Assembly: GCA_965112155.1 (NCBI GenBank)
Contig: OZ218103.1
Direction: 5' to 3' (one strand)
DNA from: Podarcis liolepis
Lineage: Eukaryota
Length of the DNA: 64,000 nt
The translations under genes and the position numbers were made by a program. The notes under the pieces were generated by a model. That model did no database searches, was not told where the DNA came from, and was given only the letters and a program-made list of their open reading frames with translations. Positions 1-64,000 of the stretch are shown here, piece after piece; position 1 is the stretch's first letter, and each line of letters starts with the position of its first letter.

Positions 1-185
1 GTCACCACACTACTTTGGGTTAACGCTATGTCCAAGACTGGGTTCATGGTATGTCTTGCTCCAAATAAACAATGAGCTGTAGCCAAGGTTTGTTCCTGGC
101 TTACGGTACGCAGTTCATTTGGAATGAGACAAACCACAACCTGGGGTTCAGGCGCAATGCTAAGCCAAACTATGGCTTAGCTCTT
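1..185. mobile_element. Degenerate squamate palindromic MITE rich in AACCATGGTT/TAAGCC-type motifs
   Basis: Motifs aaaccacaacctggggtt and taagccaaactatggctta are shared with copies at about 38590-38635, 41905-42195 and 55790-56070. Confidence 0.5.
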
Positions 186-659
186 AGGAGCAGCAGAGGA
201 GTGAGGCAGGTACAATTTTCTCACTGTGGAGCAGCAGCATTGTAATTCCCTTACGTTTTCCAGGCCTGCCTCTGGTTTTGTTTCCCAAGAAGGAAACTGG
301 TCAGCCGGAGATTGATCTCTTTCATTACATGCATGAAGGGAAGTCTGGTCCCCAAAATCTGTTACTCCTTAAAGGTGCCACAATATTCTTTGTCCCCTTC
401 ACAGTTTAAACCTGATACTTCCCTTCCCTCAGCATGCACACATTTTCACTTAATCTGTGTTAAGACGGGGTTCACCATTTAAAACACTGAGCTCTCAAGC
501 CAAGTTCTATTTTATACCACACACGCAGAGGCAAATACGTACACACACACACTTTCTAATTTCCATGCAAGAGGGAAGCAGGTGCCCACATTCCCGTAAG
601 CACTCCCATCTCTCATTTCCCCCCCCCTGCCTCCGCCACCCTCCTTGGATCCTGCCCCA

Positions 660-905
660 TTAGTTTAGTGCCCAGCCATCTGCGACGTCTCCTGTAATGC
701 TCTCCCCCCTGTGTATCAGGGAGCTTTTCCATTAGCGCCTTTAATATTCTGACACCTTAGCACAGGCTGCTATTACATTCAAACACGGATCGCCCTGTGA
801 AATTACATTGCCAGGCTTGCTAAAATGGAATTGGGTATAATCAGGCTGCTCCATGCGCTGTCAGTCCCATCACAAATACAACGCAAAGCAGGCTTATGGA
901 TGGGC
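660..905. promoter_or_regulatory. Candidate highly conserved non-coding element (enhancer)
   Basis: Repeat-free, complex sequence with retained CpGs, many TAAT/ATTA cores and TGACA/CTGTCA sites. Composition changes abruptly at both edges. Conservation is inferred, not measured. Confidence 0.55.
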
Positions 906-2524
906 TTAGCAGCTGCTACAAGTGTATTTTTTTAATAGATGAAGTATCCCTTATTTAAAAGCATTTCCTTAAGAAGAAGGGGGAACGCACACATACACAC
1001 GGTGGAAAGACAAATCAAAAGCTGCGTCACTGTGTTACCAATACCTCAGGTCTCTTAAAAAACTGTTATTTACTACGGGGCTATCTGTTTATCTATAACT
1101 ATATCACATACACAGCGAGGAGGAGGGAGAGATAAAGGTAGTTAAACAGACAGCCAGTGAGATATGTGCCACCAGGAATTAATAGCTAAATAAAAAGCCC
1201 CATTATTTACTCCAAGGAGGAGGGAGTCTGGGGCGATCTCACAGGTGTCTTGCTCAGATGCTAACATACAATGTGGTGTTTCTTTACAAGAATCTGGTTT
1301 GTAAAGACCAGTGCATACTGCCTGCTAATAATACTACTGCACATTTGCATGTGTCATCAGGGCACACATAAGTAGATTTACCAAAAACATCCCAGAATTG
1401 TTTATTCATGAAAAAGCATTCCATGTAGTTCAGGAAGAAGCTTAGAGAAGGATAGCACTGTATCTTTGGGGTTATGGGAAGAATAAAGGATATTCAGATT
1501 GTGGGTGGCTAGGCAGAATATCAGCCTTAAGTACTGGATACAAGAGCCCACGGTAGAGAATAACTTACTGCAAATTCAACAGGTAAACTTCCACCATCGT
1601 AAAAACAATTAACCGGGAAATCACTAGTGCCTCAAGCAATTTGGTGATCATTTGTCCATGACCGCTAGTTAAATGTTAGAATTCATAGAATAACAGTTCT
1701 CTCGTTGTCAAGGACATTAAAATTAAACTAAAGCTATGGAAGACCAATGAGACCCAGCACAAATACATCATAGTGAATCCAAACAAGAGTCCATCGCCTA
1801 ATGCAGGGACACAGCCAATTGATGGCCATAGGCATGATGTTGACAGGCTCCTCCAACCCATTACCATACTGGTTCTTGACTGCTCTACTAGGCCTGGAGT
1901 GCGAAAGAGGGAAATCCAAAAGGAAAAGCGGCTTTGTTGCTTCTTCCATCATATGTGGTCACTACTCCAAGAGCCCTATTAATAGCAAGGCTCACAGGAA
2001 AGGGAAGAATAGAGGCACCTCTGCCTGTATGGAAGTTAGAATAGGAATCAAAGTTCCTTTGCTCTTGGATCATCTCTCCACTGTACACTAAATCTAGCAA
2101 TTCTGTTACAGAAGTGGGAAAGGCTGGTTCTCCAAGCAACTTTGTTGTGGAGGGTTCAGCCCCCAGAAGTTGGCCACCCCAGTTTCAGATTCTAAGGTTG
2201 AAGGTATTCCTGGGACCATCTTTTCTAACTGGTATGCCTAAGATACCACAGTTACAGAACACTAAGTCCCACTGTATACATTGCTCTCTCTCCACACAAG
2301 TAAAGGGATGTTCCCAAGGTATTACCGTACTTGAAGGCACATGGGGCCACCACCTTGATGAAGCTAAGTCAGTCTGTGTCTTGCACCCTGGACAGAAGAT
2401 CACCTGAGAACCACATGTATCCTTTTTTGGGTTCCATGATGGAAGAAAGGTGGGATATAAACTTAAGAAAATAAGTAAATGCATCAACAATCAGGTCAAA
2501 AAAATATTTCTTTCTTATCCACAT

Positions 2525-2661
2525 TAGGAATAGGAAATTTGTGCCTCCCCCATAGGCTACTATACTACAACTCTTACCATTCCTGAATTGGCTCTGCTAG
2601 ATAGAGATGACAGGAGTTTGAATCAAACTACATCTGGAGGGCCGTAAGTTCCCCATCCCTG
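2525..2661. mobile_element. Palindromic hAT-type MITE of about 135 bp (ACTACAACTCCC...GGGAGTTG family)
   Basis: Ends in catctggagggccgtaagttccccatccctg. At least six similar copies occur elsewhere in the window. Confidence 0.75.
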
Positions 2662-3317
2662 GTCTACAAGCATGTGATTTACATATTGGGAAGTCAGAAA
2701 TGTAAGACTGCCATTTATACATTATATAGCATATGCTCTGGTAGAAAAAGCTAACATCTGAGGCTAGCTAAGTCTCTGTTTGAACACACCAAGGGACATC
2801 AGCTGCATTACTCCCATTGCACACTGTTACCTTCAGGGCATTTTTCATACTGATCAGCCTCACCCAACCCACAAATATCCATTAGATTATTAATTAGATG
2901 TAGCACCCATGCTAAAGAGTCAGGAACTGAAATCCCAAATTTAAAGCGAACAAATAAATCCTCAAATGGCTCTTCAGGCAACCCTGAAAAATGAGAAGGC
3001 AGTGCAACAGGATTGAGCATCAAACAAAAAATGGTAGAAATGATCACAAAGACTGTGATTATTAGTAACAGAGACAAAACATGCTGAGAGGCAGCACAAT
3101 TGCTATGCCAGGAAGTCATGCCTCACCAATCTATTACAGTGCATTGAGGATGGCAACAAATAGGTGATCCAGATAATAATGTGGCGCTTTCAAAAAGCTT
3201 TTGTCACATTTTTCCACCCAAGAAAAGGATGTTAGGTAATCGTGGATTAGAAACAAATTACTTTTCCTGTATCAGCCACAGGTTAACAACTAGGAAGGGA
3301 AGAAACATATGGTGAGT

Positions 3318-3552
3318 TTTATTTATGATTTATTGATTGCTTTTGTATCTCACCTTTTTCTCCAAGGAGCTCAAGGTGGCACACATGGTTCTCCTCCTCC
3401 TCATGTAAACCCCACAACAACCCCATGAAGTAGGTTAGGCTGATAAGCAATGAATGGCCTAAAATCACCCAGTGAGCATCATGGTTGAGTGGGGATTCAA
3501 GCCCTGATCTCCCAGATTCTAGTTCAACACTCTAACGACTACACAACAATGG
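3318..3552 (-). mobile_element. MIR-like CORE SINE (Squam3-like)
   Basis: Contains cacaacaaccccatgaagtaggttagg...cacccagtgag...ggggattcaagccctgatctcc. The tRNA head with B box is on the right and a TTTA tail on the left. Confidence 0.8.
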
Positions 3553-3554
3553 TT

Positions 3555-3688
3555 CAGTGGCCCCACTGTGGTACCCTCCAGGTGTTTTTGTACCATCACT
3601 CCCATAACCCATGACCATTAGCCATACTGGAACTGATAGGAGCTGGAATCTAACATCATTGGGAGAGTACCACACTGCTGATCCCTGC
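3555..3688. mobile_element. Palindromic hAT-type MITE copy
   Basis: Same family as 2525-2661 (ccctccaggtgtt...ctccca...gaccattagcca...gatccctg). Confidence 0.7.
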
Positions 3689-4549
3689 AGTGGAGTTCCC
3701 CCAGTGAACTAGTGGGACTACTTTCAACAGAAAAACACCACATTGGCTAAGATTTGAGGCCAATGCAAAATTATTCAGAGAGAGGGCAAAATCAATGATT
3801 AACAGTTTACAGTAGAATCATGAAAAACTGGGTAATAGGTTTTTGTGTGTGTGTGTTTTATAGACTGGCCACAAACAAGTGTCACTCATTACAACAAGCC
3901 ATTAGCACAAATATGACAATTAATACGTGGTCACTTTGAGCATGAGGCTTGTGCTCTTTTGGGGTCAGGAGTCCATTGCATCCTGCTGTCTGCACCAACA
4001 AAACAGAATGAAATAGGCATCTAGGTACCAGGAGGACCCATTGAAGTAGCCTTGCAAGATATCAAGAGATTGGTCCTGAGAGCTTGGGTTGTTTTTCTCT
4101 GCAGGCCAGAGACTAAATCAGACATATGGTCTGTCAAAATTAGCTGGAAATTCTGGAATATTCATTAAGAGCCTTTCAGAGCTAGCAGCAACATATTCAT
4201 GAAAGAAGGAAAGGGCAGAAAATAGAGGGAGGGGAAACAAGGGCAAAGAACCAAGTTCAATATGGATAATCAGAGCAGTGTTTCATGTCATTTCCTATCT
4301 AGTTTGCAGAGCACCTGAACTGATGTCACATGAAACAGATAGAAACTGAAGTAGCCTGAAGAGCACATGCAACCTGTGCCGGTGACATTTACACTGGGCT
4401 ACCTTGCTATGTGCTTTTCTGCAATTGTTGATTCAAGCCAAAATTTGGATACGTGTCCATGAGCAGTACTACATGAGGAAGCTAGAGATTGAATCAGAGC
4501 TGGAGCAAAAGATGAGCAAGGAAGCTGAACACTCAATGGGGAGCAGTTG

Positions 4550-4567
4550 ATAATAATAATAATAATA

Positions 4568-4612
<45 letters not shown>
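4550..4612. repeat. (TAA)n directly followed by (TTA)n microsatellite
   Basis: Seen directly; it forms the tail of the adjacent L2 element. Confidence 0.95.
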
Positions 4613-5500
4613 TATACCCTGCCCTCCCCAGCCAAGACTGGGCTCAGGGAGGCTAACACCAAATAAAAAAACAATTGATTGAAATACAGCTTAAAAACAA
4701 GATTAAAATACAACATTAAAACATTAAAATGCAGCCTCATTTCAGTGGAAACTCAATCAAAAACTCTTTTAGAGATGAAAACGTGAAGTCTTCACCAAAG
4801 CTAACTATCCAGACTGGTCCTACATGGGCCAGAAAAAAGCCAGGGAAGTCCAACACAGAAGGAGAAAGGAAAAAAGAAAAAAGAAAGAGGGGGACAGAAT
4901 CAAACTGATTCCAAGCCAAAGGCCAGGTGGAACAACTCTGTCTTACAGGCCTGCGGAAAGAAATCAGATCCTGCAGGGCCCTGGTCTCATGAGACAGAGC
5001 GTTCCACCAGGCCAGTGTTGAAAAGGCCCTGGCTCTGGTTGAGGCTAATCTGAGTTCCTTAGGGCCCGGACCTCTAGGGTGTTGCTATTTATGGACCTCT
5101 GTGGTCCATAAGGTCCTCTGTGGGGCATATCAGAAGAGGCGGTCCTATAGGTACAATGGTCCTAGGCTGTGAAGGGCTTTAAAGGTCAAAACCAGCACCT
5201 TAAACCTGACCCTGTACTCCACTGGGAGCCAGTGCAGCTAGAAAAGCACTGGGTGAATATGCTCCCATGGCAGAGACCCCGTGAGGAGCCTCGCTGCAGC
5301 ATTCTGCACCCGCTGGAGTTTCTGGGACAGCTTCAAGGCCCGCGTAGAGTGAATTACAGTAGTCAAGCCTGGATGTGACTGTCACATGGATCACTGTGGC
5401 CAGGTCAGGGCGGGAAAGGTAAGGGACCAACTGCTTGATGCGGTGAAGGTGGAAAAATGTCACCTTGGCTGTTGCTGTAACCTGCGCCCCCAGGTTAACC
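4600..5500 (-). mobile_element. 5'-truncated L2-clade LINE (ORF2 C-terminus and 3' UTR)
   Basis: ORF 5200..5526 contains FFHLHRIKQLVPYLSRPDLATVIHVTVTSRLDYCNSLYAGL, the typical L2 ORF2 C-terminal signature. It is frameshifted after that and ends in a (TAA)n tail. Confidence 0.9.
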
Positions 5501-5699
5501 CAGCAAAGGTCCAGAGAAGACCACAAGGCTTACATTCTCACTACCAACTCCTCCTTTAACTGGTCACCTTCTGGGTTATGATTCATAGTCGAGTCTTCTT
5601 CCTTCTCCCACATACAATCTTGCACTCAAATGAGTTCACTGGTGATGAAGCCTTCAGGAAGCCAGACACACATATACCAACTCTAGGATTCCTATTGGG

Positions 5700-5929
5700 T
5701 TCATGCCACCTTTATTTTTAAGGGCTGGGTGACAAGGGGGAAGAATCAGGATCAAGGCTAGACTGGGCTGTGGTCTGACAAAACAACCATGAGCTGAGGC
5801 ACTTTCGGCTGCTTTGGGACTTTTGTGGGTTCCTCCAGAGCCTCAGTTGTATTGGGGTTCTCCGCAGGGTCCTATACCTCTTCCTCAGAGGAGGTCTTTC
5901 TGAGATCTGGGTGGAGTGGGATCCTGACA
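5700..5929 (-). mobile_element. Possible LTR-like fragment
   Basis: Begins TGTCAGGA on the minus strand with purine-rich composition similar to the other LTR-like elements. I did not locate the other terminus. Confidence 0.3.
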
Positions 5930-6959
5930 ATAGGTGAGGTCAAGAGATGATAACATGCTGCAAGCATGGAGCAAGAAACTTACAATGCACAGAGGAAATT
6001 GAAATGTTGCTAATTAAGGAAGCAGAATATAAACTTGAGAGACTTCATATTTTTTCTAGTCTGGTATGGATACCAAAGGCCAAGAGACACACACCTTTGC
6101 CAGTTAAGAAAAGCAGCTATTTAAACAGAGAGAGAGAGAGAGCAGGAGAGGGAGAGAGAAAGAAGGGGGGGTGGATCCTTTCACCATAGCAAGTCCAGGA
6201 GAGAGTCTAGGATAACCTGACAGGGAACAGGCACATCAATCAGGCAAAAGCAAGGTAGAGTAAGACTAAGGAACACAAAAGAGCTAGCAAGAAGGTTCAA
6301 GGGATGGCAAGGAAGCTCTAAGCAGGAAGGTTGACCAGCAGCCTCTACCTTTTTCCTTTTAGTTGGTGTTGGCCTCTGGTAAATGTTTCCAAGATCTGAG
6401 CAGCAGGAAGCTATTTCCAAGAATTTGGGAATTCAATATTTGATGCGAGTATAGAACATCCAATAAAAAGCAAACTTCAAACAATGAAACATAAGAATAT
6501 AAAACTGAATCAAGACAGAATCAAAGGTGTCGTACAACACTAAGCAGGACCAGGAAAACAATTAGAGAGTGGCATGTGACAATGACAAAAGGTGCTAAAA
6601 ATAAGGAGCCACTGTTGTGGTAGGCAGATGCTCATTATGTGCTTGCAGAGACAATGTAGCATGAAAGACTGAGAAACTAGCTTAAAGATGCAACAATATG
6701 TAAGGTTTCAGAGCACTTGGAGAGCCTCCAATTCACAAGTGTGAACAGAGAGAGCAAAGGTGCATTAGCGGAAGGCATTAAGAGGAAACAGGAGTGAGAG
6801 GAGACCAATGGCATGGCCTTGTCATGCCAAGTTCCAAACAGAATCCAGCACAGCTGGTAACAAGCTACGGACGTCTTCCCTGCAGCCTAGGGAAGCGGGC
6901 AAATGGGCCTGCGGCCAATCTGCTCCCTGTAACTAGAGCGAGCCAGTGTCTGTGTGTGT

Positions 6960-7145
6960 GCATTCATGTTCCGCTTGAGCTGAAGCTCGGTGTTAAATTC
7001 AATGCCTTGAGTATTGATTTCCTCGCACATGCAGAACTTTGTTAAAGGGTTTGTTGTGAACTGAGATCAAAGGGAGGTTAACTCACTTCTCATAAGTGAT
7101 AAAACAGACCTCAAGAAAAATTCTGCCACCCGGTCAATCCTCAGA
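6960..7145. promoter_or_regulatory. Candidate enhancer with an optimal TCF/LEF site
   Basis: AGATCAAAGGG at 7064-7074, plus GATAA and ATTGATT sites, in repeat-free sequence. Confidence 0.4.
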
Positions 7146-8200
7146 GGACAGCAAGCAAGAGCTGTTAGTTACTCTTGTGTTGCCATTGTAAGGCTGCAAG
7201 CCATGAAGCTTCTGAATAAAGCTGGGATAAAAAAGAGCCCAACTCCTCACAGTGCCCTATATATCATCGTGTGGAAATTCCAAAACCACCCTCACCATTT
7301 CATCTCTAATGTCTCATTCCCAAAGTGAGAGGAAAGGAGTTCATCAACTTATATCTAGGAGCTAGCAAAGGAGATGCTTCTGTCCTTGTCAGTGGTGGCT
7401 TCTTAATGAAGGGTGTCTCTAATAATTGGAAATTTATATTAAGACCAGAATACATGTCTTGTATAGCCCCTAGTACTGGCCAAAGTCAATGTCATATTAC
7501 TAGGATAAATGCATCAGTCCAACCGAGTAAGTCTGCTTGGCTTTAGTCCTTCTTAAATATCTTTAGACAAATGAACCACATTCTATTTCTATAATTTATA
7601 TAATATCATTAGTGTACACAGCACTTTTATAGTGTTGCCTAATCTAAAACGTCAGTTGCCAACACCTTTGCATTATATAGGGCAGCTTGGATCTTTTAAA
7701 CAATCCAAAGCAGGTTTTCAACTCTCTCTATCACAGCTCTGCTAAAGAAGCAGCCTTGCTGGGGTAGCAAAAATACATAATCTGATAGAACAGCACTCCA
7801 GCAGAGGAGAGGGGGAGAACAAGCCTCGTAAGTAATAAAAAGGGGGGAAATAATAATGTAGGGAGATGAGCAAAGTGGAGTGAGGAACCTTGCTGGACTT
7901 TTGTCTCTTTTATTTTTCAGCTAGACAAGCACCCTCACGCAATAGTCACACGGTATGGAAGAAGAACCAAGTTCACCAAATGGCATGGCAGAACTGACCT
8001 ATTGACATGGATACTGGTGGCTGCCAGAATGTCAACTGCCTCAAAATGGAAAACCTTAAGGGACTTGCAACTCTTGCTGTGGTATAAAAATATGTGGATT
8101 TTAGCACTAGCTGAAAAAAGAATGCATGAATTAAGTGTCGCTAAAGGCTAAAGGCTAAAGTGTCGCTAAAAAATTCTATGCTGTTTAGTGGGATTTTATC

Positions 8201-8207
<7 letters not shown>

Positions 8208-8236
<29 letters not shown>
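8208..8236. repeat. (TG)n microsatellite
   Basis: Seen directly. Confidence 0.95.
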
Positions 8237-8239
<3 letters not shown>

Positions 8240-9156
8240 AGAATGACAAATACAGACGTACAGGACTCCCTCCCAACAGTACAACATGAAATCTGGCTTT
8301 CCTAATGGTCTTAAGTATTCCAGATATAGTGTGCTGGTTTTTTGAATTTGTACTTCTATTATTTTTATTCCATTTCTTTGTTTGACTTACTTCAAGAAAA
8401 ATTATTTTAAAAACCAATCAAATCTTAAGCAATATTCAATAGGTGCTGAGAACACTTGTATGATCACATTTGATACAGGAATTGCAATAGAAAGATTTGC
8501 TTTAGTTTAAGAGTAGTGGGAGCCTTATTTTCCTGTGTACAAAAATGAAATTCTAATACTGAAAAGAGTGAGGGAAGTCTGGATCCCACACTACAAATAG
8601 GTAACAATTGCATCTTTATTGCACACAATATGTATGTGCACTCAAACCTAAGCCCTGCAGGTTTAAAATCTCAATTGCCCCACCTTGTGTTACCATCTAG
8701 CTTCTGCCTGGATACTTTATCTGAATCAAATGCCGGCAGTGTTTATAGAGCAATTGCTGTGTGTTCTCCACTTGCACAGTGATGAAGATTTCACTTAAAC
8801 TCTCAACATCTGCACATTTCAACTAAATTAGGCCATTCGCTATAAAAGAGCACAATGACAGTAATGGAATAATAACAGCATTAATAAAACACAACAATCC
8901 TTGGATGAGGAGCAGATGCATTCACAAGCTTCAGAGACAGAGAGAGGGAGGGAGAAAATGAGGCTGTTTAGAAAGTCATACAATGCACATTCAGGTCTTG
9001 GGGGGGGGGGGGACCAACAACGAAGACAGGGTCAGGAGAAAATTGTATTTTAACCTTACAAGAAAGTCTTCCTGACTCTAGAAAGTTCTATTCTCACCAG
9101 AGGAAAAGGTTTCATTGGAAAAACATAAGTTTGTAATGGGCATCCAAGGAGCACGA

Positions 9157-9165
9157 ACACACACA

Positions 9166-9214
<49 letters not shown>
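9157..9214. repeat. Compound (CA)n(GA)n microsatellite
   Basis: Seen directly. Confidence 0.95.
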
Positions 9215-9218
<4 letters not shown>

Positions 9219-11254
9219 GGGACCTGCAGCCCTGGAATCACATGCAGCCCTTAGCCTAACTTTAAAAGCCCTTTTCAAGCAATCAGTTTGAACCTCTGGC
9301 AAGAGCAGCTGACAGACAAGGAACACAAGCAGCAAGGAGAGAGACAAAGGGTGGCAGGAAGTGAATGTTAAGGGGTGCCCCTACCTGCAATCACTACTAG
9401 TTTCTGGCTTCATACCACCATGTGGCTCTTGAAATATCACCATGTGGCCACCAATAGCAAAAAAAACCAAACACCCGCATTGTCCTCTCCTTATCTACAT
9501 TAAAGTACGTACTCCAAATTCTACTGTTGGGAAGCCTTGTGGGCCAAACAAAATATGCAAAAGGGCAATTTGCAATAATCTACAGGCGGTAATAAAGTTC
9601 ACTAGCTGGCAAGAGTTTTTGAACTGCACTAGGCAAACGAGTAAATGCTAAAAAGGTTTATTTAAGGGGGAAATAGAATACAAAATGAGGTGCACACCAC
9701 ACAATAATTGCATGGAAACTGAGTTCAAATACCAACTCAGAGATAGAAAACATTATGTCAAGACAAAATTCTGAGTTAGCAGAGCTAAAATAGAGTGAGT
9801 AATCAATTGGCAGGTAAATATTTCCACCATCAGAGAGAGCAAAGCAAGTCTTCCATTCATAGCAATGGATTAGGAAAATTCAAAATAAATATCCTCCAAA
9901 ATGCTGTTTCCCAAGATATAGATTCATACCTTTTATCATAGGCGAAAGCCCAGTTTCAGTTGTATCTAATGACCAGTGAGTCAGATGAGACCCAAACTGG
10001 AAAAGGTGACTCACATATTAAAACCCGATTTTCAATGTGGATGATGATGGTGATGTGGGTGTGTGGGTTGGGACTGGCAAGTAGGTAAGAGGCCAGGTAC
10101 AGTAGCTTCTTCAAAGCTCCCAGATGCTTCACTTGAATCATAGCCTCAATCTGCCACCTCCTCCTTACCAATGCCAATCAATATCCCACAATTTGAATGT
10201 CTCCTCTTTCTTTGTTCCCCTATGCCATATTTTGCAATTAGGTTGCAATATCTGACCTGTTGGTTTTTTCCATGGAATGTTCCCCAAAATGACAGACAAG
10301 CCTAATTTGCCCAGTTCATTCAGTTAATTTGCTAAATTTGGGTTTGGCATTCCAATGAATGAAGGTCTGTACCCAATTTCCAGCAGCTTCAACAAGTTAC
10401 ACAACGTTGCGTTCTGATCTCTATATTTGAAGTGGTCTCACACGTTCACTTCGCCAACTACTACTTGGCAAAGAAAGTGATTAAGGTTGTGATTTGCAGT
10501 TTATTTAAAGGAGTGGACACATGGAGGTTCAGTTATTTTAAATACCCACAGCTACCACTCTTCTCAGAAGTGAAAGGCTGAAACGTGCTTACTTTTATTC
10601 CCTTTTCTTTTATCAATGTGCTCCTTTAACTTTTATGTTCTGAATCATTCTGAAATTGCCTTTGGGTTGAACAATAACATGAAGGACATTTTGCCAGCTT
10701 CTTTGTGAATTATGAGCATGCCAAAAAACATCCCTCCAATTTGTGAACAGAGGAAATAATTGTCTCCCCCTTATCTGCCCCATCCTCTCACATAAAAACG
10801 CAGCAAAAATAAAACACGTAGAATTCTAACATTCAACATGAAGCTGTAATCATTAAACAAACATTGAAATACATAATTCAGCCCAGCCAGAAAATGCACC
10901 TATCATGCATGCAGGGGTATCATAGTCCTGTTTTTTTCTGCCAAGTTATCTAGTCTGGCTCAGTATTTCTGCCAATATTACCTATGGCAGTTAGCATTGC
11001 TCTAAGGGCAATTTTTGCAAGGGTGGGGGAGACAATATTTCACCTGTTTAGTTGCAGCTCACCTAAATGCACAAGCGGAGCGCACTATCTCTACTCATAA
11101 TTTCTTAACAGAGCTAAGAGAAATGGGGGAAATGAAAGAGACCAAAGAACCAGTTGCCCAGGACACAAACAAGGTTGCAAAAATCTTTGTTGACACTACA
11201 ATTTCTTCTTCCTCTGCTGATTTTTAGCCATCTCTGCTTCTCCCCTGAGGTGCC

Positions 11255-11465
11255 TCAGGTGATTGAATGAAATACAACCCTCAGCTCCAATAAGCGTATT
11301 TCAATTACATCTGTCAACACATAACGACGTAATAATATATCATGTGATATTAAATCCATGGTAATCATATCAGTGATTTTTTTATAGTGTGCTAATCATG
11401 TTATTACATCTCAATAATTAACAACAAAAGATCTGGAAATCTCCGTTACTGTGCTCATTATGTCC
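11255..11465. promoter_or_regulatory. Candidate AT-rich conserved non-coding element
   Basis: Dense TAAT/ATTA/TAATC cores, CTGTCA, AACAAAAG and retained CpGs in complex AT-rich sequence. Confidence 0.5.
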
Positions 11466-14457
11466 TATGCTGCATACAAAAAGCCCATAGGATGCCAGGA
11501 GGGCAGGGACTGGACATCTTAGGCTCACGAGGCAACTGTCAGGCACTGGATGGGAAGAGCAAGAACGCACTAAGTATGAGGTGATGATGATTATTTTTGC
11601 CTCTTGTGTCTTCTAGAATGAAGACAGACAAGTCAATGATGAGGGAGAAAAGAGATGAGCAGCAATGCTACCACTGTGTGTTTCAGACTGAAATCATCGT
11701 TAGTGGCTATCACGATTAAATCTTAGGTTTAGGTAAGGAAGAAGCACAGCAGATAGTGACCCTCTGTGTCCCCAACCAGTACAGATCTGCTCAGCAGCCA
11801 GTATTCTCCTCCCTTACCTGCCTATGGTAAAACTAAAGATCAACCTGATTCGACTTTTATGTGACTAAAAGGGTGGGGAACGCAAGTGTCAAAATTAATT
11901 CAGATTACAGCATATCATACCCTCCAGAAGAGGGCAACCTACTGCCTTCCTCCAATGATTTTGTTGGAACTCGTCCTTAAACCGTGGATCAGTGCTTTAT
12001 TTACATGGGAACTGTTTGCTCAGTGGGCCAATTGATCCATTCTACAAGCAGGAAATCATAGTTTTGGAGAGCAAGCTGAGTGCCCAAGCTGCACACTCCT
12101 AAAGTCAAGATGGCTGTAAGATGTACAGAGAGAAATACAGGGATTATGTGGTTCCAAATCCAAACTGGGGAGACTTGAGGAGAATAGTGTTATTTGGGAG
12201 GCATATTCCTAGCTTGCCTGGAAGAGGGCAAGGTATTCAAAAGTTACCTGAGGGAGAGAAGGCTACTCTCTGGCTGCAATAGAGCTTTTACATTTATCCC
12301 ATTTGCAGCCTGATCAATCTAGCAGTTTCCACTCATGAGCTGATCTGAGAGAGCCTCATTACCTGCCTTAAAGTTGCAGCCATGCACTTAGCTCTTAAAG
12401 ATGGGATTTCAGGAATATCTGACTGATCATTTCTCTTCTCATTTATTTCTGCTGCCCTGAACCAATTCAACCTGTAAAGTCGAAAGAGGAAGAATAAGTT
12501 GGAACATATTTGCAGAGCTCCTGCCACACTCTGCTCTTGACTTCCTGCATCCTTTTGCAAATCGCCCCTACTGGATGCCATGCAAGTGGGGAGCTATGCC
12601 TACAACTCAATTGTGTCAAACGGTAACAAGGAATAGAAGATGCCCCACTCCATTGCTGGCGAAGGGAACAGAATACTATCAGGGAAGCCCAGCTGAGTCA
12701 CAATTCCTGAGAATCTCTCCCAAGAAGTATGAAGCTTGTCACACTGACAAGACGACTCTTGCCTCAGTGAGATAGAAACTGCTAGCCTTCTGTCTGGAAG
12801 CAGGGAAAAGCAGTTTCTCTCCACCATGGGAGGCTACAAACCAAATTTAAATAAAATAAAAAACAAGTTTTGTTTCTCAGGAACAGAATCATGGGCCAGA
12901 TTTTGGACTGTATAGTATGGTCATACCCAGTGCTTTTCCCCCTAAAAAAATGTTTAGGGGTACTCTCAATTTGACTCAAGAAAATCACCATTTTATAGTT
13001 CAAATTGGGAAAAATAAATATGGTAAATGGACAAAAGAACAAAGATTCACAAAATGTTTAGGGGTATGCGTACCCTCAGGAAAAAAACTATTGGTCATAC
13101 TATTGGTCTTAACATATCTGTACATTCAGTGTGTGAATCCAGGAAGCTGCTTTATTCTGAGGTCAGATCTAAGGCCAACCCTAGTTAGTGACCAATGAGG
13201 TACAACCCTCTTTTGGGCCTAAATCACTTCAGCTTTGATACAATTCTTGTTTGAAGACCCGCATATATACACATCCAGTACAAAGAGAACATCCCTTGTA
13301 AAAATCCTCCTCTCTGAGATTGTCAGACAAGACAATTAGCCATCTCTGAGGTGGAACCATTTTTGTGTAATGTGCACACAGGCAACTCACCATGCGAAAA
13401 CCATGTGACAAGGGGCCTATGAAAGCCTTGCACTGTGTCAATCACAGTACATTTCATCTCATCAGCAGTTCCTGGCACTAGGAGAACAGAACCTGTAGAT
13501 TACAAGTCAACAAGCACAGTATCTCAGTCAACACTACAAGGATCCACTTTACCGACCGTTATTAGCACCACCTTGACATTGCCTGTGAAAAGGGTTCAGT
13601 GACAGGAACATACTCTGTCAGGGGACAGTCCACAGGAGCAGCTTCCCCTGTATATGGGGGACTATGGCCTATCCTCAGAATGCAGCAAGAGTGGAATGCA
13701 TTGTGAGCCAGGGTAAACATTAATAAAGCCATAGCCATTTCTGTGACCACAGCAGCACTTTACAAGAACTGATCCTGGTTGCCCTTGTGTAACAACCCAA
13801 TTTCACAGAAACATTTCCCTTTGCAATCATGACTGAAGAGAACCTGCATCCGTACATAAGGGAGAAACAGCAACTGTAAGTAAAGAAGAACAACGCAATC
13901 AGGAAATGCTTCATTACTTTGTACTTTCAGTTAAAGCAGGCAAAAGGGAGACCATTCTGCTTACCCATACAAATCTTTTACATACAATAAGTGCTGGAAA
14001 AAATATTCAAGTCGCATATGTCAATCCAGCTCCATACTTTTTTTCTTGGTCCCTGCCCTCTTTGCTTTTATTGAATGTCATCTGATGAAGAGTTGGAGAG
14101 GTGGTTCAAATGTGTGCACACTGTTTTGTAAGATATTCAGGTTGTTGTAACAAAGGTATTGCTCTAATAAAGATTTTGAATTTTCTCCTATAGGCCAAAA
14201 CAGCTACCTTGCCTGTGGCACCTGCAACAGTGCCAGTTTCACAGATTGAATCCATCGATAGTCTAAAGAAATCCCACAAGTAAACTGGTTTCAAGGTGTT
14301 CAAGACTTTATAAACTATGAAATAACTTTGAGGGAACTCCTCCCACACTCCATCTCTTAAGACTCCAACCAGATGCAAATATGGATAACTTGCTTAACAA
14401 TCTTGTTTTCCTCTTCTTTCCCCAACTCTCCCAAACTGAGTACCTTAGCATCTAACA

Positions 14458-14570
14458 CAGGACTGGAAAAACTATGGCATTCCTGATATCATTGGACTAC
14501 AACTCCCATCATTCCTGACCATTGGCCATGCTGGCAGAGCATCTGGAGGGCCATACGTTCTCTGCTCTTG
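14458..14570. mobile_element. Palindromic hAT-type MITE copy, internally deleted
   Basis: Contains ggactacaactcccatcattcctgaccattggccatgctggc...catctggagggcca. Confidence 0.75.
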
Positions 14571-15396
14571 ATCTAGCCTAATGAAGGTTTCTGGAGAACT
14601 ACAAAACATTGGTTGACCTACAAAACCTATTGACCTAATGTGTATTTTGGATTTTATTTCTAGGTAGAATTTGATGTGGACACCACACTTGCTACACTGA
14701 TAGAGCATTTATTTAATTTTCAGTAAAAGTTTGCCTCCTTGAAGTACAATCTTTTTAATAGTGGGCATGCCTCATTAACTCTGCCTTGAGAATCAGAAGC
14801 AGCAAATGCAGGATGGTGTGGTACTACTGGGGAGGGGAATGTCCATTGTTTTGCTGTTAAAGGGAGACTTTCAGAGAAGATCCTGCAAGAAACCATTTTG
14901 TTTTCCCTAAGTTTGAAATCACTCACATCAACCCAATTCCACCCTACTCCACATGTGACCAACTAACAATAATGAAGTTGGTCAAGACTTGGAAACAACT
15001 TATATAAAGCTGAAACTCCTGTCCATCAATGTTTGACCCGACCTAAATGGAATTCAGGTTATTCCTTGAACCCAGTTTTATAAAGATCTATTCCATGCCC
15101 TCTTCACCAACTTCCATGCAAAGTCAACCTGGTCAGTTTTCTTCTATCACTTGCAGGGGGAAAACCTTGGTAGGAAACTGTGTGTACTCTAACCGCATGC
15201 AAAACAGGGATGTATTGAATAGGCCCTTTGCTAATCTGGGGTGAAGCAAGTGGGGTTTGATATTTTGCATAACACTGTCATATCCCTATGAATAGTGTGA
15301 GAAGAATATTTTTCTTCTTTAAAAATGCTTAATTTCTGAGATGAGTTACTGACCATTTGTTTTCTAGCTTATTTATGCATCCCCAAGGACTAGTGA

Positions 15397-15773
15397 GGGA
15401 CGGGGTGGCGCTGTGGGTAAAACCTCAGTGCCTAGGACTTGCCGATCACATGGTCGGCGGTTCGAATCCCCGTGGCGGGGTGAGCTCCCGTCTTTCGGTC
15501 CCAGCTCCTGCCCACCTAGCAGTTCAAAAGCACTCCTAAGTGCAAGTAGATAAATAGGTATCGCTTTATAGCGGGAAGGTAAACGGCGTTTCCGTGTGCT
15601 GCGCTGGTGCTGGCTCGCCAGAGCAGCTTCGTCACGCTGGCCACGTGACCCGGAAGTGTCTCCGGACAGCGCTGGCCCCCGGCCTCTTAAGTGAGATGGG
15701 CGCACAACCCTAGAGTCGGACACGACTGGCCCGTACGGGCAGGGGTACCTTTACCTTTACCTTTTTTACCTTT
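15397..15773 (+). mobile_element. Full-length young Sauria SINE (Squam1)
   Basis: tRNA-like head with A box tggcgctgtggg and B box GGTTCGAATCC (15459-15469), and an (ACCTTT)n tail. There is a perfect 12-bp target-site duplication, AAGGACTAGTGA, at 15385-15396 and 15774-15785. Many CpGs are intact. Confidence 0.95.
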
Positions 15774-16450
15774 AAGGACTAGTGACATGAAAAATAAAAT
15801 AAAACAGAGTCTGAGAATTCTGGATTCTGAGTTTCTTCCATATAGCCATAGTCATGCAGAACACACATAGCTTTGTCTATATGAGTCAGGCACATGGAGG
15901 GAAATGTTCCTGTGTGGGTCTTCAGCCAGCACGACAGCATACAAATTTTAAATACTCAAGCTGTTCAAAGGATCAGCAGAAGGCCTCCTTATCACACTCA
16001 TAATTTAGAATAGAAGCTCTTGTACATGATACAATCCCACACCACTGGAGAGTGTGTGAATACTGCAACCACAGGGGGGGGGGCATTGTGGGGAAGGAGA
16101 GATTGACAATATAATGGAACACTCTCACCAGACCATTGCCCACACTCCCATCAGGGAAGCAATTAGGTGCTATATACCTAGGGAATCAGTCCCACACAGT
16201 TGCAACATTCACATCACTTCCCAATGGCATGGGATAACACCATGATGCAGCATGGATGAAGGGGGGAATACTTTATTAAATCAGCTATAGTGGCATTGAC
16301 ACTTTAGATTCACAGTTAAACTAAAGAGAGAAAGATCTCATACTTTAAGCGTACTTCCAGACAGCACTGCTTTTCATGGGCAGTTGAACATTGACTGTGT
16401 CACTACCACAGTGAATCTGCACAGCTTCAATGGGGGGGGGCAGAATAATA

Positions 16451-16651
16451 CAGTCGTACCTTGGAAATCAAACCATTCCAGAAGTCTGTTCGACTTCTGA
16501 AGCGTTCGACTTCCAAAGTGTGGCTCCTGCAGCCAATCAGAAGCCGCGGAAGTTCCGTTGGATGTTCGGCTTCCAAAAGAACGTTTGGAAACCAGAACAC
16601 TCACTTCTGGTTTTCGATCGTTCGGGAGCCGAAATGTACAAGTTACGACTG
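16451..16651. mobile_element. Non-autonomous Tc1/mariner (pogo/Tigger-like) DNA transposon
   Basis: Terminal inverted repeats CAGTCGTACCTTG...CAAGTTACGACTG, flanked by TA on both sides (16449-16450 and 16652-16653). Confidence 0.85.
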
Positions 16652-17159
16652 TACTGGCAAAAGCTGGAGGAAGAGGACTGGTTTTCGCATGTGTAAACCA
16701 ACATGAGTGTGCAATACTGAAAACTCACCACTAGGAGATAAGCATAAGTGGAGAAGCTGCAGCTGGAATGGAATCGCAAACCAATAGCCACTGTTAGACT
16801 TGTAATGATCTTACTCTCCAGTCCCACTTAGAAAGCACACCATATAACCAGTAGGTAATCAGCCAAACCACCATTGATGCACCATTCCAAGTTTAGCTCT
16901 GTCTCCTTCCTTGCTATCTCTCCCCAAACATTTAAACAAGGAACCCACGGCATGTCCAAAAGGTCCAAACCTTTCCAGATACATTCCAGTTTGAAAGCTG
17001 AAACACACCATCACAGTCACGCATTACTAACATGCCAACACAGAGCTTTCTTTGGCTTTCCCCATTGCTCTGTGCCCAGAACACACATTCCAGCAATCTC
17101 TCCACTGCAGCTCGCATTGCTGGGGCAGCCATGACCACAGCCACAATCCCAGGAAGGAT

Positions 17160-18150
17160 CCTACCTCTGCACAAGGCTGTCCAAGAACTTGACAGGGCTC
17201 TGTTTGAAAAAAGCTGTTGAAAGAAATGATCTCTTTAAGTGCAATGGGGAGATATTTGTCTCTGATTTACCCTTGGCTTTTTGCTCTGGTTCAGGTAGGA
17301 GCGGCGTGGGATGGCTGGCAGATCTGAGAGCATGGCACGCCCCAGCGGGCAAAGCGCGCAGTGCGGAGGAATGCGAGAGTCAGTTTGGAGTGCTCTCCAT
17401 TTATCAAACTCATGCAGCNNNNNNNNNNNNNNNNNNNNNNNNNNNNNNNNNNNNNNNNNNNNNNNNNNNNNNNNNNNNNNNNNNNNNNNNNNNNNNNNNN
17501 NNNNNNNNNNNNNNNNNNNNNNNNNNNNNNNNNNNNNNNNNNNNNNNNNNNNNNNNNNNNNNNNNNNNNNNNNNGAGAGAGCCAGAGCAACTCCAGATAA
17601 TAAAGAGAACCAAGAAAGGGGAAAGGAGAAAAAAAAAGCGAAGAAAGAAAGAGAAAAGAAAAGAAAAGATATCTGACCTGACTCTGCCATCTACCTTAAC
17701 AGAACCTCAACGAGAGCCGGCTCAGCAGAGCTTTAGAGAATGTAAAACATTGCTCAAAAGAGAGAGGGCTCGTTAGCAGCAACTGCCAGCCGGGTGTTTG
17801 GCTGGAATCCTTTTCACTTCCAGCTTCGCTTTAGGTCGTAAGTGGTAATAAGTTTGTTGGTTTCTATTGCAGCTTCCCAATCTGCTCCCTTTAAGGGAAG
17901 ATTTCCAGCGCATGCTCGCTTTTTCTTTTGCACAACCAGCCAGTCGTTCGCGGCCCTGCGTAGCCTAGCACAGGATGCCACAGGTCAGGATGAAGATGTG
18001 TTGGAAGCCCAGAACTTGAGGAAACTGATGTTTCAGGTGGTCTCTTTCTGGTAGCAAAGGACCAGATAAGAAGGGATGCCAAGCATCAGCATGGAAGGGC
18101 CCCAGCAGAGGAGACAGTGCCTGCGTGAAGCCCAAGCAGCTGACGTCAGA
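17160..18150. promoter_or_regulatory. CpG-enriched intronic promoter-like region
   Basis: Local CpG clusters (17302-17376, 17711-17960) not explained by a recognisable repeat. Also a GA-rich tract, a GTC|GTAAGT donor at 17837/17838 and a CRE TGACGTCA at 18141-18148. Confidence 0.5.
17419..17574. other. Assembly gap (156 N)
   Basis: Run of N. Confidence 1.
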
Positions 18151-21100
18151 ATGATTACATCCCTCTAATGCACAAACACTGGTTGTTACTTGTCTCCTTC
18201 TGTCAGAATAGGGCACTCCAAGAGGACAGAATATTGAAGAGGCTATTCCAAGCAGCTAGGATTCATGAAAAATAGTGCCTTCATTTTGTAATATTAATAA
18301 ATAAGAAAGCATCTAAGAAATACTAAAGGAATAAAGTCTGTGGGGCTCAGTGCAGGAAGTATAATATCCTGATGGTCTGGTATTGCTGGGCTACTTTGCT
18401 CAGGTTCAACTGCATTCACACAAGCCTTGCAATTGGTTACCCATGGCAAGTGATTATCTATTGGATTTGATATTTATATACCTGGGTCTATTTGACCAGA
18501 ACCAACCCAATACCAACTAGTAAGCAAGTGACTAGCTTTGCCAATGAGAAACAAGAAAGAGGAGTCAGCACACTAGGGGGAACTCTGAGGTTTGAAAATA
18601 TAGATGGCTTTAACAAGAGGTTTAAAAACATACGTAAGGGCCCCAAAAAACAACCCAACGAGGACTGCTTTCTCTCTCACCTTCAGTTTCCCCTTGTGCA
18701 AATAAGGGAAATTGCGGGAAGGAAGAGAAGAAATAATAGAATATATCCTAAAATTAATGTCAGGAAAAATTAAGGTTGTAATGTGTTATGCATAGTTAAG
18801 GTGTAGGCAAATAAGTCTTTCCACTGAAGGTTCAATTCCTTTCCTGTTCTCTCCCTGTTAATTAAGATCATTAAGGCATATATATCCTCTTGCTGAGATG
18901 GTGCCCAAACCACTTTCCCCTGGAAAAAAGATGGAAACCATTGACATTGACTAGAGTACTCTCTACGCAGTAAACTGTGATGTTATATGCCTACTCTAAA
19001 GCATCTGGAACTGGACACTGTTAGAAATAATACAGCTATAATACTGGGCTAGATGGGCCATTGGTTTGACCCCCAAAAGATTGTTCTTATATTATGCACT
19101 GCTCCACTGATGTTTTAATAGTCTTTCATATCTCATCCCATTAACTATCCTGCCCCTGCTTAAATCCCTCAAAAAGCCTCATCTCGATCCTGTGCCTAAC
19201 CTCCCTCTGTCTGCAAGGACCTTGGGGGTGCACTGCTTCATGCATCATGTGGTACAGAGCTAACACAGCATGTGCCAAATCACATCTACCACAGGTGGAT
19301 TTTAATGCCATGTTAAATGTTGAGGCAGGATACTGCCCCCTTTCAGATACTGCCGCTTCCAAAAAATAAAATAAAAAAATCCCCCACAGAAGGCTAGGGT
19401 GGCTTTTAAAAAACTATTCTATATTACTTCAAGCTTTGAAGTACAGAGAATAGCAACACTCACATGCGGGTTGATTTTTCTTTTTAAATGCTGCCTTTAT
19501 CAGAATAAATCTTTTCCTCCTCTGTATCACTGGAGATAGATAATCAAGTCAAAAAAGAAAGTCTCTTCTAACAATAGATTTCTTTTTCTTTCTGAACTTC
19601 AAATGGGAAACTCTTATCTCCAGCCACAGTTGACCAAGAGAAGAAAAGAACAGAACACACAGGCACACTCACCAAACCTTCCATTTACTCCAAAGGCCAT
19701 GCTAACTCCACATACCCGCACCACTTCCCCCTCTGCTTAACAGAGAGAGGCATTCAGAACATTTTATAGGACGTATTTACTCACTAGAAACACTCTTGAA
19801 ACAGAATGCTCCTTTTTGCTCAGAAGATGAACTTTGGTCTCTAAAATGGTATCTCGCCAGGTAAGTGTAGCTGCTCTGAGCATGAGAGATTTTCAAAGAC
19901 ATCTTCCATACCCAATCCTCTCTGACCAGCACTGTGAGCTTCCCAAAGGTATCTGGGGAGCCAGCTTTGGGAAATGTTCCCATTTTTTCCAGTTCTTCAT
20001 TGCCAGGTATATCTGGGGGACTCCTTTTGTTCCCATACAAAACCTTTAACCCTTTGAATTATCACTGGAGGTTACAAATCTCCTTAGGAGAAACAGGGGG
20101 ATTTCATAAGGCACTGATTTGGAGAAACATAGGGCTAACCTACACTTAGCTTTTGCCCCACTCTTTTCAGGCACAGGCCCATGCTTAAAAACTCTGAGTC
20201 CGAGCCTTTGTTTGTTTCTGCCCCAAGCTTGTTTGTATGTTTTTCTGTCTGTTTTTGCCTTGCTCTTTAGCACTCAATTAGAGCAAACCTCAATTCGAGT
20301 TTGAGCTTTAAAGAGCAGGTTTTCTGAGAGAAAGCTCCAGAACAAATGGGGGAGGGCGCCTCTCTCCAATAAAAAAAAAACCAGATATAAGTAGTTTAAG
20401 CCAGTGAAAAGATGACCATATACAGCTACTAGCCCAGAAAAAATACAATCCCAAAACAAAATATTACACTCTCCTTTGTAATTTGTTCAAAATATCAATT
20501 ATTATACTAATGTCTATGGAAACACCACTGGCTTTCTCTGAGGAATCTGCATTAGAACAGTCTCAGAAGCCTCCCTCTCACATGGGATGATCTATCATAC
20601 AAGGTACCCTCACTTCAAGCTGCCTGATGACTGATGTTCCACTAGCAGCGTGTTGGGATTGGCTGAGCACCCAGACAAATGCTCTATAATCCCTTTTTTC
20701 CTCTCCTCCTCTGCCAATGTCTCCCATGAGAGGTGTGATGATAGACGGTGACATAACTGACTGTTCCCAATCAAGGTAATGTAAGTAATGACAGCTGACG
20801 TGATTCCTGGAACGTGTTTCCAGCGGTTGGCCTATCTGCTTTGCCTACTATAGCAGAACATGGCAGCGCGTACAGAAAGGGGGGAAGCGGGGGAAGAACC
20901 TTAGCACAGGTCTTGAAAAAGTTAAAGAGTGCCTACTGGAAGCTCTAAACTGAAAAACTGCATCAAAACCAGAAGTACCACAAAGGCCCCATTAACACAT
21001 AATCTGCCCCAGGAAAGAACTCCAGTAACCTAAACTCCTCTCATGCTTTGGTGGGAGTCCAAGAGGTGAAATTGTGTGACTAAGTGGTACCCACAGTCAT

Positions 21101-21774
21101 GGTGACATGAACACCTGCTACTTGAAAACCTGCAAGCTCAGAATGGCTTCATATGTTACAGAAAAATGTGCCGGCAGGGAAGCAGAGATGTGGGGAATAC
21201 GTGTCTGATTTCCACAGTTCATTCAGGCTCTGAAGCAGTAGTCCACAAATCTTGGCTGACATTATTAGTGACCATTCCCAGCCCTACGACTCCCCTGAGT
21301 TTTCTGCCATACACAAAAGGATCTATGAGTAAAGAGCAGTGGACTTCTCCCTTTGCACCAAGCTGGGAGACACCCCAAAGCAGTAAGAATATCTCTGAAC
21401 CCTGCAACCCAAATCCCAGCCCAGTACAGAGGACTGGAGGAAAGGGAGGGGTCAATGCCTCACTCCACAACAGGCAAAAAGCGCTTCCCCCAAAGGTGAG
21501 AGAAACTTCCCCACCCCACCCCATTGCTTAAAGGAAGGTGACTGGGCTGCAATTCTAGTGGCTTTGGTTTGATAGGCAATGAGTCATGTGCAACTCTGGG
21601 GATGTCTGTTGAGTCTGCAAACCATAAAGGCGGCAGCAAAAGCTGGCTGCTGTAGCTAACTTGATTTTAAAATGACACAATTGCTGCTGCACCTTATCCT
21701 CGTATAGCTTGGGGTCAGTGAGGCTGTCAAAGCAACAGCAGGGAGGAGGAATGTGAATATTTTCAGACAACAAA

Positions 21775-22392
21775 TGTCATAGACGGGTTGGACACAGAGG
21801 AATGGTGGGAGGAACCAGGCAGGGTACCACCAAGGGGAGGAGGAGGCTCAGAGCCCGGAGAGTGGTGGTGGGATGACAGTGAGTGATTGGAGGGAGAAGA
21901 CTGGGAAGAAGTAGTGTCGGGAGCTGAAGGGTAACAAGGCTTAGTGAGCTGGGAGAGTCTGTGGCAGAGAGAAGTCAAGAATCAGAGGCAGAAGCTGAAG
22001 CTGAAGCAGGCAAGTGGAAAGAGGGAGGCCAAGAGGCAGAGATGAGTCAGGCTGGTGAAGAGTCATGAGTGTCTCTGCCTCCTGCTGCAACTATTTCCCC
22101 TCACCACTTGTCTTCCAGAACCAGAAGAGACATGAAAAGTGTTGAGGAGAGGTTGGCTGCACACAGGAGCAGTCTTTGATTGCTTGGGGAAAGCCCTGGA
22201 ATGGAGTGGACTCATAGGCTGTGAGGAGGTGGGGACTTACAGCCTTGGCAACTGATTTTCATAGAGTGAGACCACCATGAATGAGCTGCTGTGCTCATGA
22301 GGCCTGACACTCAGCCAGATCTGTGAGATCATGTTTCTGTTAATAAAGAGTTAACTCCAACTTTGAACTTTGACCAGCACATTGCTATGACA
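21775..22392 (+). mobile_element. Solo LTR (618 bp)
   Basis: Termini TGTCATAG...CTATGACA form an 8-bp inverted repeat. The 5-bp flanks are ACAAA/ACTAA (4/5 TSD), and AATAAA sits at 22342-22347. Confidence 0.8.
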
Positions 22393-22402
22393 ACTAACAA
22401 TG

Positions 22403-22705
22403 TAGGCCCCAAATACCTGAAAGACTACCTCCTTCCCTACAGGCCCTCCTGGGTGTTAAGGTTGGCGGCGGGGGGGGGGGGGCATGTCTCAGAAGTTGAA
22501 GTGGAGGTGCCCTGGGAGAGGGCATTTTTCATGGCATTCCCTCTCCACTATATTGCCTTTCTCATATGCTAAACACACACATATTTACTCTGGCCTTTGA
22601 CACCCACCATATATGTACATTGTTTAACTTATTTTAATATAGTATATTTATATTGTTATAATCTGCCCTGGAACCTTATGGTGACACTTGAGCAAGAAAT
22701 CCAAT
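22403..22705 (+). mobile_element. Degenerate L2 3' fragment
   Basis: ggccccaaatacctgaaagactacctccttccctac (GPKYLKDYLLPY), gagagggcattt, then an AT-rich 3' UTR. Confidence 0.65.
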
Positions 22706-23423
22706 AAAACTAACAAGAAGAAGTTAGCTTGCATAATTCACATGGTGACAATCCATGGAAAGTATAATTCAACATAAATATATAGTCCACTCTCAGTTGC
22801 CTGTTAAATAACAAATGAAGTATGCAACCAGTTGGTGTCTACCCCACAAGAAATAGCCAACATAAATTATTGGGAGTAGTGAGCATTGTGTGTATACTGA
22901 ACCTATACAAACACACAGCATAAAGAACCTAAATTTTGGAACAAGGCTAATTTTAAGAGCAACGCATTGGTAGCCATCATGGTGAAGAGAAAAAATGCAA
23001 AAATACTATTGCAAAAGGCTCTGAATGGTAAGAAGGCAAGGCTCCTGCCATGTACAATCTCGTTGTCTTTTCTCATATGTTCCTTGGCTGTCCTACCACA
23101 TAATTATCCCCAGCTTCACCTCATTTCTTACCCTCCACCACCACCACCAATTCCTTTCATACAGTTGGAATTCTGCAAAAACCAAAATCTTGCAATCAGT
23201 ATGAAAATAAGTTTATTTCATGCCAACTAGCACCATTTAGTCACTGGGTGGAATTCAAATTTCTTAGGATGAAATGAAAGCATAATGTGTGGCCAGGAAT
23301 ATGGTCCAGTGGGGCAGAGGGATATCATATTTCTCACTCATTCAGCCAAGTCATTAGTCTGCCCGGTCTCTTAAAAAAAAGTCTAGCAAATATACCATGT
23401 GATTTAATAAGGAGAAGATAATG

Positions 23424-23623
23424 GGGTGGATTCAACTAAATAATTACACTACCGGGAGCCTGCACAATGGGGTTCCCCCTCTCCCCTCATAGCTCTTGGG
23501 GGTCAGGAGAACACCCAGAACAGTGCAAGCAAAGAAGAAAGGCAGGTGAGTTTGCTTGCCTGATGGAACGGCAATGCTTGCACTGGCAGAGCAATCTCCT
23601 TAGCGCAACTTTCAAATCCACTC
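23424..23623. mobile_element. Degenerate MITE
   Basis: Imperfect inverted ends gggtggatt...aatccactc. Confidence 0.4.
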
Positions 23624-25769
23624 AATCTATAAAGCCCAAGTATAGGCATCAGAGGACTAGAGTTCTACTCCTAAATCTATCCTTAAACTTTCCGAGTCTC
23701 AGTGGGAAATATTTAATATCAGTTTTAGCTCCCTTGCTATAAAGGTTGCTTCTAATATTAACAAATGCAAAACACTTGGAACACCTGGATTGGGAAGGAC
23801 TAGGGAAGTCAAAAGGTTATGTGCACTATTTAATTTCTTTCTGCACTGGAAAGCTATGGAAATTTGTATGGGAACATAGTGAAAATATCAGCAAGTATTT
23901 GAAACTAGGTAATACAGAATAATCTGAGCAGTGTTTAATTCAAAGACAAATAGGTAAGAGAAGTTCTATTAATAATAGAATATCAGCAAATACAAGACAG
24001 TTGGTCCAGTTACTGCTGACCAAGGAGAACTAAACTCGCTCGCCCTCCTTGGGCACATCCATGGAAGAACCCTTACAAAATTGCAAGTTGCTCATTGTAT
24101 CTCACCCAGAAAAAAAATTGCATGGAACGTGCCATCATTTACCTCTTGCGCTATTGCTCAGCAGAGCTAATAAATCTTGCATGAGCAGAGCAGATTGTAA
24201 TTTTCTAATATGAAAAGGCATTTGGATTGAAAGAGGGAGGGAAAGATAAAAGTGATTGAATCCCAAGTAGCCCAGGGTCAGTGACAAGACACTCCCAAGA
24301 AGCATGGCTCCCTCTTCTCTCTCAAGCTTTACATACATTCATTTCTCCCTACTCTCCACATGTTCTGTCTTAACTTCCCTTATTGACATCACATTGCTTT
24401 AAATGGTTACACAAGTTATCATTTTCCCCTTCTGATCAATCTGAATTTTCAGGGCAATTACCCTCTTAATCAATTATTGCCATCCAAAGCCCCTCAGATT
24501 CTTCCTCAGCCAAGCAGTTACACCTCTCTGGTGCAGACAGTACACACAGAAGCAATGAAGCTGGGGGCAACGCCAGCACAGGCAAGTCCATCTTATGCAG
24601 ACACACCTGCCTGCTGCAAGACTGGAAAAGTGTGAAGGCCACTTCAAGGAACACCTGATGAAAAGAAATGAGCATGTGTAGGTGGAAGGCCATTAGAGAA
24701 GGAAAGCAATATGTAAGGATCCACAAGTAAAGGGGGGAACCAATTGCCTAGCTGGAGAGTAAACAAATTTATGCAGCCACGCTGCCTGTAGGCCATGAAG
24801 AAGCTACATGATTAAGCACTGCTTAATCCCTAGAAAGGCAAATAAAGAGCCACAATATTTGACAAGGCCCCAAATCAGCAGTCCAGCTGCTTCAGTACGT
24901 GTCCATTTCACAACAAAACCCATATTAACCACACCGCTACTCAACTGACTTCTGGCAGCTTTGTTATGACACAATAAATGTGAGTTGAACTCAAGTCCAG
25001 GACAATGCTGCACTGACCCTCTCAACCCACATCCACAATCAAGTACGTCTTAAGAATCTGCAAATTTCGTACAAGAATCTGGTACATTTCCTGTTAATGG
25101 CAAAATTCCACTTTAGTAACTCTTAAAATATAAAATCTGTTGGCTAGAATTGTTTGATTAAGCAATTGTTCTGGCTTAAATCACACTGATTGTAGAAAGC
25201 AACCTCTCTCAAAGCGTGCTGTTTGTTTGTTTTATCAAGGATACAGATACCAACTATCCTTTCTGAATTTGTTGTGCTACATTCTTTTTCAACTAAAGCT
25301 CAGAAAGATTAAGTTATGCCAGCAAGATTTTACTGAGTAAACACAATCCTGTTCCAATGTGGAATTTTGTATACACTCTTCCATCCTATAGAATCTAGAA
25401 AAGCAGAAGAAATCTTGTGGAATCTCCTTCAACTGCTCCTACTATCCCCAAGTTCACTTTAGAGGCAACACCATCAACATTTTGAGAAGGACAGCCGGTG
25501 TTCTATAATGCTAAATAGTGCTAACAGATTTTTTTCCAGGTGCTGCAAGGTCTTTGCCAATCTGACCCACAAGATAACATGATAGATCCCTGGAAGCCAG
25601 CTGTGACATGCGTACCACGCATTTTGAAGTTAAAAATGCTTGTATGCATTTCAACCTGATCTCTGCTTTATGTGCAAGTCCATGAGTGAATACACCCAGA
25701 GCACCATCTAGTCTTGTTTTCAGTTGTGGAGGATCAATGTTGTTGACAAGGTGCTTGGAGAACTGCAAT

Positions 25770-26895
25770 TAACCTGTTTGCTTGCCCCTTGCCCCTCCGA
25801 GATTTTAACATCAAATGGTAGAGGATTGGCCAGCTGTATCCAGGAAGTTATAAGTGTCTCAGCCGCATTAAAAGAGAGGGTCATAAGGCCACTCTTGAAA
25901 AAATCCCCTCTAGGCCTCTCAGTATGATTTCAGTTATAAGTTAATCATAAATATTCCCTTTTGGGACAAGGTACTCAGACAATAACATAAGAAGAGTCCC
26001 CCTGATTCCAGGAAGCTCATCTTCTCCAGTATCCTGCTCTCACAGTGGCCAACCAGGTGCCTATGGGAAGCCTCCAAGAAGATCCTGAGTGAAACAGCAG
26101 AACATAGCCAGCATGGGTAATAGTGAGTGACAGTCTCAGTGGATCTGATTTGATTTAACATTATATTATGTTTTCCCCAAAACAAATACTGAACTCAAAG
26201 CGGCTCACAATATTCACAGTACCATCAAAACAAACACATTGCAATCACTCTATCAAACACAATACCATATAAATAAAACAAGCAACAGCAACAAATTCAC
26301 CAAAACAATTTATACAATTCAGTAACTCCAGACAGTTTGGGATGACAATGATTCCAGCCCAGTTTTGGCATTTAGAAGTGAAGCTCACCTTCATGTGCCT
26401 TCTTTACAAGAAGAGAGAAGAGCTTTTTTTAGCACTACAGCCCACATAATATTCTACCTGGAGCCAACATTTACATTTTTTGGCACCAGGCAAAAATGTT
26501 TTTGCTGAATCATGCATTTTTAACTGCTGGAAATGAATTTTGTAAATTTTATTCATTGTTTTATTATTGTATTTTGCTATGAGTATTGATTGTGCAGTGC
26601 CCTGAAATCCAAAAGGGTGAAGAGGAGAATAAAAGTGCTTTAAATAAACAACCCTCCTGGTACTTTTTGTAGCTTTCAGCACTATCAGCCACGATATCCT
26701 TCTTGCTTGGCTACATGAGATGTGCACTGGGGACACTGGGCCACAGTGGTTCCATCCATACCTAGGTGGCCATTTCCAGAAAGTGATATTGAGGGACTAC
26801 TACTCTGCCCCGTGGCATTTACGGCAGGGTTCCACTCCAGGTTCTATTGGAAACTACTGAGCAAGTTCATCCGGGGATTTGGGGGTGTAATGTCA
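25770..26895 (+). mobile_element. Old L2 RT-region fragment split by later insertions
   Basis: TCLLAPCPS..LKERVIRPLLKK..NIPF (25770-25980) resumes as AF.TI.HDILL..QWF..YL (26665-26895). A minus-strand CR1-type 3' end (aacataagaagag..., about 25983-26095) lies in between. Confidence 0.65.
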
Positions 26896-29296
26896 TTAAA
26901 ATGCTGAGACTCAAAAGTGGCATATATCTGCCTAAAAATAAATGCATATATAAATGTATGGCATTCAGAAGTAGCTGGATGCAGAATTCCCTACATGCCA
27001 TTCAAAGTTGCTGATAAACTAACAAAGTGCCAAGGTTTTTACTTAAGTTCTTCACAACTGAACAGTTCACTTTCCATTCTATGGGTTACACAGGAAATCC
27101 ATGCTCAACCCTCCTTCCCACTACCCATTCTTTATGGGTCCTGCTTCTCCAGATGCACTTTGAACTATAAATCTTGCCCTTCTTCACAGAGAAAAATACA
27201 TAGGATCCCTGGCATCTTCATTTTAAAGGTTTTTGGTAGCAGGTGTCTACTTGAAGACCCACTATCACTGGGCCAGATAGTCCAAGTGTCTTGACTCCAA
27301 TTATAAAGACAACTTTGGAAAATTTCAGATTAGTGCTTGAAGGGTAAACAAGCATGTAAGACATAAACATTAAGACAGCCATCCTGAAGTAGCAGTATTC
27401 TCAAATGGCAAATATATTTCACCCTTAATTTAGGTAACTTTGAGGATGATGCTCCTGCAGAAGGAGCACTGGCTTCACCCATCAGGCTGGCAGCCAAAAG
27501 GTGCCTGCAGAGACAGGAGAGCCTGGAAGGGCCAGCATGTCAGCAGGCCAGTCGCCGGCAAAATGCCTGACTGATGGCCCTGCGCTTCACTAGCTATTTT
27601 ACATGGAGCATGGCTGATCAAAGCTATCCCCACTGTGTACTATGGAGCAATAAAAATAAAAAAACCCACAGGAAGAATTCCTTAGGCAGGTAATGGGCAC
27701 TTTATTCCTTTTTATGGCACTAAACATAGGCAGCTGGCATAATTACACTACAATAAAGGCATAATGTGCACCCAGCAGAACGAATGCGAGGCTTCTGATA
27801 ATTAGGCAGAGCAAACAGTCTGGGATTCAACCACATGGTTTTACTTGGTCTCCTGGATCTGTCTGAGCCCAATTCCCAAAGCAGGCCAAGTCTGTCCCCC
27901 ATGAAATCTTAACCCAGCTCAACTTTTTCCTGGCTAGGATTGCTCTCTTTATTATTGCTTGTTTCTCCAATCTCACAAGATAAGAAGCACAGCCCCAGCA
28001 AGGATCCCGTAGCTCTACTAACAGAAATGTATCAATTCAAAAGAATATATGGAACCTAGATGGTAACACAGAGTTGTGCCTTGGGTCTCTGTACTGACAT
28101 TGGTATAAACTTCTTTTTGGACAGCTGTATGCACCCAGCTCTGAGCAGGTTATAAAACAATACAGCAAAGAGCAAATGTTGTACTGTCAATCACTGCCCA
28201 ACTACTTATACGACGGAAATGGGGATCAATGAGAATAATACATGTTTGAGGGTGACTTGCTTTGAGAACCATGGCAGACACCCAGGATCTGTTGGTACTA
28301 AGGACTAACCTATCAGTTCTGAAACAAAAAAAAAATGAAGAATGGAAAAAGGTAACATCAGGAGCCTTCAGAGCTATAGAATTCTCCTACTTATTACCTC
28401 ACAAATAGCAATTCCTCAGGTGTCAGGGTCTAATTAAGAATGCTGATGATGATGATGATATCACCTTGCTGGACAGGCTTATAATCTTAAGCACTCACAA
28501 CATGCAGCTGAGATCTAAGAGAGTAGCAAAATCTGAGCCAGCATTTCTAAACAGTCTTTAAAATATTAATCAAGAAAAGAAGAAGCAGATTTGCAAGATT
28601 GAGCAGAACTCAAAGTTTAGGGCTCAGCACGCTTGGATCATTGCAAGAGTTTCCTCAAGTGTAGGGGAAAAACCTTTTTAGCGTGAGCATGTGCATCTGG
28701 GCTCTAATTGTCATTGCTGAGAGTCAGTGTTACTACAATCTAGATTCCTTGGGGAGCAGACCCATATTTTTCACCCTACTAACAAGCCTCAATAACATAA
28801 TCAGTACCCCTCTTTACAGCCAGAGTTGTGAGATCTTTAAGACATTTCTATTAACACCATTCTAAAACTTCAGAAAGATGTTAGCTGCAACCCTGGCCTT
28901 GCGACAGCCCTCGATGACACACACTATGCTGGTATGGTTTTTACTAAAAACAGGTAACACTATGTTCCAAGAGTAAAAGGAGGCATTGCATTCTCCTCTA
29001 TAGGAGAAATGAGGGTCACATGAGGGCAGAGAAAGAGAAAGGGGTATCTTGCCCACTTGGGCTCCAATCCAAACCACAACGTCTTTTAGCCCCTTCCACT
29101 GATGGCATGTAAACCCCACATTAAATTAATGAAGGGAATACAGGTAAATTGAGTCACTTAAGAGTCTGTCCCTCTCCCTCTCTGACTCACTCATGTTTCT
29201 AAGCAGTATACAGGAAACCCAATAAAATACAATAAAAACAAGTGATAAAATCAGAATTCAGTTAAAAAGTCTGCCTGGAATTTTAAAAAAGTGGCC

Positions 29297-29620
29297 TAGT
29301 ATACCTGAAGGAACGTCTCCACCCCCATTGCTCTGCATGGACACTGAGGTCCAGCGCAGGGGGCCTTCTGCCTGGTTCCCTCGCTGTGAGAAGCCAAGTT
29401 ACAGGGAACCAGGCAGAGGGCCTTCTCGGTGGTGGCGCCCACCCTGTGGAACACCCTCCCATCAGATGTCAAGGAAATAAACAACTATCTGACTTTTAGA
29501 ATACATATGAAGGAAGCCCTATTTAGGGAAGCGTTTAATATTTGATGAATTATTGTATTTTAATATTTTGCTGGAAGCCTCCCAGAGTGGCTGGGGAAAG
29601 CCAGCCTGATGGGCAGGGTA
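29297..29620 (+). mobile_element. Young L2 3' end, 5'-truncated
   Basis: tacctgaaggaacgtctccacccc...agggccttctcggtggtggcgcccaccctgtggaac (RAFSVVAPTLWN), followed by a 3' UTR and microsatellite tail. Confidence 0.85.
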
Positions 29621-29710
29621 TGAATGAATGAATGAATGAATGAATGAATGAATGAATAAATAAATAAATAGGTAGTAGTAGTAGTAGTAGTAGTAGTAGT
29701 TGTTGTTGTT
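29620..29710. repeat. Compound microsatellite (TGAA)n(TAAA)n(GTA)n(GTT)n
   Basis: Seen directly. Confidence 0.95.
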
Positions 29711-32453
29711 AAACACTCTACTCACTTCTGTATTGCCATGAGGAAGAAACTGCAAATACTGAATCTCAAAGCATTGTATTTTAACCTTCAGCCCCACTTC
29801 CCGCTCCCTAAGGGAATGAAAGCTACAAAGGACCAATGGGACCTTTGCACAGCCAGAATTCTTTATGTGTGCCACAGGAAGTGGAAGCGTGGGGGAAACA
29901 GGAGCTTGTGTATGATTTATCTTCCAATCTCTTTCCTAAGCCTTTTAACCCCTTCATAGCACATGAGTGGCTAATAAGAATATGAAATGGATACCAGTCC
30001 CAGCAATACGTCTTCCCTTTCCTTCTGTCTACCAGATTCCATCCGATCATTTTCCACACATGTGGCAAGTGCCTCTCCACTCTCACCTGGCCTGGAATGC
30101 AGCCCACGTTGCAGGATTATTGTAAGACATGCCCTGCCTTTAATCCCTTCTTCTCTAGTCTTGCTCTAGTATTGACTGCGGGGGAGGAAGGGTCAGGTGC
30201 GAGGTCAAGCTTGTCTCTTTCAACACTGGTACGCGACAAGCATTCCAGCCTCACAGCGGATTTCAAGATACACTGAAATCCAGCAAAGCAACCAGGAGGA
30301 AAACAAGGAGTTCTATAAGAGACTATGGGGCTGAGGCAGGGCGAGGGCATGAGTAGGAAGCTAGGACTGTTGACATCTACATGAATACCATCTAACTTTG
30401 GACTGGTGTCTCCTGAGGTCTGGCACTTGGCATCTTAAGAGATAATGACGGTGTCAGGCCAAGCCAAAGAATTATATATCCATATACACAAGCGTACAAG
30501 AGAAAACATTTTTAGAGTTAGTATGCGCCCTTACATTCCCATGGAGGCTATACTTTGCAGCTGTGCTTAAAAAGTGATGCTGCACAAAATCCCTCCACAT
30601 CTGAGAAGCTAATGACAAGAGGTATGGAACTGTACACTAACGTATCAGCATAAGACACCACAAATCTGCAGTTCCTGGTCCTTTTGCATTTTGGGTCATA
30701 CATTCAGCATATGGGTATCTTGACCAGCAGGTGGTCTTTATGATAGTGCAAAAACATTTATGTGGGAGTCCACATCTTTTTCCAGAGTTTAGAGGTCTAG
30801 TTGTTTACTGACACAACAAGTACCATTTTCTAGACAAAGAAAACTAACAGAACCATGGTATTTTAATTGCATACTTTTTCAGCAGCAATTTACCCACAGC
30901 ATTTTTGTAGTCTTCCTGCCACAGGCTCCATTATGACTCTTCTTGAGTTGGTGGTCTATAAAAGATCAGACTTACAAAAATGTTGGTCTGTTTCAGCACC
31001 CTAGACTCTCACAATCTTGTCTCAGAAAGCGGCTGTCTTATACGCACTGAGCCCTACATCGCTGGTGTTCATAAGCAATATCTAGTATCTAGTGTGTCTC
31101 ATAGCTCTTGCTCGATCTATAGGCAACTCTTGTAGCAGCTGCCCTGCATGCGATATGATGCAGTTTGGACATGGGCAGCTTCACAACAGGGTTTTATATT
31201 ACAAGAGTCCCCAGCCCTTCTTCCCCAGTTGGGCGGATTAAAATGAACTTTTAACATGGCTTTTTTGAGTGGGGGTCAAGGTTAACTAATTTATGAAATA
31301 CTCTTTGCCACTCTGAAAAGTTTATGGTGGATTGAAATGGATATGATTTGGAAGCAAAACATGATTTGAAAAGTATATTCATTTTTACTGCTATGAGGCA
31401 GCCTAGACAAGGAAGACCCAACTCACCCCAAGTTCAAAGATATTTTTCTCTCTCCCCAACCCCATTAGCAGAATATGATTGACCCTTAATATATCCTAAT
31501 CTTCTAATGAGATCTGAATATATAAGGTCTGAAATAGGGTTTAATTTTACTCATTTGTTTACTCATTTATTCATTTTATAAACCTGATTTGAATTAGGTC
31601 ACTAATTTGAGCCCCAGGATTTTGGTTTGCTCTGTTGAAACCTATTACCTTTTCAATTTTTCTTTCTTTCTTAATATATTTCAGATATGAACTTTACTGG
31701 CAAGGCATCACATAGTATTACCTGTAAAGAGACCTGTTTGTTTGACAGTATCCCAGCCAATTCCATCTTTACAGATGCAAACTACAGAGCACAAGGTCTA
31801 AATAAAATTTCAGAAATAGTCATATAAGATGTCTAAGCTCATACGTCCCTTCACTGTGGCACTGTGCAGCAACAGCATTCAAGCAAGTATAACAGGAAGA
31901 GGTCTACATTCAATTAGCCTAAGAAGCACCACATTAACCATCACAGACAAGACCAGATGGCAACTAGCAGGACTGTAAGCACACAGAACAAATGCTCAGG
32001 CAAAGTAAAGGAAAGCTGGCTGAAAAAAGCACTGCGTCAACTACTATACTGTTTGCTGTCAAAATACATTGTTTTAAAAGTTTCAGAACTTCAATAAATA
32101 ATGATGGGGGGGAGGAAAAAGCATTGTGGGAAATGTACCCAGAAAGTCGGGGCCTCGGATGATGCAATACATTAGCACATCTGATGCATGGCTCACATAA
32201 GACCAAATTTTCAGGTTTGGGTCAGGCCAGGCCAGGCATCGGCGATATATAGCTTAACATGCTGTGCTTTTCTGGTTAATGATCTGGATGGAAGCTAGTC
32301 TGATATGTGAATGTGCCTAACTAGGGATTTGCTTTCCCCAGGGTTAATAACCACATGAGGATTAATTGGGAAAACTCTTTTCTTTCTTAATCCAAATAGC
32401 AAATTTATAACAGAATCAAGTATGACTCTAGGGTGGTTTGAGCAGAAGCTAAA

Positions 32454-32457
<4 letters not shown>

Positions 32458-32498
<41 letters not shown>
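32458..32498. repeat. (CT)n microsatellite
   Basis: Seen directly. Confidence 0.95.
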
Positions 32499-32501
<3 letters not shown>

Positions 32502-32959
32502 CCTCCCCCACCCCGGGTTCATTGGATCTCCTAAGTGGCCTTAGACCAGCCACTTTTTCTCAGTTTCAGCCCTCCACCACCAACAATGCAGGGAATCTAC
32601 GTTGCTGGAATCTTAGTTATCCCTACATTACTAAAATATTAGCAATACTATTTTTAAAAAATCAGCATGAAAAAGATATAAAGTGAACAGCTGCCACCCA
32701 CTTACAAATCTGCACAGAGATTCAGCCAACCTAGCCAATGATCCAACACAGTAGGCAAAGGCAACTGGGACTTTTGCAAATTCCACATTCTCTTGCTGTT
32801 CCTAAGATATCTATCAATCAACAGTCTTTTGTGGTACACGAGAATATCCCCACAGGAACTACTACCTGACATAAGTATGAAGTTCTGTCACCAGTGCCTT
32901 GTTCAGCTGGTATAGAATTGAATTCATGTATGTTTGCCCCAAAAGTTGTGATAATCCTA

Positions 32960-33560
32960 CAACTATTTTCTTAATATGCCCAAGGCCTATGTAATTATCA
33001 ATTATATAGATCCAAGAGGTTTGAGTGGCTTACAAATAACAATTTAAATAGTCACCAATAACTTAATGCAAATCATGACTATAAACCCAAAATTATATAA
33101 CAGAGTGTAAAAGGACATTTGAAAAACCAACAACCAGGATACCATAAGAAGATAGTAAATTCAAATGTAAGTTTAACTTTAAAAACTTAACACTTTTAAC
33201 TTGGCCAATGAAAACCTTTCAAAAATGTTAAAAACATACAAAATTGGGTTCCAGGAGGCTTGGTGACCATCAAGCCACACCTGGGAACTTCCTGAACTGA
33301 CCTGGTGGGCAGGTGTTACTTTTAGTACCCTATCCCTAACTAATGTTAAGGGCTTTGGGGAACGAGACATTCCTCAGGCAACTAGGACCCCAAATAATGT
33401 CTAGAGATAGCACAAATTCACCCCAATAATTCTCATTCAAAATTCCTGGAAAAGTACTACAGGCAGTTGAACAATTTTCGTTGAAGGGAGAAATGCACAT
33501 CACCACTGAGATTTGGCATTCAAAGCTCACCTTTCCCCACCATAAATCCAACACTGATTT
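32960..33560 (-). mobile_element. Possible degenerate L1-clade LINE 3' fragment
   Basis: Minus strand has aatcagtgttgg...ggggaaagg (NQCW..GE-like zinc-knuckle trace) followed by a T-rich 3' UTR. Heavily decayed. Confidence 0.35.
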
Positions 33561-33769
33561 ATGAATTTATGTTTACACATCCAAGTTAAGAATCAAGTAG
33601 ATCCCTTGTGGAGTACACTGCAGCAGGATAGAGGGGACCCAGTATCTTTAAGGCCTTTCCTGGATGCCCTTTCCGTCTCCAATGACTACCCGCTAGCTCT
33701 CTCCCTTTGATTTAAGAGTTCCTCTCGTAGCCCTGACAGTAAGGTATTTCTGTCCCACAGATTATAACT

Positions 33770-34290
33770 CACTCTGGGCTATTATTCAACTCCCAAGCCC
33801 TGGCCCTGCTGCATTTAGTCCAAACATAATATCCTTCATGCATATATTATCTGTCTCCCTATTATCTGGAATCATTTCGGAATTAAATTTCAGTCCTGCA
33901 ATATTGGCTCGAAGAGCGGCTCGCTTTATGGGCTAGTCAAAGGTTAGAATACCAATCAAAATAACATTGCCGATGCAGCGAGACATTTTAATATTCCAAA
34001 ACCCGGTAATTGTAAAAGGACATAATATTTTTTCCCTGATTACCCCAAAGGCAACACATGTTAACAAGGCGAGGGAGAGAGTGAAAGGATTTCCAGAGTT
34101 CAAGACAGCTGTGTGACAGATTTAAAGGCAAAGTAGTAGAAAGCTGGCCCCATGCAGCCTTCCAGGAGGGAGGGAGGAAGAAGCACACCTGCCCCTATTG
34201 ATCAGATCAATGAACCCAGTGTCTCTCTCTCTGCGATTGGCTAGTTACCAGTATCATTTGAGCTATCACATGACTGTCAAGCTGATCACA
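33770..34290. promoter_or_regulatory. Candidate conserved non-coding element
   Basis: Repeat-free with retained CpGs (gctcgaagagcggctcgc, gccgatgcagcgag), TTTATGG HOX-type site, TCAAAG, TAAT cores and TGACAG. Confidence 0.5.
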
Positions 34291-35434
34291 TGCACTTCGG
34301 AAAGCTGCTGGGCTAAAGGAATAGTCATTACATAAGATAACAACCCACAAAATGGCACAATGAAAAATACTAATTCAAGTCCAGGAAGTGATGTTAGTTA
34401 GAAAGCAGGCAATAAGATAACCATGGCCAGCGTCGTGTTATGATTTCTGTCAGCAACAACAACAAACATTCTGACCCTACTCCTGTAGTCCCTTTAGTTT
34501 TTAGGATCAGCCTCTGAATTAGGCATATGTTTTAATGTTAAGCAAATGCTTCAGATCAAAAGTTGATTAGCTTAGTAATTTGCCATGCAAAAACTAATTA
34601 TTTCCACTATCTGGGTCACTTTGGGCCTTCAGTAAATTTATGTGAACCTAATGTCAATCCTGTTTGACCAGACAAACGATCCACCTAGCCCTGTGTCCCA
34701 TCCTTGACAAAAGCCAAATAAAGATGCTTCAAGAAATATATAGCAGCAGTCCATTCTTGGTCATCCACTCCCAATCACCAGTTTTAAAGTTTAGAGACAT
34801 CCTAAATATTAGAATAGATGCCCTGAGCATGCTAATAAAGAGCTATTGATATTCTTATCTTCCATTAATTCGTCTAAGGGGTTTTATTATTATTGCCCAG
34901 CTGTACTGATAGCAGAGAGTTCCACAAATAAACTGAGGGTTATGTGAAAATAGTTTATGTGCTTGTTTTAAACCTGCTGCTTGTTAATTTCATTGGAGGT
35001 TCACTGGTTGCAGTAACTACTTGAAAGGGTAAAAGGTCTGTTTCCTGGCTACTCTTTCTACTCCACTCACGGTTTTATATACTTCTGCTTAGAAAAGTAA
35101 TAGATAAGAGTGGGTATTACGGGAAAGTCCAGATATTTAACCCTTCCTCTTATATGTAAGATAGTGCATACCTTGATGATTTTTTTCTGCTCGTCTTGAG
35201 ATGGAATCCAATGCTGCAGAAACAGCCTTCAACTTGTGGAACAGCACTTCACCTTTTTCTCCCTCACATACCCACAAAATTTACTCCTTGGGATCCCACA
35301 CCTTCTAAAACAGATTTTGAGGGCATGTGGAGGACTGTAAGAAGGAGAAGGCCATGTCCCATTACGTGAACACAAGTTCATTCTGCTTGCACCCAGACAG
35401 CACTGAATATAACCCTCTATTCCTCTTCTCAATT

Positions 35435-35925
35435 ACTTGGGTCTTCCTTTCCCCCCTTTTTGAAGATGGGGACAACATTTGCCTGCCTCCAATCTGTAGG
35501 GACCTCACCTGTTCTCCAATAATTCTCAAAGATAATAGACAAAGGCTCTGAAATTACATCCACAAACTCCTTTAGTATCCTTGGATACAGCTCATTAGGC
35601 TCTGGAGATCTGAATTCATTTTAAATAGCTAGGTGTTCCCTTACTACCTCTTTTCCTATCTTGGGCTACAGCTCCCTCATTACATCATTCTGTTATCACC
35701 AGGTTGGGCATCGCTTTCCTTTTGGGTGAAGACAGAGGCAAAGTAGGTGTTGAGTAGTTCCACCTTTTCTCTGTCACCCAATAGCATTTCTCCATGTTCC
35801 TCACACAGAGGATCTACCACTTGCTTGCTCTTACTTCAGACATAGCCAAAGAAACCTTTTATTATTATTTTTAACCTCTCTTGCAAGCCTGAGCTCATTC
35901 TGAGCTTTAGCCAGCCTGAATTTCC
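35435..35925 (-). mobile_element. CR1 LINE ORF2 internal fragment
   Basis: Minus-strand translation includes KAQNELRLAREVKNNNKRF, and downstream ELLN.YFASVFT and WRQANVVPIFKKG.KE-like motifs. Confidence 0.85.
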
Positions 35926-35976
35926 CCAATGTGCCAATGTGCAATTCATCCATGTAGCCTACACATTGTGCTAAGT

Positions 35977-36003
35977 CACACACACACACACACACACACA
36001 CAC
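35977..36003. repeat. (CA)n microsatellite
   Basis: Seen directly. Confidence 0.95.
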
Positions 36004-36049
36004 TTAGCACAAAGAAAACAATGTCAGTTAATATTAACAATAAGAATAC

Positions 36050-36450
36050 TCCATAAAATATAATTTAAACATATGGATTAATATAAAATGCCCATATGTC
36101 CGAACAGATATCCAAACTAGACTGGCAATTATAAGATATATGTTCAAATGTAAAAAAGGCAGTATGATCTTCAGATCACTGAGTAATGAGTGGTGGGTCT
36201 TTAACCTTCCAATCTTGAATACAAATCTCTTTGCAACTATAGGGGGTCAAAGGATTGACTTTTGTTGTACATCTGTTAGTTACCACATCGCAGGAATATA
36301 ATTTAGAAGTGCATAAGTATCAAAAAATATCAAGGCTTTTTCCAAAGAAAAGTAAATACGAACAACAATTTCTGACCAAAAAGGCACCACAGGACACACC
36401 CTCATCATAAACCTAAAAGAAGTATTATCAGCATTACATCACCAGGATGT
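36050..36450 (-). mobile_element. Possible degenerate L1-clade LINE 3' fragment
   Basis: Minus-strand trace MMRVCPVVPFWSEI resembles the H.W.C...FW zinc-knuckle end of L1 ORF2. Confidence 0.4.
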
Positions 36451-39400
36451 ATCTGAATGGCTTAGCTGTATATCACTAAGGTTTTAACAGATCAGTGAAC
36501 CACACAATTGTGCAGAGCATGAATGCAATTCATCAATGAGGTTGCTGGACTAGAGTCTACATGTGATAAAAATGCATTCGGTTCTGCGTTTGGTACTAAA
36601 GTTGAAATTGGCAACACTGCACCATCATCGTGTGACATACCAGATGGACTCTGGCCCAGCAACCTCATTAGCTAATGCACCCATATGCTCACAGATATAC
36701 ATATACACAGTTATTCATACACCCATAAGGTTTATGAGGTACAATGCATGCAACATTGCACCCCTGCTTCCTGCCTTCTGCCACAGTGGAGACCCAAACA
36801 GCACAGATTGCCCAGGATGACAATAAAAGCTATTTTGCTTTGTTTCCATGAGAGCATCCCTTTTGCTCCTTGTTAAGTCTTAATCAAAGTTATTTTATTA
36901 CACAGCCTAAGGAGCTGCACCTTCTTGTTGGGCAACTACTGCTACTAATCGTTTATATAGTACCATCAATGCTCATGGCATATTCCAGATCAAAGTGAGA
37001 GAAATGGATCCCTGTTCTAAAGAGTTTACAGCATAAGATTCAGTGGTAAAATGCAGCTGTCTGACCCAACTGAGCGGAAGTCTTAGCAGACAGATATTTG
37101 GAGATGGGTGCTTTGGTACATACCTACATATGGCCTCCCTCCTCCTTGAAACTATGAGGGAGCAAGCAGTTTTGTGGTTACAGGCCCTCAGTGTCCAAAA
37201 GACAAATTGAAATGCATGTTATATTTAAGCCTTGCAGCATACCAAATTGCTCTTCTGTAGTAAGCTTTCCCCAAGCCACTGCTTTATTCATATGTGTCTA
37301 CCCTTTCCCCATAGACCCTCTACAGTTCCAGCATTTGTCAGTCCCACTATTGCTTCCTCCATCCTGGCCTGCAAGCACCCTTAGCTCTTCCAGACTTGGA
37401 CATTACCATCTGAGAAACAGTATTCTTCTTAGAATACCTTAATTCTGATCCACAGCACCTCTGCTGCTCATAAAGACAGCTTTTGACAGCAGCAGAAGGG
37501 AAGCCAGTCAACAGCACTCAACCACTATCTCAATGGCTGCCCATCGAGAAGGTTTAAGGGGAGATCTGATATATAAGAACATTCTAATAAAATCCATATC
37601 CCCCGGTAGCCCCCGCCAATACAGATCTAGTCAAGGCAAAGAGCACAATAAACTCCCTGCCCTAAGTCCTAACTAAACTGACAGTTCATGAAGGATACAA
37701 GATCGCTCAGTGACATTAAAAATGTCAGCAAGAGGCCGATGCGGTTTGGCAGACGGGAAGCATTTGCAGGCAGGGGAAAGTAAAACTTGTGACAACGCAT
37801 CCAGCTATAAGCAGGGCTTGTTCTCATTGCTGCTGATTTCTGCCCACCCTAAGGTCTTGCATTTATCCAGCCCTTGCATCTATGTATAAGGCTATTGTTA
37901 AACTATACAGGGCGGGGGGGGGGGGGACAGGACCTTTTACATTCAACCTGTTTCTGAACTTGCAACGAAGTCTAAGAATGCCTTCCAATTCCCACCGGAG
38001 TGGCTTTCCTAGCTTACACATCCAAGATGGCTTACTGGAAGTACTTGTCAGCTAATGGTGGGAAGCTGGACAGATCTTCTGCCTGCAACAGCAGTTGTCA
38101 TCAGCAGGACACTCAAGGCTACAAGGCATGAATCAGCTTCCTGCCGGTTCCAACTTGGAGAATAGAAAACAATGAAGAGAGAAGATGCAGGTGGTCTGGC
38201 TTCAACTGAAAGGAGCTCACCAACACAATGTGCTCCGATTAGATGAGGGGAACAGCTTGGGCATTTTTGCTTTGCTTCTTTGCAGATACACAGTCTAGTG
38301 TCCTTAAAAAAAGGTACCGTGTCTCCTTTCCAACCCATGTAGTAAGACTATCTTCTGCTGTTTACTATGCACGCATGCCTGTAGCCTGTGATATAGATAA
38401 AAAAGGCTGTGCTGACCTAACTACCCACACTAGTCTCTAACATGGTATCCTCATGCACAACAGAATCAAGCTATGTGTCTGTTACAAATGCAGCTAAGTG
38501 TGTCTAGTTCCAGGGTTATGACTAAGCTTACTAAGGCAGAACCTATCACTGAGTACTCACCACTTATTCCATCCTATCCTCATTAAGATGTAATGATAAG
38601 CCATAGCTTATCTTAACCATGGTTTCTTGAACAAGCAAGAAATTGGCTCACAACAAGCTCTCTGTCTTATCTGTGCATTATCTGTGTTATCATCTATGAT
38701 TGGCTATACAGAACACACGTTTTCTCCTCCTTTGAATTTTTCAGCCACTCTCTCTGAAGCTCCCCCACTTCCCCCATTCTTAGACACAACCCACAGAGGC
38801 TTGCTACCATCTTTTCCTCTCAGACCTCCTGTACAAAAGGGTATCTTGCTACTGGTGTTCTGCTTACAGTCCAGTTGGCTTTTTAAACCAAATTTGCTAG
38901 CACATCAAAAAGACAATTCATCTGTGTGAAAGAGATATGTGAAACTTCTCCATTTGACACTCAACTTTCCAGCACCAGCTCTAAAGTATATCTCTTACCT
39001 GCTCCCCCATCTTTAGTATTCCAACCTCCTGTCAAATGTATAAGGGAAGATTTTTGCCATTTATTCTTATCTGATGAACCAGCAAACCCAGATGACTCCT
39101 ACCCCATTTTACTTCTGACCTGTAAATTAGCAACTCGACTCCCCAACTATGAGCCATGTAAAAAGAACTATCTTACTATGGACAGGTTGTATCAGCAAAC
39201 ACCAGCTTCTATTGCACACCTGAAGACAGCTGAGGTCAGAGGACCAATCTCTGACTTCCACCCCTCCTCAGACTCTGCCTTTACCACCTGTACCCCCTCA
39301 TCCAATTATAATACAAGTTTTGGTTCTTTGTTTATCTGTTTGATCAGTTGAAGCAAGAAAAATACATTAAAACCATCTGAAAATCCTGCCAGCAACCCAT

Positions 39401-40049
39401 CAGTATCAAGGACCTAACATGGGGCAGTAGTTAACCAAGTTTGACCAAGTTCATCAAGTTATTTAATTTCAATGGGTCTACTCTAAATAAAACTTAGCTG
39501 AATACCATATGTTATTTCTAAAGTGCTGTGAATTTTTTTTGCCTAGGGTTAGAGATTTTTCAAGCTTGAGGCTGAAACACTCCTGTCTCTAGGCAGTTTG
39601 GAAAACATGGGGGCTGAGCACTTAGACCATTTCTGCTCTTTCCACATTTTGCAGAACAAGTGAGCTTCTATTTCCTTCTGACAAAGCCAAGTATGGGTCA
39701 CCACACTTGACAAGAGAGTGAGTGGTTTTCTAAGTGATGTTAACCCCGGTCTTGTCTGTTTTATCTACATGAGCCCTGATCTCTACTGCTCTACTGATCC
39801 TCTGTCCTGGGGTTTCATGCTGCTCCCATTCCTGCCATACTGAAGCATCATGAATTCTGATCAAACATCAGCACCATGAAGCTATTCCCTGAAAGAGACA
39901 TAAAATTTCCCTCTGCCTGCATGTCAAAATGGATTATACATAATAAAGAAAGCAAGCTTCTAACAGTCTGAACCCGATAGCCCAAAATGATAGCAAAAAA
40001 GACATAATGTATTGTCCCAAGGGCAGGAGGTGCAACACAGCTAAGGGTT

Positions 40050-40960
40050 TCAGCCAGCTAATATCAAACATCACCACGCAGAGCGATTTGACTTTTTTGT
40101 ATGTCCATCAACCTGCTGGTTATATCACTGCTATCCATTCACCAGAAGTTTAGTGAACTTCAAATGGCGATCATTAATGGTCACTGAACTGCACAACGCC
40201 CCAATGTGCTTTCAGATTGCATTTGCAAAAGCCCAGCAATAAGGCAAGAGATTTGCTCTGACAGCAGGAAACCCTTGTCAGGCTCAGTGAGGAACATGCT
40301 GCCAGCCTCCCCCTTGTTACATTCAGGCCCTACCCTGATTTGACAGAACAGAAAATGCTTTTTTTTTTTTATTTTTTTAAAAAACTATTACCATTCAGAA
40401 TGACACTCTTGCTTTCACTTTATTTATTTTTAAAAAATAGGCAAACAAAATAGGAAGAGCCAAATTACGCGAGCATTTCATAAAGCAAGCTCCTACATAT
40501 GGTTTGAAAATACAAAGCTGTTGAATTCAGTGGCACCACTCATGCCATTCATTAACAGAATACTGGAACTGTTTAAAGCATTGTAACATTTCCTTGCACA
40601 ACACTGGGTTTGACTTTTTTGCACCAATTGCCTGTATCCACTACCTAACTGTCTCCTTATCAACACGGAGGTTGGGGGGACGGCCTTTTCCATGTATGCA
40701 ATTCTCTTGTATGCCGGGGGAGGGGGGGTCTCTAGAGAAATACAAAATGCCTGAGTAGTTAATCCATTAGGTTTGAACAAACGAGAGAGGTATCTGTGCT
40801 TAAAGCTCCGGTGGTCATACTGCTAAGCAGTTTGGGTCACATAATTTGGATCAGGGGAGTTATTGTTTTAAAGGTTTGTACAAAGCAGAAAGTCTTAAGC
40901 AGGTTATTTTTCTGTGCACTTTCTAGACCTTTAGCACTGAGAAACAGCTGGCTAATATTC
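40050..40960. promoter_or_regulatory. Candidate conserved enhancer block(s) 0.4-1.3 kb into the intron after the 41340 exon
   Basis: Repeat-free, with paired TGACAG/TGTCA sites, a CATATG E-box, TAATCC, and scattered retained CpGs. Confidence 0.4.
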
Positions 40961-41339
40961 ACTGGCGGGCAGGGGGAGGTGAGAGGGAGAGAGACTTAGA
41001 AGCCCGGGTGGGGGGTGGAGCAGACTTGGATATGCTCCAGCTGACCCAGCCTTTCCCAGAGAGATGCTGAGTTATTATGCATAGAGGTGCTATGTTAGGG
41101 TGGCCACAATGGGATTCTCCTCAGCTGCAGACCATATTCCATCAAGTACAGTAAGACTCTATTAGGGGAGATACAATAGGAACTTCGCTTCACCCGGCCT
41201 CTGAGAAAATAACTCCTCATTTCAATGCAAAACAGCCGTGCTTATTAAATACCTCCTTGAAGGAGCCAAGGAAGGGAGAAGGGGAAATGAAGAGGCAGCC
41301 AAGGGGTGGTGGGGAAAGGGAGATTTGCAATGAAAGTAC

Positions 41340-41412
41340 CTTTTTGAGATTAATCCACTGTTTGAAGTAATCAGCAACTGGAAGCCCTAAGTATTGGCAT
41401 TGTCCAGGTAAC
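41340..41412 (-). CDS. ERI3: ERI1 exoribonuclease family member 3, next internal coding exon (73 nt, phase 2 to phase 0)
   Basis: Minus strand has a long polypyrimidine tract, ttctctctcctctcttacag|G TTA CCT GGA...AAA AAG|gtactt. It translates to LPGQCQYLGLPVADYFKQWINLKK (inside ORF 41217..41447) and is phase-compatible with the upstream exon. Confidence 0.97.
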
Positions 41413-41904
41413 CTGTAAGAGAGGAGAGAGAACAGGTTAGATTCCATTGGAGGAGCCTGACATCACAAAATAAACTTTATTAAACACTTCTGGTTTTGAG
41501 AAAGAGGATAGAATAAAATGCTCTAGCCTGCATTTCAGAATGGTCCCACACATTTGACAGAGGCCACTCAAACACAGGAGCCCAACCCAAACCCAAGCTT
41601 GGGATGGCTAGACAACAGGCATTATACATCCAAGATGCTAGACACTTTCATTGAGGACTTAGAAGTTGGCAATATGTCGCCCAAATCTCACATGCAACCC
41701 ATGAACATAGCAATCATTTTTAAAAGGTGTGTAGGCCTGGTTAGATAAAACGAATCATCTTCAACTAGTGGTTAGTTCCATAAGAAGATTAGCAAAGTAG
41801 CTCAGTATGTTCTGGTGAGCCCGTGGGCATATGACTTTAGGCACATGCCTTTCTTTGGTTGTCCCCACCTATGTTCATGCACTCAACAACAGTCAACTGT
41901 GGCT

Positions 41905-42195
41905 GTATTCACATGTAACACTAAGCCATGGTTTGCTTTAAACAAACCATAAATTATTTCACAAATAAACAAACAACCCATAGTTTGCTCCCCGCAAGCT
42001 TGGTATGTTTTTCCAGCCATTCTTGCCTCATGGCTCTCTAATTCAGAAATGTCTGGGGTGGACAAACAAGCCATGGTTAAGCTTTTGGTTTGGCACTCTG
42101 CCCAAACCCATAGTTAAAACAAGCCATGATTCATAAGCCAACAACAAACCATAGCTTCACATCACAGTTTTTGTCAGAAAGTAAACCATAGTTAG
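41905..42195. mobile_element. AACCATGGTT-rich palindromic MITE
   Basis: Repeated aagccatggtt/aaaccatag motifs; same family as 1-185 and 55790-56070. Confidence 0.6.
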
Positions 42196-42199
42196 TCTT

Positions 42200-42722
42200 C
42201 AAGGTGATCAAGGGACTGGAGCAATTCCCCTAAAACAAAAGGAGGCAACATTTGAGATTTTTTTAAGCTTACAGATAAGGCGAGAGAGTGTGAACATGAT
42301 AGAGGTGTTTAAAATTATGCATAGTGTGAAGAAAGTGGACAGTAAGAGGCTTTTGTCCTTCTCTTATACTACTAGAACTCCCAGCCATACTGTGAACAAC
42401 AGACAAAAGGAAGTATATCTATACACATAGTTAAAATATGGAATGTGCTCCCATAAGATGTAGTGATGACCACTAACTTGTACAGCTTTAAAAGAGTAGA
42501 TAAAACCATGGAGGATAGGGCTAACAAAGGCTACTAGTCGTAATGGCTATGTTCTATATCCACTGTAGGTGGCTTATGTTTCTGAATGCCAGTTGCTGGG
42601 AAATCCCATGTAAGGAGAGCACTTGAGGGCTTCACATAGGCGCCTGGCTGGCCACTGTGAGAACTGCATGCTTGACCAGATGGGCCTTTGATCTGGTCTA
42701 TTGAAGTTCTTCTTATGTTTCT
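42200..42722 (+). mobile_element. CR1 LINE 3' end
   Basis: gatcaagggactggagc...catgatagaggtgtttaaaattatg...acagacaaaaggaagta...ttcttatgtt tail. Confidence 0.85.
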
Positions 42723-44569
42723 GTATAATTAGTTGATGGTATCCAATTTTAAATGTTTACATGGTTTTACTATATATATGTATGGCTGTTATAAACCGGC
42801 TTTGACTTTTTATGAATAGCGGTATATAAATATTTTAACAAATATTTAATGTTCTTATGAACTCAAGTTGTATTAGATGGATGGCACAACAAGGCATTGT
42901 CTTTGCCAAACTATGCACCCATAAATTATGCCGGTGCTTGCAGCTGGACCCAAAGATGCCAAGATTACCAGAACTAGGCACACAGAACATGTGGTAAACA
43001 GCCAAGACATACCTAGGAGATCACAAACCATCCTCACATTTCTATTCTGCTGTAACAACAGTCATCAGAAAGTTATCAGCAAGAGAGTTATCAATACATT
43101 GGCAAAATTAGCTAGGGAACTAAGGACTATATCATAGCTCCACAATCTCTCCCATAGTAAGAACTTGTGTTCCCCAGACAGCAGGCATGCCCTAAACCCC
43201 ACAACTCCCCCCCCCTTCTGCTACTGGAGGGGCAAAGAATAGGCATTGTGTCCATTATCTTGGAATGTAGATTCATTTGTTCCCAATCAATTTGATTGAT
43301 ATGGGGTAGTTAACAGGTCATAATGCTTATTAATGCTTTGCTAAAGATTTTTAGAGATGCCCTGAATGCTGGATGGGGTATGAATTAGGCGAACACAGGA
43401 AAGACCCAAAATTAATTAAATAAGTGATTAATAGATCCATTTACACATGGTAATTACTGCAATCCAAGCAATTGGATATGCAAATTAGGCATGCACTTTG
43501 TACCCAGCACTTTGTTGTAAACTCCTACAAAGAAAGAAGGGGTTGGACAGGGCAATGAAGTACAGTGCTGGTTCCCTGGTGTTCGTAGTGTTGCCTCTAA
43601 CGGAGCACAATTCAGTGGATCTAGAAACAAGACTTTCACCTACTGTCCGCATCTAGACCTCAATAACATCTTCCCATACACACATGCTATACTTCGACAT
43701 AAACGTAAGTGTTCTGGGGCAAACTGCTTCCAAACTGAAGTTCTGTAAGGGTCCAAGTTATCCTTATCTTGACGTACACACAATTTTGTTACTTTTCCTT
43801 CTCAAATAAAAATACTAAAAAGTATGTGCTAACAAACTATTGCCTTCTAAATTCACACATGTGAATCCAGACTGCCTGTGTAAGTACAACTTCACAATTT
43901 AAAGAAGCTACTTCAATTAGGTTATTATTATTATTGGTGACAAGCTGTCGTGAGAGTTACTGTATATACCACCTCCAGGATCAGAGGCAGCATTCTTGTT
44001 TTAACTGCTTGTAATATTGTATTATTACACAGATATATTCAACCCAAAAACAAATAGACTAGCTGCTCTTCATGATCTCCAGCATGACTTTCATTGGTAG
44101 GAAGAGCTTCTCTCTTGAGGCCTGGATGGCTTAAAGGACAGGCTTCATTGGCCACTGTGTATTCCAAATTCCTACATTATGTTCTGCAGTAGGAAAAAAA
44201 GTTCAGCTGCAACCTAAATACTGTATGTGTCTAAAGAATCTGAATTTTATACATTCTGCTAGCCATATAAGAGACACACACACACCCCTGACCACTGAAC
44301 ATCCTATTCACTCTTCTTATATTTTACTCCTGCACATTTTAATTTTCCTCCCAGAGCCATAAGACTGAGAAAATTAAATTTAAAAACTAGAGAGATTTGT
44401 GTCAAATTCTAGCCCAGCATAATGTGAGGGAAGGCTTCTAAAATACACAGGGCAGTCTGACGGGCTGCAGAGGAGAATGATACGCAGATGGAGACAAAAT
44501 CATGCAGCCCTCTTTCTTCCTTTGAAGCCAACTCTCCTTTCTTTCAACCAGGAAAGAAGAGCCCAGCTT

Positions 44570-45130
44570 GGCGGTGATAAACAGCCATGCATTGGTTATC
44601 GCTTTCCTTAAGTTGAGGAGAGGCAGCTAGTGATGGATGGACAGGAATTTGGTTATCAGGCAGGGCTGTCAGCCAGAGTTGCAGATAGCGCACACACATT
44701 TAGCAGGGCATCATTATGCAATGGCATGGAGCTAAAATATGGCCAAGGGTATTGAAAGAATGAAAGAACAGGATTTAGAAAAAACTAGCAAATTGAGCAA
44801 CAATAAAGGAGCGCAAGGCGAGGACGTTATCGTCCTAGTGACACCTTTTATCTCAGTCTGGTTAGCGAGAGAAGGGCACAAATTGGTCCTTCCTCCACCA
44901 TTGTATCCTCTTGTACAAACAGAGGCAGATAAAATGTGTCACCAATGTGATAGCATATCAATTTAACCCTAATTATCCAGTGGGTCACGCTAAGAAATAA
45001 GGGTTTCTCATTTCAACAGGTCCCTCGGTTTCTGCTATGGAGGAGCCACATTAATAACATAGGGGGGAAGGGGGGACAACGAGAAAAGGAGGGAGCCTGT
45101 AATTGAATTCAGTCACTCAGCTGGTCCTAG
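44570..45130. promoter_or_regulatory. Candidate enhancer with PBX-HOX and MEIS sites
   Basis: TGATGGATGG at 44631-44640 and CTGTCA at 44666-44671, plus AACAAT and CTAATTA. Confidence 0.5.
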
Positions 45131-45697
45131 TGTATAAAAAATTAATGTACAACTCTCCCAACTAATCAGAGGCGGTTAATGTCCATCTGCTTCTGGGTTC
45201 AGAAAGTCAGAAGCCCAAGAAAATAGGGCCATTTCCTACATGCTGGATTCATTGATACCGAGCTGGCTTTTTAAAGAGTCTCCTCCTTTGGAAAAGATAT
45301 GGGGAACATTAAATCTTGATATTTATAGACCCAGTCAGGAGGCATTAATAGAACCTCATATGCTGTCATGTTCTGAAAATATACAGAAAGCTTTGTCACC
45401 ACTGCTTCAGTAAAGGCCTTTCCGCATGGGTGGTGGAAGGAGAGGAGGTTGTGGAGGTAGTAGAAGGAAGGGGACAACACTGAGGTCTGCTGCTTTGTGG
45501 TCTAAAGATAATTTCTGAATGAATTTACACCATGTTCTATTTTTATTTACTTATATATTTAAAGCACCAATGTGCTGCAGTAAAGATGCTTCAGGAAATC
45601 TGCCATATTGCTTATAAAGTATGTGAAAGTAAACATGAAAGCAGAGTGACACAATCTCTTCCTCACACTTTAGAGGAAAGTCATACATCCCTTATAC

Positions 45698-45992
45698 CAG
45701 GCACGTCCAACAGGTAGATCATGATCTACCGGTAGATGACTGGATGTCTGTGGTAGATCACTGGCTCCCCACAAAGAAGCTCAACAACTTTGGCTCCCCT
45801 AAAAAAAGCTCAACATTCTTGTCCTGCATCCCAAAGAAAAGGGGCTTTCCTCTCCCCTAAACAAAGCCCTACAACTTTGACCTGAACCCCTAAAAAATGG
45901 GGCTTTCTCCTTCCTAAAAAAAAAAAAAAGCTTAACAATTTTGACCTGAACCCCCAATTAGATCACAGTCTATTGGGAGTTGGCTGTCCCTG
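45698..45992. mobile_element. Non-autonomous hAT transposon with internal subrepeats
   Basis: Termini CAGGCACGTCCAAC...GTTGGCTGTCCCTG; 8-bp TSD CCTTATAC/TCTTATAC (7/8). Internal aaaagctcaacaactttg and acctgaacccc repeats. Confidence 0.85.
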
Positions 45993-47177
45993 TCTTATAC
46001 CATTTAGATGCACTATAAAGTAAGAGAACAAAAACTATGGCCATTCATGTATTCAGACCTATAGATGTCTATAGAAACCCAGAAAGCCTAACAATGCAAA
46101 AAGCATGTGCTACTCAAATGCGCTGCTATTCCTTAATGCAATAATAATTCTTCACTTCAATTTACAGGTGGCATCGTCTTACCCCAGGACAAGCCTTTGG
46201 ATGGTAATGGAAAATAGCCAGTGAGAAAGGGATACTTTGCCTAGTATAACCAACTGATACATAGAAATATTAGATGCAGCTTTTAAGAAAACAAAGAAAA
46301 AAGAATGAATCTACTGCAGAGGAGAGGGAATGCTTACTAGTAAGTGCATGATGTTGTGCCAAGCTCTGACCTGGAGCAGGACATCAACTCCTCAGAGAAC
46401 AAAGCAGATCTATCACCAAACAAATAATAAAGAGAGCAAAAAGTGCCCCCCTTTGCCAGCTCTGAAGATCCCTTTCCTGGTTTACCAACAGAGGGTCTTC
46501 TCAAGGCCTCTCAGAGTGGGTGCCATTCTGAGCGTCATCAGATGATCCCCCAGAGGACTCAAAGGGAGAGAACAAATTGCAGGCACCTAAAACACCCAAG
46601 CCTTCCTGGACTCTATACCACTGGAGCAGAACATATGGTATCCATTGCTGTATACATTAAGCATTTGCCAAATTGAGAATTAGGCCCTGAATTCAGAGTC
46701 TTGATAATCTGATTTTAGTAGCTTTAAAAGCAGGTTTCTAGCCCTCATACAAATGGAGAAAATCTAAAATGTGCCTGTGGCAGATCACCACCACTCTAGG
46801 TTGTATGTTACAACTGCCACCACACAACATATTTCCAATTATTTCCAAGCTTAGTGCAGGACTTAATAGCTTGCTGAAAATGTGATAAAAAGTCAGTTTT
46901 GTGCTCTTCTGAATTGCAGTAAATGTGCTTCAAAGCTCTGCAAAGTCACCTAAATGCTTTCTACAAAGAACACTTACTTTTTGCTCCTGTGTCCCCACAA
47001 TAGACTTAATTACTTTTTTGAGTCATCTTGGTAGCATCCAAACAGCCAGAGGGGTGGCTGTGGTTCACATTTGCAAGTGACAGCAGCAGGATGAAATATT
47101 CTAGCTTGGAAGTGCTGGGATTAATGCAGCACTCAATTTTCAGACCAACATGAGACAGATCTCCCCTTTTTCTGCCC

Positions 47178-47377
47178 NNNNNNNNNNNNNNNNNNNNNNN
47201 NNNNNNNNNNNNNNNNNNNNNNNNNNNNNNNNNNNNNNNNNNNNNNNNNNNNNNNNNNNNNNNNNNNNNNNNNNNNNNNNNNNNNNNNNNNNNNNNNNNN
47301 NNNNNNNNNNNNNNNNNNNNNNNNNNNNNNNNNNNNNNNNNNNNNNNNNNNNNNNNNNNNNNNNNNNNNNNNNNNNN
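47178..47377. other. Assembly gap (200 N)
   Basis: Run of N. Confidence 1.
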
Positions 47378-47409
47378 AAACAAGTAGCCTGAGATATGGA
47401 CTATCTGCA

Positions 47410-47510
47410 GCAGGGGTAGCCAACACAGTATGCAGCAGATACTGTTGGACTATAATTCCCATCAACTTTAACCATTGGACATACTGGCTCGGAACACCAC
47501 ATAGGCTACC
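47410..47510. mobile_element. Palindromic hAT-type MITE copy, partial
   Basis: caggggtagccaac...tgttggactataattcccatca. Confidence 0.6.
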
Positions 47511-48054
47511 CCGGCTCCCATTCAGAACAGACATTAAAGGTTCTTTGTACAACATGGGATTAACAGCAATTCAAACTCCTTTTGGCTAGGTTGGGGTGAG
47601 ATGGGGTGAGCATGTGTGAGTGGATTGAGCAAAGGCATCTCTTCATCTAGCCCTGCTGATCTCCACCAGTACAGAGCTTCTGCTTCTGCCCTTGGGTTCC
47701 CCCTGGTGGCAGCCAGCAAAAAGTCCTCCAGTTAGATGTCCTGGGGGCCAGCCCCACTGCCATTACATGACAGCTTTGCAATCTCCCTTTCACATCTACC
47801 ACCCATCACCCATCCCAGTCGGCATGTTTTGCAGGGATGCAAACGCAACAGTGTCCTCAGCACTCCTATAAAGCCTCACCAGGCAACAACCAGGGTTAGG
47901 ATTGCAACGTAAGTCTCTGAATGTTATTTTTTTAAAGTCTCTGAACTTTGAATTCTTTTCAGAGAAGAACATTTTGTACTTGGGAACCTCAGTTTCTATC
48001 ATTATTCCACTAAAGTGGATTCAGCAAACTTTCAGATTTTCAGAGGATCAGAGT

Positions 48055-48215
48055 TTCAGGATTCAGGAAAAGCAAAAGGAAGAACTTCTTCACACAATGC
48101 ATAGTTAAGCAACTGAAATTGCTACCACAAGATGGTAACCATCTTGGAAGGCTTGGAAGGGTTCAAGCAAATTTGTGGAAGATAAGGCTCCCAATGGCTC
48201 CTAGTCGCAATGTCT
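48055..48215 (+). mobile_element. CR1 3' fragment
   Basis: caaaaggaagaacttcttcacacaatgcatagttaa...ggaagataaggct, similar to 42400-42545. Confidence 0.7.
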
Positions 48216-48554
48216 AGTATGTCTTGGAATAAGCTTTCCTTCACAAGCAGGATGACTTGAATTTTACATTTTTTAAAAAAAGTTAAAGTTCTTAGGAAGT
48301 AGATAACAGGGATTTCCTCCTATGTGTGTGCTTTTCTTTTTATTTTACTACAGTTTTAAAAATTGTTTTATATTGTCTCTACTACAGCTTTTTATTGGCT
48401 GCTTTTACTGACTTATCTTAATTCATTTTGTTGTTTTACTTTTATTGCTTATTTTGTACACCACTGTGAATAAATTTTCATGCAGAAAAGCAGGGTGTAA
48501 ATAACATGAAATAAGACAAATCTTTCCTGTAATACAGGAGAACGCCAACTTATG

Positions 48555-48730
48555 AACCTAGGAAGTTGCCTTACACAGAGTCAGACCATTGGTTCATTTA
48601 GCTCAGTACTGTCTACGATGGCTGGGAACAACTGTCCTGGAAGAGGGTTTTCCCAGCCATCTCTGGAAATACTGAGGGTTGAACCTGGGACCTTTTGCAT
48701 GCAAAGCATGCACTCCATCATGGAGCAACA
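48555..48730 (-). mobile_element. tRNA-derived SINE with CR1-type tail
   Basis: gagtcagaccattggttcatttagctcagta...gggttgaacctgggaccttttgcatgcaaagc (B box on the minus strand). Related copies lie at about 49300-49510 and 10915-11110. Confidence 0.7.
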
Positions 48731-49158
48731 GTCTTGCACCAGCTCTTGGATCTTAAACAGAATTATACATAAACTGCACATAAAAGATTCAATAATTCTG
48801 TGCCATGGTAACTCAATCTGTGCACCAAAAATCTGCAATATTCTGCAAGACAGACATTCTACATTATGCATTTTCTTAATTTTGATCATTTAACTCTGCT
48901 CCTGCTGATCATGCAGAATGGATAACAGTTATGCAGGGGACTACTATCTTGTCACCCGACCATCAGAAATTCTGCTTGACGCCATTTCCTGTATAAGAGA
49001 GTTCATTAAGCAGTCCCTACATGTTTTCAAGCCTAGCTTCACAACTGTGAGGGCTAGATTTGCTTTTTCTATTTTATTTTTAAGTGAGATAAGATCTTCA
49101 GTATACCAAATGGTACATCAGAATACCAAGATTAGCAATCACATAATGGACAGAAAAG

Positions 49159-49295
49159 TCATAGAATCATAGAATTGTAGAGTTGGAAGGGACCATGAGG
49201 AACTAATTCTAATCCAACCCTGTACAATGCAGAAATTTTCTTGCCCAGTGTGGGGAACAAACCCACAACCCTGAGATTAAGAGTTTCATGCTCTC
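49159..49295 (-). mobile_element. tRNA-Lys(CTT)-derived SINE with CR1 (ATTCTATG)n tail (Squam2-like)
   Basis: Minus-strand head gagcatgaaactcttaatctcagggttgtgggtt...ccccacactgggc matches tRNA-Lys(CTT). The tail reads tcatagaatcatagaat on the plus strand. Confidence 0.8.
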
Positions 49296-50995
49296 TTGAA
49301 CATATAAGCATCATTAAAACTGAGTTATGCAAGAGTCTGATACTTGATTCATCTAGCTTAGTATTGTCTCCTATAACTAGGAGTGGCTCTTCATGATCTC
49401 AGACAAAAATCTTTTCCATCACCTGGTTTCTGAGTGCTTTTAATCAGAGGTGCAAAGGATTATACTTGGGTCCTCTCGCCTGCAAACATGTGTTCTATGA
49501 ATTGTGGCCACTCCCCTCCTCCTTGCTGATATTTAAAAAAGGATGCTCTATCTTGCAGTGTCCATTTTCAGGGGGGTATGCCAAAGCAAACGAGAGTTAA
49601 TCAAAAACAGTCATAGAAAAAAGTCAAACACAAACAGGCAGCTGCACGGATGATTAGGTTGCAAACACATTTTGAGAAAAACTGTTTGTCAAGGCCTGAC
49701 TAAACCCAATACATGAAGCATCTCTCACTTCCTTCCCACCAAAGTTGTCAACTCCCTCTCCAGCTAACAAAGCATGCCGGCAAACCAGAACGTTGCCAGC
49801 CCATCACCCATGCCTTCCCAAAGTGAACATTAACTTCAATTTGAAAAAGCTGATAGGAGAAAACAGAAAAATCAAGCGGAACATGGGCACCTTCTCCACT
49901 GAAGAGTCAGGCACTCTTAAAAGAAGAGAATGTCAGAAAAACGCAACAGAGCCAAGCAGAAAGCTGCACAATGCCAGCGAAGCAGCAGGTGACAGCAGAG
50001 CTTAAAATTTCTCCTGGGTTCTGGAATTTCACAGCAGGCAACCTCTGGCATTTGGGCCCAGACAATGTGAGACGAGCTGTGTTCTTGCTGTGACAAAACA
50101 CCCCGCCCAGAAACAGTCACCATTAGCATGTGTTCTGCCAGTGAGAAACCTCCAGAGCCAAAGGACAAGTGCAGCAATTAGAATGCAGGGAGGGAGGGGG
50201 GCAGGAGCTGTTTAACTGCACGACCCCAGAGGTCAGTGCATCTGACTCCTAGCACTTCCATAAATATTACATGAATGGGGGGGGGGGATGTTTTAAGCTT
50301 CCCTGAACGAATTCTCCCTTTGACCCTTCCCTTCATTCTCACATTCTACATGCAGCTCAACATGTTAGCAACGTTATGTACACATGCAAAAGGCCAGATA
50401 ATAATTTGTGTAAATGAAGGGAAGTGGATAAAAGTGTTGACTGCAGGAGTGACCTAGAAAAAGCAGGGATCTCCAATACCCATCCGTGTTCCATATGCAA
50501 CAGTTCTTCTATATAATGCATTTATCATCTGCTTGGAGTCAGTGCCTCACAATCAGATCCATCAAAGCACAGGACACCAGAAAGGGGAAAAAAAAACTTT
50601 CAGCAGTACATGGATCATGCAAGATATGAAGAGTCAACTTGCCATACGACTGTAATTGCATTCTGTCACCACTGAACCTTATGGGTAGAGATGCCAAATG
50701 AACTGGTTTGCTCTGAATTTCAGCGTGAACTGACCTGATCTGCATCTCCAGGATTAATGCAAAGAATAAAATGTGATTTTGTGATGTTTGATTTGTTTGT
50801 GCACCTATACACACACAGATGTGAACCTATGGCCACCCGCACCCCCTCAAGTCTTTCCTTGGCCACACATGGCATATTCCTACAACTTTTCTTTGCAAAA
50901 AAAAGCTCTAGCATCTTTACAGCTCTTTTCGGAATATATACACACATACCAGCCCTGTTTTGCCTTTCTTAAAAACAAAATTAAAGTCACCTGAA

Positions 50996-51130
50996 CAGTC
51001 TTCCCCAACCTGGTGCCCCCTGATGTTTTGGATTACAACTCCCTTCATTCCTCAACACTGACCATGTTAGCAGCGGGTGATGGGAGTTACAGCCTAAAAG
51101 CAAATGGAGGGCACCAGTTGGGAAAGGCTG
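50996..51130. mobile_element. Palindromic hAT-type MITE copy
   Basis: Termini cagtcttccccaacctggtgccc...gggcaccagttgggaaaggctg. Confidence 0.8.
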
Positions 51131-51988
51131 CACTAGAGAGAGAGAGAAGAAACAGAATCCTTCAGGAATTCACCTAGCATGAGGCTCTCACCAAACCATG
51201 TAATATAGTAATCACCAAGTGACTCAGTGATCCTAGTGTACCTCTAAGCCTGATAGCTATTTGACCATTTAGACATTTCCCACACTGGTGGTATGAAGGC
51301 AAGGTCTGCAAGTATCCTGGAACTGAGAAAGAGCCCCAGCCTTCATGCATCTCCTATGATCGTGCTCTAATGCTCCTTGACATCCCTCTGAAGACGGTGA
51401 GCTATTTGTAGTCACCACCATGATTTGTTAGTAATTATTTTCATGGTGTCACATTGCTGTCACACTGCTAACAAAGAGACAGGCAGCCCGAGGCTGCTTG
51501 CAAGAGACACTCAGAAAATGTGGCGGGGGGTGGGGGGGTGGGATTGTCAGGCACCCAAAGACTCTCTTTGCTCAACAGAGCTTTCGAACCAGAGCCCTTA
51601 CAATAGCCTAAAATCAATGGTTCCTCAGAAGCAGCAAGCCAGCACTATCTTGCACTTTGGCCACAGAGGCTGAAATTAATTACTATCCTCCTCCGCACTA
51701 TCCCTGAAACAAAGCCAACAAAGCCAGCGGGTTCGGGGTAGTTTTAGATTTCCTTAAGCTATTAACGTGCTAGAAATCTAAAGCAAAGACACATACAAAA
51801 TGTGGGTGCAGATGACTTTAGCCATATCTTTTCAAGCTGCATTTTCCCCCCAAGCACTGCAAAACCACTGCAAAGTCTACAGTATCCCAGTATCGGCAAA
51901 TATGCTAATTTATACACAGTGACAATGTGCTGTATTTCTTCAGTCTGGCCGCCTTAGCTGTTTAGCATTTCCCAGTGCTAAGGGACAG

Positions 51989-51992
<4 letters not shown>

Positions 51993-52039
<47 letters not shown>
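51993..52039. repeat. (GA)n microsatellite
   Basis: Seen directly. Confidence 0.95.
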
Positions 52040-52043
<4 letters not shown>

Positions 52044-53032
52044 CACAGCCTAATGGCTTGTGCCCGTTACCTTGCCCTCGTGTCACTGACATCCCAAGAA
52101 CTTCCTATATGCCAGCTCCATCCATCCATCTTGCACCTGTGACTGTGATACTTCAGGCTGACTTGTCAGTCAAAGGTAATCATCCTTCCCCCACTATCTG
52201 CATTGCTTGCTTGGTCCCATGAGAAATGTCAGCAATTCTAAGACCTGGTATGTTGCACAATACAAATACAGTCAAATGAAAGTGAGCTGCCACACCAGCT
52301 GACCCTTCAGGCTGCCTTGATTCCAGCTGCATAGAATAAGGGTGAACATGGCTCCTTGAGCAACCCTAAATGTTTAAAGCATCCAATAGGTATGATCTTC
52401 CTTCTGCTCAATGTAACAGCTTGCACATCATACATCACGAAAACAGAAGAAAAGTGCCAAAGAATTCTGAGGACATTAAAACTAATTGTAGAAGCTTAAC
52501 CTGGAGAGTGTGTGTCACATAAAGACAAGTTGCGAAACTTACCATATGCTCCAAAAATTGATACACTGCCCCCCCAATGGCCCTAATCACTACTTAGAAC
52601 ATTTAAACGGTCCATAAAATGCAAGTGATGCAGCAGCTCATGGGGCTGCAAAATGATGTCACAATTCAAGAGGATGGTTTGACCTCATCTGTACCTGCAG
52701 AATTAATGGAAGGAGGATGTTGGTTCCAAGTTTGCACTGTTTCCATAAAGCCACCAAAGTCCTAGCACAACAATAGCTAAAGAACATGCAGATACATTCA
52801 CACCTCAAAAGGCAGAAACGTGAAACATTGTTCAGACAGCCTGATAATGTTAGCATCGATGCAGCACAGAAAGGATAAATAATTTAACTTCAGCCATACC
52901 TAATACTCCTTGCTATTTAACTTTGCCCAGAATCCATTTTGCTTGTCGTCCCCGCCCCCATATGATAGTATATACTGCTTTTTCAGCTTCAAAGTACTGC
53001 CTCCAACAATATTGAAGGTTCTTGGTCAAATA

Positions 53033-53307
53033 CAGAGGTCAGAAACCTTTTTCAGCCATGGGCCGGTCCACCGTCCCTCAGACCATGTGGTGGGCCGGAC
53101 TATATTTTTTTGGGGGGGGAAATGAATGAATTCTTATGCCCCACAAATAACCCAGAGATGCATTTTAAATAAAAGCACACATTCTACTCATGTAAAAACA
53201 CCAGGCAGGCCCCACAAATAACCCAGAGATGCATTTTAAATAAAAGGACACATTCTACTCATGTAAAAACACGCTGATTCCCACGGGCCTTAGGTTGCCT
53301 ACCCCTG
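53033..53307. mobile_element. Young non-autonomous hAT (Charlie-like) element with an internal 71-bp tandem duplication
   Basis: Termini CAGAGGTCAGAAACCT...AGGTTGCCTACCCCTG; 8-bp TSD GTCAAATA/GTCAAACA. The repeat unit gccccacaaataacccagagatgc... starts at 53138 and 53209. Confidence 0.88.
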
Positions 53308-54089
53308 GTCAAACACATAAAGCGGAGCCTACAGCCAAAACAGATCATCCTATATTCTCAACAGGTTTCATCTCTGACCTCTGCCTTTCACTAACAACTT
53401 AAACAGATAACTGCCATTTAACTCGATTTTGCTACAACCTAGCCAGCCAAAGAACATAGAGCCCCAGAGTTTTCAGCATCACACAAAAAAACTCCAGATC
53501 TCTAGAGCTAACAGAATGGAAAAGGAGCTCCAAGATTATCTACCTAACCCGACGCACTGAAAGAATTATCTAGATCACATCTGGGCAACTTAAGACCCAT
53601 ATGCCAAATACAAATTACGGGCATCCTTTCTGTAGCGTGTCAAGTATTCACTGCATCACATAGCATGCTAGCTACCACCTTACATTGTATTTTATTACAC
53701 TTTAGCCCAGTATATCTTTCAGGAAATAGCTCTGTTCATTTGACAGAATGTATTGTCAGCAAACCCAAAGTGTAAGTTCTCTTCCCTATCATGGTCCAGA
53801 AAGCTTCAGCAGGAATACAATCCAACCTATGCTCAAAAAGTCATCCAGCAGAACGCTATGCTAACTGATTGTGTCTCCCCATTCTTATTAAAATATCATC
53901 AAGCAAGGAAGTTGGTCAATAACCTCAAAAAAACACCTATATGAATATTTGGCAATATGCAAATATAAATATAATTGATGAATAATCAATTACAAAGCTG
54001 GTGAAAAATCAATTTAAAATATCTAATCAGCTAACTTTCCTATTTCTTGATTTTCTTAGACCTCATGTGGAACATGCATCAACAGAATA

Positions 54090-54315
54090 TTGTCCTGATT
54101 AAAGGAAGTAATAGTACCACTCTATTCTGCCTTGGTCAGACTACACCTGGAATACTGTGTCTAGTTCTGGGCACCACAATTTAAGAAGGATGTTGACAAG
54201 CTGGACAAGATGATCAAGGGTCTGGAAACCAAGTCTTTTGAGGGATGGTTGAGGGAGTTGGGTATGTTTAGCCTGGGAAAGAAGAGACTGAAATGAGATA
54301 TGATAGCCATCATTT
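54090..54315 (+). mobile_element. CR1 ORF2 C-terminal fragment
   Basis: Translates [46 protein letters not shown]. Confidence 0.9.
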
Positions 54316-55789
54316 ATCACAGTTTTAAGGGAGAAAAGCATGCTCACAGTGACATAAAATAAATGCTTATGGACTAGTAGCTTTTACAGACTTTTGTATG
54401 GCTATGCTACCCTGCAGTACAACCACTGCCAGTCTCCGCATACTTTTTCTCAGTCTCAACTACAAGAAAATAGGACAATGCCACCACCCACCCCAATTAT
54501 GAGTAATAAATTATTTTTTATTAAATAAATAATCACTCTCTCTCTAATATTCTACCCTAGATATCAGTTTCTCTTATGTTTTGCCCCCTTTCTTAGCATT
54601 TTACTATCCCTTGTGATACTGTTGTCTGGCTTCATTCCCATGGTCTTAATTTCCAAACCAATACCACTGTGCTCTCTCAACTTACACTGTGTCAAAGCTC
54701 ATTATGCTTTCAGCTAACACACCACCAACCCCTTCAGATACAGGGATGAAGCTCTTACCCTTTGTGTATAGAAGATTAGACAAGCTGAAGTTTGCCGTCC
54801 ATAGCAAGGTAATCCCTACGTGAACGGCTTAGTTACAAGCATCTCACCCAAAACCAATTCCTAGAAACCACAGGGAGAGGGAGAGAGGGGGGAGGAAGAC
54901 ACTTGCAGGATTCGACATACAACCCTCCATTCCCAAACAAAGAAAAAGAAAGCAGCAGAAAAGGTAAGCATGCAGAGCCATAAAATTAGAAAATACAGGA
55001 CTGAGAAAGCGGGTGCTTGGATTACAAAACTAGTTTAAGTTTCCTTTTGTCTTGAAGAGTGAGAGATTCGGGGGTAAAATAATAGTCAGGGGTTTAGAAG
55101 AAGCTCACTGCCTGCAAAAGGTTCAATCTGGCCTCCCATGCCCATATCTTTATGTATCTGCTGGGAAAAGTCATCTGGGGGTTTGAGTTGAAGTGTCACC
55201 AAAACAAAATGGCATTCATTTCTGCCTGTCTACCCACGGGAGGTTGTGGAAGCCCTCCACCTAGACAAGAGGAGGTGCTGTGGATTGGAAAGTCACCATC
55301 TCCAGATTCAGCTGCACAAGTAGTCCTAGATGGGACTGTGGCCCCCAAGGAACAGCAACCACAAAAAAATCCAGAACAGATTTAACAGATGCATGGGGAG
55401 AGGAGGGAGGAAAATTTATGCTGTGCAAACAAACATCCTTGCACTAATGGAACTACTGTGTTGGCTACCACTAATATTCTGTCAGTTTTAACTCTAATGG
55501 GGAAGTTATGGCCTAAATTTTATAAAGATTTAATTCTGCAATGTTGCATGTTGGTAATTGGTTGTGAGCCACTTTGTGAAGAAAAATTCTCCGAAAAAGT
55601 GGGGTATAATTTTTTTAAATAAATAAAAGCAATAGCCAGATGAAGCAGAATTCAGTACATACACAGTACACACATAGGTCTTCTACTTGTTTATTCCAGA
55701 ACATATTATGCTGACAGCAATTTTTATGGTGAAGCATGTGATGTAGCAGCATAGGTATTATATGTACTTGGAAAAAGAAGCCAAGGATC

Positions 55790-56070
55790 CGCACTTAACC
55801 ATGGTTTCCCATTCATGTGTGAACTGAAACAATGCTTAATGATTTCAAGACAAGCAACTTTGAACTATGGCTTAATATCCTGGCTTGTTTTGAAGCCACT
55901 AACCATACTTTCCAGATTCACACATATTGGGGAGCTATGATTAAGTAAGGAATCTTGTTCTGTTGTTTGCGTGAAGGGAGGAGCTAAAGGGCAGAAAAGG
56001 GACTGCCTGCAGCAGTTGCGTACTGCTCATGCATATCTTAACTTTTAAAAAGATTGGCTTAATATCATGT
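55790..56070. mobile_element. AACCATGGTT-family palindromic MITE
   Basis: Long imperfect inverted repeat, 55795-55854 versus 55883-55943. Confidence 0.65.
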
Positions 56071-57149
56071 GAAAAGTGGTCTATCTGCTAAGATTCTTAG
56101 AGGATTGTGAATTCTGCATTTGCATGGCTTGGTTGCAGAATACACATAATCCTGCCCTTAATTTGCCATTATCAGTTGTGAGATCTGACAAATTCTCCAG
56201 GCAGAAATTTTAACTGCTTGGCATTATTCAAAGCAACTTATTTGTGTGACTGGTTAGGTTTGTGTTGTTATTTTTAGGATGTAAATTTCTTGATTCAGGA
56301 GCAAAATCGTTCACTCAAAGAATACAGGGCAATAAGCACAATAGCACTATTCCTAAAAAGTCACACATCCACCAGTATTAGCATCTCGGGAAGCAGTCTC
56401 TCACACTAGAAGATATTAGAACTGTGCATGAGTCGACAGTATTAACAGTGAGGTCCAGTGTAGCATGAGCAAATGCAACATGATATCTCCTTCTCCTCCA
56501 ATCTGTAGCATGTTGCACACCTCCAAAATCTCCAGAACAGATTTTGGAGTCACAGGTGGAGACTGGAAGGTGAAGGAAAGAAAATTCCTGCTGCACACAT
56601 GGATTTCAGCAAGCAGGTGGATCTTACTGGGTGCCGCCATAATACTGGACTTCAGTTAACTTAAACCTAGAACATGGTTGGTAACTTAAGACCTTGGATC
56701 TATGAAAGTCAAGTGGTTTATTCTCTGAGCTAGTAATAGAGAGCTTCTGCCCTTTCCATTGTTCTTGATATATTCTGAGCATGGCATCGCCAACTCTTCT
56801 TGTAAAACTTGGAAAAGGGAAAATTAAAAACAGTAAAATCAAATTAAGCAATGGTATAATTCACTGCTAAGGATTCACTAATGTGCATCCCAAGAAATGC
56901 ACCAAGAGCTATAAATGTTTCTAGTATGTTTTATCGCCATATTAGAAAGCAAGCATTTGCTTTTTAACCACTTACTTATCAAAATAAAAACTTCTGAGCA
57001 AGTAGTTTCCTGGAGAGAAATGAATTAGTCAAGTCTTTCCTGCCATGGAAATAATCAGATACGCATTTTCATGTCTTAGAAATTTAGCTTTTGCAGGTGG
57101 GACTTGTTCTGCTTCTCATCCTCAGCCCCAAACAGTACTTAATAGTCTG

Positions 57150-57380
57150 TTTGGATCAAACTGTTCATCCATCCCATCATACTCTTTTCCATAGTGGTCA
57201 TTGAGATGCTTTGGGAAAGCCCACTAGAAGCAGAGCGTGAAGGCAACAGCCTTCCTCTGCTGCTGCCCACAGTAACAAGTAGGTTCCATTGAACTATCAT
57301 GGCTAATAGGCATTACAGACACATTTGCCAAATCCCCCTTTGAAGTCAGTCAAGCCAGTGGCAATAATGACATCTTCTGT
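57150..57380 (-). mobile_element. Degenerate CR1 3' end
   Basis: Reverse-complement similarity to 42440-42720 (catggctaatag...cttttgaag..caagccagtggc). Confidence 0.6.
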
Positions 57381-58899
57381 CAGACAGAAGATGGATCTCT
57401 AGTCTGACCCAGCTTGGCAACTATTATACTAAGTTATCTTGGGTGCTACTCCAAGTCAGCACAAAAGTGAAGTTCCTTCATGATATAAATGGGGTGCAGT
57501 ATGACAGCCTGTTCCTTGTATATGTGGAGGACCTTCTCAGGGATGCCTACTATTTTTATATTATATGCAGGTTGTGAATAAGAGCAGAATGAACAGGGTG
57601 GAGATCAAGCCTCTATATCTGCTTCCAGAAAATCAGACAAGGTTGAAATATCTATGCTCTACTTCTGGTTCTCCTGGATGGTAATGATGAAGCTAGACAG
57701 GCTGAATTATCCAGGATATAGCACAATGCATCAATATAATGATATAGCAGACAGGAAAGAATGACTCACCAGGTGCTGGTTTGCTTTGAGGAGAGAGAAA
57801 AAGAATACAATGCCATCCCACCATACTGTTGGAACGAGGAGATTTTCCAGAGATACAGGACAGAACAGGGAGGCTTCCTCAGAGGGAAGCCTGGTGTGAA
57901 TAAGCCTGAGGTAGTTCCCTTATCTGGCCCCTCCAAGGAAGCAAGACCCAGTGGTTTGTAACAAAAAAATACACCATTCACTGCTCATAACAAACAATAC
58001 ACATCACAGTTTGCTATAAATCCCACGCTACACTGGTTTCCAAGAATGAGCTGCTTACCCCAAGTCCAAGCTTTGCCTTACAGTTTCACATTCTCAAGTA
58101 GCTCCTTGGAATCCCCTTCCCACAGCACTTGTTCTCAGGCCTAAGGTCCCATAAGCTTAACAAGGCTGAATCTCCACTCACACATTTCAGCCTGGCAGGT
58201 CTGGTACCTCTTATCTCGAGCTTCAGGTAGTTTCTTTTTAATTAATAGCATTTCTGTATCGATGGAGGAAACTCTAACACCCAGAATGAATGGCCCTCTC
58301 TCATTAGATCCACTGCTGTCATGATGTATTCAAGCTGTGGAGGAGAATTCATTTCCTCTCAGGTGCATGGACTTTTCTTTTCCTTAGTGGGGGGAGGTTT
58401 TTAGAATGAGTGACGGTATTTGCCAAACCTGACATGAGACTACGTTGATGTGAAATGCCTTTGTCAGGACAACTCTTCAGAAAGGTGATGTTCCCACTCA
58501 GGGGCTTTTTCCTCGTTAAAGAAATTGCATCTTAACAAGGAAAGGAGGCTAGTAAGCAGGAGGAGAACAGCTGTCTTCCTTTTGCCAATCCGATTCCCGC
58601 TGATCAGTGGGGGCTGGGTGTCAGGAAATCCACCCATGCACATGTTGGGTACAGAATCAGCACCTGGTTTCTGACCCCAGGGTTACAATGAGCCTTCTGG
58701 GCAACAACTCACCACGTATTCCAAACAGGTCCATGATACTATTCTGACCTAAGCTCATCACTACTGGATATTCACTTATGCCTAGCTGCTGTCAACATCT
58801 AATGAAGAACCCTGGAACCCTGAAGCTAAACAAAATAATGTGACAGTATGCCAGCTACGAATCTACTGGAACAGAAACAGCCTTGTTTCAGTTATCCAT

Positions 58900-59220
58900 T
58901 ACCTGGTAACTTCCTGTGTGGACTACTGCAATGCACTGGGTACGGGGCTGCATTTGAAAATGGTTTGGAAACTCCAGAATATGACCATGAGACTGCTAAC
59001 TGGGACCAGATGATATGAGCACATCAAGCCAGTACTTCAATGCCTTCACTGGTTCCGTTTCCAGGAAGAGTTAAACAAGTATTGGTGTTTATTTTTAGGG
59101 CCTTTCAAAGCTTAGAACAAAGATACTGAAGAACTCTTTCCCCCCCATTCCTACACATACCTACCTAACACTTCAGATTTTCTTCAAGTCCATCTTCATG
59201 TGCCCCTACCAGGTGAGGTG
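58900..59220 (+). mobile_element. Degenerate L2 ORF2 C-terminal fragment
   Basis: Translates VTS.VDYCNAL.GL.LK.VWKLQ..RLLTG..EHIKPVL..LHW. Confidence 0.8.
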
Positions 59221-59342
59221 CAGGATGTGGCCCCTCAGATGCTGCTGAACTACAACTCACATTCTTCCTATCAGCCATGCTTGCTGGGGCCTTTAGGAAC
59301 TATACTTCAGCAATATATGAAGGGTCACAGGTTAGCACCCCT
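59221..59342. mobile_element. Palindromic hAT-type MITE copy
   Basis: tgtggccc..cagatg..gaactacaactc...gaagggtcacaggtt..cacccct. Confidence 0.7.
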
Positions 59343-61404
59343 ACTGCAACAACAAGTGATAAAACCTTAGAATTTTTTTTCTGAAACACTGAAAGAAAGA
59401 GGATGGAAAGTACTGAGAAAGAGCCACTGATTCTTATTCCAACAATGAATTGGAACTGTAAAAAAACACACATGATTGCTCCTTGTACCCATTAAGGAGA
59501 AACACAAGATAGAGAGCTCCCTCAAGTGCAGAAGATATATTTTCAGAAATATATCGTTTAATTTTCCTGTTATTATCTGGAATAAAAAGATTAATACCTG
59601 TTAACCTGCCACATATTTTTGCAACTTATTTGATGCTAGTCTGGCCTTTGACTTTTAAAAAATCTGGATCTGAACCAGTATGATTCCTGAAAACTCACAC
59701 ACTCATCTATCATAAGCAAAACAGCTGTTTATCCTTTGCACAATAATGACATATTAGTTAGCTTCCCTCCAGTGCACTCTTAGAATATAATTGAACTTTG
59801 CTGAGGAATACATCTGAGGTATGCTGCACATCCAAGCTACTGTGCCTCTTTTGGTCCTTGAGGCAGCATATCAGCTCTTCACCAATCCCATTTGAAAAGA
59901 GATGTAGCTCAGTTCTGCTTTGCTAAATCTTATTTGGCAATGTGTCTAAACACATGCAAACTTAATTAGTTCAGGAGGGAGCCTCAGCATTCATAGTGAT
60001 GGATAAAAGTAAATGGGGAAATGAGACGAGTCAGGGCTGGCAGCAAGCGCTCTCTCACTCAAGCTCAAGCCATGTTCGCCAACATGCTGCTAATCAGATG
60101 TGATGGCACTAAGGCTTCCGCAGCCCATCTCCACTGGGACAAAGTGACGGGCTGTTCATTAACAGGTAGCTGCTGAAGCCCTTACTTCCATGGAGCCGGA
60201 ATCACAAAACCACAGGTTTCCCACTTGGCACCAGAAACATCCAAGGATTAGCCTCTGAAACTGTTGTGTAAAATAACATTTTAAAATAAGATAAAATGCA
60301 TGGTGGGGGAGATGAGCCATTTACAACATCTTCTGAGGCTACAATGGAATGTTCTCTCCCACATGATTGAAAATGCATGTAGAAGATACGCAAAGAATGA
60401 CGTTAACAAACTCAAAAAGGACCTGTGGTGTCTCCTGCTGGCCACGAGGCCTCAAATTCACACTGCAGGAAGGAAAATCCTCATTATGTTATTTTCCCTC
60501 ACAGAATCATAGAAGTGTATGATATGTTTGTCCTAGATATATTTTGTAAGGCTTCCATAATAGAATTATACACCTCAACTAGCTAGCTCTATAGCTTAGC
60601 TGTTTTAGAATGAAGTCCCTCACTCCTGCCAACCAAGTGTCCAACTTAAAATAGGCCTGCACACACTTGAACTATTGCTTCTTGTTCTGTATTTAATGAT
60701 CCTGGTCTTTCTTCTCTATGCCAGCCTCTTCCACATTCTATTTGCAAACAAGCGCAAATGGACCTGATAAATCTCAGCAAAGCTAGTCCACTCAGCTTTT
60801 ATGGTTTTTATGCATTTCAAGCTCTTTACCATCTTTGATGCTCATTCAAATCCTCTCCAGTTTGTTTGTATCCCCCTTAAAATGTGACAACAAAAACTAG
60901 ACAAGCTGCTCCAGCTGAGCAGCACCTTCCAACCTTTTTGGAAGCATTTCCGATCATGTGATATATGAATTTGGTTAAATAACTAAATAAAAATGTGGAC
61001 AGGATTCAACAAAAGAAGATTCACTACCAGGGAGTGTAAAAAGTTGACAACAACCAGAATATGTAACTCCAAATGCTCCAGGTAAACATCTCCAAATGAT
61101 GCAGGTAAACAAATTGAGGTACATATGTTTATTTTATTCTGGAAGCTTGGAGACATGCACAACAACAATCTGAGATTTTTGCAATACAGACTGAAGTGAT
61201 GGTGAAAGGTGGCAATGATTCTGGAGGCACACAAAGGCAAAAGAATTAAACACAAAAATGTCCTTATGCAGTACCAGAATCTAGCACTGATACAATGACA
61301 ATTCCTCACCTAATCCCAAAGACACAGGCTATATAGATATGACCTAAGGGATCACTTGGCCATCTGTAGGGACACTGATACATCACATTTGAGAAACTCA
61401 CCTT

Positions 61405-61530
61405 CACAAATCAAGTGACCTTCAGACATTTTGGACTACAACTCCCCTCAGCCCCAACCAGCACAGGTGGCTGGGATTGGTGGAAATTGCAATCCAAAAC
61501 ATCTGGATGGCATCAGGTCAGGGAAAGCTT
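61405..61530. mobile_element. Palindromic hAT-type MITE copy
   Basis: ttttggactacaactccc...aatccaaaacatctggatgggcatcagg. Confidence 0.7.
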
Positions 61531-62344
61531 GACTTGCCCACAAAGGTAACTCTGTGTTGCAGATTTAGGGCCAGATGCTCTAACACCAAAACAAGATGTA
61601 GAGAAAATTGTAGGGATAAAGAATATATATTTAGGGCAATGAAATTCTGAATTTTATCATATTGATGCTTTAAAGGAAATTAAGCCCTGCTAAATCTCTG
61701 CAACAAGGTCAATCTATGGTGGCTCTAGACAGGGCTTCAAAGAAGGCTCAGATACAGACTGTTCTGCTAACACAAATACAAAAAAGTAATTATTTTGTCT
61801 AAAAAAGAGCAACACCATTTCTTTCCACATTGGGTCTTTTGCTGTCAGTTCAGCCCCAATTTTTCAAGTTAGCACTAGTAATCTGTCCAAGCAAGTAAGT
61901 GCTCAAGAATCCTTCTCAATGCTGAATGGAATAAGCATGGATTCTCTCCGGCAGCATGCCCTCTTATGACTTGTAGAAATTCACGTGTGATTGAAAGCCA
62001 AGCAGCACAGCTAACAAGTTGTGGATGTCAGGTTAGCACTGTATATGTCAAGTGCACAACCTTTTTCTTGTAATATAACCGGCATCACTCTGCTAGAGAG
62101 GCAAAGATCGGGTCACATGAGCCCCAGTGCTTTCTGTCTGTCCAGATATTACTGATAAACAGGGATAAGTGGCTTTTATGTACATGCACTCAATTAAGGA
62201 ACATAATAACGCACTGTAGTTGAACAGATTCAAAATGGTTGTGGTGTCTCCTGCTGGCCACTAAGCCTCAAATCCTTCTTCACACTGGGTGTGAATGAGA
62301 GGACCACAAAGGAAGTACACTTTCACATGCCACATGGAGTATGC

Positions 62345-62595
62345 CATGGATGGCTTTAAAAGGAGGTTAGTCAAATTCATGGACGATAAAGCTATCAAGG
62401 ACTCTAAGTCTTGATGGCTATATAATGCCTACAGGATCAGAAGCAGAATACAGAACACAAGTTGCTGAGGAACAGGAGCAGGGGGAGGACCCTTGCTTTC
62501 ATGTCCATGAGTTTCTGCTTGATTATTGTAGAAAACAGGAAGCTCAGCTAGATTGGCTTTTGGTCTGATCCTGCAAGGCTCTTATTATGTTCTTA
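62345..62595 (+). mobile_element. CR1 3' end
   Basis: ggatggctttaaaaggaggttagtcaaattcatggac...tggtctgatcc..aaggctcttattatgttctta. Confidence 0.8.
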
Positions 62596-62935
62596 ACCCC
62601 TTTACATCAGTATAATGCCAGGCACCTTGTGTAGTTCAATAATACAAAATTGTAGCAGACCAAGTCAGGGAGTTACAAAGACATGGAGCTGTATCAGTTC
62701 CTCCACTATTAAGTTGTATTGCAGTTGACTGAAATTAACTGCTGTAGCTGATTTTCTATAGAAGGTGTCTAGGAAAAGAGAGCTCTTGGCTAATAAGGCC
62801 CCAAACAATTAAAATATATGTCAACATCACAACTATTGTTTTAATTTAATTTTGGTGTACAGAAGCTGATATCTTTCAGTATGAAAGTAGAGAAAGACCA
62901 TCCCCTTTTAAACCTACTGACAGTCTTATTGGGGG

Positions 62936-63230
62936 TGTAATGGGTTTAGGGGTTGCTCGTGCGTAAGTTGCCGCCACTCCTGGCTAGGTTACCTGGTTGA
63001 ACCCTTTCTGACTGAACAGCCTCTAGCATCGTGACTGTCTCAGTCGCTGGCAGAATCCGTCAGTGGGCGTTTCTTGAACTTCTTCCAGCACAAAAGTTCT
63101 TTGACCCCTAGTCTCCGCCTAGTCTCCCTGCGCGGAAGCCTTCCCCAGCAAATGGGCTGCCCCTCTCCCTACTGGGGCATCCCTCTGGAGCCTTCCCTCC
63201 GCCTCTAGCTCCGATGGCAGTTCCATGACA
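62936..63230. mobile_element. Short solo-LTR-like insertion (295 bp)
   Basis: Termini TGTAATGG...CCATGACA (7/8 inverted), with GGGGG on both flanks as a 5-bp TSD. GC/CpG-rich relative to its surroundings. Confidence 0.7.
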
Positions 63231-63842
63231 GGGGGGATAAAAATGAACCCTATACATTGATCTTTTCTCAAGCAAGAAATACAATGTTCCTTCCTCTTCA
63301 AGTTAGTCATCATTTCTGAAAGAAAGGATCTTCAAACAGACAGTAATGTGGTTCAAGTTCAAGAAAAAATGCACCTGCCATTATCCTGCACTCCGTCTGT
63401 TTACAATATGGACTATTTAGACAGGGGGGAAATGCTGAGATGCAGAAATGCATCAAAGCATGCAACTTCTAGGGATACGTGGGGACCTCAGCATCTTGTG
63501 TATCTGACCAAGGAAATGATGGGTGCCACCTTTACTCCCAAATGTGGCATGCTCCATAATGTCCCCTCTGAGATGGCTAAGTGCTGGCACAGAGGCAGAG
63601 GGAGAGGGTGACAGGCATGATATGACTATCACTAGACATGTATCAGTACCACACCATTTGAAGATATTTTACTTACAAAAGGGGTGTGCTACCTAGAAAG
63701 TTAAAATACAGGAGAAATGGTAGCACACACTTCCCTTCTCCAAAATAAGGAAGACACATGAAAATCCTAGCGCAGGAGGAAATATTGAGAAGCGGCAAGA
63801 GTGCTCATAGCATGAATGCATAATCCTCCATCCCATACTCAC

Positions 63843-63934
63843 ATTACTTTCAAGTCCCAGTCTCCACAGGTTACAAAAATCGACTTGACGCTGGGATCCA
63901 AGAGGCCTTCCTTTGCCATCCACTCATCGACCCT
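63843..63934 (-). CDS. ERI3: ERI1 exoribonuclease family member 3, internal coding exon (92 nt, phase 0 to phase 2)
   Basis: Minus strand reads ctgtttctttcag|AGGGTCGAT...AAAGTAAT|gtgagt. It translates to RVDEWMAKEGLLDPSVKSIFVTCGDWDLKV plus AT, which matches vertebrate ERI3 as I recall it and includes the ExoII TCGDWD motif of ERI-1-family DEDDh nucleases. It joins the 41412 exon in frame (AT|G = Met). Confidence 0.97.
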
Positions 63935-64000
63935 CTGAAAGAAACAGATGAGCTTTCTGAGACATGGAAAAGAGACACAACAGTTAAATGCTGATAAGCC

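Follow-up and report, generated by a model that had tools for sequence, protein, structure and literature searches.

Positions 17290-18150 of the 64-kb window (the whole stretch of DNA analysed here, C6:50964001-51028000 in a 1.57-Gb genome) hold a single-copy, CpG-retaining non-coding element, which lies in the 58-kb intron 7 of ERI3, 23 kb from exon 7 (Table 1). It is real and probably functional, and there is about an even chance that it acts as a long-range cis-regulatory (enhancer-type) element of the neighboring gene RNF220, its conservation and enhancer activity both being putative. A first-pass annotation had instead proposed a hidden intronic promoter with a plus-strand first exon antisense to ERI3; a real plus-strand first exon at this position now appears rather doubtful. 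All of the candidate readings are known kinds of element. ERI3 exons and introns are numbered throughout as in the human gene.

Table 1. Features of the element and its host gene (window positions; o/e, observed/expected).
Feature	Positions	Strand	Remarks
Single-copy CpG-retaining non-coding element, ERI3 intron 7	17290..18150		GC 0.50, CpG o/e 0.52
GC-rich left arm	17305..17418		GC 0.59, CpG o/e 0.73
N stretch, 156 bases	17419..17574		Central part of element; reads N
Purine-rich tract	17575..17672	+	Polypyrimidine tract on ERI3 strand; AATAAA at 17599
CpG core	17700..17970		12 CpG in 271 bases, GC 0.50, o/e 0.71
Proposed donor GTC/GTAAGT	17838..17843	+	Candidate; follows a non-consensus exonic triplet
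Second donor-like site	17295..17300	+	Preceded by ~40-base pyrimidine-rich, AG-free run
Donor-like site GAG/GTAGGA	17159..17164	-	Candidate, on ERI3 strand
GCGCATGC	17908..17915		Partial NRF1-type word
Full CRE palindrome TGACGTCA	18141..18148		1 in window, 3 in 434 kb
ERI3 exon 7	41340..41412	-	Host gene; bounds approximate
ERI3 exon 6	63843..63934	-	Host gene; bounds approximate

The element stands out from its surroundings in CpG content. Its 705 unmasked bases include 23 CpGs, where 579 other windows average 5.4 and none exceeds 16; the background for the whole window is GC 0.42 and CpG o/e 0.19, and the flanks are CpG-poor (o/e 0.16 and 0.12), giving the element sharp edges. Chance does not account for its CpG retention, nor for its purine tract. 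Three other clusters (at 15451, 16451, and 62951) equal or exceed it in CpG, but all three are repeats, so that its earlier description as the most CpG-dense non-repeat region of the window holds. In absolute terms the enrichment is modest: there are 3.2-4.4 CpG per 100 bases, as against 6.9 in the ERI3 promoter and 5.6 in that of RNF220, and these two nearby promoters have GC contents of 0.63 and 0.57, respectively. CpG islands are commonly defined either by a loose rule (at least 200 bases, GC above 0.50, CpG o/e above 0.6) or by a strict one (at least 500 bases, GC at least 0.55, o/e at least 0.65). Positions 17771-17970, with GC 0.51 and o/e 0.79, fall only just inside the first, while the best 500 unmasked bases (GC 0.47, o/e 0.48) fall outside the second; the element is thus a weak CpG island.

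A match to a repeat family had been named in advance as an observation that would count against the promoter reading. None was found, and the element is single-copy, with the qualification that very old, decayed copies could escape the search: each part of the element used as a genome query gave one full match, short additional matches were limited to the purine tract, and dispersed transposable-element copies were not found. Self-comparison found no copy of it near RNF220, and searching the window with 4227 Rfam families at their gathering scores gave 0 matches to structured RNAs.

The neighboring repeats are of several kinds. That at 15389-15768, which we take to be a Sauria SINE, is CpG-rich and mimics a housekeeping promoter, with an E-box and ETS-like words, and has up to 8 self-matches in 434 kb. 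The short element at 16450-16655, presumably a Tc1/mariner-type MITE, carries terminal inverted repeats, and its candidate copies number in the thousands (40 of 40 genome copies scored). The third, at 62936-63240, is a young repeat with 79 matches; its copies, spread over many contigs, are 96-99% identical.

No other purine tract in the window is as rich (65 purines in the 70 bases starting at 17601), and the GA/AAAG-rich leader previously noted at 17575-17670 is present as described. A plus-strand open frame spanning the N stretch was considered and is explained by the stop-poor character of this tract. The other motifs noted (both plus-strand donors, the minus-strand donor, GCGCATGC, and TGACGTCA) are likewise all at their reported positions. 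The left arm carries what we take, by eye, to be GC-box-like and initiator-like words. GCGCATGC is a partial match to the NRF1 consensus; the full NRF1 10-mer is absent. This word and the CRE are each rare, with about 0.2 expected per window, although they were picked post hoc and both contain CpG. Both lie downstream of the donor proposed at 17837.

The donor-like sites themselves are not clearly above chance. Scores were taken from a frequency matrix, which may under-rate a perfect +1..+6 match. On this scale the 17837 site reaches 4.9 bits, a value equaled or exceeded by 280 plus-strand sites in the window, while two RNF220 donors scored for comparison reach 9.9 and 7.8 bits. The plus strand of the window has 15 GTAAGT words (0.09-0.13 expected per 705 bases), and the 17837 site is among the lowest-scoring of these. 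Of the consensus donor reported at 17837/17838, then, the position and the perfect +1..+6 word stand, but a strength clearly above chance does not. The best plus-strand GTAAGT donor in the window (12.8 bits) is at 19861-19866, 2 kb to the right of the element. The 17294 site is stronger than that at 17837, yet is equaled by 16 plus-strand sites, and it reads equally well as an acceptor because of the pyrimidine-rich, AG-free run before it. A recursive-splice reading of this site was set aside, as it requires a plus-strand transcript from further left and no such transcript was found. The minus-strand site at 17165 (8.2 bits) is equaled by 47 minus-strand sites, and six of the nine minus-strand donors to the left of the element are borne by repeats. 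The suggestion that exons point outward from the gap, as at a bidirectional promoter, does not come out cleanly, the 17294 site being on the plus strand yet left of the gap. The 2 kb downstream has one strong donor and five poly(A)-signal words, including one within the proposed exon, but this is a noisy test; as an indicator of bidirectional promoters the donor/poly(A)-signal asymmetry was abandoned, since the RNF220 and ERI3 promoters lacked the expected pattern and most of the minus-strand donors are repeat-borne.

RNA records slightly disfavor an abundant spliced exon, and are compatible with a tissue-restricted one. The run search listed 24 runs and gave no RNA run on record as holding the element. 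Four of the 24, of unspecified tissues, were placed on positions 17672-18330, at depths of 0-3. Two (X1 and X2) consist of contigs, assigned as RNA by guess; one (X20) is single-cell RNA and one (X22) bulk RNA, of which 6 and 12%, respectively, of the raw run was read. At this very low depth, none of the five records from the four runs is spliced at 17837, and none shows loose ends or piled-up starts within 17672-18330. X1 and X2 contribute three contig pieces (at depth 2-3), each located on the intron side of the donor (17852-18227), which rules out their being exon-only. X20 contributes two reads, one running unspliced through the donor from ~17786 to 17924, with a read strand not tied to transcript strand; X22, which has no control, contributes none. 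A single G>A difference at the CpG at 17946, in a contig of depth 2.9, may be an error. The layout of the five records is as expected from ERI3 pre-mRNA or DNA background.

The setting of the element is that of a genomic regulatory block, in that its host intron belongs to a gene next to a developmental one that has a cluster of conserved elements. The next two ERI3 exons are on the minus strand at C6 ~50947190 and ~50879334, and the ERI3 CpG island is at C6 ~51066350-51067000. Mammalian synteny had predicted a plus-strand RNF220 on the right, and the gene was located there: its exon-2 acceptor is at 51106133, 124 kb from 17837, its exon-2 translation is identical to a lacertid RefSeq protein over all 247 residues (100%), which makes the animal a lacertid-type lizard, and it has its own 3.5-kb CpG island, which starts at C6 ~51098750, ~117 kb to the right of the element, with a strong donor at C6:51099374.

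Conserved elements in the introns of bystander genes belong to the standard target/bystander model (PMC2688929), and the target genes of such blocks are described there as having widely spaced alternative starts. In humans, ERI3 ranks among the 100 genes, transcription-factor genes excluded, with the most ultraconserved elements, and the cluster at RNF220 comprises 12 of them (PMC13513235). Three of the UCNEs assigned to the RNF220 cluster (RNF220_Antigone, RNF220_Evelyn, and RNF220_Frederica; PMC5836973) fall within human ERI3, by the gene bounds in PMC11694760. For one RNF220-cluster UCNE the CpG density is 3.7 per 100 bases and the methylation in mouse tissues 18-58% (PMC5836973), so that a density like that of the present element does not need a promoter to account for it.

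As an RNF220 regulatory element, it would be expected to work as follows. Purifying selection on factor-binding sites, together with low or intermediate methylation, would retain its CpGs; factors bound to the words of CRE and NRF1 type would reach the RNF220 promoter by a loop spanning ERI3, with ERI3 in the role of a bystander gene; transcripts from the element, if any, would be short and unstable and for the most part left unspliced; and the donor-like words would be incidental. It would then add a candidate to the many regulatory elements known from this locus, and would help to annotate how RNF220 is controlled in reptiles.

Comparison with ERI3 protein models bears on constraint in the intron. 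Three other spots in intron 7 are matched by alternative ends of ERI3 models from three birds (one of them a macaw) and a turtle. In the window, the minus-strand translation of 33936-34103 is 89% identical to the alternative end of the macaw model; judged by this match, the segment is likely a highly conserved non-coding element, and perhaps the counterpart of the UCNE RNF220_Evelyn. Two weaker matches, to turtle and bird alternative ends (19513-19641 and 24583-24693), are likely conserved non-coding or alternative-exon sequences. Since all three spots match bird or turtle sequences, ERI3 intron 7 is under constraint in reptiles as well.

Such a constrained neighborhood argues against the element being neutral sequence or a decayed old insertion, a functionless meeting of local CpG with a simple purine run, as do its single copy, its sharp edges, and a CpG count far above the range of the window. 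The CpG excess is modest enough (o/e 0.52) to suit this reading, and the G>A difference at 17946, if not an error, fits methyl-CpG decay, but overall we think it improbable. A signal belonging to the ERI3 strand, either a cryptic ERI3 exon with its polypyrimidine tract or an internal ERI3 promoter using the 17165 donor, is very unlikely. The long minus-strand pyrimidine run and the 8.2-bit donor would suit it, and annotated extra exons past exon 7 are found in many species (35 of the 105 ERI3 proteins with the exon-7 motif diverge after it). However, the lacertid isoforms compared join exon 7 straight to exon 8; none of 120 + 48 ERI3 proteins aligns credibly to the element, a comparison covering the letters outside the hidden N stretch; six weak matches (E 0.004-0.01) come from ordinary coding parts and are at chance level; and the surplus of minus-strand donors on the left is mostly the repeat-borne one noted above. 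The order of GC-rich arm, purine-rich tract, and donor does recall the first exon of a developmental gene. The element might be a tissue-restricted promoter, its plus-strand non-coding exon ending at 17837 and starting a nested antisense lncRNA whose far end also falls inside ERI3; we consider this unlikely. It would account for the combination of the highest non-repeat CpG density and the richest purine tract in the window with a perfect +1..+6 donor and a 200-base segment inside the loose CpG-island rule, and intragenic CpG islands are reported often to initiate transcription (PMC8873577; PMC5378174). Against it are the lack of any spliced record among those placed here, the low rank of 17837 among the 15 plus-strand GTAAGT sites, the downstream preponderance of poly(A)-signal words over strong donors (subject to the noise of that test), and the nested-gene tables of PMC11694760, which for ERI3 list ERI3-IT1 and one miRNA in human and one miRNA in mouse.

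The same exon might alternatively belong to RNF220, as a far-distal 5' UTR exon spliced over ~111-124 kb, in a transcript running antisense to ERI3 across its exons 1-7 and its promoter. The position and strand of RNF220 allow for this, and a further hint comes from a 92-base exon-like segment at C6:51092916-51093007, ~6 kb upstream of the RNF220 CpG island, which corresponds to the start of three lacertid RefSeq isoforms beginning MTLM (P0001, P0122, and P0123). As the 5' part of RNF220 exon 2 is open in frame, this MTLM segment would add a 43-residue N-terminal extension; it has a strong donor, and its acceptor-like 5' edge means that some RNF220 transcripts may start further left. That edge is weak, however, with 77 pseudo-exons in 434 kb scoring as well, and the ERI3 CpG island, 26 kb from the segment, is a nearer candidate start than the element. 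If the 17837 exon were joined to exon 2, a stop codon would lie in frame two codons ahead of its donor, making the exon non-coding. Among 163 RNF220 proteins compared (the best 120 of 1110 matches, plus cluster members), none of the 19 with N-terminal extensions matches the window, a comparison of coding sequence to which a non-coding exon is invisible; a coding 5' extension from the element finds no support in either result. The extension of a snake protein maps to an exon in the RNF220 CpG island (E 2e-7), and those of anoles also map there, though weakly. In PMC11694760 the listed transcript of human RNF220 begins 50 kb beyond ERI3, and the passages on human RNF220 in PMC12296455 give five start sites and do not mention ERI3. 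With no junction among the five RNA records either, the far-distal exon put forward by the first-pass annotation retains its synteny but gains nothing from annotated isoforms, and is quite unlikely. No more probable is a conserved element doubling as a far-distal RNF220 promoter, with a >110-kb splice to the MTLM segment or exon 2. Antisense transcription through seven ERI3 exons would in that case couple neural RNF220 expression to interference with ERI3. A distal promoter of this kind would be an unlisted start for the brain-type long RNF220 isoform, and would provide a testable example of antisense transcription from a target gene across its bystander.

The preferred reading, as a putative RNF220 regulatory element, has its closest parallels in RNF220_Antigone, RNF220_Evelyn, and RNF220_Frederica, which are likewise non-coding, CpG-retaining, and inside ERI3 beside RNF220 (PMC5836973). 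Compared by description rather than alignment, the present element is somewhat CpG-denser than these (1.5-2.5 per 100 bases) and has in addition a purine tract and donor-like words. With bystander-intron elements in general (PMC2688929) it shares the layout of a housekeeping-type host beside a developmental regulator, its own enhancer role being putative. With intragenic or orphan CpG islands, which can serve as promoters or enhancers (PMC8873577; PMC5378174), it shares an intronic CpG excess and promoter-like words, but it is short and weak, fails the 500-base rule, and is known here from its sequence; PMC5378174 moreover left out islands with another gene between island and target. The ERI3, RNF220, and ERI3-IT1 literature, judged mostly by titles, yielded no described transcript at the element, and the main text of PMC6349408 does not mention RNF220. 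An enhancer tagged RNF220/ERI3 in PMC11704014 was set aside, as its coordinates are on chr3.

The human lncRNA ERI3-IT1 (hg19 chr1:44709079-44709945) offers a further parallel, in position, as an annotated transcript nested in ERI3. By its exon positions, it is presumably in intron 8 rather than intron 7. Intron 8 of the lizard gene includes the most CpG-rich spot of 434 kb (C6:50943530-50944050, o/e ~0.9), which has inverted ends resembling what we take to be those of a hAT-type MITE. Within the window, positions 53138-53272 are a tandem duplication of 64 bases, with the copies 98% identical.
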